Shown: positions 1 to 64,000 of the stretch, piece by piece
Layout of the letters: every line of letters begins with the position of its first letter
Position numbering within the stretch: the first letter of the stretch is position 1
Source of the DNA: a candidate division FCPU426 bacterium
GTDB lineage: Bacteria > Oederibacteriota > Muellerivitia > Muellerivitales > Muellerivitaceae
DNA: 64,000 nt
Reading direction: 5' to 3'
NCBI GenBank assembly: GCA_963847625.1
Contig: CAWKAR010000025.1
Span: 119,926-183,925 of the forward strand
Program-made: the position numbers and the translations under genes
The notes under the pieces: model-generated
The model's database searches: none
Told to the model about the DNA's origin: nothing
Seen by the model: only the letters and a program-made list of their open reading frames with translations

Positions 1-19
1 GGCGAAGGCCGTCTGAGGG

Positions 20-1597
20 TTAAATGCCTTTCATGGCCGCAAATGCGGCTTTTGCGCTTTTCTTTTTATGTTTTAAGAAAAGTTTGTTGACGCCGCTTAG
101 GTAAGCCTTGGCCGAAGCTTCTATGACGTCGGTGGAAACACCCCGGCCGTGGACTTCATCGCCGTCAACAGAAATACTTACCGTTACTTCCCCCTGGGCA
201 TCCCTCCCCTGGGTCAGGGCTTTCAAGGCATAATTCTGGAGCTTTCCCTTAAAACCAGTGGCCCGATCAATGGCGTTGAAAACCGCGTCCACCGGGCCGT
301 CACCTGTGGCCGCCTCCTGCACTTCCTTGTCACCCTTTTTGATCTTCAAGGTGGCCGTGGGCAGGGTAGAAGTTCCAGCGGACGTGTGCAAATAGGTCAA
401 CTGATAAAGCTCGGCGGAGGAGTAAATCTTCTCCTCGATCAAAGCCTCGATGTCTTCGTCATAGATATCTTTTTTCTTATCGGCTAATTCCTTGAACTTG
501 GAAAAAAGAGTCTCCACGATTTCTTCCGCGAGGTTGTAGCCCAAGCCTTCCAACCGGCTTTTAAAAGCATGACGGCCCGAATGTTTACCCAAAACCAGAC
601 GACTGGAAGGTATACCAATGGATTGGGGCGTCATGATCTCATAGGTTTGGCCATATTTGAGAATGCCGTCCTGATGGATGCCGCTTTCATGGGCGAATGC
701 GTTGCTTCCTACGACGGCCTTGTTGGGCTGGATTAAAAATCCAGTTAAGGTCGAAACCAGCCGGCTGGTCTTGTAAATTTCCTGGGTATTAATATTCGTA
801 TAGAAGGGGTACTTGTCCGAACGGGTTTTGAGGATCATGACGATCTCTTCCAGGCTCGCGTTACCCGCCCGCTCGCCGATGCCGTTGATCGTGCACTCAA
901 CCTGCCTCACTCCGTTTTGGATGCCCGCGATGGAATTGGCGACCGCAAGCCCCAGGTCGTTATGGCAGTGGACCGAAATGATGGCTTTTTCAATGTTGGG
1001 AACCTTGTTGCGTAAATAGGCTATGGTTTTGCCGAACTCTTCAGGAATGGAGTAACCCACTGTATCCGGGATATTGACCGTCCGGGCACCATGCTTAATG
1101 GCCATTTCGATCATCTTGCACAGATAATCCAAATCCGAACGGGAAGCGTCCATAGCGGAAAATTCCACATCTTCCACGTATCGGCGGGCCAATTTGACCG
1201 AGTCAATGGCCGTTTGAAGGATCTCCTCCCGGGACTTGCGGAAGAGATACTTGAGGTGGATGTCGGAAGAGGAAATGAAAGTGTGGATGCGGGGCCGTTT
1301 GGCGGATTTGACTGCCTTGGCGCTGGCTTCAATGTCTTTCTTGATGGCGCGCGCCAAGCCGGCTACGACCGTTTTCTTGAGAGTCTTGGCGATTTTTTCA
1401 ACCGCCTCGAAATCTCCGGGGGAAGCAGCGGGAAAACCCGCCTCAATGATGTCGATACCCAGCTTTTCCAGCTGGATCGCGATCTTGATTTTTTCCTCGG
1501 TGTTGAGGCTGGCCCCGGGGGCCTGTTCCCCATCCCTAAGGGTGGTGTCAAAAATAAAAATTCTTTCTTGTTTTGGCGAACCGCGTTTAGGTTTCAT
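20..1597 (-). CDS. leuA: 2-isopropylmalate synthase
   Basis: [28 protein letters not shown] motifs; C-terminal regulatory domain (GDGPVDA). Confidence 0.97.
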
Positions 1598-1611
1598 TTA
1601 TTTCTCCTAAT

Positions 1612-2511
1612 TTATATCCGGTCGATGTTGGACAAATTTTGAGTGTGAATAGATTTTGTTTTCTTTATTTTTTCAACGCTCTTTTTTGTAAGTGCTTGGA
1701 CAATCCCCCACAAGAGATAAATCGTCAAAAATACGAATGCGGTCGGTTCAAATGCGTAAAAAAGCAAGAAAATGAGCATCACCATCATCATCAGGGTCAA
1801 CGGTTTTATGGTTTCCCTCCTCAGTTTTTTCAAGCCGGGATATCGGATTGTTGAAACCATAACAAGCGCCACTACGACTGTCAGTATTGGGATAAAACGG
1901 AGTTCAATACTGCTTAGATTTTCCTCGTACAAGTTCATGACCTTATTCAAGAAAATACCTTTCCCATACCAGCCGCCCCAACGGGACAGGAGGACATAAC
2001 TAGTAAGCAATCCCGCAGCCGCGGGACTCGGCAAGCCCATGAAATGAGTCTTTTCCTCAACTTGCGACTGGACGTTGAAACGGGCCAACCTGATGGCGGC
2101 GCAAACCACGTACAAGACCATAATAAAAATTCCCCAGGGTATGTACCTAAGGACGGATAAATATATCAAAAGAGCCGGGGCCACTCCAAAACTGATCAAG
2201 TCGGATAAGCTGTCGAATTCCACCCCGAATTTCGAGGTGGTTCCCGTGACGCGAGCTACGAAACCATCCATAAAGTCGACAAAGGCGGCGGCGATGATGA
2301 GTCGGGCGGGCCAGACAAAGGGTATGATCTTTGTTTCTGCCGCCAAGGACAAGTTTAAGGAATCATCGATGGCAAAGCGGATGGCCAGGATCCCTAATAC
2401 CATATTGATGGCCGTAAAAAAATTCGGAAGCAAGTAAATGGACTTCCGCAGCCGCGAGTTGGCCGCCCGGCCCGACTCATATTCGCTTGATTTTATTCTC
2501 AGTGCGCTCAT
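1612..2511 (-). CDS. pssA: CDP-diacylglycerol--serine O-phosphatidyltransferase
   Basis: LLPNFFT start, CDP-alcohol motif DFMDGFVAR...GVEFDSLSD, RLARFN; adjacent to psd. Confidence 0.92.
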   Translation of the reverse strand: MSALRIKSSEYESGRAANSRLRKSIYLLPNFFTAINMVLGILAIRFAIDDSLNLSLAAETKIIPFVWPARLIIAAAFVDFMDGFVARVTGTTSKFGVEFDSLSDLISFGVAPALLIYLSVLRYIPWGIFIMVLYVVCAAIRLARFNVQSQVEEKTHFMGLPSPAAAGLLTSYVLLSRWGGWYGKGIFLNKVMNLYEENLSSIELRFIPILTVVVALVMVSTIRYPGLKKLRRETIKPLTLMMMVMLIFLLFYAFEPTAFVFLTIYLLWGIVQALTKKSVEKIKKTKSIHTQNLSNIDRI

Positions 2512-3176
2512 TTCAATTCCCCTAACACCGTTAAACCGGCTTGTACCTTGTCTCCCAATTTAACAACGGGCTTAAAATCCATGGGAAGAAACAGATCCAC
2601 CCGGGAACCAAGCAGGATTCTCCCGAAACGTTCCCCCCGTTTTAACCGCTTGCCATTCTCGGCATCGGTCTTTACTCTCCGGCAAAGGAAACCTGCGATC
2701 TGTTTGAGGACAGCTCTCCTTTTTTTTCTTCCCGGGAGTTCCAATACCAAGTGAGCCTGTTCATTTTTTAAATCGGCCTTATCTTCATAAGCCGCCAGAA
2801 ATTGACCCGGGTGGTAAACTTTTTTCACCACCCGGCTATCGAAAGGAGCCCGTTGGACGTGGTTGTTCAATGGGTTCATGAAAATGGCGATGTGGAATGC
2901 CCGCTTTTTGAGGTAAAGCCTTTCAAATTCTTCCCCAAAAACCACAATTTTTCCATCTGCCGGGCTTACAACCTCGTTCGGATCCAACAAGCTGTCAGGT
3001 ATCCGTTCAAAATCCCTGAAAAAATTCAACATCAGGGCTATCGCCAACAAAATCACAACGCCTGTTAAGATTAGCCAAAACATCTGGTAATGCTTACCCA
3101 CACCCACCAAGGCCATGCCAGCCAAAAAGGTCGGCACAACCATGCTCCAAGTTTCTTTAACAAATGGCAGCTTCAT
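2508..3176 (-). CDS. psd: Phosphatidylserine decarboxylase proenzyme
   Basis: FFRD, SPADGK, IFM..NHVQRAP, KNE, QIAG and LGSRVD self-cleavage motif. Confidence 0.92.
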   Translation of the reverse strand: MKLPFVKETWSMVVPTFLAGMALVGVGKHYQMFWLILTGVVILLAIALMLNFFRDFERIPDSLLDPNEVVSPADGKIVVFGEEFERLYLKKRAFHIAIFMNPLNNHVQRAPFDSRVVKKVYHPGQFLAAYEDKADLKNEQAHLVLELPGRKKRRAVLKQIAGFLCRRVKTDAENGKRLKRGERFGRILLGSRVDLFLPMDFKPVVKLGDKVQAGLTVLGELK

Positions 3177-4174
3177 TATTTCTCGGCTGGTTTGCTCCAG
3201 TTGAACATGCTCCTTACCTGGGCCCCAACTTTCTCTATCAAATGCTGGGAATCGTTCTTTAACAGAGCGTTATAAACAGGCCGATTGGCCAGGTTTTCCA
3301 GTATGAACTCCCGTGCGAATGAACCGGACTGGATTTCCGCCAGGATTCGCTGCATTTCATGACGTGTACTATCGTTAATGATACGACGTCCCCGGGTAAC
3401 ATCACCGTATTTCGCCGTGGTTGAAATGGCATCCCTCATGCCACTAATGCCTTTTTCGTATATCAGGTCCACTATAAGTTTCACCTCATGGAGACATTCA
3501 AAGTAGGCTGATTCGGGCTGATAACCAGCCGCCACGAGAGTCTCAAAACCGGATCGAATCAATTCTGTTAAACCCCCGCACAAAACCACTTGTTCCCCGA
3601 ACAAATCGGTTTCAGTTTCTTCCTTGAAAGTTGTCTCCAAAATCCCTGCTCGGGTGGCGCCGATAGCCTTTCCATAGGCCAAAGCCAACTTCAGGGCGTT
3701 CCCTGTGGCATTTTGAAATACAGCCACCAAGGCCGGAACTCCCTTACCATCTAAATAGGTCCGGCGAACCAAATGGCCGGGACTTTTTGGCGCAATCATG
3801 AATACGTCCACGTCAGAAGGCGGTACGATCTGGCCGAAATGGATGTTGAATCCATGAGAAAACATGAGGGCTTTTCCCGCTTTCATCGAAGGAAGAATAT
3901 CGTTTCGGTAAAGGGCTCCCTGGAGGTCGTCTTGAATAAGAATTTGGATGATATCGGCTTTGGCCGCCGCTTCCTTGGCATTATAGACTGCTATTCCATC
4001 AGCTTTGGCCTGTTGTATAGTCTTTTCGAACTTTTCGGCGACAATAACCGAAATGCCGGAATCCTTCAGATTCAAAGCTTGATTTCGCCCTTGGTTACCG
4101 TAACCAATAATCGCGATTGTTTTACCCTTAAGAACGTTTAAATCGGCATCCTGTTCGTAATAAATTTTTGCCAT
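3176..4174 (-). CDS. ilvC: Ketol-acid reductoisomerase
   Basis: [25 protein letters not shown]; start moved to the ATG of MAKIYY after a GGGAGG RBS. Confidence 0.97.
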
Positions 4175-4273
4175 TTTCACTTCCTCCCTTTTTTGCTGAC
4201 TAACCACCAATCGCACACCGTAACAAAATTTCAAAGATTTATTTTTCAGGCTACTTAAGATTGAAAACCAATT

Positions 4274-4816
4274 TTAAAGATTGGACTGTCCGGCTTTTCC
4301 GGCCTGCACTTTTACTGTTTTTTCTTCTTCCTCGTGAACTTTCTTTCCCCGGGAAATGGCAACCTCACCGGTACGAACCATTTCAATAATTCCATAATTT
4401 TTCAAAAGTTCGATCATCCCATTGATCTTACTTTCCTTGCCCGTGACCTCGATGATGAAGCTCTTGAGGGCCACGTCCACGATTTTAGCGTCGAAGCATT
4501 GGACGATTTCCATGACCTGGCTTCGCGAGTGGGGCTCTGCCTTGACCTTGATGAGGGTCAAGTCCCGTGCGATGAAATCGTCGCCAGTCAAGTCCACCAC
4601 TTTAATAACGTCGACAAGCTTGTTCAACTGCTTTTCCACCTGATCAATGATCTGGTCGTCGCCCTTCGCGACGATGGTCATTCGGGAGATGGCAGGGTTG
4701 TCGGTGATGCCCACCACCAGGCTGTCGATGTTGTAACCCCGAGCCGAGAAAAGATTTGAAACCCGGGAAAGCACCCCCGCATGATTATTCACTAAAACCG
4801 AAATAGTATGCCTCAT
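4274..4816 (-). CDS. ilvN: Acetolactate synthase small (regulatory) subunit
   Basis: MRHTISVLV..GVLSRV..LFSARGYNIDSL ACT domain, KQLNKLVDVIKV. Confidence 0.96.
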   Translation of the reverse strand: MRHTISVLVNNHAGVLSRVSNLFSARGYNIDSLVVGITDNPAISRMTIVAKGDDQIIDQVEKQLNKLVDVIKVVDLTGDDFIARDLTLIKVKAEPHSRSQVMEIVQCFDAKIVDVALKSFIIEVTGKESKINGMIELLKNYGIIEMVRTGEVAISRGKKVHEEEEKTVKVQAGKAGQSNL

Positions 4817-6591
4817 TTGCGGCCTCCTTTGCCTTTGGCTTTATCGGCGCCTTTGACGCGCGTCTTGGTTTCGGCCGTCAAGCGCTGTTGTTCGTCCTGT
4901 TTCGAAAACATCATATCCTTGACCGCCCCGCCGGCCGGAACCATGGGATAAACGTGCTCTTCCGCGTCCACGTGCACATCCACGATGCAGGGCCCCTTGG
5001 TCTTGAACGCTTCCTCTAGCATCGAAGTCGTATCCTGGGGAGTCTCCGCGCGGTAGCCCTTGATGCCGTAGGATTCGGCCAGCTTGACGAAATCCGGCTG
5101 GGCCGGTATGGGCGTGCTCGCGTAGCGTTTGCCAAAAAAGAGGTCCTGCCACTGCTTCACGAAGCCCAGAAACTTGTTGTTGAAAATAACCACTTTGACG
5201 TTGAGATTGTACTGTTTGACGATCGCGAGTTCCTGCAGGTTCATCTGGAAGCTGCCATCGCCCGCCAAGTCCACGACGGTTGCGTCCGGGAAGGCAAAAG
5301 AAGCCCCGATGGCCGCGGGAAAACCAAAACCCATGGTGCCCAGCCCCCCCGAGGTGATCAAACGCCGCGGCTTGGTGAATTTGTAATGTTGGGCTGACCA
5401 CATCTGGTGCTGGCCCACTTCGGTGGCAACAATGGCATCGCCCTTGGTGAGGCGGTAAATCTCATCCACGACGAACTGGGGTAGGATCGGGCCGTTCGGG
5501 TCCTGTTTGAACAACGCCAGCGGATGTTTCTTGTGCCAGGCATCCAATTCGTCGTACCACTCGTCGTAATCCTTGGTGCCAGCCATTTTGGTCAGGGCTG
5601 CGAGGATAGCGTTCATGTCGCCCAGGATATGGATGTCCACTTTCACGTTCTTGCCGATGGAGGTGGGGTCCACGTCGATGTGGATCTTCTTGGAGTGCGG
5701 AGAGAATTCTGAAATTTTTCCCGTCACCCGGTCATCAAATCGGCTACCGATGGCGATCAAGAGGTCGCAATGGGTCAAGGCCATATTGGCGCGGTAGGAC
5801 CCGTGCATGCCCAACATATCGATAAACTGGCGGTTGTTGGCCGGGAAGGCCCCCAAGCCCATCAAGGTCAAGGTCACGGGAATGTTGGTCTTCCGGGCGA
5901 ACTGGTAGAGCGCGTCTGAGGCGTTCGCGTTGATGACGCCGCCACCCGCGTAGATGAGGGGTTTTTTGGCCTGCTGGATGAGCTCGGCCATCTTCCCGAT
6001 CTGGCTAAAGTCGGGCTTGGGCACCAGTTTGGAAAGCGGAATAGACGTGTTCTTGGGGTACGGCACCTCGGCCGAAGCTGCCGAGATGTCCTTGGGAATA
6101 TCCACTAGGACCGGCCCGGGGCGGCCCGTTCGCGCGATAAAAAAGGCGTCCCGTAGGATTTGGGGTAGTTCCATGATGTTTTTCACTAGAAAGTTATGCT
6201 TGGTGCAGGAACGCGTGATTCCCACGATGTCGGCTTCCTGGAAGGCATCGGTTCCAATCAGAGTGGTCGGCACCTGGCCGGTAATAGCCACCAAAGGCAC
6301 AGAATCCATGCAAGCATCTGCTAAACCTGTCACCAGGTTGGTGGCTCCGGGACCGGACGTGGCAATACAAACCCCCACCTTGCCCGTGGCCTTGGCATAA
6401 CCTTCCGCCATGTGGATGGCCCCTTGTTCATGTCGGGTACCCACCAATTTGATTCGATCCGCGCAGTGATAAAGCGCGTCAAAAATCGGAAGAACCGCGC
6501 CCCCGGTTATTCCAAACATGATTTCCACGCCCTCGTCCATAAGCATGTCAGCAACCATTTGGGCTCCGGTTTTGAGTTTGATGTTAGACAT
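4813..6591 (-). CDS. ilvB: Acetolactate synthase large subunit
   Basis: RHEQGA, TSGPGATN, TDAFQEAD, SGGLGTMGFG, GDGSFQMN TPP-binding motifs. Confidence 0.97.
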   Translation of the reverse strand: MSNIKLKTGAQMVADMLMDEGVEIMFGITGGAVLPIFDALYHCADRIKLVGTRHEQGAIHMAEGYAKATGKVGVCIATSGPGATNLVTGLADACMDSVPLVAITGQVPTTLIGTDAFQEADIVGITRSCTKHNFLVKNIMELPQILRDAFFIARTGRPGPVLVDIPKDISAASAEVPYPKNTSIPLSKLVPKPDFSQIGKMAELIQQAKKPLIYAGGGVINANASDALYQFARKTNIPVTLTLMGLGAFPANNRQFIDMLGMHGSYRANMALTHCDLLIAIGSRFDDRVTGKISEFSPHSKKIHIDVDPTSIGKNVKVDIHILGDMNAILAALTKMAGTKDYDEWYDELDAWHKKHPLALFKQDPNGPILPQFVVDEIYRLTKGDAIVATEVGQHQMWSAQHYKFTKPRRLITSGGLGTMGFGFPAAIGASFAFPDATVVDLAGDGSFQMNLQELAIVKQYNLNVKVVIFNNKFLGFVKQWQDLFFGKRYASTPIPAQPDFVKLAESYGIKGYRAETPQDTTSMLEEAFKTKGPCIVDVHVDAEEHVYPMVPAGGAVKDMMFSKQDEQQRLTAETKTRVKGADKAKGKGGRK

Positions 6592-6778
6592 GGTTTTCTC
6601 CCTAGAAGATCCCGCCCTTTGGGGTGAAAGACCCAGATTTTACAATAATTCCAAGCGTTTGTTCAGAAATACCGGCCATATTCGCAGTTAATTCCGCGGT
6701 TTAAGCCGCTTCTTGAATAAACCCTTTAATTTTCAGGTCGGGTATTCTGCTTTGGCGGGGTGACTTTGGCCTTAAAAC

Positions 6779-6818
6779 AAAAAAGCCGCGGTGGCCCCAT
6801 TTGGCGGGACCCCGCGGC
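6779..6818 (-). terminator. Attenuator terminator hairpin of the ilv leader
   Basis: Minus strand GCCGCGG-(20 nt)-CCGCGGC followed by TTTTTTGTTTT, 13 nt after the leader peptide stop. Confidence 0.85.
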
Positions 6819-6831
6819 CTAGTAGCCGTCT

Positions 6832-6909
6832 TTAGGAGCGCACCGCCTCCGGACGCAATACAAGTACCAGTACCAAAAGAACTAAGTTAATTGCGTTTTC
6901 GAAGGCCAT
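6832..6909 (-). CDS. ilv operon leader peptide MAFENAINLVLLVLVLVLRPEAVRS (25 aa)
   Basis: Translated by hand; AAGGAG RBS at 6915-6920; ten consecutive Leu/Val codons plus one Ile; followed by a terminator upstream of ilvB. Confidence 0.88.
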   Translation of the reverse strand: MAFENAINLVLLVLVLVLRPEAVRS

Positions 6910-6995
6910 TTTTTCTCCTTAAAACAATCAGCTAAACTTATGGAAATATATCTTACCTATTTTTTCAAGTCAAGGGGATTGAGGAAAAAATAATT

Positions 6996-7592
6996 TCATG
7001 GACTAAAACACTTCCATAAAAGCCATAGAAAAACAAAAAAGATACCCCAAACAATAAATGAATTTTTGAAATCATCCCACCAAATGAGCCCCTTGTTTTC
7101 AGCAAAATACTTTCTAAAACGCCCAAAATAATAGATTGCGGGGGGCCCAAAAACCACGAATATTATTGAAGCTATGATTATGGTTTTTTGCGTTTCCGGA
7201 CTTTTTATAATCCGTAAAACAAGGAAAAACGAGATCAAAGCCATAGCCGATTGAATTATCCAAAAAACCACGTATTTAAAAAGATGGGGTGGAATTTGGA
7301 AAATATAAATTTGCCATGATTTACTCATCGCGTTCATGGCATGGTGCTCTTTTGGTAGACGGGTACCACACCGGTAACAAAACTTGATCAATTTGCCTTT
7401 ATGAAACCAGCTGTGATGATGAAGCGCTGTTGTATGTGGACAGGTTTTCACGATCCAAGACATGGAAATGGCAAACCAAACACAAAGAGAGATCTGGATC
7501 ACAAGACCAGCATTCAAGAACTGATAATCATAGTTGGAGGTAATCAGGCTTAATGCGAGGTTCAGGAACAAAAACCAATACCAAGGCTCCAA
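6996..7592 (-). CDS. Hypothetical membrane protein with possible zinc ribbon
   Basis: Several hydrophobic segments; CPH...CYRCG motif; start uncertain. Confidence 0.6.
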   Translation of the reverse strand: MEPWYWFLFLNLALSLITSNYDYQFLNAGLVIQISLCVWFAISMSWIVKTCPHTTALHHHSWFHKGKLIKFCYRCGTRLPKEHHAMNAMSKSWQIYIFQIPPHLFKYVVFWIIQSAMALISFFLVLRIIKSPETQKTIIIASIIFVVFGPPAIYYFGRFRKYFAENKGLIWWDDFKNSFIVWGIFFVFLWLLWKCFSP

Positions 7593-7777
7593 TATTCCGA
7601 TTAATCGTAAATCCTCCGTGGATTCCAGAAAATATCTTCAACCTTTTCCCAACGCCGTAAGTAATACCGGAACAATCAAAAAGGAGGCCAAAACCATGAA
7701 TTAAATTCCTTCCCAAAATTTAAAATATTATCCGGATCAATCCCCGGCTGAAAAGATAACGGCGGTTTTATTCTATT

Positions 7778-8491
7778 TCAAACCATTAGTTTTTGGCGTA
7801 TCCATAACGCAGCAAGAATCGAAAACCAAAGTATAAATACCACTCTTCCAATCGCTGAAAACCGTCCCATTTCTTTTCCCTCGGTTTTTTTTAAATAAAA
7901 ACAAATGAGATAGTTGAAAAAACAAAGCGCCATCGCGCCGAAGGCTAATAAAAGCTTGTAATAAAAATAATATAAGGAACCAATCGCTAAAAGGGTTGAA
8001 AGGCCAAAATAAAAACCCATCCAACCCCAAAGCCAGGAAATTACAAGTTTATTTATCAATGCTGAATATTTATCAGAAAAAGATTCGCCAGGTAAATATG
8101 AACCCATAATAAAAAAAAATAAATATAAAAAAATGAAACCCAAAAACATCGGCAAATAAATTATTGAGAAATGGTTATGATCTGTTAAGAAAAAAGTTGC
8201 TTCTAACCATAAAAAAAGGAAAGTCATTGCCCAAAGATTCGAAATAATCCCTGAATGCAATTTGGGTAGCCAAGTCATCATAATTGATCCTAATAAAGCG
8301 CAAATAATGATTGTAAAGAAAATAAAACCCTGAATCAATTTACCTTGATAAATATTTACCAACCCTTTAAGCAATTGAAACCCATGACTATCCTGACAAA
8401 TAGGCGCAGTTAGCAAATAAAGTAAATATAGAAACAACGTCATGATAATGAAAAGAATAATTTGGAAACTAAATTTGATTTTTTCAATCAC
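7778..8491 (-). CDS. Hypothetical multi-pass membrane protein
   Basis: 237-aa ORF with about 7 hydrophobic segments; AT-rich. Confidence 0.65.
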   Translation of the reverse strand: MIEKIKFSFQIILFIIMTLFLYLLYLLTAPICQDSHGFQLLKGLVNIYQGKLIQGFIFFTIIICALLGSIMMTWLPKLHSGIISNLWAMTFLFLWLEATFFLTDHNHFSIIYLPMFLGFIFLYLFFFIMGSYLPGESFSDKYSALINKLVISWLWGWMGFYFGLSTLLAIGSLYYFYYKLLLAFGAMALCFFNYLICFYLKKTEGKEMGRFSAIGRVVFILWFSILAALWIRQKLMV

Positions 8492-8519
8492 AAATGCCTA
8501 CCTTAAGACAGAAATAATC

Positions 8520-9330
8520 TAAAATGGTTTTCCGTCTTCTCCCCGGAGAATATAAAAAGGAAGAAATTCTTAAATGCATTGTGGCATAAGAGTTCTAGCT
8601 TGTGAAGGGTGTTCCACAGCAACTATGCGCCTTCTTCTATACCACAACCATATCCCCACATTAGAACGTCATTTGATCGAGTAAATAAAATTGGTTGATA
8701 AATTCCCAAAAGAAAAATGAATCAGATAAATATTGGCTCTTCTCCCACTTATATATAATTTATATTTGGGGAAGAGGAAGACTTTATAAAAATCATAGTC
8801 CGTCAACTTCTCGTAATTAGTTTTTAGAAATCCTAAATCTTTCCTTTTCTTCATTCCAAATAAGTTATTCATATTTTTTATAACTCATAAAAGATTTCGA
8901 TATCCACCTAAGTAAAAATTTTTCCTAATAACCTCAAACCGTTCTCATCAAATTCATTAAACATTTCAGCCCGGGGAACATGACCAACCAAATTATCGAA
9001 TAAATCATTTCTGGGCTTAATTTTTACAACTACATTTTCAATCGATTTGAGAAGTTCCATTAGCGCATTAGCTTTAAACTAAGTTAAGTTAGGTTGCAAG
9101 AAGCTTTGAAGCTGAAGTTTTGTTACGGTGGGTTAATCTAAATATAAAGTTTTGGCCACAGCTTTATTTCTTCGCCTTGATAAGTAGAACTTATTCTCAC
9201 AATTTCCTCAGGAACGATACCTCCATAAGAATCTCTAATAATGTACCGCAAAGATACACAAAAGCCTTTAAGGTATTCACTATATCTCAGCTTCTCCCTT
9301 GCATAATGTTGCCTAATCTTCTTTCCGCAT
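8520..9330 (-). pseudogene. Possible degraded gene remnant(s)
   Basis: Short protein-like minus-strand frames broken by stops (e.g. MELLKSIENVVVKIKPRNDLFDNLVGHVPRAEMFNEFD); no family recognised. Confidence 0.25.
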
Positions 9331-9730
9331 AAAAAATATTTAGATCCCTAAATCAAAAAAATTATAAAAAGAGGGAGAGTTTTACCAGGAAAAGATATAA
9401 GTTATGCGAGGGACGGTTTAAAAATTATGGCGAAAAAGATTGCAAAAAACTTGCTCGGCCAGGAGTAAAACTTTGAATAAGGTTTACAGTTTAAAGGATG
9501 AAAATAAACCTCGGCAAATACACAGGGCCTGCTAAACTTTATGAATTTCTTACAGCAATAGCATGCAATTGGATATAAAATCATAGCAAAATAAAATAAA
9601 AAAATTCTAAATCTAATATACATCATAGTATCATAATATAACGTAATATATCATAACGTTGTTTAGGTTATAATTGTATTGTTCATAACAACTTTGTTTT
9701 TTTCTTTATAAACAATCAAGGAGAAATGAA

Positions 9731-10213
9731 ATGAAACAGAAATGGTCCAAAGAAAAAATTGTTGAAACTATAAAGGAATTGCAAAAACAAAACATTGATA
9801 TATCAGCAAGCAATATTTCCAAGAACTATATCCCACTCTTTACCGCTGCTTGCTCCAGACGGTATTTCGCTAGTTGGGCCAATGCAATCAAAGCTGCAGG
9901 CATTGATTACAATTTAATATTGGAAGCAGGAAAAACGCGCCGTAGAAATAAATTAACGAAATGGTCAAAAGATCAAGTTCTTGAACTTGTTAAATCGGCT
10001 GATTCTAAAAATTTATTAACAACTTACCGGGATCGTCTTGCTCTTTATTCTGCAGCTCGTCGGGAATTTGGCAGTTGGAAACAAGCGTTAGAAGCTGCAG
10101 GTTATCGTCTGACCAAGGGATCACATAAGAATTCTAATCAAATCTTTAAAAAAGAAGAACAACCCGGTTCAATGACAAATCCCAATTTTTCGAAGGCTTC
10201 TCAAACGATTTAA
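9731..10213 (+). CDS. Two-repeat putative DNA-binding protein (homing-endonuclease-associated-repeat-like)
   Basis: AAGGAG RBS; two copies of KWSKE/D...(R)YF/EF-x-SW..A..AAG. Confidence 0.75.
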   Translation: MKQKWSKEKIVETIKELQKQNIDISASNISKNYIPLFTAACSRRYFASWANAIKAAGIDYNLILEAGKTRRRNKLTKWSKDQVLELVKSADSKNLLTTYRDRLALYSAARREFGSWKQALEAAGYRLTKGSHKNSNQIFKKEEQPGSMTNPNFSKASQTI

Positions 10214-10762
10214 TAAAGGTTTTTTAAAATATTTTTTAAGACAACCTGGTCTTAATATCCTTTTGTGACCTTTTTCATATTTTTAGTGTTATTAATTTTT
10301 TTACCTTTTGATGGCCAGCTTTTTTGTTCCCATTATTTTATTATCCTCAATACTAGTAAAGACCGCTGGCAAGTTTTCTTCCAAAACTACTTATACCAGA
10401 CCATTTTTTTAACTTATTAATTCCTTCGTTTGGTCTTCGTTTAAATTCGTTTTCCATACCATGGTCCCCGCTCACATCAAATATTCTTATGAAAATCGAA
10501 GTCGTTTCAAGGCAAAAAGTAACATTTACATCCCCGTCCATGGATGGGTTTGGATAACAGTAAGTTGTCCTTCCTTTAAAACAGCTTCACATGGATTATC
10601 CGCCACGATCAGATCGGCCCTTCTATCGCCATTTAGGTCACCAAACTTTATATCAGCTGGGAAGAATCCATCCGGCAAGTCGATTGATTATGATAGGTCA
10701 AATAATGGGATATCAAGGATCACTTTTTTTGAAGTCATTGTTAATATTTGAATTTCATTTGA

Positions 10763-10903
10763 GGGTACCTCTATAAATTGCTGTTCCCCTTCTCCCTAGA
10801 GGGGAGAAGGATGGGATGAGGGTAGAAATAGCGAGGTTTTTTACCCCTCACCCTACCCTCGCCCTCAAGGGGCGAGGGCTTAAATGGATTTTTAGAGGTT
10901 CCC
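10763..10903. mobile_element. 141-bp MITE with IS5-type terminal inverted repeats
   Basis: TIRs GGGTACCTCTATAAAT / GGGAACCTCTAAAAAT (14/16); TTGA duplicated at 10759-10762 and 10904-10907; palindromic interior. Confidence 0.85.
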
Positions 10904-11184
10904 TTGAGTCAAGATATGAAGTCACAATCTCATTATAGCCATCCCATTTAAATCCCCTGAAGCTATTCGGGTTGGTCCTGCATGAACAGTAAAATCGGTT
11001 CTTTTCCCAAGTCTCTCCCCCTTAACATTAAATATGGAAATACAATTCGAATCATAATTAGACACTATAACAATTGGTTTTCCATTTGTTTTAGTTAAGC
11101 TTGCGCAAATACCTACCGGCATGTTCAATGTTTGTTTTTCATCGATTTTTCTGAATTTTCCGTTTTCATTGCAGAATACGTATG

Positions 11185-12237
11185 CCGAATTCACGGAGTA
11201 AGTGCAACACTTCGCCGGAAGACTTCCGCCGGAGTTTTAAAGCCCAAACATTTCCTGGGCCTGTTATTGAGCCATCTTTCTATGGTCCTGAATTCTTTGA
11301 AGGACACTTTAGCAAGATCAGTCTTTTTAGGCAAATGGCGGCGGACAAGACCGATAGTATTTTCCACCGTACCTTTTTCCCAACTGTGGAAAGGGGCGCA
11401 GAAAAAGGATTTTGTACCAAGCACGTGGTTGGTTTCCAAGTGGTTGGTGTTTTCGGTTCCGTTGTCATAGGTCAGACTCAGGCGGGCGTCTTGAGGGAAG
11501 CGGCATAAAGCGCGGTTGAGGCTATGACTCATTTGGCGAGCGGTCTTTCGTTTGAGCTTTCCCAACTTGGAAAAACGGCTTTGACGCTCGACGAGAGCCC
11601 GCATAGCCACTTTACTCTGACGAGAGACCATGGTGTCGGTTTCCCAATGGCCGAATTGCTTGCGTTGATTGGCGATCTCGGAGCGCTTATCGATGGAAAC
11701 ACGGCCTGGGATATGGTTTTTGGCGTGCTTACGGCTATGGCCAAATGAGAATCGTCGCCGGTGGTGTCGAACTAGGCAAGGAATCAGCTCAGTGGCTTCA
11801 GCATAAACCCACTGATAGATAGCTTCAGGACCAATGGTTTGCTTAGGCCGTAGGTGACCTAATCGACCTGAAATGAGTTCTGGAGACCAGCCTCGTTTCA
11901 ATTGACGACGGACGTAGGCACGAATTCGTTTTGTTTTCAGGCGTAAACGGCGTGCTCGTTGTTGGTTGCGGTCAACATACCGTTGATGGGCTCGATGAGA
12001 AAGATAATAACCAGAACGGATAGGGGGAGCATTGCGCTTGAGTTCCCTGGAGAGGGTGGAAGGAGACCTCTTCAAGGCGCGTGAAATTGCTCGAAGGCTA
12101 AGACCCTTTCCTTTCAAGACGGATAAATGATCTCTTTCTTCAACGCTTAAATGCTTGTATTTCTTTTTCATAGCCGCATATCCTATTCATGCGGCCTTCT
12201 TCAGACACTAAGTGTTGCACTTACTTATGGAACTCGG
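11185..12237 (-). mobile_element. IS30-family insertion sequence
   Basis: 28-bp imperfect TIRs (23/28, core AGTAAGTGCAACACTT); GTAT/TAT repeated in the flanks; encloses a transposase. Confidence 0.9.
11191..12171 (-). CDS. IS30-family transposase
   Basis: N-terminal HTH (RSPSTLSRELKRN), WSPELI, GHWETDT, TYDNGTE, SWEKGTVEN, LNNRPRKCLGFKTP. Confidence 0.95.
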   Translation of the reverse strand: MKKKYKHLSVEERDHLSVLKGKGLSLRAISRALKRSPSTLSRELKRNAPPIRSGYYLSHRAHQRYVDRNQQRARRLRLKTKRIRAYVRRQLKRGWSPELISGRLGHLRPKQTIGPEAIYQWVYAEATELIPCLVRHHRRRFSFGHSRKHAKNHIPGRVSIDKRSEIANQRKQFGHWETDTMVSRQSKVAMRALVERQSRFSKLGKLKRKTARQMSHSLNRALCRFPQDARLSLTYDNGTENTNHLETNHVLGTKSFFCAPFHSWEKGTVENTIGLVRRHLPKKTDLAKVSFKEFRTIERWLNNRPRKCLGFKTPAEVFRRSVALTP

Positions 12238-12399
12238 GTATATTAAATTCAAGTAATAACATGTAACAAGGATATTTTGACGTCCATCATTAGAAAGATC
12301 TAAGGCACCAACGCCTCGATGGCTCAAACTCGTTTTAATATTAGAAAGCCATTGCAATCCATTGGAACCCGGAGAATAAATTCGTACTATTGAATTAAA

Positions 12400-13690
12400 G
12401 GAACCTCTAAAAATTCATTGTAAAGAGACAGCTAAATCGGTACAAGGAAGAATCAGCGCATGAAGTGCTGAAAAATTCCAGTAATGAGGCGCTACTGATG
12501 GGGCAAACCGGATTTTTTGATCTGGAGAATCGTCTGAAATCGCTGGATGAGATAGGCGATCCACTGATGACATTGAATCGGGTGATTCCTTGGGAGTAAT
12601 TTCGGGGACTTCTGCGAAAAGCTTTACGCGACAAAGAACGAAAAAGTGAGGCCGGACGACGGCCGTATGATGAAGTTTTGATGTTCAAGGTGCTGGTTCT
12701 GCAGGCGTTGTACAACCTGGCGGATGAAAAGACCCAGTTTTACATTCAAGACCACTTGAGCTTCATGCGTTTTCTGGGACTAGGAATGGATGGGAAAGTG
12801 CCGGATGAGAAAACCATCTGGTGGTATCGGGATACATTAGCCCAAGGTTGGTGGATTGACCGATTGTTCAAGAAGTTCAACGGTTGCTTGGATGAGGCCG
12901 GTTTAAAAGCCCAAGAAGGCTAAATCATTGACGCGTCCATCGTAGAGGTGCCCCGGCAGCGGAACAGCAAGGGTGAAAACGACCAGATTAAGAAGGATGA
13001 AACGCCGGAGGGATGGAAAAAAGAGCCCAACAAATTGCGGCAAAAAGACGTGGACGCGAAATGGGTCAAAAAGAACGATGTGAACCATTATGGATACAAG
13101 AACCATATCAATGTGGATAAGAAATATAAGCTGATAAGGAAGTTTGAGGTCACGGCAGCCTCGGTGCATGACAGCGAAGTGTTTGAGGAGATTTTGGACG
13201 GAAATAATCGAAAGAAGATATGGGCGGACAGCGCATACCGGTCGGGTAAGAAGAGCAAGTCTCTAAAGCGTAAAGGATACGATATTCAGACCCATTACAA
13301 ATCCAACAGAAACCATCCTTTAACGAAGTCCCAAGAGAAGATGAACAAAATCAGGTCAAAGACGAGAGTACGGGTGGAACATGTATTTGGGCACATGGAA
13401 GTGGCGATGGGAGGAAACTGGCTGAGAGTGGTAGGTAAGGTCAGGTCGAGGATGAAGATCGGCATGAGAAACTTAGCCTACAATATGCATCGATTTACGT
13501 ACTTGATGGGACGAATGCATCCCGGGATAGAGAAGGCATAAATTTCAAGGACATTGGAAGCTGGAAAGAAGTACTGAAGGGAAAAAAAGTCCCAGAGAGA
13601 AAAAAATCTCTCTCGAAACCGAGAATTAAAGGCTATTCAACCGCCTTGGACGGCCTAGAAAATCCCGAACTGCAATTTTTAGAGGTTCCC
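12400..13690 (+). mobile_element. IS5-family insertion sequence (inactive)
   Basis: TIR GGAACCTCTAAAAAT at both ends; TAAA on both flanks. Confidence 0.88.
12498..13541 (+). pseudogene. IS5-family transposase pseudogene
   Basis: One continuous frame with in-frame TAA at 12597 and 12921; motifs VPDEKT, IIDASIV, GYKNH, WADSAY, RVRVEHVFG. Confidence 0.92.
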
Positions 13691-13714
13691 TAAATTTTAA
13701 GTTTCGGTTTACTA

Positions 13715-14236
13715 TTAAAACCGTAAAGCTAATGCGAATGTTGGTCGAGATTGATCAAAATAAGCTATGGGTTTTAAATTATGTTCATCATCATAATCCT
13801 TGGCTGCAGTAGGAGCATGAGCCATATCTACTATCCATAAAGCCGTAAAAGCGATAACCCCACCCCAAATTAAATTGGTTCCAACCTCTTTTGCGTTACT
13901 GGGATCGCCTAGATAACCACCTGAAAATGTCTTAGTATCAGATTTTATTAAAGCTCCTAATCCAACCGATAGGACTGAAATGACTTCACCAGTCAATAAA
14001 ACATCGCCCGTCAAATGATCTTCGGCATAAAAATGGCCATAACCATGAATAAGAAGCCCTGGAAAAAAGGCTAACAAAAAAGCTTTATTGGGATCTTTAT
14101 AAAAATAATTCTGGTGATTGGTTTCAAGGCTTCCTGATAAACCAGTATCTGAACTTTGGGCAAATGTTTTTGACGTCGAAAATAGAATAAGAACTGCGAA
14201 AAATAAGCTTAGATGACTTTTCTTATTTATTTTCAT
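13715..14236 (-). CDS. Hypothetical exported/membrane protein
   Basis: Signal-peptide-like N-terminus (TFA/QS); AFLLAFFPG..HGYGHFY segment; ends in Phe. Confidence 0.7.
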   Translation of the reverse strand: MKINKKSHLSLFFAVLILFSTSKTFAQSSDTGLSGSLETNHQNYFYKDPNKAFLLAFFPGLLIHGYGHFYAEDHLTGDVLLTGEVISVLSVGLGALIKSDTKTFSGGYLGDPSNAKEVGTNLIWGGVIAFTALWIVDMAHAPTAAKDYDDEHNLKPIAYFDQSRPTFALALRF

Positions 14237-14330
14237 AATATTAAGTCCATTTTACGAAATTGAAGGAAACAGGTCAAAAGAAAATTAAGGGTTATACGAT
14301 TTTCTTTAACCAAGAAATCTTTTCCTTGTA

Positions 14331-14816
14331 CTAGACAGAAATAGCTGTTACTTCTTTCTGCTTTTTCTTTTCGTTTCCTTTAGAGGAAACTTCTGTTGAA
14401 GAGACTGTTTCTTTTTTACCTTTTTTGTCCGCCTTAGTTTCTTTTGTTATTTCAACAATAGGTCGATCAACCAATTCCAAAAAAACCATATCCGCACCAT
14501 CCCCAGCCCTAAAACCCAACTTAAGGATCCTAGTATAGCCCCCTTTTCTTTCCGCATAACGGTAAACCAGGGTTTTATACAATTTATTAACAACATCTCT
14601 TTCACGTACAAACCCTAATACTCTTCGCTTTGAAGCCAAAGTTTCCTTCTTGGCAAAAGTTATCATTTTTTCAGCATAGCGTCGAACTTCTTTTGCCCTT
14701 ATTTTGGTTGTTTTAATTCGTTCATGTTTAAGAAGCGAAGTAACCATGTTCCTAATTAAGGCCCTACGGTGAGCTGGTTGTACACCTAAATGTCCATGAT
14801 GAGCACTATGTCTCAT
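14331..14816 (-). CDS. rplQ: 50S ribosomal protein L17
   Basis: MRH..., HERIKTT, GGYTRILK..R.GDGA; Lys/Glu-rich tail. Confidence 0.96.
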   Translation of the reverse strand: MRHSAHHGHLGVQPAHRRALIRNMVTSLLKHERIKTTKIRAKEVRRYAEKMITFAKKETLASKRRVLGFVRERDVVNKLYKTLVYRYAERKGGYTRILKLGFRAGDGADMVFLELVDRPIVEITKETKADKKGKKETVSSTEVSSKGNEKKKQKEVTAISV

Positions 14817-14840
14817 TTTTTCTCCTAGATTCGCTTCAGT

Positions 14841-15854
14841 TTAAACGTTTGATTCAACTCGGGGTAAAGAGACCGGCTTTCCTTTGGCTAAAATCGAATC
14901 GACATCCATTCCAAAAGAAAGGCCCATTCCGCTTAATATTTCTTTAATTTCGTTAAGAGATTTTCTGCCAAAGTTTTTGTATTTCAGCATATCTGATTCG
15001 GTCTTACGCACCAAATCGCCGATTGTTTTAATACTCGCTGTCTTTAAACAATTGGCAGAACGGACTGACAATTCTAATTCCTCTACGCTTTCATTTAATA
15101 ATTCACGTAAACGTTCTTCTTCTTCGCTTACAGAATCATCTTGTTGAATAGGTTCTTCTTCAAAATTAATGAATATCTGAAGGGAATCACGCAAGATTTT
15201 CGAAGCATGTGCAAGAGCATCTTCCGGATGAATCCTTCCATCTGTCCAAATTTCAATAATAAGTTTATCATAATCGGTAATCTGTCCAATGCGAGCCGAT
15301 TCGACCGAATATTTAACTTGAACTACTGGTGTAAAAATAGAATCTATAGGAATAACTCCTATCGATTGTCCCTCCCTTTTATTTCGTTCGGCTGGTGCGT
15401 AGCCGCGTCCTTCGGATACTTCGATCTCAATATCCAAAGCGGCATCTTCTTCTGTTAAAGTCGCCAAATGTAATTGTGGATTTAATATCTCAATATCACC
15501 ATCAGTCTGTATATCTGCCGCCACTACATTTCTTTCTCCCTTAACAAATAATCGTAAAACTTTTGAACCTGAATTAAAAAGTTTTATTTTTAATTCTTTT
15601 AAATTTAAAATAATTTCCGTTGTATCTTCAACCACTCCGGGGATAGAAGAAAACTCATGTGAAACACCCTGAAACTTTACAGATGTAACTGCGGCACCAG
15701 TAATCGAGGATAATAAAATTCTCCGAAGAGAATTTCCCACCGATTGCCCATATCCTCTTTCAAAAGGTTCCGCTATGAATTTGCCATAAGTCGGAGTAAG
15801 ACTTTCTTTTTCATAATCTAAAAATTTCGGAATTTGAACGTTTCCGATTTGCAT
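14841..15854 (-). CDS. rpoA: RNA polymerase subunit alpha
   Basis: EPFERGYG..GNSLRRILLSS, LELSVRSANCL, NFGRKSLNEI. Confidence 0.98.
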   Translation of the reverse strand: MQIGNVQIPKFLDYEKESLTPTYGKFIAEPFERGYGQSVGNSLRRILLSSITGAAVTSVKFQGVSHEFSSIPGVVEDTTEIILNLKELKIKLFNSGSKVLRLFVKGERNVVAADIQTDGDIEILNPQLHLATLTEEDAALDIEIEVSEGRGYAPAERNKREGQSIGVIPIDSIFTPVVQVKYSVESARIGQITDYDKLIIEIWTDGRIHPEDALAHASKILRDSLQIFINFEEEPIQQDDSVSEEEERLRELLNESVEELELSVRSANCLKTASIKTIGDLVRKTESDMLKYKNFGRKSLNEIKEILSGMGLSFGMDVDSILAKGKPVSLPRVESNV

Positions 15855-15901
15855 AATGCCTCCCGCAAGAATAGTCCCATGGGACTTTTTTTAGTTACCA
15901 A

Positions 15902-16522
15902 TTACTTTGAGTATAATTCAACAATGAGTTGTTCTTGAATTGGTAGCGCGATCTCCTCTTTAGTCGGAATTTTTTTAAAAATTCCAGAAAACGATCCAGC
16001 ATCCACTTCTAGCCATTCAGGAACGTTCTTTTTTTGAAGTGTTTCCAATGAACGCTTAATAACTACATTCTCTTTATACTTATCTAAAATGGAAATCTTA
16101 TCCCCAGCCTTTAAAAGGTAAGAAGGTATATCAACTTTTTTCCCATTCACCAAAACCATTCCATGACGAACTACCTGACGGGCTTGGTACCGAGATTCAG
16201 CAAACCCCAATCGATAGATGGTGTTATCCAAACGTTGTTCTAATAATTGCAACAATGTTTCACCAGTAACTCCTTTCTTTCTAGAGGCCATTGAAAAATA
16301 TCTTCTAAATTGCTTTTCATATAAACCATATATTCTTTTAACCTTTTGTTTTTCACGTAATTGTAGCCCATATTCAGTATCTTTGCGCCGTTTTTGTCCG
16401 TGCTGGCCAGGGGCATATCCTCTTCTTTCGAAAGCACATTTTTCGGTATCACAACGATTTCCCTTCAAATAAAGCTTCATTCCTTCACGCCGACAAATTC
16501 GACATACGGATTGATCACTCAT
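15902..16522 (-). CDS. rpsD: 30S ribosomal protein S4
   Basis: [31 protein letters not shown]. Confidence 0.97.
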
Positions 16523-16533
16523 TCAATTCTCCT

Positions 16534-16977
16534 TTAAACCCGTCTACGTTTAGGCGGTCTGCATCCATTATGGGGTACCGGAGTAACATCCTTGATTAAG
16601 GAAATCTGTAATCCGCTTGTCTGAATTGCACGAATGGCCGCTTCTCGACCCGAACCAGGACCTTTGACATATACTTCTACAGATTTCATTCCAGCATCAA
16701 CAGCCTTTTTCCCAGCGGCTTCAGCAGCAACTTGAGCAGAAAATGGAGTTGATTTCCGGCTTCCCTTGAAATTCATTAATCCAGCAGAAGACCAAACAAT
16801 AACATTTCCTTTTGCGTCAGTTACTGTCACCAGTGTATTATTAAAAGTGCATTGGATATGAACCACGCCGTTTCTTGGTGCTTTTTTACCTTTTTTTACC
16901 GTTGATGCAACAGATGTTTTTTCATTTCCTTCTATTTTTATTTCTTTCTCTTCAACATTTTCAGGTTTTTCAGCCAC
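16534..16977 (-). CDS. rpsK: 30S ribosomal protein S11
   Basis: [32 protein letters not shown]. Confidence 0.97.
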
Positions 16978-17016
16978 TTATTTCTCCTCAATTAAAATTT
17001 AATGTAAAAAGTTAAT

Positions 17017-17397
17017 TTATTCTTCTTTTTTTCGCCCACTTCCAACTGTCTTTCTAGGTCCTTTACGTGTTCTAGAATTAGTTTTGGTTCGCTGACCCCG
17101 GACAGGAAGACCCTTTCTATGACGCAAACCACGGTATGTTCCGATATCAATTAATCTTTTGATATTCATGGATATTTCTCTTCTTAAATCGCCTTCCACT
17201 TTAATGTTATTCACATTAATAACATTCTGAATTCGGGCAACCTCATCATCTTTAAGATTTTTCACTCTAATATCAGGATTAACATTGGCCTTAATCAAAA
17301 TTTCCTTTGAAAGTGCCAAACCTATGCCATAAACATACGTTAAAGCAACCTCCATGCGCTTTTCTTTTGGTAAATCCACACCCGAAATTCGTGCCAT
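17017..17397 (-). CDS. rpsM: 30S ribosomal protein S13
   Basis: [28 protein letters not shown]. Confidence 0.97.
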
Positions 17398-17413
17398 ATG
17401 TATTTACTCCTTT

Positions 17414-17527
17414 TTAACCTTGCCGTTGTTTATGTTTCGGATTAGTGCATATGACCCTAATAACACGTTTACGTCGAATAACTTTGCACTTGTCGCAAAT
17501 GGGCTTAACAGATGATCGAACTTTCAT
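17414..17527 (-). CDS. rpmJ: 50S ribosomal protein L36 (Zn-binding type)
   Basis: Translated by hand (below ORF-track cutoff): [37 protein letters not shown]. Confidence 0.96.
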
Positions 17528-17557
17528 TCTCTAGCCTTCCTTTTTTCTCTACAAAAT

Positions 17558-17776
17558 TCATTTAAATCGATAAGTTATACGCCCTCGACTCAAATCATAT
17601 GGTGATAACTCAACTGTAACTCGATCACCCGGTAGTATTCGGATAAAATTCATTCGCATCTTCCCAGACACATGGGCTAAAACTACATGTTTATTTTCCA
17701 GTTCAACCCTAAAACTAGCATTAGGAAGAGCTTCAATAACTGTACCCTCTATTGAAATAGCTTCTTCTTTAGCCAT
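17558..17776 (-). CDS. infA: Translation initiation factor IF-1
   Basis: [29 protein letters not shown]. Confidence 0.97.
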
Positions 17777-17800
17777 ACTTCTCCGTCCCCTTTAATGGGG

Positions 17801-18547
17801 TTATATCCGCGTCAAGTTCTCTGTACCATTCACTCCCACCGAAATGGTATCTTCAAAATGGGCGGAAAATTTACCATCTTTAGTAACAACTGTCCAGCCG
17901 TCATCTAAAATCTGAACTTCTTCAGAACCCATATTTACCATGGGTTCTAGGGCAAGACACATACCAACCACGATAGGTGGCCCTTGGTGGGGCACACCAT
18001 AATTAGGAACTTGGGGTTCTTCATGCATAGCCTGTCCAATGCCATGCCCCACATAATCTTTCACTATTGAAAAACCATTTTTTTCAACGAAATTCTGTAT
18101 TGTAAAACCTATATCAGAAATTCTATTTCCTTCTCGGCATTTTTCGATACCTTTATCTAAAGCAGAAAAAGTTATTCCGAGAAGCAATTTTACTTCTGGC
18201 GTAACTCTCCCGACTGCAAAAGTACGAGCAGAATCTCCACAGTAACCTTTATAAAACGCGCCTATGTCAATTCCGACAATATCCCCTTCCACTAAAACTC
18301 GAGACCCTGGGACGCCATGAACAACTTGTTCATTGATCGATGTACAAATAGTCGCAGGATAACCGTGATATCCCAAAAAAGCCGGAGTACAACTATTTTT
18401 TATGATGAAATCATAAGCATACTTATTTAACTCAAAAGTTGTAATACCTGGTTTAATTAGTTCTTGAAGTTTTTGAAGTGCCTCCCCAACAACACGACCA
18501 CTGATTCTCATAAACTTCAATTCAGACTCTGACTTGATTGTAATCAC
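17801..18547 (-). CDS. map: Methionine aminopeptidase type I
   Basis: CTSINEQVVHG, GHGIG..MHEEP, SAHFED. Confidence 0.96.
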   Translation of the reverse strand: MITIKSESELKFMRISGRVVGEALQKLQELIKPGITTFELNKYAYDFIIKNSCTPAFLGYHGYPATICTSINEQVVHGVPGSRVLVEGDIVGIDIGAFYKGYCGDSARTFAVGRVTPEVKLLLGITFSALDKGIEKCREGNRISDIGFTIQNFVEKNGFSIVKDYVGHGIGQAMHEEPQVPNYGVPHQGPPIVVGMCLALEPMVNMGSEEVQILDDGWTVVTKDGKFSAHFEDTISVGVNGTENLTRI

Positions 18548-19203
18548 TACTCCTTTATCTCTTTCTTCAACACAGCAAATATTTGAGTTAAAGAATTATT
18601 AAGATCTCCGTCACAAAGAACCTTTTTTAATAACTTTTTTTTTTCATAATAATTTATCAATGGATCTGTATCCTTTTTATAAACAGTTAAGCGATTTTTA
18701 ATTGTTTCCGGTCGATCATCTGGTCGTTGAATTAATTCTTTCCCGCATTTATCACAAATCCCGTCCATTTTTGGTTTCATAGTTTCAATGTTAAAAGTTG
18801 AATTACAATTAGGGCAAACACGCCTACCAGTTAACCGTCTTATAAGAATATTTTGATTTACTTCGATCTTTAAAACAACGTCTAATCGGATATTTTCCAT
18901 AATTAAAATATCATCAAGAATTTTTGCTTGAGACACGTTTCTTGGAAAACCATCTAAGATGAAACCTTTGATAGCATCGGGTTGTTTAATCCGTTCTTTA
19001 ATGATTCCGATTACAATCGAATCTGGTACTAATTCTCCTTTTTTCATAAATTCTTGGGCTTGAAAACCCCATGCCGTTTCACTCTTGACTGAGGTTCGCA
19101 ATATATCACCGGTTGAAATTTGGGGAATCCTGTATTTTTTCATGATTTCTGCTGAATAGGTTCCTTTTCCTGCTCCAGGTTCTCCTAAAATTAAAATCCG
19201 CAT
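18547..19203 (-). CDS. adk: Adenylate kinase
   Basis: GEPGAGKGT, STGDILR, LDGFPR, zinc LID (CPNC...CDKC). Confidence 0.96.
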   Translation of the reverse strand: MRILILGEPGAGKGTYSAEIMKKYRIPQISTGDILRTSVKSETAWGFQAQEFMKKGELVPDSIVIGIIKERIKQPDAIKGFILDGFPRNVSQAKILDDILIMENIRLDVVLKIEVNQNILIRRLTGRRVCPNCNSTFNIETMKPKMDGICDKCGKELIQRPDDRPETIKNRLTVYKKDTDPLINYYEKKKLLKKVLCDGDLNNSLTQIFAVLKKEIKE

Positions 19204-20543
19204 TAAAAAGCGCTCCGCCCTTTTAACCTGCCTTTCTTCATAAAGCCATCGTAATGTCTCATCAATAAATGTGATTCAATCTGTTTCATGGTGTCTAAAG
19301 CAACTCCAACAATGATTAATAGAGACGTACCGCCAAAGTAAATGGGAATATTAAGATTCCTGGTTAAAACATCCGGAGCCACTGCAACCACACAAACCGC
19401 TAGTGCTCCCCAAATAGTAATTCGAGTTAAGGTTCTATCGATAAATTCAGCCGTTGGTTGTCCGGGCCGGATTCCCGGAATGAAGCCACCGTACTTTTTC
19501 ATATTTTCGGAAAGATCTGTTGGATTAAATGCAATAGCAGTATAAAAATAACAGAAGAAGACAATTAAACCAGAATACAAAACATAATAAAAAAAAGCCC
19601 CAGGAGATAAATTCCGAATAATTAAATCCATAATATTATAGAGCCACCCATTCACTTCAGAAGTAACAGGTGGAAGGGATTGAATGTATTTAGCTGCTGA
19701 AGCAGGAAATACCAAAATAGAAGATGCAAAAATAACGGCAATTACTCCGGAATAATCCACTTTTAATGGTAACTGAGTTGATTGGCCTTTGAACACCTGT
19801 CTTCCTACAACTCGAGTAGCATACTGGACTGGAATTTTACGTGCACCTTGCTGAAGAATCACAATGAAGGCAATTGTTGCAATCGAAAATAGTGCGAAAA
19901 AAAGAAATGAAAAGAGACTTACTTGTCCGATTTTAAAAAGTCTAAAAGTAGCGGCTAATTCTCCAGGAAGACCGGCTACGATGCCTGCGAATATGATTAA
20001 AGAAATCCCATTTCCTATCCCATATTCGGTGATTTGCTCTCCCAACCACATTATAAATATGGTTCCTGTTGTTAAAGCTAAAACTGTCATAATCTGAAAA
20101 CCAAAACCCCAATGATATACAAAGCTTTCACCCAAACTCCGTAACAAGTAAGTTGTACCTGTTCCCTGTACAATACAAAGGGCCACTGTACCAATTCGAG
20201 TATATTGAGTTATTTTACGGCGGCCGGTTTCACCTTCTTTAGAAAGCTTTTCAAGTGTTGGGATTACAGCCGTTAAAAGTTGAAGAATAATGGACATGCT
20301 AATATATGGCATTACACCAAGCGCAAAAATAGAAGATTGTTTTAATGCGCCGCCTGAAAAAAGGTTTAAAAAACCTAATATACCATTACCCTGACTTTTA
20401 AAAAAATTTGATAAAACGCTAACGTTAACACCAGGAATAGGTATATGAATTCCAATTCGGTAAACCAATAAAATACCAAAGGTAAACAAAACACGAGATT
20501 TTAACTCTGGAACTCTAAAAATATTGGTAAAAGCAGAAAACAC
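19203..20543 (-). CDS. secY: Preprotein translocase SecY
   Basis: SIFALGVMPYI, WLGEQIT..GIGNGISL, FIPGIRPG, GGTSLLI. Confidence 0.98.
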   Translation of the reverse strand: MFSAFTNIFRVPELKSRVLFTFGILLVYRIGIHIPIPGVNVSVLSNFFKSQGNGILGFLNLFSGGALKQSSIFALGVMPYISMSIILQLLTAVIPTLEKLSKEGETGRRKITQYTRIGTVALCIVQGTGTTYLLRSLGESFVYHWGFGFQIMTVLALTTGTIFIMWLGEQITEYGIGNGISLIIFAGIVAGLPGELAATFRLFKIGQVSLFSFLFFALFSIATIAFIVILQQGARKIPVQYATRVVGRQVFKGQSTQLPLKVDYSGVIAVIFASSILVFPASAAKYIQSLPPVTSEVNGWLYNIMDLIIRNLSPGAFFYYVLYSGLIVFFCYFYTAIAFNPTDLSENMKKYGGFIPGIRPGQPTAEFIDRTLTRITIWGALAVCVVAVAPDVLTRNLNIPIYFGGTSLLIIVGVALDTMKQIESHLLMRHYDGFMKKGRLKGRSAF

Positions 20544-20981
20544 TTACAATACCTCCACAGTTCCGCCAGCTGTCTTTATTTTTTCTATAGCCGATGCACT
20601 AAAAGCATGTGCCTTGACATTTATTTTATTTTTTATTTCCCCGTTGCCCAAAACTTTTACCTTCTTGGGATCATTAATAAGACCTCTTTGCTCCATTTCT
20701 ACTGGAGTAACGGTAATGCCGTTTTCAAAAATGGATAACTGTTCCAAATTAACAATACAATATTGAGACATTCTTCGTGATTTGAATCCTCGAATTGGAA
20801 GTCGGCGATAGACCGGAGTTTGCCCACCTTCAAATCCTGCACGAACTCCGCCACCCGTTCTTGAATTTTGTCCTTTATTACCCCTAGTAGCAGTCTTTCC
20901 ATGTCCGGAACCAGGGCCTTTTCCTACAATCTTGCATCTTTTTGTAGCCCCGTGGGTTGGTTTTAAATCATCTATTTTCAT
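20544..20981 (-). CDS. rplO: 50S ribosomal protein L15
   Basis: GSGHGKTATRG.KGQ.SR, GFEGGQ.P..RRLP; start set at MKIDDL. Confidence 0.95.
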   Translation of the reverse strand: MKIDDLKPTHGATKRCKIVGKGPGSGHGKTATRGNKGQNSRTGGGVRAGFEGGQTPVYRRLPIRGFKSRRMSQYCIVNLEQLSIFENGITVTPVEMEQRGLINDPKKVKVLGNGEIKNKINVKAHAFSASAIEKIKTAGGTVEVL

Positions 20982-20994
20982 TTTTTCAACCTTC

Positions 20995-21171
20995 TCACTT
21001 TTTAATTTCAATCAAATAACCAATTTTACTTACCATCCCTCGAATTACCGGTGTATCCGGCTTAACAATGATTTGTCGTATTCTTTGGAGGCCTAATGCT
21101 TTTGCAATTCGGACGTGTTTTGGAAAACGGCCATTTAAGCTTTTTATCAATTGAATTTTAATCTCGTTCAT
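20995..21171 (-). CDS. rpmD: 50S ribosomal protein L30
   Basis: Translated by hand: [58 protein letters not shown]; canonical position between rpsE and rplO. Confidence 0.92.
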
Positions 21172-21680
21172 GATTTTTCTATCCCGGTCATTCCTTCAAT
21201 AGCCTTTCCTCTCAATGCAGCGACTGTATCCGGTGAATGCATATTGCTAAGGCCATTCAATGCCGCCTGAACTACATTAAAAACATTATCTGAACGGATT
21301 GATTTTGTTAACACATCATGTATACCTGCTAATTCGCAAACAGCCCTTACACCGCCTCCAGCGATAATACCTGTTCCAGGGGCTGCAGGTTTCAAAAGAA
21401 CACGGGAAGCTTTAAAAATCCCGACAATTTCGTGATATAGGGTAAAACCCTTTAAAGGAACTTTAATTAGATTTTTCTTTGCATCCTCTACTGCTTTACG
21501 AATCGCATCTGGAACCTCACTGGCTTTCCCCATTCCAATGCCAACAAACCCATGCCCATCCCCGACTACGACTAAGACGGAAAAGCTAAACCTTCGTCCA
21601 CCTTTAACCACTTTAGCAACGCGATTAATGTGAATAACTTTTTCCTTTAGGTCGAGCTTTGATGCGTCTATTCTTGCCAT
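21168..21680 (-). CDS. rpsE: 30S ribosomal protein S5
   Basis: [28 protein letters not shown]. Confidence 0.97.
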
Positions 21681-21694
21681 AAATTTCCTTAACG

Positions 21695-22060
21695 TTAGAA
21701 TTGAAGTCCTTTAGCACGGGCTGCATCTGCCAATGCCTTTATGCGTCCATGGAAAAGATAACCGCCTCTGTCGAAAACTACTTGAGTGACAGATTTCTCC
21801 TTCGCCAGAATGGCTATTTGCTCCCCAACCATTTTCGCCGCTTCGACGTTCCCGCCCTTTTTTATTTTCCCGCGAAGATTTTTATCATAACTAGCTGAAG
21901 CGACCAGTGTAATACCCCTAGTATCATCGATAATTTGAGCTGTAATATTTTTAGCGCCTCGATGCACTACCAAACGCGGCCGTTCAAGTGATCCAAACAC
22001 TTTTTTTCGAATTCGTAGATGGCGGTGGATTCGAGAAGCTTTTTGTAGTTCCGATGGCAT
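21695..22060 (-). CDS. rplR: 50S ribosomal protein L18
   Basis: [34 protein letters not shown]. Confidence 0.96.
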
Positions 22061-22077
22061 CTGTGACCCCTATTCCC

Positions 22078-22650
22078 TTATTTCGCACCCTCTGTTTTTC
22101 CAGTGGCTCCTGTTTTTCCTACTTTCTTTCTAACATATTCGCCCAAATAGCGGACACCTGTTCCTTTATAAACTTCAGGAGGTTTTGCTTGCCGAATTTT
22201 CGCCGCTGTCTCACCCACTAAATACTTGTCAATACCTTTAACCGTTAATAATGTTTGTTTTTCAATATCCACGGAAACACCTTTAGGCAACTCCAATAAG
22301 ACCGGATGGCTAAATCCTAAAGACATGTTTAATTTCCCTTTTTCCAATGCTGCTCGATAACCCACACCCTGAATTTCAAGCTTTTTTTCAAAACCGGCCG
22401 AAACTCCTAGAACCATGTTTTTAATCAATGCATTAGTCAAACCTTGTCGAGCGTTCAATACCTTTAAATCGGCATTATTTTTATCATCAACTGAAACAAG
22501 TATATGTTTTTCATTAACATCAACTTTTATTCCCGGCACCAATTCAAGTGTTAAAATGCCTTTAGATCCTTCCACGATCACTTTCTTTCCCTCAATTTTG
22601 ACTTTGACTCCGGAAGGTATTTCAATTGTTTTTTTGGCGATTCGCGCCAT
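22078..22650 (-). CDS. rplF: 50S ribosomal protein L6
   Basis: MARIAK start, GVGYRA, LGFSHPV, PEVYKGTGVRY. Confidence 0.96.
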   Translation of the reverse strand: MARIAKKTIEIPSGVKVKIEGKKVIVEGSKGILTLELVPGIKVDVNEKHILVSVDDKNNADLKVLNARQGLTNALIKNMVLGVSAGFEKKLEIQGVGYRAALEKGKLNMSLGFSHPVLLELPKGVSVDIEKQTLLTVKGIDKYLVGETAAKIRQAKPPEVYKGTGVRYLGEYVRKKVGKTGATGKTEGAK

Positions 22651-22675
22651 AAAATCTCCCTTTAAAATTGGATCT

Positions 22676-23077
22676 TTAATGAACCAAGCAAAGAACTTCG
22701 CCGCCGACACCCTGCTGACGGGCTTGTTGATCTGTTAAAATCCCTTTAGAAGTAGAAAGAATGGCGATTCCCATGCCGCCAATTACTTTGGGGACCCGCA
22801 TTCTTTCAGTGTAATACCGCCTTCCTGAACGGCTAACGCGACTTATAGTAGAAATGACCCTTTCTCGATTATCGCCATATTTCATTATGATTCGAATCAA
22901 TGAAGGCCTTCCCTTTTCCTCGACGACTTTATAATTTTTTATAAAACCTTCCTCCGAAAGGATGCGGGAAATTTCAAGTTTTAATTTAGAAAACGGAATA
23001 TCAACCTTTTCCTTATAGGTATGATTGGCGTTACGTATTCTTGTCAACATATCAGCTATTGGATCAGTCATTGACAT
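22676..23077 (-). CDS. rpsH: 30S ribosomal protein S8
   Basis: [24 protein letters not shown]. Confidence 0.97.
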
Positions 23078-23093
23078 AATTAAGTCACTCCTC

Positions 23094-23279
23094 TTACCAA
23101 CTAGCTTTCACTACCCCTGGTATTTTTCCTTCGCCCGCAAGGTTACGAAAACAAATTCTGCACATCCCAAAACGCCTTAAATAACCTCGAGGACGCCCGC
23201 ATAGGTTACACCGATGATAAGCACGCACTTTAAATTTGGGTGTCAGTTTTTGTTTATTAATCAAACATTTTTTTGCCAT
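23094..23279 (-). CDS. rpsN: 30S ribosomal protein S14 (Zn-binding type)
   Basis: [23 protein letters not shown]. Confidence 0.96.
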
Positions 23280-23287
23280 GAAATCTC

Positions 23288-23839
23288 CTAGTTCCTAAAA
23301 GGCATACCGAGTAAACTTAATAATTCTTTTGCTTGTGTGTCGTCCCGGGTCGAAGTTGTAAAAGTTATATCCATTCCATGGATGGATTGAACGTTATCAA
23401 AATTAATTTCTTGAAAAATAATTTGCTCCTTCAAACCAAGGGTATAATTCCCTCTCCCATCAAAAGATCTTGTCGGGACACCACGAAAATCTCGGATTCT
23501 AGGTAACGCCACCATAAAAAGCCTTTCCATAAAATGATACATTCGTTCACCCCTCAATGTCACTTTAGCGCCCAATGGTTGATTAGCTCGAAGTTTGAAA
23601 TTTGATATTGCCTTTTTAGAACGAGTAATGGCAGGTTTTTGTCCGCTAATGAGTTTTAACTCATCAACCGCAATATCAAGCAATTTGATGTTGTTTTCCG
23701 ATGCGGCTTTCCCAATACAAATATTGATAACTATTTTTTCTACTTTTGGAACTTTCATAATATTTTTAATGTTGAACTTCTTCATTAATGCAGGGATTAT
23801 TTCTTTATCATATTTTTCTTTAATGATCGTTGTTTTCAT
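23288..23839 (-). CDS. rplE: 50S ribosomal protein L5
   Basis: [25 protein letters not shown]. Confidence 0.97.
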
Positions 23840-23840
23840 C

Positions 23841-24161
23841 TTATTTTTCCCTATCCAATATTTCGCCGCATTTTCTACAAATTCTTACTGTCGTGGCCTC
23901 ATTTAATCTCTTGTGTCCAATTCGGGTTGGTTTTCCACACTTTGTGCAAATCACTTGTAAGTTAGAAATATGTACAGGCGATTCTTTTTCCATTATTCCG
24001 CCCTGAGGCATTTGTTGATTGGGTCGGGTATGTCGCTTAACCATATTAATTTTTTCAATTAGAGCTTTATTTTTTGTTGGAAATAATCGAATAATCCTGC
24101 CCTTTTTTCCTCTGTCTTTTCCGGTTAAAACCAATACTGTGTCATCCCGATGAACATGCAT
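23841..24161 (-). CDS. rplX: 50S ribosomal protein L24
   Basis: [11 protein letters not shown] motif, ESPVHISN. Confidence 0.96.
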
Positions 24162-24164
24162 GGT

Positions 24165-24533
24165 CTACAAAACCTCCGGAGCTAAAGATATTATTTTCAT
24201 AAAATTTTTTTCTCTCAATTCTCTAGTAACCGGGCCGAATATACGAGTACCACGAGGATTCAATTGATCGTTAATAATGACAGCCGCATTTTCATCAAAA
24301 CGGATATTTGACCCATCTGGGCGGGAATAAACACGTTTTTGCCGAACCACAACAGCTCTTACCACTTCACTTTTTTTTACCCCCGCCCCTGGAATTGCCT
24401 CTTTCACGGCAGCAACAATAATATCTCCAATGGAAGCATACCTTCTCTTAGTTCCACCAAGAACATGAATACACATTATTTTTGTAGCCCCACTGTTATC
24501 CGCCACAGTCAGCATTGTTTGAGGCATAATCAT
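24165..24533 (-). CDS. rplN: 50S ribosomal protein L14
   Basis: [29 protein letters not shown]; start set at MIMPQT. Confidence 0.97.
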
Positions 24534-24817
24534 ATTATTGCCTCCTGAACTTCCACTGCCTTTTTTAGTATTTTTACTAACCGCCAATGTTTTTCGGCGC
24601 TAATGGGCCGTGTTTCAGCTATGAGTATTATGTCACCTTTATTTGTTTCATTTTTCGGGTCATGAATTTTAAATTTACTTCGCTTTCGAACTAATTTTTT
24701 ATAAAAAGAATGTTTAATTATACCCTCAATAAAAACTACCGCCGTCTTATCCATATTCCGGCTTAAAACTACTGCTTTTTTTAACCGAAGATCTTTACGC
24801 TCTATTTTCGTTTTCAT
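24530..24817 (-). CDS. rpsQ: 30S ribosomal protein S17
   Basis: MDKTAVV, HD..N..GD..I.ETRPIS..K.W. Confidence 0.94.
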
Positions 24818-24834
24818 CTAAGGCTTAACTCCTT

Positions 24835-25035
24835 TCAATTCTTCAGTCCTTTTTCTTTAACTCGTAGGATGGTTTTTAAACGAGCTACTTGCCGCCTTGC
24901 TTCTCGAATCTTCATAGGATTTTCTAATTGTTTCGTGGATAGCTGTATCTTCAGGTTGAAAAGTTCCTCTTCCTTGGAAATCAACTGTTGTTTCAATTGT
25001 TCGATATTCAAATCACGTATTTCTTTTATTTTCAT
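24835..25035 (-). CDS. rpmC: 50S ribosomal protein L29
   Basis: EELFNLK.Q..QLENP..IR..RR.VAR.KT. Confidence 0.94.
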
Positions 25036-25457
25036 GAGAGTCCCCCAACATCAATCCTTTTAATATATCGTGTTTTTACTGGAAGTTTATGTGTAGCAAG
25101 CTCAAAAGCTTCACGAACAATAGGCTCTGGGCATCCACTTACTTCAAATAATATTCGTCCGGGTTTTACTACCGCGGACCAATGATCAGGCGCTCCTTTT
25201 CCTCCACCCATTCGTACTTCAGCAGGTTTTCGTGTTATGGGTTTATCAGGGAAAATGCGTACCCACAACTTTCCGACCCGTTTCATATGCCGGTTGATCG
25301 CAACTCGGGCAGCTTCAATTTGACGATCTGTTATATAACTTGCACTTTCTGATTTTAATGCGTACTCTCCGAATGCGAATGAAAAACCGTTTTTTGTTTT
25401 CCCCCTCATCCGCCCCTTCATAGTTTTTCGATATTTAACACGTTTAGGCATCAACAT
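25032..25457 (-). CDS. rplP: 50S ribosomal protein L16
   Basis: [24 protein letters not shown]. Confidence 0.97.
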
Positions 25458-25461
25458 AATA

Positions 25462-26199
25462 TTATTCCTTAATTATTAATTTGGCTGGGTCGCGATTAGA
25501 AAGTTTCCGATCTTTCCCGACCGGTTTGGACTTGTTCATGGAAGCTTCTTCAGCAAATTTATCTTTGGTTCCAAAAATCTCACGTTTAAAAACCCAACAC
25601 TTCACACCAATTGTTCCAAAAGTCGTATTTGCCACAGAAATTCCAAAGTCAATATCAGCTCGTAAGGTATGAAGAGGCACACGACCTTCCCGGTACCATT
25701 CTGTTCTGGCAATCTCCGCCCCTGCCAAGCGACCAGAACACATTATTTTTATACCTTTGGCACCTCCATCCAATGCACTTTGTATGCATTTTTTCATTGC
25801 TCTTCGAAATGCAACCCTTTTTTCAAGCTGCCCTGCCACGTTTTCTGCTATCAATTGGGCATTGGTTTCAGGATGTTTTTCCTCATTTATATTTATACGA
25901 ACTTCCTTTTTGGTGAATCCCTGCAACTCTTCTTTCAATTTATCAACTTCTGAGCCTTTCTTTCCAATAACAATACCGGGACGGGAAGCAAAAATATCCA
26001 CTTCAACCATTTCACCCTTTCGCTTTAATAAAACTTTTGCGATTCCAGCGTGTTTCAGCCGCAATTTGACAAATTGGCGTATTTCGATGTCTTCAAGAAG
26101 GGTGGTTGTATAATTTTTCTTCTTAGCGATAAACCACAATGAGTCCCATTCTTTAATAATCCCAATCCTTAAACCAATCGGATTAATTTTCTGTCCCAA
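25462..26199 (-). CDS. rpsC: 30S ribosomal protein S3
   Basis: [34 protein letters not shown]. Confidence 0.97.
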
Positions 26200-26222
26200 A
26201 GGAAGCTCCTTAATTATTTATA

Positions 26223-26573
26223 TCAGTTATTGCTTTCATCTGAGACTATGACTTGGATATGGCTTGTCCTTTTATGAATCAAACTAGCCCTACCCATGGC
26301 TCGTGGTATAAACCGTCGAACATTTTGCATCATGGGGCCGCCATCGACTTGAATTGATTTAATAAAAAGTTTATCCACATCAATTCTCGTTTTTTGGCCT
26401 GCATTAGAAACGGCGGCTTTAATAATCTTTGCAACTTCACCCGCCGCCTTTTTTTTGGTGAATGCTAAAATGTTCAATGCCTCAACAACTGTTTTTTTCC
26501 GGATTAAATTAACAACTTGTCGAGCTTTCCGAGGAGTTAACCTCGTGAATCTGGAAATCGCTTTTGCTTGCAT
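26223..26573 (-). CDS. rplV: 50S ribosomal protein L22
   Basis: TPRKAR, PRAMGRA..I.KRTSHI. Confidence 0.96.
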   Translation of the reverse strand: MQAKAISRFTRLTPRKARQVVNLIRKKTVVEALNILAFTKKKAAGEVAKIIKAAVSNAGQKTRIDVDKLFIKSIQVDGGPMMQNVRRFIPRAMGRASLIHKRTSHIQVIVSDESNN

Positions 26574-26598
26574 TAAAAAACCTCACTTAAAATCATTT

Positions 26599-26886
26599 TC
26601 ACTTTAATGCTATAGCCTTTTCAGATTTAACTACCCCATGAGCCTTAAAGGTACGGGTTGGAGAAAATTCACCCAATTTATGCCCTACCATGTTTTCTGT
26701 AATAAAAACAGGAATGAATTTTTTTCCATTATGAATTGCAAAGGTATGTCCAACCATTTCCGGATGAATTGAAGACCTTCGATAATATGTTTTTATTACC
26801 TTTTTGTCTCCAACCCTATTCATTTTTTGGACAAGTTTTAAAAGCTTTTCTGTTACATAAGGCCCTTTTTTTAATGATCTTCCCAT
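26599..26886 (-). CDS. rpsS: 30S ribosomal protein S19
   Basis: [24 protein letters not shown]. Confidence 0.97.
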
Positions 26887-26908
26887 TTTTCCAACCCCTT
26901 AATAAATA

Positions 26909-27733
26909 TTACTTTCTATGTTTAAGAATGAATTTTTCAGTATGTTTGTTTTTACGGGTTTTATAACCTTTTGTTGGTTTACCCCAAGGTGTAGTTGGAT
27001 GACGTCCTCCAGAAGACTTCCCCTCTCCACCACCCATTGGATGGCCATCACCGGGACGCATCACCACACCACGTGATTGGGGCCTTTCGCCCATCCATCT
27101 CATTCTTCCTGCTTTTCCAATGCTTACGTTAATATGCTCAAGATTCCCCACCTGCCCAATCGATGCATTACACTCAATATGAATCTTACGAATTTCTCCC
27201 GAGGGTAATTTTATAGTTGCATAACTACCTTCCCGCGCCATTAATTGTGCGACAGCACCAGCAGATCGTACCAACTGACCGCCTTTGCCAGGCTTGATTT
27301 CAATATTATGAATCATGGTACCTAATGGAATATCTTTCAACTTCATCGAATATCCCGGTTTAATATCTGCTCCAGATCCGGAAAATATCTGGTCCCCTTC
27401 TTTCAAACCTTCGGGAGCAATAATATATTTTTTCACACCATCGGCGTACTGGACCAAAGCAATTCTGGAGGTTCGATTAGGGTCATATTCCAAAGCCAAT
27501 ACTTTCCCTTGCATCCCAGACTTAACACGTTCAAAATCGACCAAACGATATCTACGTTTATGTCCTGCGCCCCGGTGCCTGCTGGTGATACGGCCATATA
27601 TATTTCGGCCACCAGTTTTATTTAGTGAAACAGTAAGTGTTTTTTCAGGCCTTTTTTTGGTTAAATTTTCGCCAATTACTGCCGTCATTGCCCGACGGCC
27701 TGGAGAAGTTGGTTTATAAAGTCGGATGGACAT
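26909..27733 (-). CDS. rplB: 50S ribosomal protein L2
   Basis: [30 protein letters not shown]. Confidence 0.97.
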
Positions 27734-27735
27734 GA

Positions 27736-28032
27736 TTATGCCCCTTCGAAGAATTCTAATTTTTGACCGGGTTTTAGTGTAACAATCGCTTTTTTCCAGC
27801 GAAAAGGCTTCGATAGATTTTTTCCAAAACGCCGAATTTTACCCGAAAGCTTCGTTGTGTTTACCTTTAGTACATTTATTTTTTCTTTTTTAAATATATT
27901 TTCCACAGCTTCTTTTATTTCTTTTTTTGTCGAATTAGGATGAACCTCAAAACAATATTTTCCTTTTTCTCGAAGAGCCGTGGTTCTCTCGGTAATCAGA
28001 GGCCGAATAATAACCTCTTCTTTCTTTTTCAT
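27736..28032 (-). CDS. rplW: 50S ribosomal protein L23
   Basis: [22 protein letters not shown]. Confidence 0.95.
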
Positions 28033-28670
28033 ATATCCCTCTCATGAGAATTTAAACGAATCATTTTATTTAATGATTCCTTCGTTAATACCACTACATC
28101 ATGATTAATCACTTCATAAATATTCAGGTTTCCATTTGAAAGAACCGTAGCCGTTGGAAGATTTCTAAAACTATTAAAAGTAGATTTGTTCGAATGCTCC
28201 AAAACAATCAGACACTTTTGACCAAACACCCCTAGATTTTTCAAAATACCTATAGCATGCTTAGTTTTAGGCGAATCAAAATATATATTTTCCACCACAA
28301 TAACTTTGCCCTGGGCCGCCTTGTCAGAAAGTGATTCTGCAAGGCACTGGCGCTTCATTTTCTTAGACAAACCAAGGGAGTAATCTCTTGGTTTTGGTCC
28401 ATGGGCTACACCCCCCCCAACAAATTGGACAGCCCGAATCGAACCTTGGCGTGCATTACCAGTTCCTTTTTGTTTAAAAGGCTTTTTTCCACCACCTGAA
28501 ACTTCACCTTTCCTCTTGGTCTTAACAGTGCCTAACCTCTGGTTTGACAAATAAGTTGTCACACCCCGCCATAAATGGTGAACTCTCGGCTTCAAACCAA
28601 ACAATTTTTCCGGTAAATCAATTTGATCCATAGATTGTCCATTCAAGTTGTAAACTGTCGCTTTAGGCAT
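28029..28670 (-). CDS. rplD: 50S ribosomal protein L4
   Basis: EVSGGGKKPFKQKGTGNARQGSIR, HGPKPR. Confidence 0.96.
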   Translation of the reverse strand: MPKATVYNLNGQSMDQIDLPEKLFGLKPRVHHLWRGVTTYLSNQRLGTVKTKRKGEVSGGGKKPFKQKGTGNARQGSIRAVQFVGGGVAHGPKPRDYSLGLSKKMKRQCLAESLSDKAAQGKVIVVENIYFDSPKTKHAIGILKNLGVFGQKCLIVLEHSNKSTFNSFRNLPTATVLSNGNLNIYEVINHDVVVLTKESLNKMIRLNSHERDI

Positions 28671-28681
28671 AAATTATCACC

Positions 28682-29320
28682 TTACTTTTTTATACTAGGA
28701 CGAACCATTACCGTACCGCCACATGCACCCGGAACCGCGCCTATGACGAATAATAAATGGTTATCCATGTCAACTTTAACTACTTTCAAATTCAAAACTG
28801 TGTTTTTCTGGCTACCCATGTGGCCCGGCATTCTAGTACCAGGATAAACACGGGATGGATCGGAAGAAGCGCCAATGCCTCCCGGAGCTCTGTGAAACAT
28901 GCTTCCGTGGGAATTACGACCACCTTTAAATCCATGACGACGAACAACACCCTGAAATCCTTTCCCTTTTGAAACTCCAGTTACATCAACCCAATTGATG
29001 TTATTTAAATTTTCGACTGTTAAGGTTTGGCCGACCTGGAAAAGAGATGGGTCTTCAATCCTAACTTCTTTTAATATTTCTTTTGGCGTTGCTCCGGACT
29101 TCTTAAAATGTCCAAGAAGAGACTTGGTTGTATGTTTTTCTTTTTTTTCTTTAAATCCTAACTGAACAGCATTGTAACCTTCCTTTTCCGATGTCTTTTT
29201 TTGAATAACAACACAAGGCCCGATTTCCAAAATCGTTACTTGACTTGCCTTTCCGTTTTCTTCAAAAAAAGTCGTTTGTCCCAATTTTTTCCCAATTAAT
29301 GTTTGAATTATTCCACTCAT
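28682..29320 (-). CDS. rplC: 50S ribosomal protein L3
   Basis: GYNAVQLG, SKGKGFQG, HGS..HRAPG, MPGHMG; start set at MSGII. Confidence 0.96.
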   Translation of the reverse strand: MSGIIQTLIGKKLGQTTFFEENGKASQVTILEIGPCVVIQKKTSEKEGYNAVQLGFKEKKEKHTTKSLLGHFKKSGATPKEILKEVRIEDPSLFQVGQTLTVENLNNINWVDVTGVSKGKGFQGVVRRHGFKGGRNSHGSMFHRAPGGIGASSDPSRVYPGTRMPGHMGSQKNTVLNLKVVKVDMDNHLLFVIGAVPGACGGTVMVRPSIKK

Positions 29321-29330
29321 GAAAACACCT

Positions 29331-29648
29331 CTACAGTTTGATCTCAACATCAACGCCAGCAGGCAAGTCTAATTTCATTAAAGCGTCTATGGTTCTCTGG
29401 TTTGGATTCACAATGTCCACGAGTCTTTTGTGGGTTCTAATTTCAAATTGTTCCCGGGATTTCTTATCAACATGCGGACTTCTTAAAACAGTATAACGAT
29501 TTATATCCGTCGGAAGAGGTACAGGTCCCAAAACGACAGCTCCTGTTCGTCGCACTGTTTCAATAATCTCAACCGTTGAACGGTCTAATAGCCGATGATC
29601 ATAAGCCTTTAATTTAATCCTTATTTTTTGACTCGTGGCCGTGGCCAT
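29331..29648 (-). CDS. rpsJ: 30S ribosomal protein S10
   Basis: [29 protein letters not shown]. Confidence 0.97.
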
Positions 29649-29678
29649 TATTCCCTACCTTCTCTTTCGTTTAATTCA

Positions 29679-30870
<1,192 letters not shown>

Positions 30871-30913
30871 AACCACGCCTCCTTTTCAACCCCTTTTAGG
30901 GTATTGAAATGAA

Positions 30914-32993
30914 TTAGCCTTTTACTTTAGCAATAATTTCCTGTTGAATTGAACGAGGAGTTTCCTCGTAATGTGCGAATTGCATTGTATATGTAGCTCG
31001 CCCTTGGGTCATTGAACGTAGGTTTGTAGAATAACCAAACATTTCAGACAACGGTACCTTAGCGCGGATCGTTTGCATTTGTCCCCGTAATTCCATTCCT
31101 TCTATTTTCCCTCTTTTTGATTGAAGGTCACCCATAACCGCGCCCATAAAATCCTCAGGTGTAACAACTTCAGTATCCATTACCGGTTCCAAGATGATGG
31201 GGTCGGCCTTTCGCATTGCTTCTTTGAACGCAATTGAAGCTGCAATTTTAAAAGCCATTTCAGAGGAGTCCACTTCATGATAAGAGCCATCCGTTAATGT
31301 GATTTTAAAATCAACAACCGGATATCCCGCCAAAACACCCGTTTCTTTGGCTTCTTCAATTCCTTTTTGTATGGCCGGAATATACTCCTTGGGTACCGTT
31401 CCACCCACAATGGCATTTTTGAACTCGATACCTTTTCCGGGTTCTTGTGGTTCCATAGTAATATACACATGTCCATATTGACCCCTACCACCTGTTTGTC
31501 GAATGTATTTGCCTTCTGCTTCAACACTTTTCCTGATTGTCTCTCGATAAGCAACTTGAGGTTTCCCCACATTTGCTTGAACATTAAATTCCCGCATCAT
31601 CCGATCGACGATAATTTCAAGGTGAAGTTCGCCCATGCCTTGTAATTATTGTCTGACTCGTTTCTTCATCTGTTTTTACCCTAAATGAAGGATCCTCCTC
31701 AGCCAGCTTGCTTAGGGCCAAACCTAGTTTTTCCTGATCCGCCTTGGTTTTAGGCTCAATAGCCACAGAAATGACAGGATCTGGAAATACCATTCTTTCC
31801 AAAACAATAGATTTATTTTCATCACATAGCGTGTCGCCAGTGGTAATGGCTTTTATTCCTACTGTTGCCGCTATATCTCCTGCATGAACTTCCTTAATTT
31901 CTTCGCGTTTGTTAGCGTGCATTTGTAATAATCTTCCAATTCTTTCTCGACTTCCCTTGGTGGAATTGTAGACATATGAACCCGCTGAAAGAGTCCCTGA
32001 ATAGACTCTAAAATAAACCAACTTACCAACATGCGGATCGGTCATGATTTTGAAAGCAAGCGCCGAAAAAGGAGCATTATCATTTGCTTCCCTAGTTTCT
32101 TCTGCATTGGTATCAGGATTATGTCCTTTCACAGGAGGTATATCATTTGGAGATGGAAGGTAATTTATAACCGCATCTAAAAGCGGTTGAACACCCTTAT
32201 TTTTAAAGGCCGCGCCACAAAAAACAGGATTAAATTTATTTTGAATAGTGCCCTTACGAATACAATTGTTAAGTTCTTCAGGGGAAACAACTCTCCCATC
32301 TAAATATTTTTGCATAACAATATCGTCAAATTCTGCCACGGCTTCTAGTAATTGTTGATGGTATTCTTGGGCCATTTTTTTCATTTCGTCCGGTATTTCC
32401 CCAATTTCAAACTCAGCACCCAATGTTTCATCTAACCACCGATACCTTTTCATCTCGACCAAGTGGATAATCCCATCAAATTTATCCTCGGCACCAACTG
32501 GCAAAGTTACAGCATGGGCGTTAGCGTTAAGGCGCGTTCGCATTTGTTCTATAGCATTAAAGTAATCAGCCCCTACTCTGTCCATCTTGTTTACAAAGGC
32601 AATTCTTGGCACACCATAACGGGTTGCTTGTCTCCAAACGGTCTCCGACTGGGGTTCCACTCCTTCAACTGCACCAAAAACGCCGATCGCACCATCTAAA
32701 ACACGTAAAGATCGTTCCACTTCGATAGTAAAATCAACGTGGCCTGGGGTATCAATGATATTGATTCGATGATTCTTCCAAAAACAAGTAGTAGCAGCCG
32801 AGGTAATCGTAATGCCCCGCTCTTGTTCTTGAGGCATCCAATCCATGATTGCAGTCCCATCATGAACTTCACCAATTTTATGAGTTCGGCCGGTGTAATA
32901 TAGTATTCGCTCAGTCAACGTTGTTTTACCAGCATCGATATGGGCCATAATGCCAATGTTTCGTGTGTTTGATAAGGGAATGGGTCTCGCCAA
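30914..32993 (-). CDS. fusA: Elongation factor G, split by an apparent 1-nt insertion at about 31640-31641 (probable sequencing error)
   Basis: [17 protein letters not shown]; removing one base restores [13 protein letters not shown]. Confidence 0.95.
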
Positions 32994-33005
32994 AGGTTTC
33001 CTCGT

Positions 33006-33476
33006 TTACCAGCGATAATGCGCAAATGCTTGATTAGCTTCTGCCATTTTATGAGTATCTTCCTTTTTCTTAATTGAAACCCCTTGATTTTTAAATGCAT
33101 CGGTCAACTCCGCCGCTAACTTCTCGGCAATAGTTTTTTCCTTGCGAGTACGAGATGCTGTTAGAATCCATCGAATGGCCAAAGAAGTCCGCCGTTCAGG
33201 ACGAATTTCAACAGGCACTTGGTAAGTAGCGCCGCCCACTCGACGCGATTTGACCTCCAAAACAGGTTTTACATTTTCTATAGCAGTTTTAAACACATTT
33301 AAAGCGCCTTCTCCATGTTTTTGTCCTAATATATCCATCGCGTCATAGAAACTTCGGGAAGCCACCATTTTTTTTCCATTGTACATCATGCAATTAATGA
33401 ATTTCGAAACAAGTTTATTATTGTACCGTGAATCAGATGCCATTTCTCTTTGAGCGGTAACTTTTCTGCGAGGCAT
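33006..33476 (-). CDS. rpsG: 30S ribosomal protein S7
   Basis: MPRR, SRRVGGATYQVP, HKMAEAN.AFAHYRW. Confidence 0.97.
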   Translation of the reverse strand: MPRRKVTAQREMASDSRYNNKLVSKFINCMMYNGKKMVASRSFYDAMDILGQKHGEGALNVFKTAIENVKPVLEVKSRRVGGATYQVPVEIRPERRTSLAIRWILTASRTRKEKTIAEKLAAELTDAFKNQGVSIKKKEDTHKMAEANQAFAHYRW

Positions 33477-33485
33477 AAGAACACC

Positions 33486-33878
33486 TTAACCTTTCGGGAG
33501 CATTTCTTTTTTTGGTCGCTTCATTCCATATTTAGAACGCCCTTGTTTCCTATCCACAACCCCTGCGGCATCTAATGTTCCACGAATAATATGATAACGA
33601 ACTCCCGGAAGATCCTTCACTCGCCCACCGCGGATTAAAACAATCGAATGCTCTTGTAAATTATGTCCTACTCCAGGAATGTAACAAGTAACTTCCATTC
33701 CATTAGTAAGACGGACCCTTGCAATTTTTCTTAAGGCTGAATTAGGTTTTTTGGGTGTCATAGTTGCCACTTTTACGCAAACACCACGTTTTTGTGGGCA
33801 TGCCTTAAGGGCTGGTGATTTAGTTTTATGTCTGCTTTTATTCCGACCTAATCGGACCAATTGATTTAAAGTTGGCAA
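33486..33878 (-). CDS. rpsL: 30S ribosomal protein S12
   Basis: [31 protein letters not shown] start after GGAGG. Confidence 0.97.
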
Positions 33879-33898
33879 ACAATCCTCCAATCTGAAAC

Positions 33899-33935
33899 AA
33901 AAAAAAAGGCAAAGACAATGAGCTCTGTCTTTGCC
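33899..33935 (-). terminator. Intrinsic terminator-like hairpin just upstream of the rpsL RBS
   Basis: GGCAAAGACA-8 nt-TGTCTTTGCC perfect 10-bp stem followed by T9 on the minus strand. Confidence 0.75.
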
Positions 33936-34116
33936 AAGTGAATTTTCGTCGTCCTACCCCAGGGATTATCCCCAGGAGGATTCCTTAAGCAAAGCCCTCC
34001 TCTGGCTCACCATTTTGAATGAAAAAGAAGCTAAGCATTTTCTTTCAAAAGGAGGATTTTCATCTATTATTCAGCCTTAATAAATTAAAACGCAGACGGG
34101 AAGGCTACCAAAACCC

Positions 34117-37100
34117 CTATGTTTGGTCAAGGCTTTTTTTATTCAAAAAGTTTTCTTCACCTTTAAATTCATTTTCCTCAATAAATTCACTCGTTTGTGG
34201 AGTTGCAGCTATTCCCGCAGGTAACTCTTCTTCCATTTCATCCACTTTTATTTTTAAAGCCCGATAAGAGGGACTGCCTGTTCCAGCTGGTATTAAATGT
34301 CCCATTATTACATTCTCTTTAAGGCCGCGTAATTCGTCAATTTTTCCCGAAACAGCAGCCTCGGTCAAAACCTTTGTTGTTTCCTGAAAACTTGCAGCAG
34401 AAATAAAACTTTCCGTTCCTAAAGATGCCTTTGTAATTCCTAATAAAAGTGGTCTTGCGGTGGATATTTTTCCAACTTTTTCCTGTACTTTATCGTTTTC
34501 TTTATTAAATCTCCCTTTTTCAACTTGTTGTTTGGGTAAAAATTCAGTGTTACCCGCTTCATGTATAAGCACCTTTCGCATCATTTGACGGACAATCACT
34601 TCTATATGTTTATCATTAATTTTTACACCTTGCAGCCGATAAACCTCTTGGACTTTACTTAAAAGATACTCTTGCACTGCAGCTTCGCCTTGCACTTCCA
34701 ATATGTCATGTGGATCAATTGGACCATCAGTCAAGGCATCCCCAGCGCGAACATAATCACTTTCATGTACATTCAAATGCTTTCCATATGGAATTGCATA
34801 CTCCTCATCAATGGTCTTTTTTCCCTCCGAATTAGTAATAACCACTCTTTGGTAACCTTTTGATGCGGTTCCAAAAGTGACCGTTCCACTAATTTTTGCG
34901 ATAACAGCATTATTTTTTGGTCTTCGTGCCTCAAAAAGTTCTGCGACGCGTGGAAGCCCTCCAGTAATGTCGCGTGTTTTCGAAATCTCCCGCGGAATTT
35001 TTGCAAGGATATCTCCAGCCATAACCTTGTCTCCATCCGCAACATTGATCAAGGACCCAGTCGGTAATCGATAGCTCTTAATGGCCTCTCCAGTTTCGGG
35101 ATTTAATATGAGGCAACGAGGAGATAGATTCTCGTCTTTATATTCCATTATTGCTCGTTCTTTTAAGCCAGTGGTAGAATCAATTTCTTCGCGAACCGTA
35201 ACACCCCGAATAACATCCTGTAATTTCAAAGTACCACTAACCTCAGAAAAAATAGGAACTTTATAAAGATCCCAGTGAGCTAATTGTTGACTTTCTCTAA
35301 CTGCATCCCCTTCACGAACCTTTAATGTCGATCCAAAAGGAACAACATAATTCTCGACGATACGTCCTTTATCATCGTATATGGATATTTCACCATTTCG
35401 ATTTAATACGATTAAATCTTTATTCCGATTTTCAACAAGTTTTAAATTATGGAAACGGATTTTACCCGTCTTATGTGATTCAATCTTGGATTGTTCTAAA
35501 GCCCTGCTGGCCGCACCACCAACGTGAAATGTTCTGAGAGTCAATTGTGTGCCAGGTTCTCCAATAGATTGTGCGGCAATAATTCCAACAGCCTCCCCCA
35601 TTTGAACAAGTTTTCCATTTGCCAAATTAATGCCATAACACTTAGCACATACCCCGCGTTCTAATTCACAAGTCAATACCGAACGCACTCGTATCTGCTC
35701 AATTCCTGCTTCTTCCAGCTTATCAGCAACACTTTCAGTAATAATGTGGCCAGATCGAATTATTACTTCAGATGTCAGAAGATTTGCAACATTATCTACT
35801 GCAATGCGACCAGTAATGCGATCCTTCAAAGGTTCTATAATTTCAATTCCCTCTTTTATAGCGCCTACTCGAACCCCGTTTAATGTTCCACAATCCTCCG
35901 CATTGATAATAACTTCTTGAGCCACGTCAACCAATCGGCGGGTTAAGTAACCAGCGTCAGCTGTTTTTAAAGCAGTATCCGCTAATCCTTTACGGGCACC
36001 GTGTGTAGAAATGAAATATTCCAAAACGGTTAGCCCTTCACGAAAATTAGCAGTTATGGGAGATTCTATTATTTCGCCAATTGAGCCGGTTATTTTTTGA
36101 AGAGGTTTTGCCATCAAACCCCTCATTCCTGCAAGTTGTCTTATTTGCATTTTAGAACCACGGGCTCCAGAATCCGCCATCATGTAGATAGGATTAAACC
36201 CATGATTGTCTCGTTTCAAGTTTTCAAACATGACTTCAGCAATTTCATCCGTTGTATGAGTCCATATATCAATAACCTTGTTATAACGTTCTCCAGCTGT
36301 AATAATTCCCTTCTTATACTGGTTTTCAATTTCCGCAACTTCCTTATACGATCTCTTCAAAATCTCAGTTTTTTCTTTGGGTATTTTCATGTCATCGATT
36401 GAAACCGTTATTCCAGCAATTGTGGCATATTTGAATCCCAAATCTTTTATGTCATCAAGAAGTTTAACAGTTTGTTCTGAACCAAGTTTTTCGTAACACA
36501 AGGCGACAAGATCACCCAACTCTTTTTTGTTCATAACTTGATTACTATAAGGTAAACTTGCGGGGATAACCTGATTTAAAAGTACACGCCCAACAGTTGT
36601 ATCAACAATTTTCCCGTTAATCCTAACTTTTATTCTGGCATGCTTGCCAACCTTTTTTTCTTCAAAAGCAATAAGAACCTCTTGGGGTGAAGAAAAAATC
36701 CTTCCCTCTCCAACATCTCCTGGTTTTTCTTTTGTTAAATAGTAGGAGCCCAAGACAATGTCTTGTGTAGGAGTAACAATAGGGCGCCCATTAGAAGTGG
36801 AGTTAATATTGTTTGTTGAAAGCATTAAGAATCTAGCTTCCATTTGTGCTTCGCTAGAAAGAGGAACATGAACTGCCATCTGATCGCCATCAAAATCCGC
36901 ATTAAAGGCAGTACAAACCAAAGGATGTATTTGGATAGCCCGCCCCTCAATCAGAACTGGTTGAAATGCCTGTATACCCTGTCGATGCAATGTGGGTGCG
37001 CGATTTAAAAGAACATGATGGTCACGTATAACCTCTGCAAGAATATCCCAAACTTCAGGCTTAACTCGCTCGACCATCTTACGGGCGCTTTTAATCGTAT

Positions 37101-38349
37101 GGACATACCCTCGATCTTCAAGTTTTTTTATTATAAAAGGCTTGAAAAGTTCCAAAGCCATTTTCTTTGGCAAACCGCACTGATGCATCTTTAATTCCGG
37201 CCCAACAACAATTACAGATCGTCCAGAATAATCAACTCGTTTACCCAAAAGATTTTGGCGAAACCGACCTTGTTTCCCTTTTAGCATATCAGATAGTGAT
37301 TTAAGTGGGCGGTTGCCGGGCCCTCGAACGGCATGACCGCGTCGACCATTATCCAGTAAAGCATCCACAGCTTCTTGCAACATTCGTTTTTCATTTCGAA
37401 CAATGACTTCAGGAGCATGCAACTCTAAAAGTTTTTTTAAACGATTGTTTCGATTAATAACACGACGGTAAAGGTCATTTAAATCCGAAGTTGCAAAACG
37501 CCCTCCATCTAGCGGGACGAGTGGGCGAAGTTCCGGAGGAATCACAGGTAAAACTTCAAGGAACATCCACTCTGGTTTATTATCACTTTTTAAGAAATTT
37601 TCTATTACCTTTAAACGTTTGATAATAGTCTTTCGCTTCTGTTCGCTGTTGGTTTGTTTCATCTGGACACGAAGTTTTTTATCCAAATCAACTAAATCCA
37701 CAGCCCGAATTAAATCTCGTATTGCCTCAGCACCCATTTTGGCTTTTAAAGAAGCTCCATATTCCATTCGTAATTTTTGGAACTCATCTTCTGAAAGTAA
37801 TTGGCCCACTTCAATAGGAGCCTTCCCAGGTTCTAAAACTACATAGGATTCGTAATAAATTATTCTTTCTAAGTTACGGGTCGACATTTCTAACAGATAT
37901 CCCATCCTTGAAGGCACACCTTTTAAATACCATATATGTGAAACCAGACAAGCTAATTCAATATGTCCCATACGTTCGCGTCTTACTTTAGCCTGAGTCA
38001 CTTCGACTCCACATCTGTCACAAATAACATCTTTATACTTGATTCTCTTATATTTCCCGCAAGTACATTCCCAGTCTTTTGTGGGGCCAAATATTTTTTC
38101 ACAAAATAAACCATTTTTTTCCGGTTTAAAAGTCCGATAGTTTATCGTTTCTGGTTTTTTCACCTCCCCATGCGACCACGAACGAATAGTTTCGGGAGAA
38201 GAGAGACCAATTTTTATGGCGTCAAAATGGGGTGTTTCTTTGAGCAAATTCTCCAAAATTGTTTTCTTATCCTTTATCAGCGAAGCTTCTGGCGATGAGA
38301 TTTTTACTTCTGCATTGCTTTCAGTGTTAGTGGATTTCAACTGGCTCAA
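34117..38349 (-). CDS. rpoC: RNA polymerase subunit beta'
   Basis: [12 protein letters not shown] catalytic motif, [15 protein letters not shown]. Confidence 0.99.
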
Positions 38350-38361
38350 AGTTAAACTCCT

Positions 38362-41300
38362 TCAATTATTAATTATTTTATTTGGATTTTTTAAGAGTTT
38401 GACATCCAGACAAAGACCTTGCAATTCTTTGACCAACACGTTGAAAGACTCTGGGATTCCCGGTTCAGGTGAATTTTTCCCTTTTACGATAGCTTCATAA
38501 ACCTTTGTTCTTCCCTGAACATCATCTGACTTTACCGTTAAAAGTTCTTGAAGGGTATAGGCCGCTCCATAAGCTTCTAAAGCCCAAACTTCCATTTCCC
38601 CAAAACGTTGACCACCAAACTGAGCTTTTCCCCCAAGGGGTTGTTGTGTTATTAGAGAATAAGGACCAATGGATCGAGCATGAATTTTATCATCGACTAA
38701 ATGCGCCAATTTGAGAATGTAAATGTAGCCCACTGTAACTTCTTGGTCAAAGGACTCACCAGTCATTCCGTCATAAAGTTTGATTTTTCCAGATTCTGGC
38801 AATTCTTGCTCCACAAGAGCCTTTTTTATTTCTTCTTCTCTTGCACCATCAAATACGGGTGAAGCCACATGATATCCACCCTCATGAGCAGCCCAGCCCA
38901 GGTGTGTTTCTAATATCTGCCCAACATTCATTCGAGAAGGAACACCAAGCGGATTAAGAATTATATCAACAGGTCGACCGTCCGGAAGATAAGGCATATC
39001 TTCTTCGGGAACAATTTTTGAAACCACCCCTTTATTACCATGGCGGCCAGCCATTTTGTCACCCACGGACAGCTTTCGTTTTTTTGCAATATAAACCTTT
39101 ACTAATTTTATGACCCCAGGTGAAAGTTCATCTCCTCTTTTAATTTTCTCAATTTCATTATTTTTATCACGTTCAATTTCCTTGAACCGATTTTCCAATA
39201 CTTCTTTTAAACGCTTTTCTTCTTCGTTCAAGCTTTCATGCAATTCCAGACTTTCCGCTTTGTTTAAATCTTTAACCTTTTCAGCCAATTGAGCCTTTAA
39301 ATTTTCAATTCGAGTTTGGTTTTCCTTTTCCAGTTGTTTATTTCTATGGATGGTTTCTCTTTCAATGGATTTCACCATCGCAGCATCACGTCCTTTTACT
39401 TTTTCATCTTTTTCTTTCCTCTTGAAAACTTTTATATCTATTACCTTCCCTTCAACACCTGGTGGAACCCTCAAAGAAGCATCCCTTACATCACCTGCTT
39501 TTTCACCAAAAATAGCACGGAGCAATTTTTCCTCCGGTGTTAACTCGGTTTCGCCTTTAGGAGTTACTTTTCCGACCAAGATATCGCCAGGAACAACCTC
39601 TGCACCGATACGAATAATTCCTTCTTCATCCAGATCTTTTAAGGCTTCATCCCCAACATTTGGAATATCTCTGGTAATTTCCTCCTTCCCTAATTTAGTG
39701 TCGCGGGCTTCCAGTTCAAATTCTTCGATATGCACGGAGGTAAAAAAATCTTCCCGTACCAGTTTTTCGGAAACAATAATAGCATCCTCAAAATTGAAAC
39801 CCCTCCATGGCATAAAAGCCACAAGAAGATTTCTCCCCAACGCTAATTCTCCTTGGTCTGTTGAAGGGCCATCAGCAATGACATCGCCTTTTTTAATCTT
39901 TTCATTTTTCTTCACAATAGGTCTTTGATTAATGCAAGTGTCTTGATTGGATCGTTTATATTTGGTTAGTTTATAAATATCCACTGAGCCTGTTTCATCG
40001 CCTTCTTCAGCAAAAATGATAATCTCATCCGATGAAACTCCCGCAACAATTCCATCGCGTTTGGCTATTACTAAAACCCCAGAGTCATAAGCCGCTTTAT
40101 ATTCCATGCCTGTTCCAACCAAAGGAGCCTCAGTGCGAATGAGGGGAACAGCTTGTCGCTGCATATTTGAACCCATAAGTGCTCGATTAGCGTCATCATG
40201 TTCCAAAAAAGGAATAAGAGAAGTTGCCACAGAGAATAATTGGCGGGGTGAAACATCCATATAATGGATTTCTTGGGAAGCAACTAAGGGAAAATCATCT
40301 TTATATCTTGCTGCAATTATATCGTTTGAAAACTTGTTATTTTCATCCAAAGGTGAGTTAGCTTGAGCAATGATATATTTATCCGCATCATCGGCAGGTA
40401 AAAACTCAATTTTTTTACTCACCTTTCCCCCCTCAACTTTTCGTAAAGGGGTAGTAACGAAGCCAAACTCATTAATTTGGGCATATGTGGATAAGGAAGC
40501 AATCAACCCAATGTTCGGACCTTCTGGTGTTTCAATCGGACATACTCTTCCATAATGTGTATGATGAACGTCTCTCACTTCAAATCCAGCACGTTCCCGG
40601 TTTAAACCACCAGGGCCCAATGCGGAAAGACGTCTTTTATGAGTCAACTCCGCCAAAGGATTAGTTTGGTCCATGAATTGTGAAAGTTGGGAAGTTCCAA
40701 AAAACTCTTTCACTGCCGCAGTTATCGGTTTGGTAGAAATCAATTGGCTTGGCATAGGATTCATGTCCATATCCACAATAGACATGCGTTCCCTAACTGC
40801 ACGCTCCATTCGAGTGAAACCTAATCGAAGCTTATTTTCTAAAAGTTCCCCGGCCGTTCGAATCCGGCGGTTGCCTAAATGATCAATATCATCCTTTTCG
40901 CCTTGGCCATTACAAAGGTTGAAAAGATAACGGATAACAGAAACCAAGTCTTCCTTCGAGATAATGCGTTGATCCAATGGTGTTTTCAAACCAAGTTTTT
41001 TGTTTAATTTATAACGGCCCACACGTGCCAAATCATAACGCTTTTTATTAAAAAACAAATTCTCCATTAGATTCCGAGAGTTTTCCAAAGTCGGGGGATC
41101 CCCAGGCCTTATTTTTTTGTAGATTTCCACTAAAGCCGATTCTGTTGAATGTGTATTATCTTTTCGAAGAGTACTAAGGATTGAAACATCATTGGGATTA
41201 GTAGAAACGGCTTTTACTTGTTTCACGCCCAACTTTTTTAAAACCCCGGTTACTTCTGGTGTAAAATCAGCGCCTGCTTCTACAATCACCTCCCCAGTTT

Positions 41301-42066
41301 CTGAACTAGTGACATCTTGAGCAGCAGTTTTTCCCAAAAGTTTTTTTTCGGAAACTTCACAATTTTCCAATTCAAAGAAAATTTTTAAAATATCTTCGTC
41401 GGTAGAGAAACCCCAAGAACGAAGTAATGTACTTGCGACAAATTTCCTTTTCCTGTCAATTCGCGCAAAAAGAACGCCATTAATATCAAATTCAAATTCA
41501 AGCCATGAACCATGGTAAGGAATTACACTTGCCATGTACATTTTCTTCCCCGCGGAAGAAAATTTGCCATCATCTTCATCAAAAGTAACACCGGGTGAAC
41601 GGTGTAATTGAGAAACGATGACTCTCTCAGCCCCATTTATCATAAATGTGCCCCGATTAGTCATCATGGGCAGATCACAAAAAAATACTTCTTGTTCGCG
41701 AATATCTTTAACTTTTTTTGTCCCGGTTTCTGGATCTTCCTCCCGAATGACCAAACGCAAAGTAACTTTCATTGGCACAGAATAGGTCATTCCCCTTTCC
41801 TGACATTCCCGGACGTTATACTTAGGCTCCAAGAGAGAATAGGAAACGAACTCAAGGGAGGAAACTTCATTGAAATCCCATATTGGGAAAACACTGCTGA
41901 AAACAGATTGAAGTCCCTGATCCTGTCTTTCGTCGGGGAGAATGTTCTTTTGCAAAAAAGCTTCATAAGATTTTCTCTGAAATTCAATCAAATCCGGCAT
42001 ATCCATGATGGTTGGTATTCGGCTAAAATCAATACGTTCACGACGACCAAATTTAACTTTTTTCAC
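38362..42066 (-). CDS. rpoB: RNA polymerase subunit beta
   Basis: [39 protein letters not shown]. Confidence 0.99.
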
Positions 42067-42150
42067 CGAAAATCCTCCGGATTATGGCAGGAATGAAAAA
42101 CTGTAAAAAAATAAAAAATAGGAATTTTCTTATTTAGACAAAGAAAAAGG

Positions 42151-42180
42151 ATTATACAAATGTAACTTTAAGTAAGTCAA
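42151..42180 (-). promoter_or_regulatory. Putative sigma70 promoter of rpoBC
   Basis: Minus strand TTGACT-18 nt-TATAAT. Confidence 0.65.
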
Positions 42181-42300
42181 TCAAACTTCAAGATTTTTCA
42201 AGTATTTTATTTATAGTGACGTCGGAAATGTATTTTCGGTGGTATCTCAATGTCGCCATATCTTCCTTCTCTAACAATGGAATTAAATGGTAACGAAATA

Positions 42301-43230
42301 TTATTGGGCCAAATAAAGTAAAGGATTTTGAGGCTTTCCGTTCAATCGTATTTCAAAATGCAGGTGAGGGCCTGTAACTTTTCCGCTATTACCAACTTTT
42401 CCAATTAAATATCCTTTTTTCACCTTTTCACGTAATTTCACGAGAATCTGATCCAAGTGAGCATACCAGGAAGTTAGACCATTCCCATGATTCAAAACAA
42501 TCAATCTTCCATACCCAGCTTTTATTCCTGCAAATTCGACCCACCCATCTTGCGAAGCTACTACTCTCGCTCTCCAGCCCGGAGCCAAATCCAGGCCAAA
42601 ATGAAACGCCATTTTCCCGGTTATCGGATGTCGACGCACTCCAAATCCATCCGCAAACCTTCCTGTTGTGGGTTTTAGGAAACCCTTCTGCGACTGGATA
42701 GACATCAGCATAATCCAACGAATATCGTCCCTTTTTAAATAGGAAGCCTGAGGAAGAAATAAAATTTCTCCAGGTCGGAGATCCTCATCGCCCCGAATTC
42801 GATTAGATCTTAAAATTTCCTTTAAAGGGACTTCATATGCCCGAGCGATATCCGCAATCCCTTGTCCTTGTCTGACGATATGATAAATTCCATCTTTAGA
42901 GGGAATAATTATGGCTGTGTCGGTTTTGGGTTCAATATTGAAATTAGCCTGATTCAAACTTCGGAGAGCCTGTTCAGAAACATGGTTCCGAGCGGCCAGA
43001 GCGGAAAAAGTTTCTCCTGATTTGGTGTGATAAATTGAAAACCCAACTCCATTGACTTTTAAAATCAGGGTATAGTCTTGAAGGGTATTAGAATCCACGG
43101 GCGAGGAAAACAACAGCCAATTAGAAATAGTTGTCTTATACTCTTTCCCAAGCCAAAACAACATCGAAATCCAAAGAATTAAAAGAACTGCCGCAACGGT
43201 AATATAAACTCGTCGCAGGAATGGATCCAT
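42301..43230 (-). CDS. LysM-domain M23 family peptidase
   Basis: N-terminal TM, two LysM-like repeats, H.GLDL, YAHL, TGPHLHFE. Confidence 0.9.
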   Translation of the reverse strand: MDPFLRRVYITVAAVLLILWISMLFWLGKEYKTTISNWLLFSSPVDSNTLQDYTLILKVNGVGFSIYHTKSGETFSALAARNHVSEQALRSLNQANFNIEPKTDTAIIIPSKDGIYHIVRQGQGIADIARAYEVPLKEILRSNRIRGDEDLRPGEILFLPQASYLKRDDIRWIMLMSIQSQKGFLKPTTGRFADGFGVRRHPITGKMAFHFGLDLAPGWRARVVASQDGWVEFAGIKAGYGRLIVLNHGNGLTSWYAHLDQILVKLREKVKKGYLIGKVGNSGKVTGPHLHFEIRLNGKPQNPLLYLAQ

Positions 43231-43233
43231 GGT

Positions 43234-44493
43234 TTAATCGTTAACCGTTCCCTTCATGGATTCTAAGAAGGCTTTGTTGGTTTTCGTTCGTCTCATTTTA
43301 TCCAAGAGAAATTCCATCGCTTCGGTCGGATTATTAGGATTTAGGATTTTACGCAAAATCCAAACTTTACCTAATTCCTCCTCGGTTAAAAGAAGCTCTT
43401 CCCGGCGCGTCCCTGATCGGGTAATATCAAAAGCCGGAAAAACACGTCGGTCTGCAAGTTTCCGGTCCAGAATGATTTCCATGTTTCCTGTCCCCTTAAA
43501 TTCCTCAAAAATCACCTCGTCCATTCGACTTCCAGTATCTATGAGAGCCGTGGCAATAATAGTCAAGCTGCCGCCTTCTTCCATATCACGCGCCGCACCG
43601 AAAAAACGTTTTGGCCGTTGGAGTGCGTTGGAATCCACGCCCCCGGATAAAACTTTTCCAGAGGGAGGAACGATAGTGTTATAAGCTCGTCCCAAACGAG
43701 TAATGGAATCCAAGAGAATTACCACGTCCTTTTTATGCTCCACTAACCGTTTGGCTTTCTCAATAATGATTTCGGCGATCGTAACATGGCGTTCTGGCGG
43801 TTCATCAAAGGTGGATGATACAACTTCCCCTTTAACGGAGCGCTGCATATCCGTGACCTCCTCCGGCCGCTCATCAATTAAAAGAACGATTAAATAAACC
43901 TCGGGATGGTTCTTGGTGATACTGTTGGCTATTTTCTGTAATAAAATAGTCTTTCCAGCACGTGGCGGTGATACCACCAATCCCCTCTGTCCCTTTCCTA
44001 AGGGAATGAGAAGATCCATGACCCTCATGGAAAGTTCTTCGGGAGTTGTTTCCAGCCAAATTCGTTTGTTGGGATAAATAGGGGTGAGATTATCGAATAG
44101 GACCTTATTTTTAATGGCTTCCGGAGAATCAAAGTTAATGCTGTCAACTTTTAAAAGTGCGAAATACCTTTCGCCTTCCTTGGGTGGGCGAACTTGGCCA
44201 GTAACCGTGTCGCCGGTTCTTAAATTAAACCTTCGAATCTGGGATGGGGAAACATAGATGTCATCAGGACCCGGCAAGTAATTGTAGTTGGCCGATCTTA
44301 AAAAGCCAAAGCCGTCGGGAAGAATTTCCAAAACTCCTTCAGCATTGATGACACCGTTTCGTTGGGTTTGAGTTTCCAGGATTTTAAATATCAAATCCTG
44401 TTTTTTCATAGCGCCAACATCTTCGATCTTCAGCTCTCGAGCAACATCTGTTAACTCGCCAATATTTTTCTTTTTTAAATCAGCTATATCCAT
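43234..44493 (-). CDS. rho: Transcription termination factor Rho
   Basis: [41 protein letters not shown]. Confidence 0.98.
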
Positions 44494-44735
44494 GAATACT
44501 AAATTCCTTTCCGTTTATGATCAGCCATGCGAAAAACCTTGGACGATAAAAGTGATTTTAAAATGAGATTATTTTTAATGTGAATTCATCCATGAAAATT
44601 TCGAGGATAAGAAGGCTTTAAATGCTTTGAAACCAGGAATTCTCTTTCCATATTGAACCAAAAGACTTTTTTGAATTCGAGGATCGGTTATTGGGAGTAA
44701 AAGAGATAAGGTTGGAATCTTTCACCAACGGCCAC

Positions 44736-44764
44736 ATCCTACTGAAGGCCCTAAAGGGTGTCAA
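44736..44764 (-). promoter_or_regulatory. Putative sigma70 promoter of rho, implying a ~235-nt leader
   Basis: Minus strand TTGACA-17 nt-TAGGAT. Confidence 0.6.
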
Positions 44765-44797
44765 CTTTTTTTTCCAAAGTCTTTCCACCTCCTCAGC

Positions 44798-46192
44798 CTA
44801 TATTGGATAGGCAACAATCCGATTCCGTCCACGGTTTTTGGCGGCGTATAGAGCTTTATCCGCTTTTGCGATCAGGTCCAAATACGTTTGAGAATCTTGT
44901 GGAAAAGTCGCGACCCCAATGGAAACAGTCACCATGGTAGTTTCCTTCCCAACCGCAACAGTATGGCTTTCAACTGCTTTACGAATTTTCTCAGCTAATT
45001 CCATGGCTTGTTCTTTAGTTGTTTCGGAAGCTACCAAAACCATTTCTTCTCCACCATATCTCGCCGCTAAGTGAGTGATGTCAGATTGTTCTTTGAGAAT
45101 TTTTGCGACTTCCATTAAAACGTGGTCACCCGCAACATGGCCATAATTGTCGTTATAATGTTTAAAATGGTCGATGTCGAGTATCAGAAGACTTAGCTGG
45201 GAAGAATAACGATTAGCTAAAATTAGTTCTTCTTCCAGCCTCTGTTTGAAATGACGGTAGGAATAAAGTTTAGTTAGTCCGTCTGTGATCGAAAGTTTTT
45301 GAACTCTTTCATACAACATGGATTTTTGGAGCCCTATAGAAATCTGATTGCAAAAAACTTGTAAATTCGAAAACTTTTCGGCGTCTAAAAAATTATTGTT
45401 TAAAGAACATGAGCAGAGAAACCCAATTACACGGTCCTGCACCAGGAAAGGCAAAAACAAGAAAGCTCGGACAGAATAATGTCCCAATTTAGAAAAACGG
45501 GGATCTTCGCTTAAACCGGAAAACCAAACAGGTTTTTTTTCACGGGTTAAAACAGACCCGATTTGATCTGATTCCAAATCAATTTCTAATGACCTTAAAA
45601 AAGCATCATCGCACCCAGATGTAACTTGGACTTCGAATTTCCTTCCATCGTTTGTGAGTGCAGCAATAATAAAATGGGGTAGATCGAACATCCGTTCCGT
45701 AAATTCCTTGGCCAATTCTATCATTTCTTGGACATTCAAGGTACTTCCCGCTTCCTTGATCACATCGTATAAATGTTCAATCTGACGAAGTTGTTTTTCA
45801 ATTTGGTTATTTTCCTTTTTTAAACTCTCCGCTTCACCTTTAATCAGGTTGAATTCACTTTGTTTTAACAAAAACCCAGTAGAAAAAGATGTTTCGGTTA
45901 TTTCCCTATTTTTCTTTAAGAAATTTGGTGTCATGAATAAGAATAAAACTGCAATTGTTTCCGGAACAACCCAACTTTCATTGTAATAATTGAATCCAAA
46001 TTTTCCTATTAACGCCCCACCTATAAAAAAAATGAAAAACCATAACGCAACTGTAGGGTATTTAAAACGAAAAGGTATCATGAAAAAGATGGGCAAACTG
46101 AAAAATATAGGGCCTTTGTCTGGAACATTTCCGAGAATCAGAAAGGATAGGGCAATTAGCACACCCACCAGTTTTTTTATAACATTAGACAC
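44798..46192 (-). CDS. Membrane-anchored GAF-GGDEF protein (putative diguanylate cyclase)
   Basis: N-terminal TMs, coiled coil, GAF-like region, TDGLT, DIDHFK..ND.YGH..GD, RYGGEEM. Confidence 0.9.
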   Translation of the reverse strand: MSNVIKKLVGVLIALSFLILGNVPDKGPIFFSLPIFFMIPFRFKYPTVALWFFIFFIGGALIGKFGFNYYNESWVVPETIAVLFLFMTPNFLKKNREITETSFSTGFLLKQSEFNLIKGEAESLKKENNQIEKQLRQIEHLYDVIKEAGSTLNVQEMIELAKEFTERMFDLPHFIIAALTNDGRKFEVQVTSGCDDAFLRSLEIDLESDQIGSVLTREKKPVWFSGLSEDPRFSKLGHYSVRAFLFLPFLVQDRVIGFLCSCSLNNNFLDAEKFSNLQVFCNQISIGLQKSMLYERVQKLSITDGLTKLYSYRHFKQRLEEELILANRYSSQLSLLILDIDHFKHYNDNYGHVAGDHVLMEVAKILKEQSDITHLAARYGGEEMVLVASETTKEQAMELAEKIRKAVESHTVAVGKETTMVTVSIGVATFPQDSQTYLDLIAKADKALYAAKNRGRNRIVAYPI

Positions 46193-46234
46193 TTGTGCCT
46201 CCGTTTATGGATCTCCACAAACAGCCAGTAGAAT

Positions 46235-47701
46235 TCAGAATTTGTCATTTGATAAACGCACGCAGTTTTTTCCATTCGCTTTGGCCTGATAAAGTGCTTG
46301 GTCAGCGGGGCGAATGAAGGATTCCACGTCTTTGTAAGATGAGGTTAGCTCGGCCACTCCGATGCTAACCGTGATGTGGGTTGTCTGACCAGCCGCAATG
46401 ATTTCCTGCTCAGCAACTTTTTCTCGAATCCTTTCAGCAACCGTTTTTGCCCCAATTCCGGGAGTTTTTAACAAAAGGACGGAGAATTCCTCCCCCCCAT
46501 AACGGGCTACTAAATCAACCGTCCTTACGGTTTCTTTCAATACTTGGGCCACTACCTTTAAAACACGGTCACCCACCAAGTGTCCATAGCGGTCGTTGTA
46601 GCTTTTAAAATCATCAACATCAATCATCAATAAACTCAAGGGTAGATTGTGTTCCAAAGCGCGAAAAACCTCATCCCGAACTCTTTCTTTGTAATAGCGC
46701 TGGACATAAAGGCCAGTCAATCCATCGGTAATAGCCAATTCAATCGTTTGGCGGTATAGGGCCACATGTTCCAAGGCAACGGTCCCGAGATCTGCAAAAT
46801 TGGATAAAAGCCTTGCATCATCTTGCCGAAAGACGCCCCCAAAACAGCTTTCCATCCGAATGAGTCCTAATATCTCATTACCAGCCATAAGTGGCGCCGA
46901 GACTAGGCTCCGAACTCCGCTTTCTGTGATCGTATTCTGAAAGCGGAAATCATTAGACGTGTCGCTTACAAAAAGAGGCTTGAACTGGGCAACCACCCAA
47001 GCATTGAAAGCCTCATTTGGATTCAATCTTTCTCGGTTCAACCGAACATCCATTTCGGTATCCACGCTGTAACGTACGGCATGAAGAGATTTGCCGATGC
47101 TACTATCAAATAGAAGAAGGGTATAAACACCACCTGGTGCCATAAAGGTTTTCGAAATTGTTTCAATTAAGAGAATAACCACATCCTGGGTTTTGAAAAC
47201 CATCGCAAGACTTCGCGCCAGTTCATTGAGCGCGGTATAGCGTTGGATCTTGATTTGGTTGGCTTGGTAAGCAACTTTCACTTTTTCATGCGACAAACGA
47301 GTGTCAGTGGTATTTAATTCCAAATCGTCCATTGATTTCAAAAAATGGAATTCTTGATTTTCCTTTTCGCGTATCCAGTAATACCAATAAATAAAATTAG
47401 TTACCACACTCAGGATTAAAACCGTCAGAATCCAAGCGGGCGCGGAAATCGAGGTTAAGGCGTAGAGAAAAAAAAGAATCGTGAAAACCGTCAAAAAGGC
47501 GGTAACGGCCAAATTAAGGGTCACAGCTGAAAGTGTCAAGGGAACGTAAAATAAGAGCAAGACGGAAAAAGGATTGCCTTTATGTTGAAAAGTTAGATAA
47601 CTGACTAAACCGGCCAGAAAATACGAACCTATTATCAAGGCCCATTTCCGAGAAACATTTAAGCGCTGGATAAAAGAAAATAAATCTTTTGATTCTATCA
47701 T
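46235..47701 (-). CDS. Membrane-anchored GAF-GGDEF diguanylate cyclase
   Basis: N-terminal TMs, GAF-like region, TDGLTGL, DVDDFK..ND.YGH..GD, RTVD I-site, RYGGEEF. Confidence 0.92.
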   Translation of the reverse strand: MIESKDLFSFIQRLNVSRKWALIIGSYFLAGLVSYLTFQHKGNPFSVLLLFYVPLTLSAVTLNLAVTAFLTVFTILFFLYALTSISAPAWILTVLILSVVTNFIYWYYWIREKENQEFHFLKSMDDLELNTTDTRLSHEKVKVAYQANQIKIQRYTALNELARSLAMVFKTQDVVILLIETISKTFMAPGGVYTLLLFDSSIGKSLHAVRYSVDTEMDVRLNRERLNPNEAFNAWVVAQFKPLFVSDTSNDFRFQNTITESGVRSLVSAPLMAGNEILGLIRMESCFGGVFRQDDARLLSNFADLGTVALEHVALYRQTIELAITDGLTGLYVQRYYKERVRDEVFRALEHNLPLSLLMIDVDDFKSYNDRYGHLVGDRVLKVVAQVLKETVRTVDLVARYGGEEFSVLLLKTPGIGAKTVAERIREKVAEQEIIAAGQTTHITVSIGVAELTSSYKDVESFIRPADQALYQAKANGKNCVRLSNDKF

Positions 47702-48420
47702 TTTTTTCCGAAAGTTTTCCGCGTGGTTAAATCCCCGAAAGTAAATTCCTGTTTTTTACGCTTCCAGATCAATTCAAACCATTGGTTTATTGAATATTTT
47801 AAATCATTCCGGGAGCCGTTGTTAAAAATCACCCAGTCTGCCTTATTATTTTTCTGATTTTGGGTCCATTGAAATTGCTCTCTCTTCTTCATTTCATGAA
47901 CAGCTATACCACTCTTGAAAAGACGTTTATACCGAATGCGTGGAGAGGTAGAAACGCTTAAAATCCCGTCAAAAAACCTTTCAAATCCGCTTTCAAACAA
48001 AAGGGGGACTTCTACGACTGCAAAAGTAGGCTTACGATTTCTCCGCCCTAAATCTTTAACCCAATCAGCAACTTTTCCCATAATCATGGGATGCAATAGA
48101 TCATTCAAAATTCGGAGTTTATTTGGTTTATGAAAGACAAACTGAGCTAGTTGGCGCCGATCAATTTTACGATGGGAATCTAGTATACCCTCTCCAAATC
48201 GCTTACTGAGTTGTTTTGTTATTTTTACTTCTTTTAAAAAATCGTGGCTAATCCTATCTGTTTGAAGGGTTGGTATTCCTTTAGCCCGGATCAGGCTCAA
48301 CACAAGGCTTTTCCCCGCCCCCAAGCCTCCAGTCAATCCGATGAGGTGGGGTATATTTCTCGGTTTTCGGGGACTCGACATCAGCCGAGATACTAGTTTT
48401 GGATTTTTTCGGTAGTTCAT
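47698..48420 (-). CDS. coaE: Dephospho-CoA kinase
   Basis: IGLTGGLGAGKS, IDR..LA..VF, LHP, EVPLLFE; exact start uncertain. Confidence 0.9.
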   Translation of the reverse strand: MNYRKNPKLVSRLMSSPRKPRNIPHLIGLTGGLGAGKSLVLSLIRAKGIPTLQTDRISHDFLKEVKITKQLSKRFGEGILDSHRKIDRRQLAQFVFHKPNKLRILNDLLHPMIMGKVADWVKDLGRRNRKPTFAVVEVPLLFESGFERFFDGILSVSTSPRIRYKRLFKSGIAVHEMKKREQFQWTQNQKNNKADWVIFNNGSRNDLKYSINQWFELIWKRKKQEFTFGDLTTRKTFGKK

Positions 48421-48742
48421 TTTCAGATTGATTTTCGCCCTTCAGAAGCTGAAGAAAATTTTCCGTAAGGAGTGAGCAACCCGATCTCGATAAAATAATA
48501 ATCCCATTTTAAATCTTTTCTTCTACCCTTCGCTTCCTTTTAAGGGTTTGCCAATCTAGGGGCATCCTATGACAAAAATTATTAATATACTGGGACAATT
48601 GCATTCCTAATTCAAACTATTGAAGTCCCAAAATGGATTTAAAATATTCCAAGGGAAAATGCCAGTAAATGGCATAATCTTCTTTACTAGAATAATACCT
48701 TGAAAGGTTAAGAAAAAAAATAAAACACGACGGGTAGGTGGT

Positions 48743-49282
48743 TTATCGCGAGGTCATCAAAACCAAAGATTCAACAGATCTTTGGATTTCAGAAAGGTCA
48801 AAAGGCTTTAAAACAACCGTGAGAGGGCCAAGTTTCATGGCTTCCACTAGGAGTTCACTGTCCGGGTAGGCTGTAACAATTACGACGAGGGACCTTAAAT
48901 TAAGTTTTTTTATTTCCTTGAAAACATCAACCCCGTTCATTCCGGGCATTTTAAGGTCCAGAAAAATGAAATCGTAGAAAATCCTGGAGGCGGCGGCGAT
49001 GGCCTCCTGGCCTGAATGGGCCATATCCACTGAATAATTCTTTTTGTCCAACGCTTTCAAAAAAAGTTCACAAATGGCCGTTTCATCATCCACGACCAAA
49101 ACTTTCTTGGGGGTCAGCCCGGCCCCTTTCTCGAGCCAGCGGTCGATCAATTCTTTTTTAAAACGCCATTCGCTTCCGATTTTAAAGGAGGGAATCACAC
49201 CCTGCTGTGCCAACTTATATATCGTAGTCGTCGTTATTTTTAGATAAGCGGATAATTCCTGGGCCGTTATGATTTCATTCAT
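48743..49282 (-). CDS. Response regulator with N-terminal excisionase-like HTH and C-terminal receiver domain
   Basis: TIYKLAQQG.IPSFKIG..WRF HTH; VLVVDD, FLDLKMPGMNG, TAY, KPF receiver motifs. Confidence 0.88.
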   Translation of the reverse strand: MNEIITAQELSAYLKITTTTIYKLAQQGVIPSFKIGSEWRFKKELIDRWLEKGAGLTPKKVLVVDDETAICELFLKALDKKNYSVDMAHSGQEAIAAASRIFYDFIFLDLKMPGMNGVDVFKEIKKLNLRSLVVIVTAYPDSELLVEAMKLGPLTVVLKPFDLSEIQRSVESLVLMTSR

Positions 49283-49610
49283 ACTTCACTCTTTCGTTTT
49301 GATTAAAAGGAAAACCTTCTATACCAACTTTACCTTTCCATAAAAGGATTATAACTCAAATCCATTTAATTCTTCCGAAATCAACCTAATTCCGGGAAAT
49401 ATAAATAGTTTTGGCAAATTTCAATTTAAGTAATGTCAGTAATTTCCACTCCCCAACGTTTTACCAAGAAATATTTTACGAAGCAATTTCAAGAAAAATC
49501 TTATGTGCTTCTCAAAATAGCTTATATGAATTAGGCGGGGTTGAAATATTAGGCAATACGAATAGTTATTTTAAAAAGAAAAGATCTTTAAATAATTTCA
49601 CAACTCGATA

Positions 49611-49946
49611 TTATCCGCCTTGTTTTTGAACAGTATCGATGTATGCCCGATCGACTTCAATCTTGCTGTTTTCATTGATTTTAAGGATCAGGATCTTTTC
49701 TCTTATATCTGCAACAGTGGCGTAAATACCGCCACGGGTCAAGACTCGGTCGCCGCGTTGAATATTGTTAAGCATTTCCTCGCGTTTTTTCCGTTCCTTA
49801 GTCTGGGGATGGATCATAAGGAAATAAAACAAAACCATTATCAGGATGATCGGGAAAAAAGCTCCCAAACCAGCAGTTGAGAACGCGCCTCCAGGAGTCG
49901 CGGTTCCCGTCGTTGAAGTCGTTTGAGCATAAGCCGAATCAATCAT
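49611..49946 (-). CDS. yajC: Preprotein translocase subunit YajC
   Basis: FYFLMI.PQ.K..K, GD.V.TRGGI. Confidence 0.92.
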   Translation of the reverse strand: MIDSAYAQTTSTTGTATPGGAFSTAGLGAFFPIILIMVLFYFLMIHPQTKERKKREEMLNNIQRGDRVLTRGGIYATVADIREKILILKINENSKIEVDRAYIDTVQKQGG

Positions 49947-50267
49947 TTTTCACCTCAATGGAATGGATTAAACCAGCTATAAAAAGCCTCAAAACCCTGA
50001 TCAATATAAATTTAAAGCCTAAAAGCAATCTAATACAAATATTTGCAAACGTTAAGCCCACCATGTAAATAGAATGTGGATTTGACAACATCATAACTCA
50101 TGGCCGACGCCTTTACGATGCTAACCTATAACGAAGTTTCCCTCCAGTCTTGGAAGCCATTTCGTTACGATGGTTGATTTTTTTAATTTTTTGAATAAAC
50201 TATGCCACTACTATTGAAATAAGGTTTTCACATTTAATCGGTTTAAAAATGTTTACGGAGTTTCACC

Positions 50268-50579
50268 ATGAAACCGGGAATACATCCCAAGTACTATAAG
50301 ACTAAGATCTCATGCGCGTGTGGCAATGTCATTGAAACGGCCTCCACCAAGGGCGAAGCTTATTCCGTTGAGGTTTGTTCTGCTTGCCATCCTTTTTTCA
50401 CCGGGAAGATGAAATATCTCGACATTGCCGGCCGTGTTGAAAAATTCCAAAAAAAGACCGCCACCGCCGCGACTGTTCAAGCCGAAACCAAAGCACGCGA
50501 GGAAGCGAAAGCTGTTGCAGCCGCGGCGAAGAAATCCAAAAGGTTGGCCGCCCCCCCTCCCGCCGATAGAAATTCATAG
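50268..50579 (+). CDS. rpmE: 50S ribosomal protein L31 (Zn-binding type) with Ala/Lys-rich tail
   Basis: [29 protein letters not shown]. Confidence 0.96.
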
Positions 50580-50595
50580 CTCATTTTATCAATAT

Positions 50596-50627
50596 AAAAA
50601 AGTTCCAAACATCCTTGGGACTTTTTT
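50596..50627 (+). terminator. Putative intrinsic terminator after rpmE
   Basis: AAAAAAGTTCCAA...TTGGGACTTTTTT hairpin with T tail. Confidence 0.55.
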
Positions 50628-50675
50628 ATTTAGCTATTTCCCGTGGAAACAATCCATTTCTAACAGGCTTATAAA

Positions 50676-51743
50676 ATGATTGAAATAAAATTAAAAAAAG
50701 CGGAACAACGTTACCTGGAATTGTCCGGACAACTAACGAATCAGACTTATAAATCCAATTCCAAGGAATTCCAACAACTAACAAAAGAATATTCTGATTT
50801 GGGACCCTTGATAGAAAAAATCAAGGAATACCGAAAGGCACAACAGGAAATTGAGGATGCACGCCTTTTAATATCAGGAAACGATTCTGAAATGAAATCA
50901 CTCGCTCAAAAAGAATTGTCCGATTTAGACAATAGAATAAAACATATAGAAAGCGAATTAAAACTCCTACTGGCTCCCAAGGATCCTGCAGGCGAAAAAA
51001 ATGCCATTATGGAAATAAGGGCAGGTACCGGAGGCGAAGAGGCGGCTTTGTTCGCGGCTGATTTATTCAGGATGTATTCTAAATACATAGAAAAAATCGG
51101 CATGAAAACCGAACTTATTTCCGCCAGTCCGACCGAAATCGGCGGATTTAAAGAAATCATTTTTTCAATCATCGGAAAAGGCGCTTATGCCCTTTTTCGC
51201 TTTGAAAGCGGCACCCATCGGGTCCAGAGGATTCCCCGGACGGAAACTTCGGGAAGAATCCACACTTCCGCCGCCACGGTCGCTGTTTTGCCTGAAGTGA
51301 CTGAGGAAGAAGTCCAAATCAAGGATTCGGACCTTCGGATCGACACCTTTTGTTCCTCGAGCGCTGGCGGCCAAAGCGTCAATACCACCTATTCGGCCGT
51401 TCGCATTACCCATATCCCGACGGGACTGGTGGTTCAATGCCAGGATGAGCGCTCCCAATTGAAAAATAAATCAAAGGCCATGAAGGTTCTTTATGCGCGG
51501 TTGACGGAAAAAAAGGAAAGAGAATCACAGGAAAAAATCTCAAGTAATAGAAAAAGCCAAATTGGAAGCGGCGATCGCAGTGAAAAAATCCGGACTTATA
51601 ACTTCTCCCAAAACCGTGTTTCAGACCATCGAATCGGCTTGACGCTTTATCAACTGGATAAAATATTGGACGGAGAAATTACCGAATTAATCGATGCATT
51701 AAGCCTTGCCTATCAGGAAGAACTATCGGGTGACGCAGATTAA
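50676..51743 (+). CDS. prfA: Peptide chain release factor 1
   Basis: EIRAGTGGEEAALF, PRT (PxT) motif, GGQ, RTYNF. Confidence 0.96.
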   Translation: MIEIKLKKAEQRYLELSGQLTNQTYKSNSKEFQQLTKEYSDLGPLIEKIKEYRKAQQEIEDARLLISGNDSEMKSLAQKELSDLDNRIKHIESELKLLLAPKDPAGEKNAIMEIRAGTGGEEAALFAADLFRMYSKYIEKIGMKTELISASPTEIGGFKEIIFSIIGKGAYALFRFESGTHRVQRIPRTETSGRIHTSAATVAVLPEVTEEEVQIKDSDLRIDTFCSSSAGGQSVNTTYSAVRITHIPTGLVVQCQDERSQLKNKSKAMKVLYARLTEKKERESQEKISSNRKSQIGSGDRSEKIRTYNFSQNRVSDHRIGLTLYQLDKILDGEITELIDALSLAYQEELSGDAD

Positions 51744-51770
51744 GTATTAGAATATTTTCATCGAGAGATT

Positions 51771-52634
51771 ATGGAAAAAGAAAATTGGACACCTCTCAAA
51801 ATCATCCAATGGGCTGTCCCTTATTTAAAACAAAAAGGGTTTGAAAACGCCCGGTTTGACGCGGAATGTTTGGTGGCTTACGCTTTAGGGCTCGACCGTT
51901 TAAAGGTGTACCTTCAATTTGACCGGCCATTGATACCATCCGAACTTTCTACAATCCGTGAATTAATAAAACGGCGGTCAAGCCATGAACCGCTTCAATA
52001 CATCACCGGAAATAGAGAATTTTTCGGGCTAAATTTTAAAGTTACTCCTTCCGTTCTCATTCCAAGGCCTGAAACCGAAATTCTGGTTGAAAACGTCATT
52101 AAATATTTGGAAAAAATTCCAGAGGAGGAACGCACAGTCCTTGATCTGGGAACAGGAAGTGGTTGTATCGGCATTTCCATAGCGAAATCGGTAAAATGCC
52201 AAATTTGGGCGGTCGATATATCGGAAGAAGCTTTGGAAGTCGCCAAAGAAAATGGCGCTAAATTGGAAACGCCTCATATTCGTTGGAGAAAAGGCTCTTG
52301 GTTTACCGCATTGGAAAAAGATGATCCGAAACAATTTAAGGTTGTTGTCAGCAACCCTCCCTATATCGCGGAGAATGAAAGAAAGGATTTACCATCCGAA
52401 GTTGCTAATTTTGAGCCTGACGTGGCTCTGTTCGCCGGCTCAGATGGCATGAATGCTTATAAAGAATTGAAAGAAGACATCTGGAATTGGTTAACCCCTA
52501 AAGGGGTTGCGTTTTTGGAGTTGCATTCAAAGCAAGTAAATTTGATAACTTCGCTTTTTGAAGAATTCGATTTTAAAAAAGCTCTCATACCGGATCTCCA
52601 GGGATTGGAGAGAGTATTAATATTGGAAAAATAG
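51771..52634 (+). CDS. prmC: Release factor glutamine methyltransferase
   Basis: EPLQYI.G, VLIPRPETE, DLGTGSG, SNPPYI. Confidence 0.95.
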   Translation: MEKENWTPLKIIQWAVPYLKQKGFENARFDAECLVAYALGLDRLKVYLQFDRPLIPSELSTIRELIKRRSSHEPLQYITGNREFFGLNFKVTPSVLIPRPETEILVENVIKYLEKIPEEERTVLDLGTGSGCIGISIAKSVKCQIWAVDISEEALEVAKENGAKLETPHIRWRKGSWFTALEKDDPKQFKVVVSNPPYIAENERKDLPSEVANFEPDVALFAGSDGMNAYKELKEDIWNWLTPKGVAFLELHSKQVNLITSLFEEFDFKKALIPDLQGLERVLILEK

Positions 52635-52721
52635 TACCAGTTCAGTCTCTTGCCAACAAAAGACAGGAAAATCAGCCTTGGGCAAAAGTGATTTTTTGGG
52701 ACGCGTCTGCACCTTTTTGTT

Positions 52722-53537
52722 TTAACGTTCGCCCAACACTCCGCATCGAATTTCGGTCATCTTATCCTGGCGGTTGAATAAAACCTCGATACGGTCGTCG
52801 AAATTCAACCCGCGGTTATGAGTATAGTTCAGGACCTTTAGCTTGTCCCTCTCGCCCTGCCCATCATATTTGAAATACAAATTCGGAAAACCGTTCCTCA
52901 CATCCCCGCTGGAGGAATCGAATGTAACATTTCCGGTAGTCAAAAACCGCAAGTCTCCGGCTTTTTTAGGTTGGGACAAGGCGAAAATTCCCCGTTCATG
53001 TCCGTCATATTTCAACAAGGTCAGGTTTTGGTAAGTGTAAAGCCGTCTCGCGAGGCCCCCCGGATTGTACTCATAAACCTTTTTAGACATCTTCCAACCC
53101 TGGTCCGAAACCAGGTTGTTCACTTCGTGGATGCCGTAACGCACCCCCTTGAACCAGACTTCGCTGTTGACCAAATCCAAGACTAGGAGGTCATCCTTGT
53201 CCTTGTTTTCCTTGGCCAGGACCTCAGCTTTTTTCGACTCGTCATTTTGAAAAGTGGCCGCTTCAGCCTTGTCACTTTTGTCTTTTTTAAGGGGTAGAGG
53301 CGTCGGGGCTTGGGTGGCCTGGGTCTTGAGCTGGTTGAGCTCCAATTGGAGTTTTTCGTTTTCCAGCTCGAGGCGCTCTAATTCGAGTTTTTGTTTTTGG
53401 GTTAAAAACGAGGATTGATCCGATTCCGTGTTAGAAGAGGATGTGGAAACAGGTGTAGATATTTCCTTGCCATATACGGCTAAAAAAGGTAATAAAACTA
53501 AGCAGATTAAGAAAGTTGAGAAAAGAGGCTGTTTCAT
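52722..53537 (-). CDS. Hypothetical exported protein with coiled coil
   Basis: Signal-peptide-like MKQPLFSTFLICLVLLPFLAVYG, then LELERLELENEKLQLELNQLK; start chosen by inference. Confidence 0.7.
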   Translation of the reverse strand: MKQPLFSTFLICLVLLPFLAVYGKEISTPVSTSSSNTESDQSSFLTQKQKLELERLELENEKLQLELNQLKTQATQAPTPLPLKKDKSDKAEAATFQNDESKKAEVLAKENKDKDDLLVLDLVNSEVWFKGVRYGIHEVNNLVSDQGWKMSKKVYEYNPGGLARRLYTYQNLTLLKYDGHERGIFALSQPKKAGDLRFLTTGNVTFDSSSGDVRNGFPNLYFKYDGQGERDKLKVLNYTHNRGLNFDDRIEVLFNRQDKMTEIRCGVLGER

Positions 53538-53617
53538 TCCATTAAACTCCGAATGCTTTGATAACAACTCAAGGATGAGACAATCCTAATGGAATGCCCC
53601 GGAATAGGCAATTGGGT

Positions 53618-53657
53618 AAAAAAAAAGCCCTTCTCCCTAAAGGGAGAAGGGCTTTTT
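53618..53657 (-). terminator. Strong, probably bidirectional, intrinsic terminator downstream of the beta-barrel gene
   Basis: A-run GCCCTTCTCCCT AA AGGGAGAAGGGC T-run. Confidence 0.85.
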
Positions 53658-53666
53658 CAAACAAAT

Positions 53667-54992
53667 TTAGAACTTGTATCTCAAATCAGCCTGCACCATT
53701 TCAACAATGGGAGTTCCACTTCCATCAGGGGTGTTGGTTCCATAAAATACTCCCCCTAAATTCGGTTCGCTGATCAGGTACTCCAACGAGGTGACTGAAA
53801 GCTGGGTATCCAGCGTCCAGTTTTGGACATTGAAACCGAAGCCCGTACTGAATACCGACTCATTACCTATGGCAGAGTCGGCCTGCCCCGCGGTATGAGT
53901 TCCGCCGTTGTTTATGTATTCCCAAGCAACGATCGGCTTCATGATACCGGCGCGCCAAGTCAGCCAGCCGGCAATCGGCGTTTCAGCGCAGATATTCCCC
54001 AAAACACGCCAATCATTCCTTTGGTAGTTGGCATTCCCGCCAGTGTCGGTGGTGAGAGCATATCCCAACCATCCAAACATCAATCCGGCTGAAACCAATC
54101 CCTTGCCGCCGGTGACTTTGTGGTTCATGCCAAGATTCACAACAACCGCCGTAACGGCTTGGTTTTCAGCGGCAGACTCAACACCTTTTCCGGCCGGCTT
54201 GTTATAGCTAGCATACCCAAACTGGTCGGCTTGCAGATCAAGCCCCAACTTCAAGACATCATCCGAGCTGAGGTCGCTTTGCAACAAGGTGCCTAATTTC
54301 CACTCCCAAATGCCATTGCCGGTCCTAGACGTTAACCCAGCCTCGTTGTCGTAGCCGCCAACCTGGCCGTTCAGGTGAAAATTAGCCTGGTTGAAGGGTC
54401 CCATGCTGGTTCCCAAACCGACATTGACACCGATCAATTGGGTACTATCATTCAGGTCAGCGACATGATCGTTATCGGCGTAATTGACTTGGATTCCCAA
54501 GTCCCCGGCCGAAACGTTCTTGGCCCAGAAAAGGTCAAATTTATTCTTAGGCGCCGGCGTAGGAGCAGTGCCAGCGTTCCTAGCTAGCATCCAGGGATTG
54601 GACCAAGCCATACCATACAATCCAGAAACGTTTGTTCCGGCAACTGGTATCCAATAAGGCTCAAAGCCGCTGTATAACTGTGCGATATTCATCGGCCGGT
54701 TTAAATAGAGCCCCAAGACACCGCTATCAACCGTGTCCTTGAGGATACCGCCCCATTCAGCCATGCCGTCTCCCCAAGTATTGCTGGTACCATTATTGGC
54801 GATACCGTTCATACGGAAATCCACCGTATCCTTATATTCCAGGACCTTATTCGGATACATCCAGATGATATCCAGGTCCTCGACCTGCCTGACGTCGGCG
54901 GACATGGAATCCAAACGGGCATCGGCGGAAACCTTCACCGCAAACCCGAAGGCCATGATGCCGGACAACAGCATTAATAGTACTCTCTTCAT
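53667..54992 (-). CDS. Putative outer-membrane beta-barrel/porin
   Basis: TAAGGAG RBS, signal peptide MKRVLLMLL...VSA, Gly/Asn/aromatic-rich amphipathic strands, C-terminal LRYKF BAM-type signal. Confidence 0.75.
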   Translation of the reverse strand: MKRVLLMLLSGIMAFGFAVKVSADARLDSMSADVRQVEDLDIIWMYPNKVLEYKDTVDFRMNGIANNGTSNTWGDGMAEWGGILKDTVDSGVLGLYLNRPMNIAQLYSGFEPYWIPVAGTNVSGLYGMAWSNPWMLARNAGTAPTPAPKNKFDLFWAKNVSAGDLGIQVNYADNDHVADLNDSTQLIGVNVGLGTSMGPFNQANFHLNGQVGGYDNEAGLTSRTGNGIWEWKLGTLLQSDLSSDDVLKLGLDLQADQFGYASYNKPAGKGVESAAENQAVTAVVVNLGMNHKVTGGKGLVSAGLMFGWLGYALTTDTGGNANYQRNDWRVLGNICAETPIAGWLTWRAGIMKPIVAWEYINNGGTHTAGQADSAIGNESVFSTGFGFNVQNWTLDTQLSVTSLEYLISEPNLGGVFYGTNTPDGSGTPIVEMVQADLRYKF

Positions 54993-54994
54993 TC

Positions 54995-55325
54995 TCTCTC
55001 TCCTTATCGCTTTTTTTAAGGCCGCCGTCCTCAGGGAGGACCTTGACCTTCCCTCTTTTGGGTCTGCACTCCTCAGGGAAGAGTGCCACACCCGACCAAC
55101 GAACTTCATGGAAGCTGTACAACCGCTCCCGCACTACAGAAGAACTATACGAGCGTGGGCCACTTCCCAAAAAAGTGCCACCCTCGACAAATTCCTCGAC
55201 GGCCAAACGGTTGTGGTCACAATCCGCTTGGGTCGAAGATCATAGGTCCCAATCAACGAAACCTATGGCTTTTTCCCCTCTCCGAGCCATATTTGCCTTG
55301 ATAAACCCGGAGAACTCTTATAATT
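54995..55325 (-). ncRNA. Candidate structured 5' leader RNA (about 330 nt)
   Basis: At least 6 hand-foldable hairpins between the promoter and the RBS; no known family recognised. Confidence 0.5.
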
Positions 55326-55331
55326 GGCCCG

Positions 55332-55360
55332 AATATAAGGATTGTGACGGCCACTGTCAA
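55332..55360 (-). promoter_or_regulatory. Near-consensus sigma70 promoter of the beta-barrel gene
   Basis: Minus strand TTGACA-17 nt-TATATT. Confidence 0.75.
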
Positions 55361-55568
55361 GATGAAAAAGCTTTTTTAAGATCAAGTACCCCCATAGGCT
55401 GTGGGTCAGAAGCCTAAAGCTTTCAAAATATGGGGTTTTTTTGAAAAAAGACCCTATTTAAAGGAAAATCAAAAACCATTAAAATCAGGGTTTTAGCCTG
55501 TCGTATCAATGAAGTATTTAAACAAAAAGTAAGGAAGGAAAGTTGGAAAAGTGGCTTAAACGGCCCTT

Positions 55569-57418
55569 TTATTCAACGGTTACGCTTTTTGCCAGGTTCC
55601 TGGGTTGGTCGATTTCTCTGCCTTTTTTCAGGGCTATTTCATAGGCCAAGAGTTGAAGCGGTATGACCGCGAGTATGGGTGAAATATCCTCGGATCCAAC
55701 GGGAATTTCCATAACATCATCCGCCTTGCGCGAAACGATCTTGTCCCCCTTTTCAACCAACGCGATCAATTTTCCCGACCTGGCCTTGACCTCCTCAATG
55801 TTGTTTAGGATTTTTTCGTAAACTCTGGAGGATTTCAGGGCGAGGGCCACTACCGGCATCTTATCGTCGATCAAAGCAATGGGACCATGTTTCATTTCCC
55901 CCCCGGATAACCCTCCGCGTGGATATAGGAAATTTCCTTTAGCTTTAAAGCACCTTCCAGGGCGATAGGATAGAGATTTCCCCGGCCGATATATAAAAAA
56001 TTATAAAAGTTCGCGTATTTTGCCGCTAGCTTCCCAATCATCTTCCGCTGTTTCAAAATCGAAGTTGCTAAAACCGGCAATTGAGAAAGCTCCCGGGCCT
56101 TTTTCCTCAACTCCGCGGGCTTCAGGGTTTTCCGGACCCCGGCGAGATAAAGGGCCAATAACCCAAGAGCGGCCAACTGGCAGGTAAAGGCCTTGGTCGA
56201 GGCCACACCGATTTCGGGCCCCGCCCTCGTCAACAAAACACCATCCGCTTCCCGGGTGGCTGAGCTTCCCATGACGTTACAAATCGTTGCCACTTTGGCG
56301 CCCTTGGCCTTGGCCTCCCGCAGGGCCACCAACGTGTCCACGGTCTCACCGCTTTGGGTAATGACAACCGCCAGGCAGTCCTTCCCGATAACGGGGTTTC
56401 GGTAACGGAATTCCGAGGCGCTGTCCACTTCCACCGGGATTCCCAGGTACTTTTCCAAGACGAACTTGCCAACCAAAGCGGCGTAATAGGAAGTTCCCAT
56501 GGCCAGCAGGGTCATCCTTTTGAATTTTTTTATAAAGGGTGAGGACCAAAATTTTCCTTCCAGGAAAACTTGTCCCGTTCCAGGTTCCAACCGGCCGGTG
56601 AAGGTATCCACCAGGGCGCGGGGCTGTTCCATGATCTCTTTCAACATGAAATAGGGGTAACCGCCCTTTTCGGCCTGCTCGGCGGTCCACTCGATGTCCA
56701 ATATTTTCTTGGGTATGGGTTTGCCGTTCAAAACGCTGGTGACTTTGGTCCCGGACCTCGTGATATCCACCATTTCGTTGTCGTCCAGGTAATAAACCTT
56801 CCGGGTGTGGGCCAGTAGGGCGGGAACGTCAGAGGCTAGGTAATTCTCATCCCGGCCCAATCCCACCACCAATCCCCCGCCGCCGAACCGCGCCCCAATC
56901 AGGGTTTCCGGCTCCCCCTCGTAGACCGCCACCACCGAATAGGTCCCCTTGATTTGGGCAAGAGCCCATCGGACGGCTTCCTTCCAACGCCGGCTTTTCA
57001 ACCCCTCCTCCATCAGGTGCGCCAGGACCTCCGAGTCCGTTTGGGATTTAAAGACATGTCCCCGGGATTGCAGCTTGCTTTTAAGTTCCTGGAAGTTTTC
57101 GACGATGCCATTGTGAACGACCGCGATTTCGCCCTTGCAGTCGGTATGGGGATGGGCGTTCTGGTCCGTGGGATGGCCATGGGTGGCCCACCGGGTGTGG
57201 CCGATCCCGGCTGTGATAACGGCTGGCAGGCGTGCTTCCTTCACGGCCCTCATGAGGTTGCCGATTTTCCCGGCTTTCTTGATGATTTTGACCCGCTTAT
57301 GGGGGGTGATCAGGGCGAGCCCGGCGGAATCATAGCCGCGGTATTCCAACTTGGCCAACCCCTCCAACAAAAGAGGGGCCGCTGGTTCAGGCCCGGTATA
57401 TCCGACAATTCCGCACAT
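55569..57418 (-). CDS. glmS: Glutamine--fructose-6-phosphate aminotransferase, split by an apparent 1-nt deletion in C7 at 55898-55904 (probable sequencing error)
   Basis: MCGIVG, LEYRGYDSAG, GHTRWATHG, PRNLAKSVTVE; adding one base restores GYPGGEMKHGP. Confidence 0.94.
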
Positions 57419-57485
57419 GTTCAAACCCCAAAATCTGTATTTTTTTATGGTGACTATAACTTCACGACACGTAAAGGAATTATTT

Positions 57486-57557
57486 TACCGCAGATAACGG
57501 CCGATAAACGCCGATAACGGCTTGTAGTTTAAGGCTTTCTCAAACTTATCGGCGTCC
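57486..57557. repeat. Three 10-bp tandem repeats (C[A/C]GATAA core) with an inverted copy
   Basis: CAGATAACGG CCGATAAACG CCGATAACGG ... TTATCGGCGT; ACGCCGATAA/TTATCGGCGT form a perfect 10-bp inverted repeat. Confidence 0.7.
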
Positions 57558-57770
57558 ATGCCACTTCACTATTGAAAGGATTTCAAATGAAAGTGGTATT
57601 GTCCCGCAATCCATTAACTCCTTTATGGAGATGCGGGACATCGGATTTGATCGGCGGTTCCATGTCTTTTTGCTTTTACTTGTTATAAAGGAATTCTTAC
57701 CTTTTTTATTACCGATTAGTTTTTCTCTTCGCTTGAATCGCATCTTAACACGCGCCCAAGGGGGTTACAA

Positions 57771-58604
57771 TTACGCACCCTCCAGAGCTTTGGAAAGTTC
57801 GATCAACTTCGCCAAATCCAATTGTTCCCCGCGAATTCGGGGGTTCAGGCCCAATCTTTCCAAGGCCTGGGCCGATTGTTCCTGGGATTTGCCAAGGGAT
57901 TTCAACGAATTCGACAACATCTTGCGGCGGCTTTGGAAAATAGCCCGGACCAAGGCGAACAACCTTTTTTCACCCGGCTCATCCAGCGGCAATTCGGTTT
58001 TAACCTCAAGCTCAATGAAAGCCGAGTCCACTTTCGGCCTGGGACGGAAACACCGGGCCGGAACGTCCAACAGCATTTTGGGACTAGAGTAGTATTGGGC
58101 GCATATCGTGAGGGCCCCATAAGCTTTGGTGCCTGGCGCCGCAACCAGCCTGGCGGCTACCTCCTTCTGCACCATCAGATAAATTTTCCGGATGACACCA
58201 TGGTATTGGGCCAAGAAGCGTGTCATCAATGATGTCGTGAGGTAATAGGGGATATTACCCGCGACCGTGATTTTTCCGGGCGCGGGGGGAGCCAGTGGAA
58301 TCAAATCCAGCTTGAGGATATCGGCTTTCACCAGGCTCAAACCCGGTGAATCCTTGAACCGCTTTTCCAGCATGGCGAATAGCTTGTGGTCCACCTCCAC
58401 AACTGTCATGGTCCTTCCCTTCGCCGCCAACCGCTCGGTCAGGGTGCCGTAACCGCCCCCCACCTCCAGCAACAGGTCCCCTTCGGGACATTGGATAACC
58501 TCGTCGATTTGGTTCAGGATTCCGGAATCTGTCAGAAAATTCTGGCCTGCTGATTTCCGCGGGCGGTAGGAATATTCCTTGAAAAGCTGGGTGATCCGGC
58601 TCAT
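57771..58604 (-). CDS. rsmA: 16S rRNA adenine dimethyltransferase KsgA
   Basis: GQNFL, LEVGGG.G.LT, GNIPY, MVQKEVA.R, F.PRPKVDSA. Confidence 0.94.
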   Translation of the reverse strand: MSRITQLFKEYSYRPRKSAGQNFLTDSGILNQIDEVIQCPEGDLLLEVGGGYGTLTERLAAKGRTMTVVEVDHKLFAMLEKRFKDSPGLSLVKADILKLDLIPLAPPAPGKITVAGNIPYYLTTSLMTRFLAQYHGVIRKIYLMVQKEVAARLVAAPGTKAYGALTICAQYYSSPKMLLDVPARCFRPRPKVDSAFIELEVKTELPLDEPGEKRLFALVRAIFQSRRKMLSNSLKSLGKSQEQSAQALERLGLNPRIRGEQLDLAKLIELSKALEGA

Positions 58605-59653
58605 CGGGTTTTCATGGCCAGGTCTTCGGCCATGCGGATGGCGGAAACCATGCTGGAGGGGTCGGCGATTCCCTTCCCGGCGATGTCAAAGGCGGTGCCG
58701 TGATCCGGCAAGGTCCGGATAAAGGGTAGGCCCAGGGTCAGGTTGACGCCGGTTTCAAAAACCGCCAGCTTGAAGGGGATCAACCCCTGGTCGTGGTACA
58801 TGCAAAGCACCGCGTCGTATTTTCCCTTGGAGGCCCAGTAATAAAGCGTGTCGGGGGGATGCGGGCCGGAGACGTTCCAACCCTTTCGCCGGGCAGCCGC
58901 CACCACCGGTTTCAGGACCCGGATTTCCTCATTTCCAAAAGCCCCGTTTTCCCCCGCATGGGGATTCAAACCCGCCACGGCGATCCGGGGGTTCTGGATG
59001 CCGAACCATCGAGTCATAGTCTTTTGCGTCAGCTCCAGCTTCTCCCAAACTTTGGGCCGGGTCACTTCGGACAGGCTTTCCTTCAGGGAGACATGGATGG
59101 ATTGCAGGACGATCCTGAAAGGGCCTCCCGCCATCATCATGGCGAAGTTTTTGGTTTTGGAAAGGTGGGCCAGCAATTCGGTATGCCCGGGAAATACACA
59201 CCCAGCCTTATGAATGGCTTCCTTGTGGATGGGGGCCGTCACCAGGGCGGAAGCTTTTCCTTCTAGGGCAAGTTTTGCCCCCTTGAGGATATAATGAACC
59301 GCCGCTGTTCCGGAAGAGGCTGAAATTTTACCCCACCGGGCATTTTCGGCCCCGCCCAGGTCCAAGACTCCCACTTTCCCCTTGGAAACAGTTAGGGGGC
59401 TGTCTTCTTCCAAAGGTAAAAGGGGCAGTTTGACCTTGAACCGCTTGGCGCAGGAAACCAGGTAACGGTAATCCCCCACCAAACAATATTGGCTACGGGA
59501 CGCTTTAATAATTTTCGCTAAAGCCTTGAGCGCAACTTCAGGTCCTACTCCAGCGGGGTCTCCGATTGAAATAGCAACAATTTGTTTGCTGTTAATTTTG
59601 AATTTTGAATTATGAATTATGAATTGATGTGAAAAAGCTTTGCTTTTTTTCAT
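58601..59653 (-). CDS. pdxA: 4-hydroxythreonine-4-phosphate dehydrogenase
   Basis: GDPAGVGPE, GHTE, GLNPHAGE, MYHDQGL, PDHGTAFDIAG; N-terminal extension runs through the heptamer array. Confidence 0.94.
   Translation of the reverse strand: MKKSKAFSHQFIIHNSKFKINSKQIVAISIGDPAGVGPEVALKALAKIIKASRSQYCLVGDYRYLVSCAKRFKVKLPLLPLEEDSPLTVSKGKVGVLDLGGAENARWGKISASSGTAAVHYILKGAKLALEGKASALVTAPIHKEAIHKAGCVFPGHTELLAHLSKTKNFAMMMAGGPFRIVLQSIHVSLKESLSEVTRPKVWEKLELTQKTMTRWFGIQNPRIAVAGLNPHAGENGAFGNEEIRVLKPVVAAARRKGWNVSGPHPPDTLYYWASKGKYDAVLCMYHDQGLIPFKLAVFETGVNLTLGLPFIRTLPDHGTAFDIAGKGIADPSSMVSAIRMAEDLAMKTR
59594..59629. repeat. Heptamer array (AATT[T/A]TG)n, left arm of a 36-bp inverted repeat
   Basis: AATTTTG AATTTTG AATTATG AATTATG AATTGATG. 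Confidence 0.85.
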
Positions 59654-60006
59654 GATTTTTCAACCGTCGTTTTAACAATGGACGTTAGGATTTTTATTAT
59701 TTCCTTTATGTCACTAATTTGTGACGAGTAGTTTCCCTCAACTAACTGAGATTCTTGAATCAATCGGAGCCAATATAGGGTCTCCCGGGCTTCTTTCAAG
59801 GCAATCGTCATCTTCGAGGCGAAATCTTTTCGGCTTGCGGCCGCTAATGCTTCTTCAATGTTTGCTCCGATGCTTGTTCCAGACCTGAATAATTGCTTGG
59901 ACGCGAGAAACTCAGAGGTTCTTTGAAGTGTTTTACAAAGTTTGACAATCTTTAATGCAAAATTGAAGGATTTCGTTTGAATTATATTTTGTTTTTGGGC
60001 CATCAA
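59650..60006 (-). CDS. Four-helix-bundle protein (23S rRNA intervening-sequence protein / bAvd-like family)
   Basis: KSFNFAL.I, KQLFRSGTSIGANIEEA, SRKDF..K..IALKEARET.YWL. Confidence 0.9.
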   Translation of the reverse strand: MMAQKQNIIQTKSFNFALKIVKLCKTLQRTSEFLASKQLFRSGTSIGANIEEALAAASRKDFASKMTIALKEARETLYWLRLIQESQLVEGNYSSQISDIKEIIKILTSIVKTTVEKS

Positions 60007-60040
60007 TAAAATGTCCTGATTTTCGCATTTTGAAAATCTT

Positions 60041-60076
60041 CATCAATTTATAATTCAAAATTCATAATTCATAATT
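60041..60076. repeat. Heptamer array (CA[T/A]AATT)n, right arm of a 36-bp inverted repeat
   Basis: CATCAATT TATAATT CAAAATT CATAATT CATAATT; 32/36 match to the reverse complement of 59594-59629. Confidence 0.85.
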
Positions 60077-60081
60077 GCAGT

Positions 60082-61410
60082 TTATAGTACCTTCGCCGCG
60101 AGTGCGGCCAGCGGGGAGCGCTCGCTCTTGGACAGGGTGATGTGCCCGAACATTTCATTCCCCTTGAACCTTTCGGCCAGGTACACGATGCCGTTGGAGG
60201 AGGAATCCAGGTAGGGGTTGTCAATCTGGTAGGGGTCCCCCGTAAGGATGATCTTGGTTCCCACGCCGGCGCGGGAGACGATGGTCTTGATCTCGTGGGG
60301 GGTGAGGTTCTGGGCCTCGTCCACGATCATGAACTGCTTGGGGATGGACCGGCCCCGGATATAGGTGAGCGCCTCCAACTCCAACTTGTGGGAATCCAGC
60401 AGGTATTGGACCTTATCGTCCACGTCCTCCGCCTCGTTTTGCAGGTGGCCCTTATCCAGGATGAATTCCAGGTTGTCAAAAATGGGCTGCATCCAGTTCG
60501 TTAGCTTTTCGTCCTTGGATCCCGGAAGGAAACCAATATCCTTGCCCAGGGGCACGATGGGCCGGGAAACCAAAATCCGGCGGTATTTTTTCTCGTCCAT
60601 CGTTTTCAGGAGCCCCGCCGCCAGGGCCAAAAGTGTTTTCCCGGTGCCCGCCGACCCAACAAGGGTCACTATGGAAATGCGGTCGTTCAAAAGCAGGTTC
60701 AGGGCGAAGTGCTGTTCCAGGTTCAGGGCCTTGATCCCCCAGGCCTCCGGGTCCTTGAACCAGAGGGCTTGGACTTCCTTCAGGCCCTCGCGGTAAACGC
60801 CCCGGGCCGACTTTGTCTCGTGGATGTCGCTTTTCAGGAGAAGGAACTGGTTCTCATATAAAACTTTATCGCCTAGACGGCCCTGAAGGGAAAGTTTTCC
60901 AGCCTTGTAGAATTCGTCGATTTCGGCGTCACCGACCGTCAGGGAGACCCACCCGGCGTAAAACTCGTCGATGTTGACCTTGTTCGTCTCGTAATCCTCA
61001 GCCTCCACGCCCAGCGCGTCCGCCTTGACCCGCACATTGATGTCCTTGGTGACGAAATGGACGTTCTCCCCCTTTTGCTTCAGGGCCAGGGCAATGCCGA
61101 TGATGTTGTTGTCGATCTTCATGCCCGATAGGGAGGGCGGCAGGTGGCCGTTGGGCGTGCTGATGTCCACCCTCAAGAGGCCCCCGTTAGGAAGAGGCAC
61201 ACCCTCGTGCAAATTGCCCTTCAGGCGCAGATCATCCAATAACCGCGCCACCTCGCGGGCGTTTCGCCCCCGCTCATCCTGGTACTTCTTGAAGGTATCC
61301 AGCTCTTCAATGACGCCCAGGGGTATGACGACGATATTGTCCGCGAAGGACTCGAGGGCCTTCGGGTTGTGGATCAAAACGTTGGTGTCCAATACGAAAG
61401 TTTTTTTCAT
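60082..61410 (-). CDS. PhoH-family ATPase with N-terminal PIN domain (PhoH2/YlaK-like)
   Basis: FVLDTNVL PIN motif, GSAGTGKT, YIRGRS, DEAQNLT, GDP.QID; start set at MKKTFVLD. Confidence 0.92.
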   Translation of the reverse strand: MKKTFVLDTNVLIHNPKALESFADNIVVIPLGVIEELDTFKKYQDERGRNAREVARLLDDLRLKGNLHEGVPLPNGGLLRVDISTPNGHLPPSLSGMKIDNNIIGIALALKQKGENVHFVTKDINVRVKADALGVEAEDYETNKVNIDEFYAGWVSLTVGDAEIDEFYKAGKLSLQGRLGDKVLYENQFLLLKSDIHETKSARGVYREGLKEVQALWFKDPEAWGIKALNLEQHFALNLLLNDRISIVTLVGSAGTGKTLLALAAGLLKTMDEKKYRRILVSRPIVPLGKDIGFLPGSKDEKLTNWMQPIFDNLEFILDKGHLQNEAEDVDDKVQYLLDSHKLELEALTYIRGRSIPKQFMIVDEAQNLTPHEIKTIVSRAGVGTKIILTGDPYQIDNPYLDSSSNGIVYLAERFKGNEMFGHITLSKSERSPLAALAAKVL

Positions 61411-62123
61411 GGGACATGGGCCTCCGGGGGGATGGGATGCGGCTTGAACCAATGAAACGCGCCAAGGGACAGCCGCCAGGACCATTGGAACGTTTCAGGA
61501 AATGCGCGAGAAAGGGGTAATACTTGCGGCCAGATGAGTGAGGTCAGTAGCATTAAAACAATCATATTTCCAGCCAAAATGAAAATCAAGGAAAACGCCC
61601 ACCCGCCCTCCTTCAAATCGGTCTGCGGGTGGGTCAAGGAATAGCCCGTCAAGGCGAGGTGGAAAGCGTAGGTGAAACCGATGAGCCCCATCAGGTAAAT
61701 CTTGAACGGCTGGGCCGCCAACAAGTATAGCCCGGCGGTAACAACGGTGTAAAAGGGGAATATGTAAGGCGCCAAACTGATGAGGACGTTGGATTTATTG
61801 ACAGTGGTCGAGCCGCCGCTCGTGGTCGCGTGGATGGCGGTGACCTTCCCGCCCATCAGGACGGCGGCTAGGGCGTGGGTCAACTCATGTGCCATGACGT
61901 GGCTTAAGATGGGCTTGTAGAGGACGAAGTGGAGGACGAGATAGGCGGCAAAACCGGTGAAAAACACCCAGGTCGTCCTTTCGGACCAGGGAAGGTGGGC
62001 GTAGGCTTTTCCCAGAACCACCGCCATCCCAAGGCACAGCCAAAGCAATAAGATCCCCAGGAGTGTTTTCAGCAGGAAAGAGGTAAGGCTCTTTTTAATC
62101 GACAATGATTCCGCCTTTTTCAT
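61407..62123 (-). CDS. Membrane metallopeptidase, M50B-like
   Basis: HELTH (HExxH) in a hydrophobic context, SLAPY, several TMs. Confidence 0.7.
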   Translation of the reverse strand: MKKAESLSIKKSLTSFLLKTLLGILLLWLCLGMAVVLGKAYAHLPWSERTTWVFFTGFAAYLVLHFVLYKPILSHVMAHELTHALAAVLMGGKVTAIHATTSGGSTTVNKSNVLISLAPYIFPFYTVVTAGLYLLAAQPFKIYLMGLIGFTYAFHLALTGYSLTHPQTDLKEGGWAFSLIFILAGNMIVLMLLTSLIWPQVLPLSRAFPETFQWSWRLSLGAFHWFKPHPIPPEAHVP

Positions 62124-62179
62124 AAAGGTACAACAACTCTATACCAACATCAAAAAGATATTACAGGGATATACCCCGA

Positions 62180-62520
62180 TGCCACCAGGAAATTGGCCTC
62201 TGCCACTAGGAAATCGGCCTATGCCGACGGTAGTTCCCGACCGTGCCGACGGTGGTTCCGATTCTACTGGGGCACCGGCCCTTTCTACCGGGCCTTCCGT
62301 CGGATTCTACTGGGGCACCAGCCCTTTCTACCGGGTCTGCGGGCAGGACCCCCGACACCTGCGAGCAGTACCCCCTGCACCTGAGGGCAGGACTCCCAGC
62401 CTCTGCGGGCAGGCCCCCCGGCACCTGCGGGCAGGACCCCAGACACCTGCGGGCAGGGTTACCGGCTTCTGCGGGCAGGACCCTCGGCCTCTGCGAGCAG
62501 GACTCCCGGCTCCTGCGGAA
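62180..62520. repeat. GC-rich non-coding array with 21-22-bp period; last part is 8 full and 1 partial 22-bp units with palindromic core CTGCGGGCAG
   Basis: Core starts at 62337, 62359, 62381, 62403, 62425, 62447, 62469, 62491, 62513; earlier TGCC-type units at 62180/62201/62222/62244 and TTCTAC-type units at 62262/62283/62305/62326. Confidence 0.9.
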
Positions 62521-62524
62521 AGCC

Positions 62525-62557
62525 AATTTTGAATTTTAAGTTTTAAATTCTGAATTG
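62525..62557. repeat. Orphan degenerate heptamer array of the same type as 59594-59629
   Basis: AATTTTG AATTTTA AGTTTTA AATTCTG AATTG. Confidence 0.6.
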
Positions 62558-62622
62558 TGGTTAGATTTCTGTATCTCAGAAATCCTCTATATTTCAATAT
62601 TTAACTATTTTCTAGTTAGTCT

Positions 62623-63951
62623 TTAATTTTCTACGATCCAACAAGGATTGTATGGGTAATAGTCGCTATCGAAATCGCGCTGCAACCCTTGGTTATCAAT
62701 ATTATTAGGACCGACGCTATAAATCAGTAATCCGTCACGATATCTCATTATTTTCAAGTTCGCCCTATCGGTGAATGGGTCCAGATAATCATCCCATTGT
62801 TTCTTGTCCAATTCCCAAACCGCATCCGGCCAGCGCTTGTGTTTTTGGCGAAACAGGCGGGCTTCATTGGCCGCGCGGGCCAAACGGCAATCGGCCACCG
62901 TCAGCAACATCATTTGGGGGTCCGGGTAATACAAATTGTCCATGATCATCCCCATGAACCAACCATGACTGCGGTAGTCGGCATCCGCCTTGTCCCAAGC
63001 CGCTTTTACTTCAGGGTAAGGTAAGGAAAAAGCATTTAATTTTTTAATTTGACCCCGATAATAGGAGGCCGCGTCAAAATTCGAAGCGAGTTTTAAGAAT
63101 AGGTCCAGGTCCATACCTTCCAAATATTGTTCACTTGCCAAGCGCTCCACCCGCAATTTTTCGCGAAAATCATTTTTTATACCTTGAGGGTCCAGTAATG
63201 CTAGAAATTCCTTTTCCGCGATGGGCGCGACCACACGAGGCAAAACTTCCCGGGCAGCTTGCAGAGTCACACGTATTCCGTAATTCCCCATCAATTCATT
63301 AAATTTTGCTTTTCTAGCCACCTCACTCAGAAACAAACCCGTTCGGAGGCTTTTAAGCGCCTCCTTCGTTTTGCCCTCTCGAACTTGTATTACAGCCCTT
63401 AAAGTCATCAACCTATTCAGGTTGTAATAACCGGAAATTGCAGGCATTTTAACTTGATAGGATGGTTGGATCGAATAATCGATCCCCCAATCCACCTTCT
63501 TTTCCTGATAAGCCTTATCCAGAAGCCGCAGGGAATCAACATGCGCTTCCAGGAGTTTCCGGGCAAAGGTAAATTCCTCCGCCGTCAATTTCCCCACCCT
63601 CATGCGGTTGAGGAATGTATTCAAGAATTCAAGTTGGCTTTTATTTTGGAAAAAATGCACAGTGCCTATAAATGTTTTTTCATACGCCGGCAAAAGAGGC
63701 CGCATGGATTCCGCATCCAAGGCTTTACGAACGTAATAAACCGCGTTCAACTCGTCCGGCACTCGTTGTGTATTCTTCGGCATTTCCAGGCTGTAACCTG
63801 CAACCTTCAATTCCAATTTGGCTTGGTTAAGTGTTCGCTTACCAACTTCCCACCAAAAATAGTAGGCCAGGAATAAGCTGGCAACATAGCCCAAAAGAAA
63901 CAGAACTAGCGCAAGCACAGTTTTGCGGGCTAAATTTTTCCGGTCACTCAC
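62623..63951 (-). CDS. Hypothetical membrane-anchored helical protein
   Basis: N-terminal TM; C-terminal DPFT...LIYSVGPN..D..G motif reminiscent of pseudopilin/GspG-like C-termini. Confidence 0.7.
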   Translation of the reverse strand: MSDRKNLARKTVLALVLFLLGYVASLFLAYYFWWEVGKRTLNQAKLELKVAGYSLEMPKNTQRVPDELNAVYYVRKALDAESMRPLLPAYEKTFIGTVHFFQNKSQLEFLNTFLNRMRVGKLTAEEFTFARKLLEAHVDSLRLLDKAYQEKKVDWGIDYSIQPSYQVKMPAISGYYNLNRLMTLRAVIQVREGKTKEALKSLRTGLFLSEVARKAKFNELMGNYGIRVTLQAAREVLPRVVAPIAEKEFLALLDPQGIKNDFREKLRVERLASEQYLEGMDLDLFLKLASNFDAASYYRGQIKKLNAFSLPYPEVKAAWDKADADYRSHGWFMGMIMDNLYYPDPQMMLLTVADCRLARAANEARLFRQKHKRWPDAVWELDKKQWDDYLDPFTDRANLKIMRYRDGLLIYSVGPNNIDNQGLQRDFDSDYYPYNPCWIVEN

Positions 63952-64000
63952 CTGAATTTTGCCTGGCCTTAAAAATATTTCCCTAGTGCTAAGGGCAATC

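Follow-up and report, generated by a model that had tools for sequence, protein, structure and literature searches.

The window (the whole stretch of 64,000 nucleotides that was analyzed, from the host genome G000) contains a repeat-delimited cassette of 483 nt between a gene for a PIN_4 and PhoH domain protein and pdxA (Table 1). Each end of the cassette is a 36-nt arm composed of five 7-nt units; the two arms are mutually inverted, complementary at 89% of positions (32/36), and separated by 411 nt, and the inverted five-heptamer arrays described in an earlier note on this DNA were reproduced in full. The upstream PIN_4 and PhoH protein (PhoH2-like) scores below the NF053827 cutoff. The gene enclosed by the arms can start at TTG (60006; 118 aa) or ATG (60003; 117 aa). 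Its GC content (0.39) is lower than that of pdxA (0.56) and of the phoH gene (0.57), as is its GC3 (0.40 versus 0.79 and 0.66 for the flanking genes), in agreement with the description of a low-GC four-helix-bundle gene between GC-richer neighbors. The product matches TIGR02436 (104.2 bits versus a cutoff of 24; E 4e-30) and PF05635 (83.1 versus 33.8; E 2e-23), which places it, as had been proposed, in the family encoded inside 23S rRNA intervening sequences (IVSs). Neither the list of open reading frames nor profile searches revealed a transposase gene inside the cassette, and its description as a transposase-free, repeat-delimited unit stands. Its position between the phoH-like gene and pdxA also stands, with the correction that the 3' arm is not intergenic and instead forms the in-frame start of pdxA.

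Table 1. Features of the cassette and its surroundings (positions in the window)
Feature	Position	Strand	Remarks
Whole cassette	59594..60076		outer end of one arm to outer end of the other
5' arm	60041..60076	-	five AATT-anchored 7-nt units; begins 5 nt past the phoH2 stop codon
Inner hairpin	60018..60038	-	just inside the 5' arm
Four-helix-bundle gene (TIGR02436/PF05635, S23p family)	59650..60006	-	profile matches
Small hairpin	59632..59648	-	between the cassette gene stop and the 3' arm
3' arm	59594..59629	-	five inverted units; in frame, PdxA codons 9-20
pdxA (host gene)	58601..59653	-	start ATG overlaps the cassette gene stop (ATGA), inside the loop
PIN_4 + PhoH (PhoH2-like) host gene	60082..61410	-	upstream of the cassette; Pfam/profile matches
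Solo five-unit arm plus inner hairpin	62525..62584	+	cassette-arm family, gene-less; pattern match

Inspection of the arm ends by eye revealed no evident target site duplication, the empty sites of relatives being too diverged to define the exact junction. An Rfam scan of 58500-63000 returned a single chance match (E 0.47) and none that was credible, and a promoter and terminator scan (5 promoter-like and 2 terminator-like matches) was uninformative. The type of inner hairpin that accompanies the 5' arm is also found behind the arm in 20 further pattern matches in G000, gene-less elements included, and a motif resembling the small hairpin next to the 3' arm recurs where the site is filled in G001, G006, G013, G014, and G040.

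The cassette protein is basic (pI 9.7) and has an invariant core across 91 sequences, and pN is far below pS, indicating that its gene is under purifying selection. An AF2 model built from the alignment (pLDDT 93) contains four helices and supersedes a poor single-sequence model (pLDDT 72). The closest structure is 2RLD (50% identity, TM 0.90), which has five chains; 2GSC gave a TM of 0.72. These are the S23 family structural genomics proteins BT_0352 and Xcc0516, respectively, whose PDB entries carry no assigned function; passages of PMC4990558 call Xcc0516 a homopentamer. From the five chains of 2RLD and the Xcc0516 pentamer, the cassette protein is predicted to form a homopentameric ring. 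The relationship to the Avd protein of diversity-generating retroelements (DGRs) that the earlier note put forward was found, weakly, at the level of the fold and not in the sequence: Avd chain 8UB8_C aligns with a TM of 0.77, but with 14% identity and an E value of 0.16, ranking below unrelated helical bundles, and Avd was absent among the matches listed for the pLDDT 72 model. DGR Avd (PDB 4DWL, 8UB8) shares the basic four-helix-bundle fold with the predicted cassette model but differs from it in sequence (14 to 15% identity; nonsignificant Foldseek E values of 0.16 to 0.31) and in that no reverse transcriptase (RT) gene lies in or beside the cassette. Avd is a pentameric, basic, RNA-binding barrel that is described as similar to S23 proteins in passages of bioRxiv 10.1101/2023.10.23.563531.

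Arms at homologous loci and occupancy of the phoH2-pdxA junction

Homologous loci were taken as the best 80 of 479 confirmed loci, from which three with short flanks and two with runs of N were left out. Both arms, in inverted orientation, were found in 54 of the remaining 75 loci, compared with 0 of 281 control window pairs, which bears out the expectation that homologs generally carry inverted heptamer flanks. Pairing was better between the arms of one locus (18.6) than between arms swapped among loci (11.4), with 0 of 10,000 permutations as good. Collapsing the loci by shared neighbors, a step made partly by hand, gave 36 independent sites; both arms are present at 23 of these and one arm or more at 33. 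The 76 downstream neighbors fall into 38 clusters across 14 named phyla. Five units is the mode among the homolog arms, and right arms with 6 to 10 units occur at 9 of the 75 loci. Among the two-armed loci, this one included (n = 55), a same-strand stop codon lies no more than 30 nt from the 5' arm in 37 and a gene follows downstream on the same strand in 51; in 38 of those 51, the first downstream start is 1 to 18 nt beyond the 3' arm.

In the host family, three recurrent junctions hold cassettes: phoH2-pdxA and two others, presumably livG-livF and pyrC-carA as labeled from their translations. The cassettes at these junctions encode separate protein groups, each with its own heptamer unit, so that the arm unit tracks the protein clade. 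More distant subfamilies carry yet other heptamer units. The group with AGTTAGG-type arms sits at several different junctions, which indicates that new sites have been reached over time. In the search with the window protein, 14 of 30 loci had no match; L133 was treated in a separate comparison, and the 13 loci inspected directly had other heptamer units in all cases except L129, where no arms were seen, and L134, where the upstream side was masked. Two rows on long branches, L174 (a spurious BLAST pick) and L175 (another subfamily), were left out of the comparison of arms with clades.

The phoH2-pdxA junction was assembled in 29 related genomes, of which 6 contain the cassette, 15 are empty, the state that the earlier note had suggested looking for in close relatives, and 8 contain other inserts. 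The filled sites fall in five host clades, several of which have nonfilled sisters, and 5 changes are needed on the host tree. At fourfold sites, G000 and G001 differ by 0.13 in the cassette gene, compared with 0.35 in phoH and 0.48 in pdxA (Fisher p 0.0045 and 1e-5, respectively, with counts back-calculated from rounded proportions). The cassette protein of G040 is 75% identical to that of G000 and 56% identical to that of G006; its host PdxA is 78% identical to that of G006 and 70% identical to that of G000. In trees, the G040 cassette protein groups with G000/G001 (95/93) and the G040 host groups with G006 (100/99), and an AU test on the cargo protein tree rejected a pairing of G040 with G006 (p 0.00025); AU tests on cargo DNA (p 0.070), on host DNA (p 0.073), and on the protein pairing of G013 with G014 (p 0.072) were not significant. 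The low synonymous divergence and the protein tree together suggest lateral exchange of the cassette, the DNA tree tests being borderline.

It is unlikely that the cassette is passive cargo, that is, an old insertion inherited vertically and repeatedly deleted, whose arms belong to a REP/REPIN-like family that was spread by an unrelated enzyme and goes unrecognized by the protein. The proteins at the phoH2-pdxA site do form one clade (87/86), and G041 retains a cassette-type PdxA N terminus behind a different gene, from which it follows that loss also occurs; both observations fit a single old insertion followed by repeated loss. DNA incongruence tests at p 0.07 and a count of about 100 arrays to one gene in G000 are further points for passive cargo. 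Such a history is harder to reconcile with a synonymous divergence that is low relative to the flanks, with the outcome of the protein AU test, with a link between arm and gene that extends over some 36 sites in 14 phyla, and with an arm unit that follows the protein clade; moreover, no Y1/RAYT gene lies near any array in G000.

G000, G001, and G040 share the 3' arm's outer 34 nt without a difference, despite saturation at synonymous sites between the G000 and G040 open reading frames, and between-genome identity drops right at the outer end of this arm; together, these observations argue that the 3' arm is constrained. Lack of constraint on the PdxA linker may account for part of the drop, and no sharp edge is seen on the phoH side.

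The junction also behaves as an insertion hot spot in its own right, the 8 genomes of 29 with other inserts holding other hairpin elements or small unrelated open reading frames (L088, L098, L099, L101, L145, L146, L147, and L149). A 2.4-kb metagenome contig (run X2, record 10) spans phoH2 and the 5' arm and connects, through joints of the same depth, to portions of the gene, of the 3' arm, and of pdxA; it probably represents a further relative whose site is filled.

Predicted pairing of the arms in the transcript

A predicted fold of 531 nt in the mRNA sense pairs the arms with each other (MFE -120.7, z -3.8, 0 of 100 shuffles as low), and in a 1,101-nt context the arm pairs have a mean probability of 0.82, consistent with the proposal that the transcript could form a long stem with the gene in its loop. 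The terminal inverted repeats, predicted to pair into a stem around an open reading frame, and the sporadic occupancy of the orthologous site are features of an IVS; the location between two protein-coding genes, outside an rRNA gene, is not. An rRNA IVS is cut out by RNase III and the rRNA ends stay unjoined. In G000 the sole in-frame ATG, GTG, or TTG upstream of the conserved GDP motif of PdxA is at 59653, inside the loop. The same arrangement, a pdxA start in the loop and an arm that is coding, is found in 5 of the 6 filled genomes, where alternative starts lie 1 to 3 codons before GDP; the exception is G013, in which pdxA has a start of its own beyond the arm. Cleavage of the stem would cut pdxA off from its start codon, and the translation of the 3' arm as the start of pdxA likewise argues against a harmless excision of the IVS type from the mRNA. 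Silent excision of this kind, which the earlier note had entertained, is unlikely at this locus, and the arm mismatches speak against it as well: over 58 loci, 36 G-U and 50 A-C mismatches were counted on the mRNA strand (p 0.16), with no G-U preference.

A broader role in RNA processing, as the earlier note proposed, would have paired arms in the transcript form a stem for RNase III to cut, freeing an RNA of about 430 to 480 nt and uncoupling or destabilizing the downstream cistron; this also seems improbable. The predicted stem is what such an element would require, and in Coxiella burnetii the 5' arm of the 23S IVS is cut by RNase III where its first GACAGAT heptamer starts, according to passages of PMC4990558. 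Unit order is mirrored between the arms somewhat more than expected by chance overall (10 of 12 sites; Wilcoxon p 0.027), whereas at this locus the order is not optimized for pairing (p 0.32) and the stem is mismatched at 4 of 36 positions. With the downstream start located outside the 3' arm in most of the two-armed loci, a cut would spare that start; here and at all but one of the other five filled phoH2-pdxA sites, however, it would not, the start being in the loop and the arm coding, and the absence of a G-U preference on the mRNA strand is a further point against such a role.

Dispersed arrays and the search for a mobilizing enzyme

The arrays bracket the gene as originally described but are not specific to it. 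There are 110 array loci in G000 (139 strand matches, compared with 7 in shuffled DNA), and only one clear PF05635 gene for about 100 dispersed arrays; a weak second PF05635 match (L002) was set aside as having no arms. Runs of phased anchors in G000 number 347 with three units, 57 with four, 105 with five, and 4 with six, compared with 287, 7, 0, and 0 in a shuffled-DNA control, and the strand matches found over 32 genomes of the order, quasi-palindromic arrays being counted twice, comprise 1,985 with five anchors and 123 with six. The sharp peak at five indicates a site fixed at five units, not a slippage repeat. Gene-less elements of about 90 to 100 nt, consisting of an arm, an inner hairpin, and an inverted arm (for example, C27:183579-183667 and C57:101590-101687 in G000), have both arms and inner hairpin in common with the cassette. 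Arm-to-arm joints seen in three DNA sequencing runs (small shares; 80% likeness) enclose short unrelated sequence and were attributed to gene-less hairpins of other loci or other organisms, not to excision of the cassette.

A portable posttranscriptional regulator, whose ring binds five-unit arrays in many mRNAs at stop/start junctions, whose own arms serve autoregulation, and whose mobility is secondary, is an even slighter prospect. Of 99 arrays in G000, 23 have a gene of at least 150 aa within 100 nt of their outer side, and 16 of these 23 lie behind a same-strand stop codon. Arrays are also more numerous in the 22 genomes with a TIGR02436 gene than in the 9 without one (median 71.5 versus 15, related genomes not being independent), and for TAACTGA heptamers, which are dispersed upstream of start codons, a mobile repeat-binding protein has been proposed (passages of PMC4679880). 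Regulation by the protein is difficult to square with the absence of a TIGR02436 match from 9 of 31 genomes of the family (completeness of 90% or more in 5 of the 9), or with arrays that are also placed within open reading frames and in regions rich in toxin-antitoxin genes, which do not form a coherent regulon.

Searches for a Y1 transposase, an RT, and an integron integrase revealed no mobilizing enzyme linked to the arrays in G000. The three Y1 (HUH) transposase genes, considered as candidates of the REPIN-RAYT or IS200/IS605 type, lie more than 45 kb from any array and have different ends. A DGR was rejected because the two RT genes of G000 are on other contigs without an array and the cassette neighbors are phoH2 and pdxA, and an integron cassette was rejected because no TIGR02249 match above the cutoff was found in G000. 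IS110 family A (three copies) inserts at GAATT within heptamer-like arrays; it leaves no ends in the cassette and was read as a parasite of the arrays, not as a mobilizer. The single GxxExxY gene (C49:65153-65494) was set aside, being bracketed by a different, non-heptamer inverted hairpin element; copies of that flanking element also adjoin many heptamer arms in C3, C21, C26, and C34. Y1 transposase genes at C24:100290 and C39:22987 are nested beside copies of IS110 family B, and the one on C24 is flanked by two inverted IS110 copies.

A candidate class of transposase-free cassettes

Among described elements, the cassette resembles the IVSs of 23S rRNA that bear open reading frames (Coxiella burnetii, Leptospira), which, in passages of PMC4990558, encode a PF05635 protein in the loop of an inverted repeat, carry heptamers in the 5' arm, and measure 428 to 444 nt (483 nt for the cassette). 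The Coxiella example contains an S23p open reading frame and a 28-bp stem with GACAGAT heptamers (PMC4990558). Unlike these IVSs as so described, the cassette lies in a protein-coding operon, has five-unit arrays in both arms, and has a 3' arm that is translated as the start of pdxA, and its gene is under purifying selection, whereas the Coxiella IVS open reading frame is reported in the same source to be decaying. The cassette is comparable to an open reading frame-bearing IVS that has moved out of rRNA, although it does not share the rRNA location that defines one.

REP, REPIN, and BIME hairpins, with which RAYT proteins are associated, are short palindromes. The dispersed arrays are like them in their number (about 100 short intergenic copies) and in often forming convergent, hairpin-forming pairs near gene ends; the cassette arms differ in being phased five-unit arrays with no linked Y1 transposase. 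Dispersed heptamers have also been described in the form of GGGAATC inverted pairs (passages of PMC4692102), and in that paper and PMC4679880 terms for a four-helix-bundle gene had no match. S23p family genes have been found elsewhere, with 18 of them between cas genes in a passage of PMC3936711 that does not mention arms and others, in CPR bacteria, spread among rRNA insertion sites (passages of bioRxiv 10.1101/2024.02.27.582315). In the literature covered, which consisted of main texts and few subscription papers, heptamers together with an S23p gene were found only for the Coxiella 23S IVS, and no account of four-helix-bundle cassettes with heptamer arms in operons came to light.

The explanation that we favor, and consider moderately probable, is that of a site-preferring mobile cassette that moves between related genomes and whose predicted pentameric ring would bind the five-unit arms; of its two parts, the mobility is better supported than the binding. 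Points that count against it are the borderline DNA tree tests, the homolog arms with more than five units, the absence of a linked mobilizing enzyme in G000, and G010, which is 97% complete and has 40 five-anchor matches and zero TIGR02436 matches. A cassette of this kind would rely on host transcription and be tolerated by inserting just behind a stop codon, in this case giving pdxA a coupled start. The five subunits may match the five arm units, each subunit engaging one 7-nt unit. Single-stranded RNA or DNA would be the most plausible substrate, a 7-bp spacing not being cofacial on B-DNA; in TRAP, repeats wrap around a protein ring. A ring on the arms would hold both ends together and mark the unit, and strand transfer would be supplied by host recombination or by an enzyme acting in trans, none having been found in G000. 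Spread to the same site would likely proceed through homology in the flanking genes, as has been proposed for rRNA IVSs, with new sites gained rarely, and internal deletion would likely leave gene-less arm-hairpin-arm elements and solo arms, which would make up the roughly 100 dispersed copies.

More tentatively, and with a chance somewhat short of even, the S23p family could provide end recognition for an undescribed and widespread class of mobile cassettes without a transposase, in which the ring reads the five-unit arm and ring and arm coevolve. The rRNA IVSs would then be a special case in 23S rRNA, the heptamer repeats of many genomes would be gene-less offspring, and the DGR Avd would be a domesticated relative. 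This proposal would tie an orphan protein family, with structures solved and function unassigned, to the long-noted and unexplained heptamer repeats of bacterial genomes, and the correspondence between a five-unit arm and a five-subunit ring is simple and cheap to test by binding. What the present locus adds is a 3' arm that has become the translated start of pdxA and one junction that is filled or empty across a family, with signs of lateral exchange.

Several minor features accompany the arrays. GC-rich imperfect tandem repeats at 62280-62520 of the window directly abut the solo arm at 62525, and comparable GC-rich runs lie upstream of arms at C27:181866 and C27:182351. Six similar-looking open reading frames in G000 contain five-unit arrays within the frame, mostly in reverse orientation (C3:22629-27833, C13:2510-3583, C34:105409-107340, C37:144-1682, C45:1537-3384, and C45:76490-78043); a Pfam search with two of these returned no match. 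A group of large open reading frames (about 940 to 1,330 aa) with similar N termini carries in-frame arrays of the AATTAGG/AGTTAGG type (C28:36295-39792, C28:131216-135211, C28:142741-145557, C45:71256-74366, and C60:59024-62113), and an IS110 copy at C30:41066 interrupts a gene resembling them at an array of this type. The densest array region (L155 and L156, C3:5500-42000), with more than 25 arrays, is crowded with small toxin-antitoxin genes (ParE, HicA/HicB, and PIN) and also contains three AAA_14-DUF4143 genes, IS110, and a polysaccharide export gene with an internal array. A repeat that translates to a YQPQ-like motif is often found behind heptamer arms (C3:6220, C3:9771, C3:148949, C57:101471, and C37:1714 onward), and at C3:148917-149309 it occupies the loop of an arm-hairpin-arm element.
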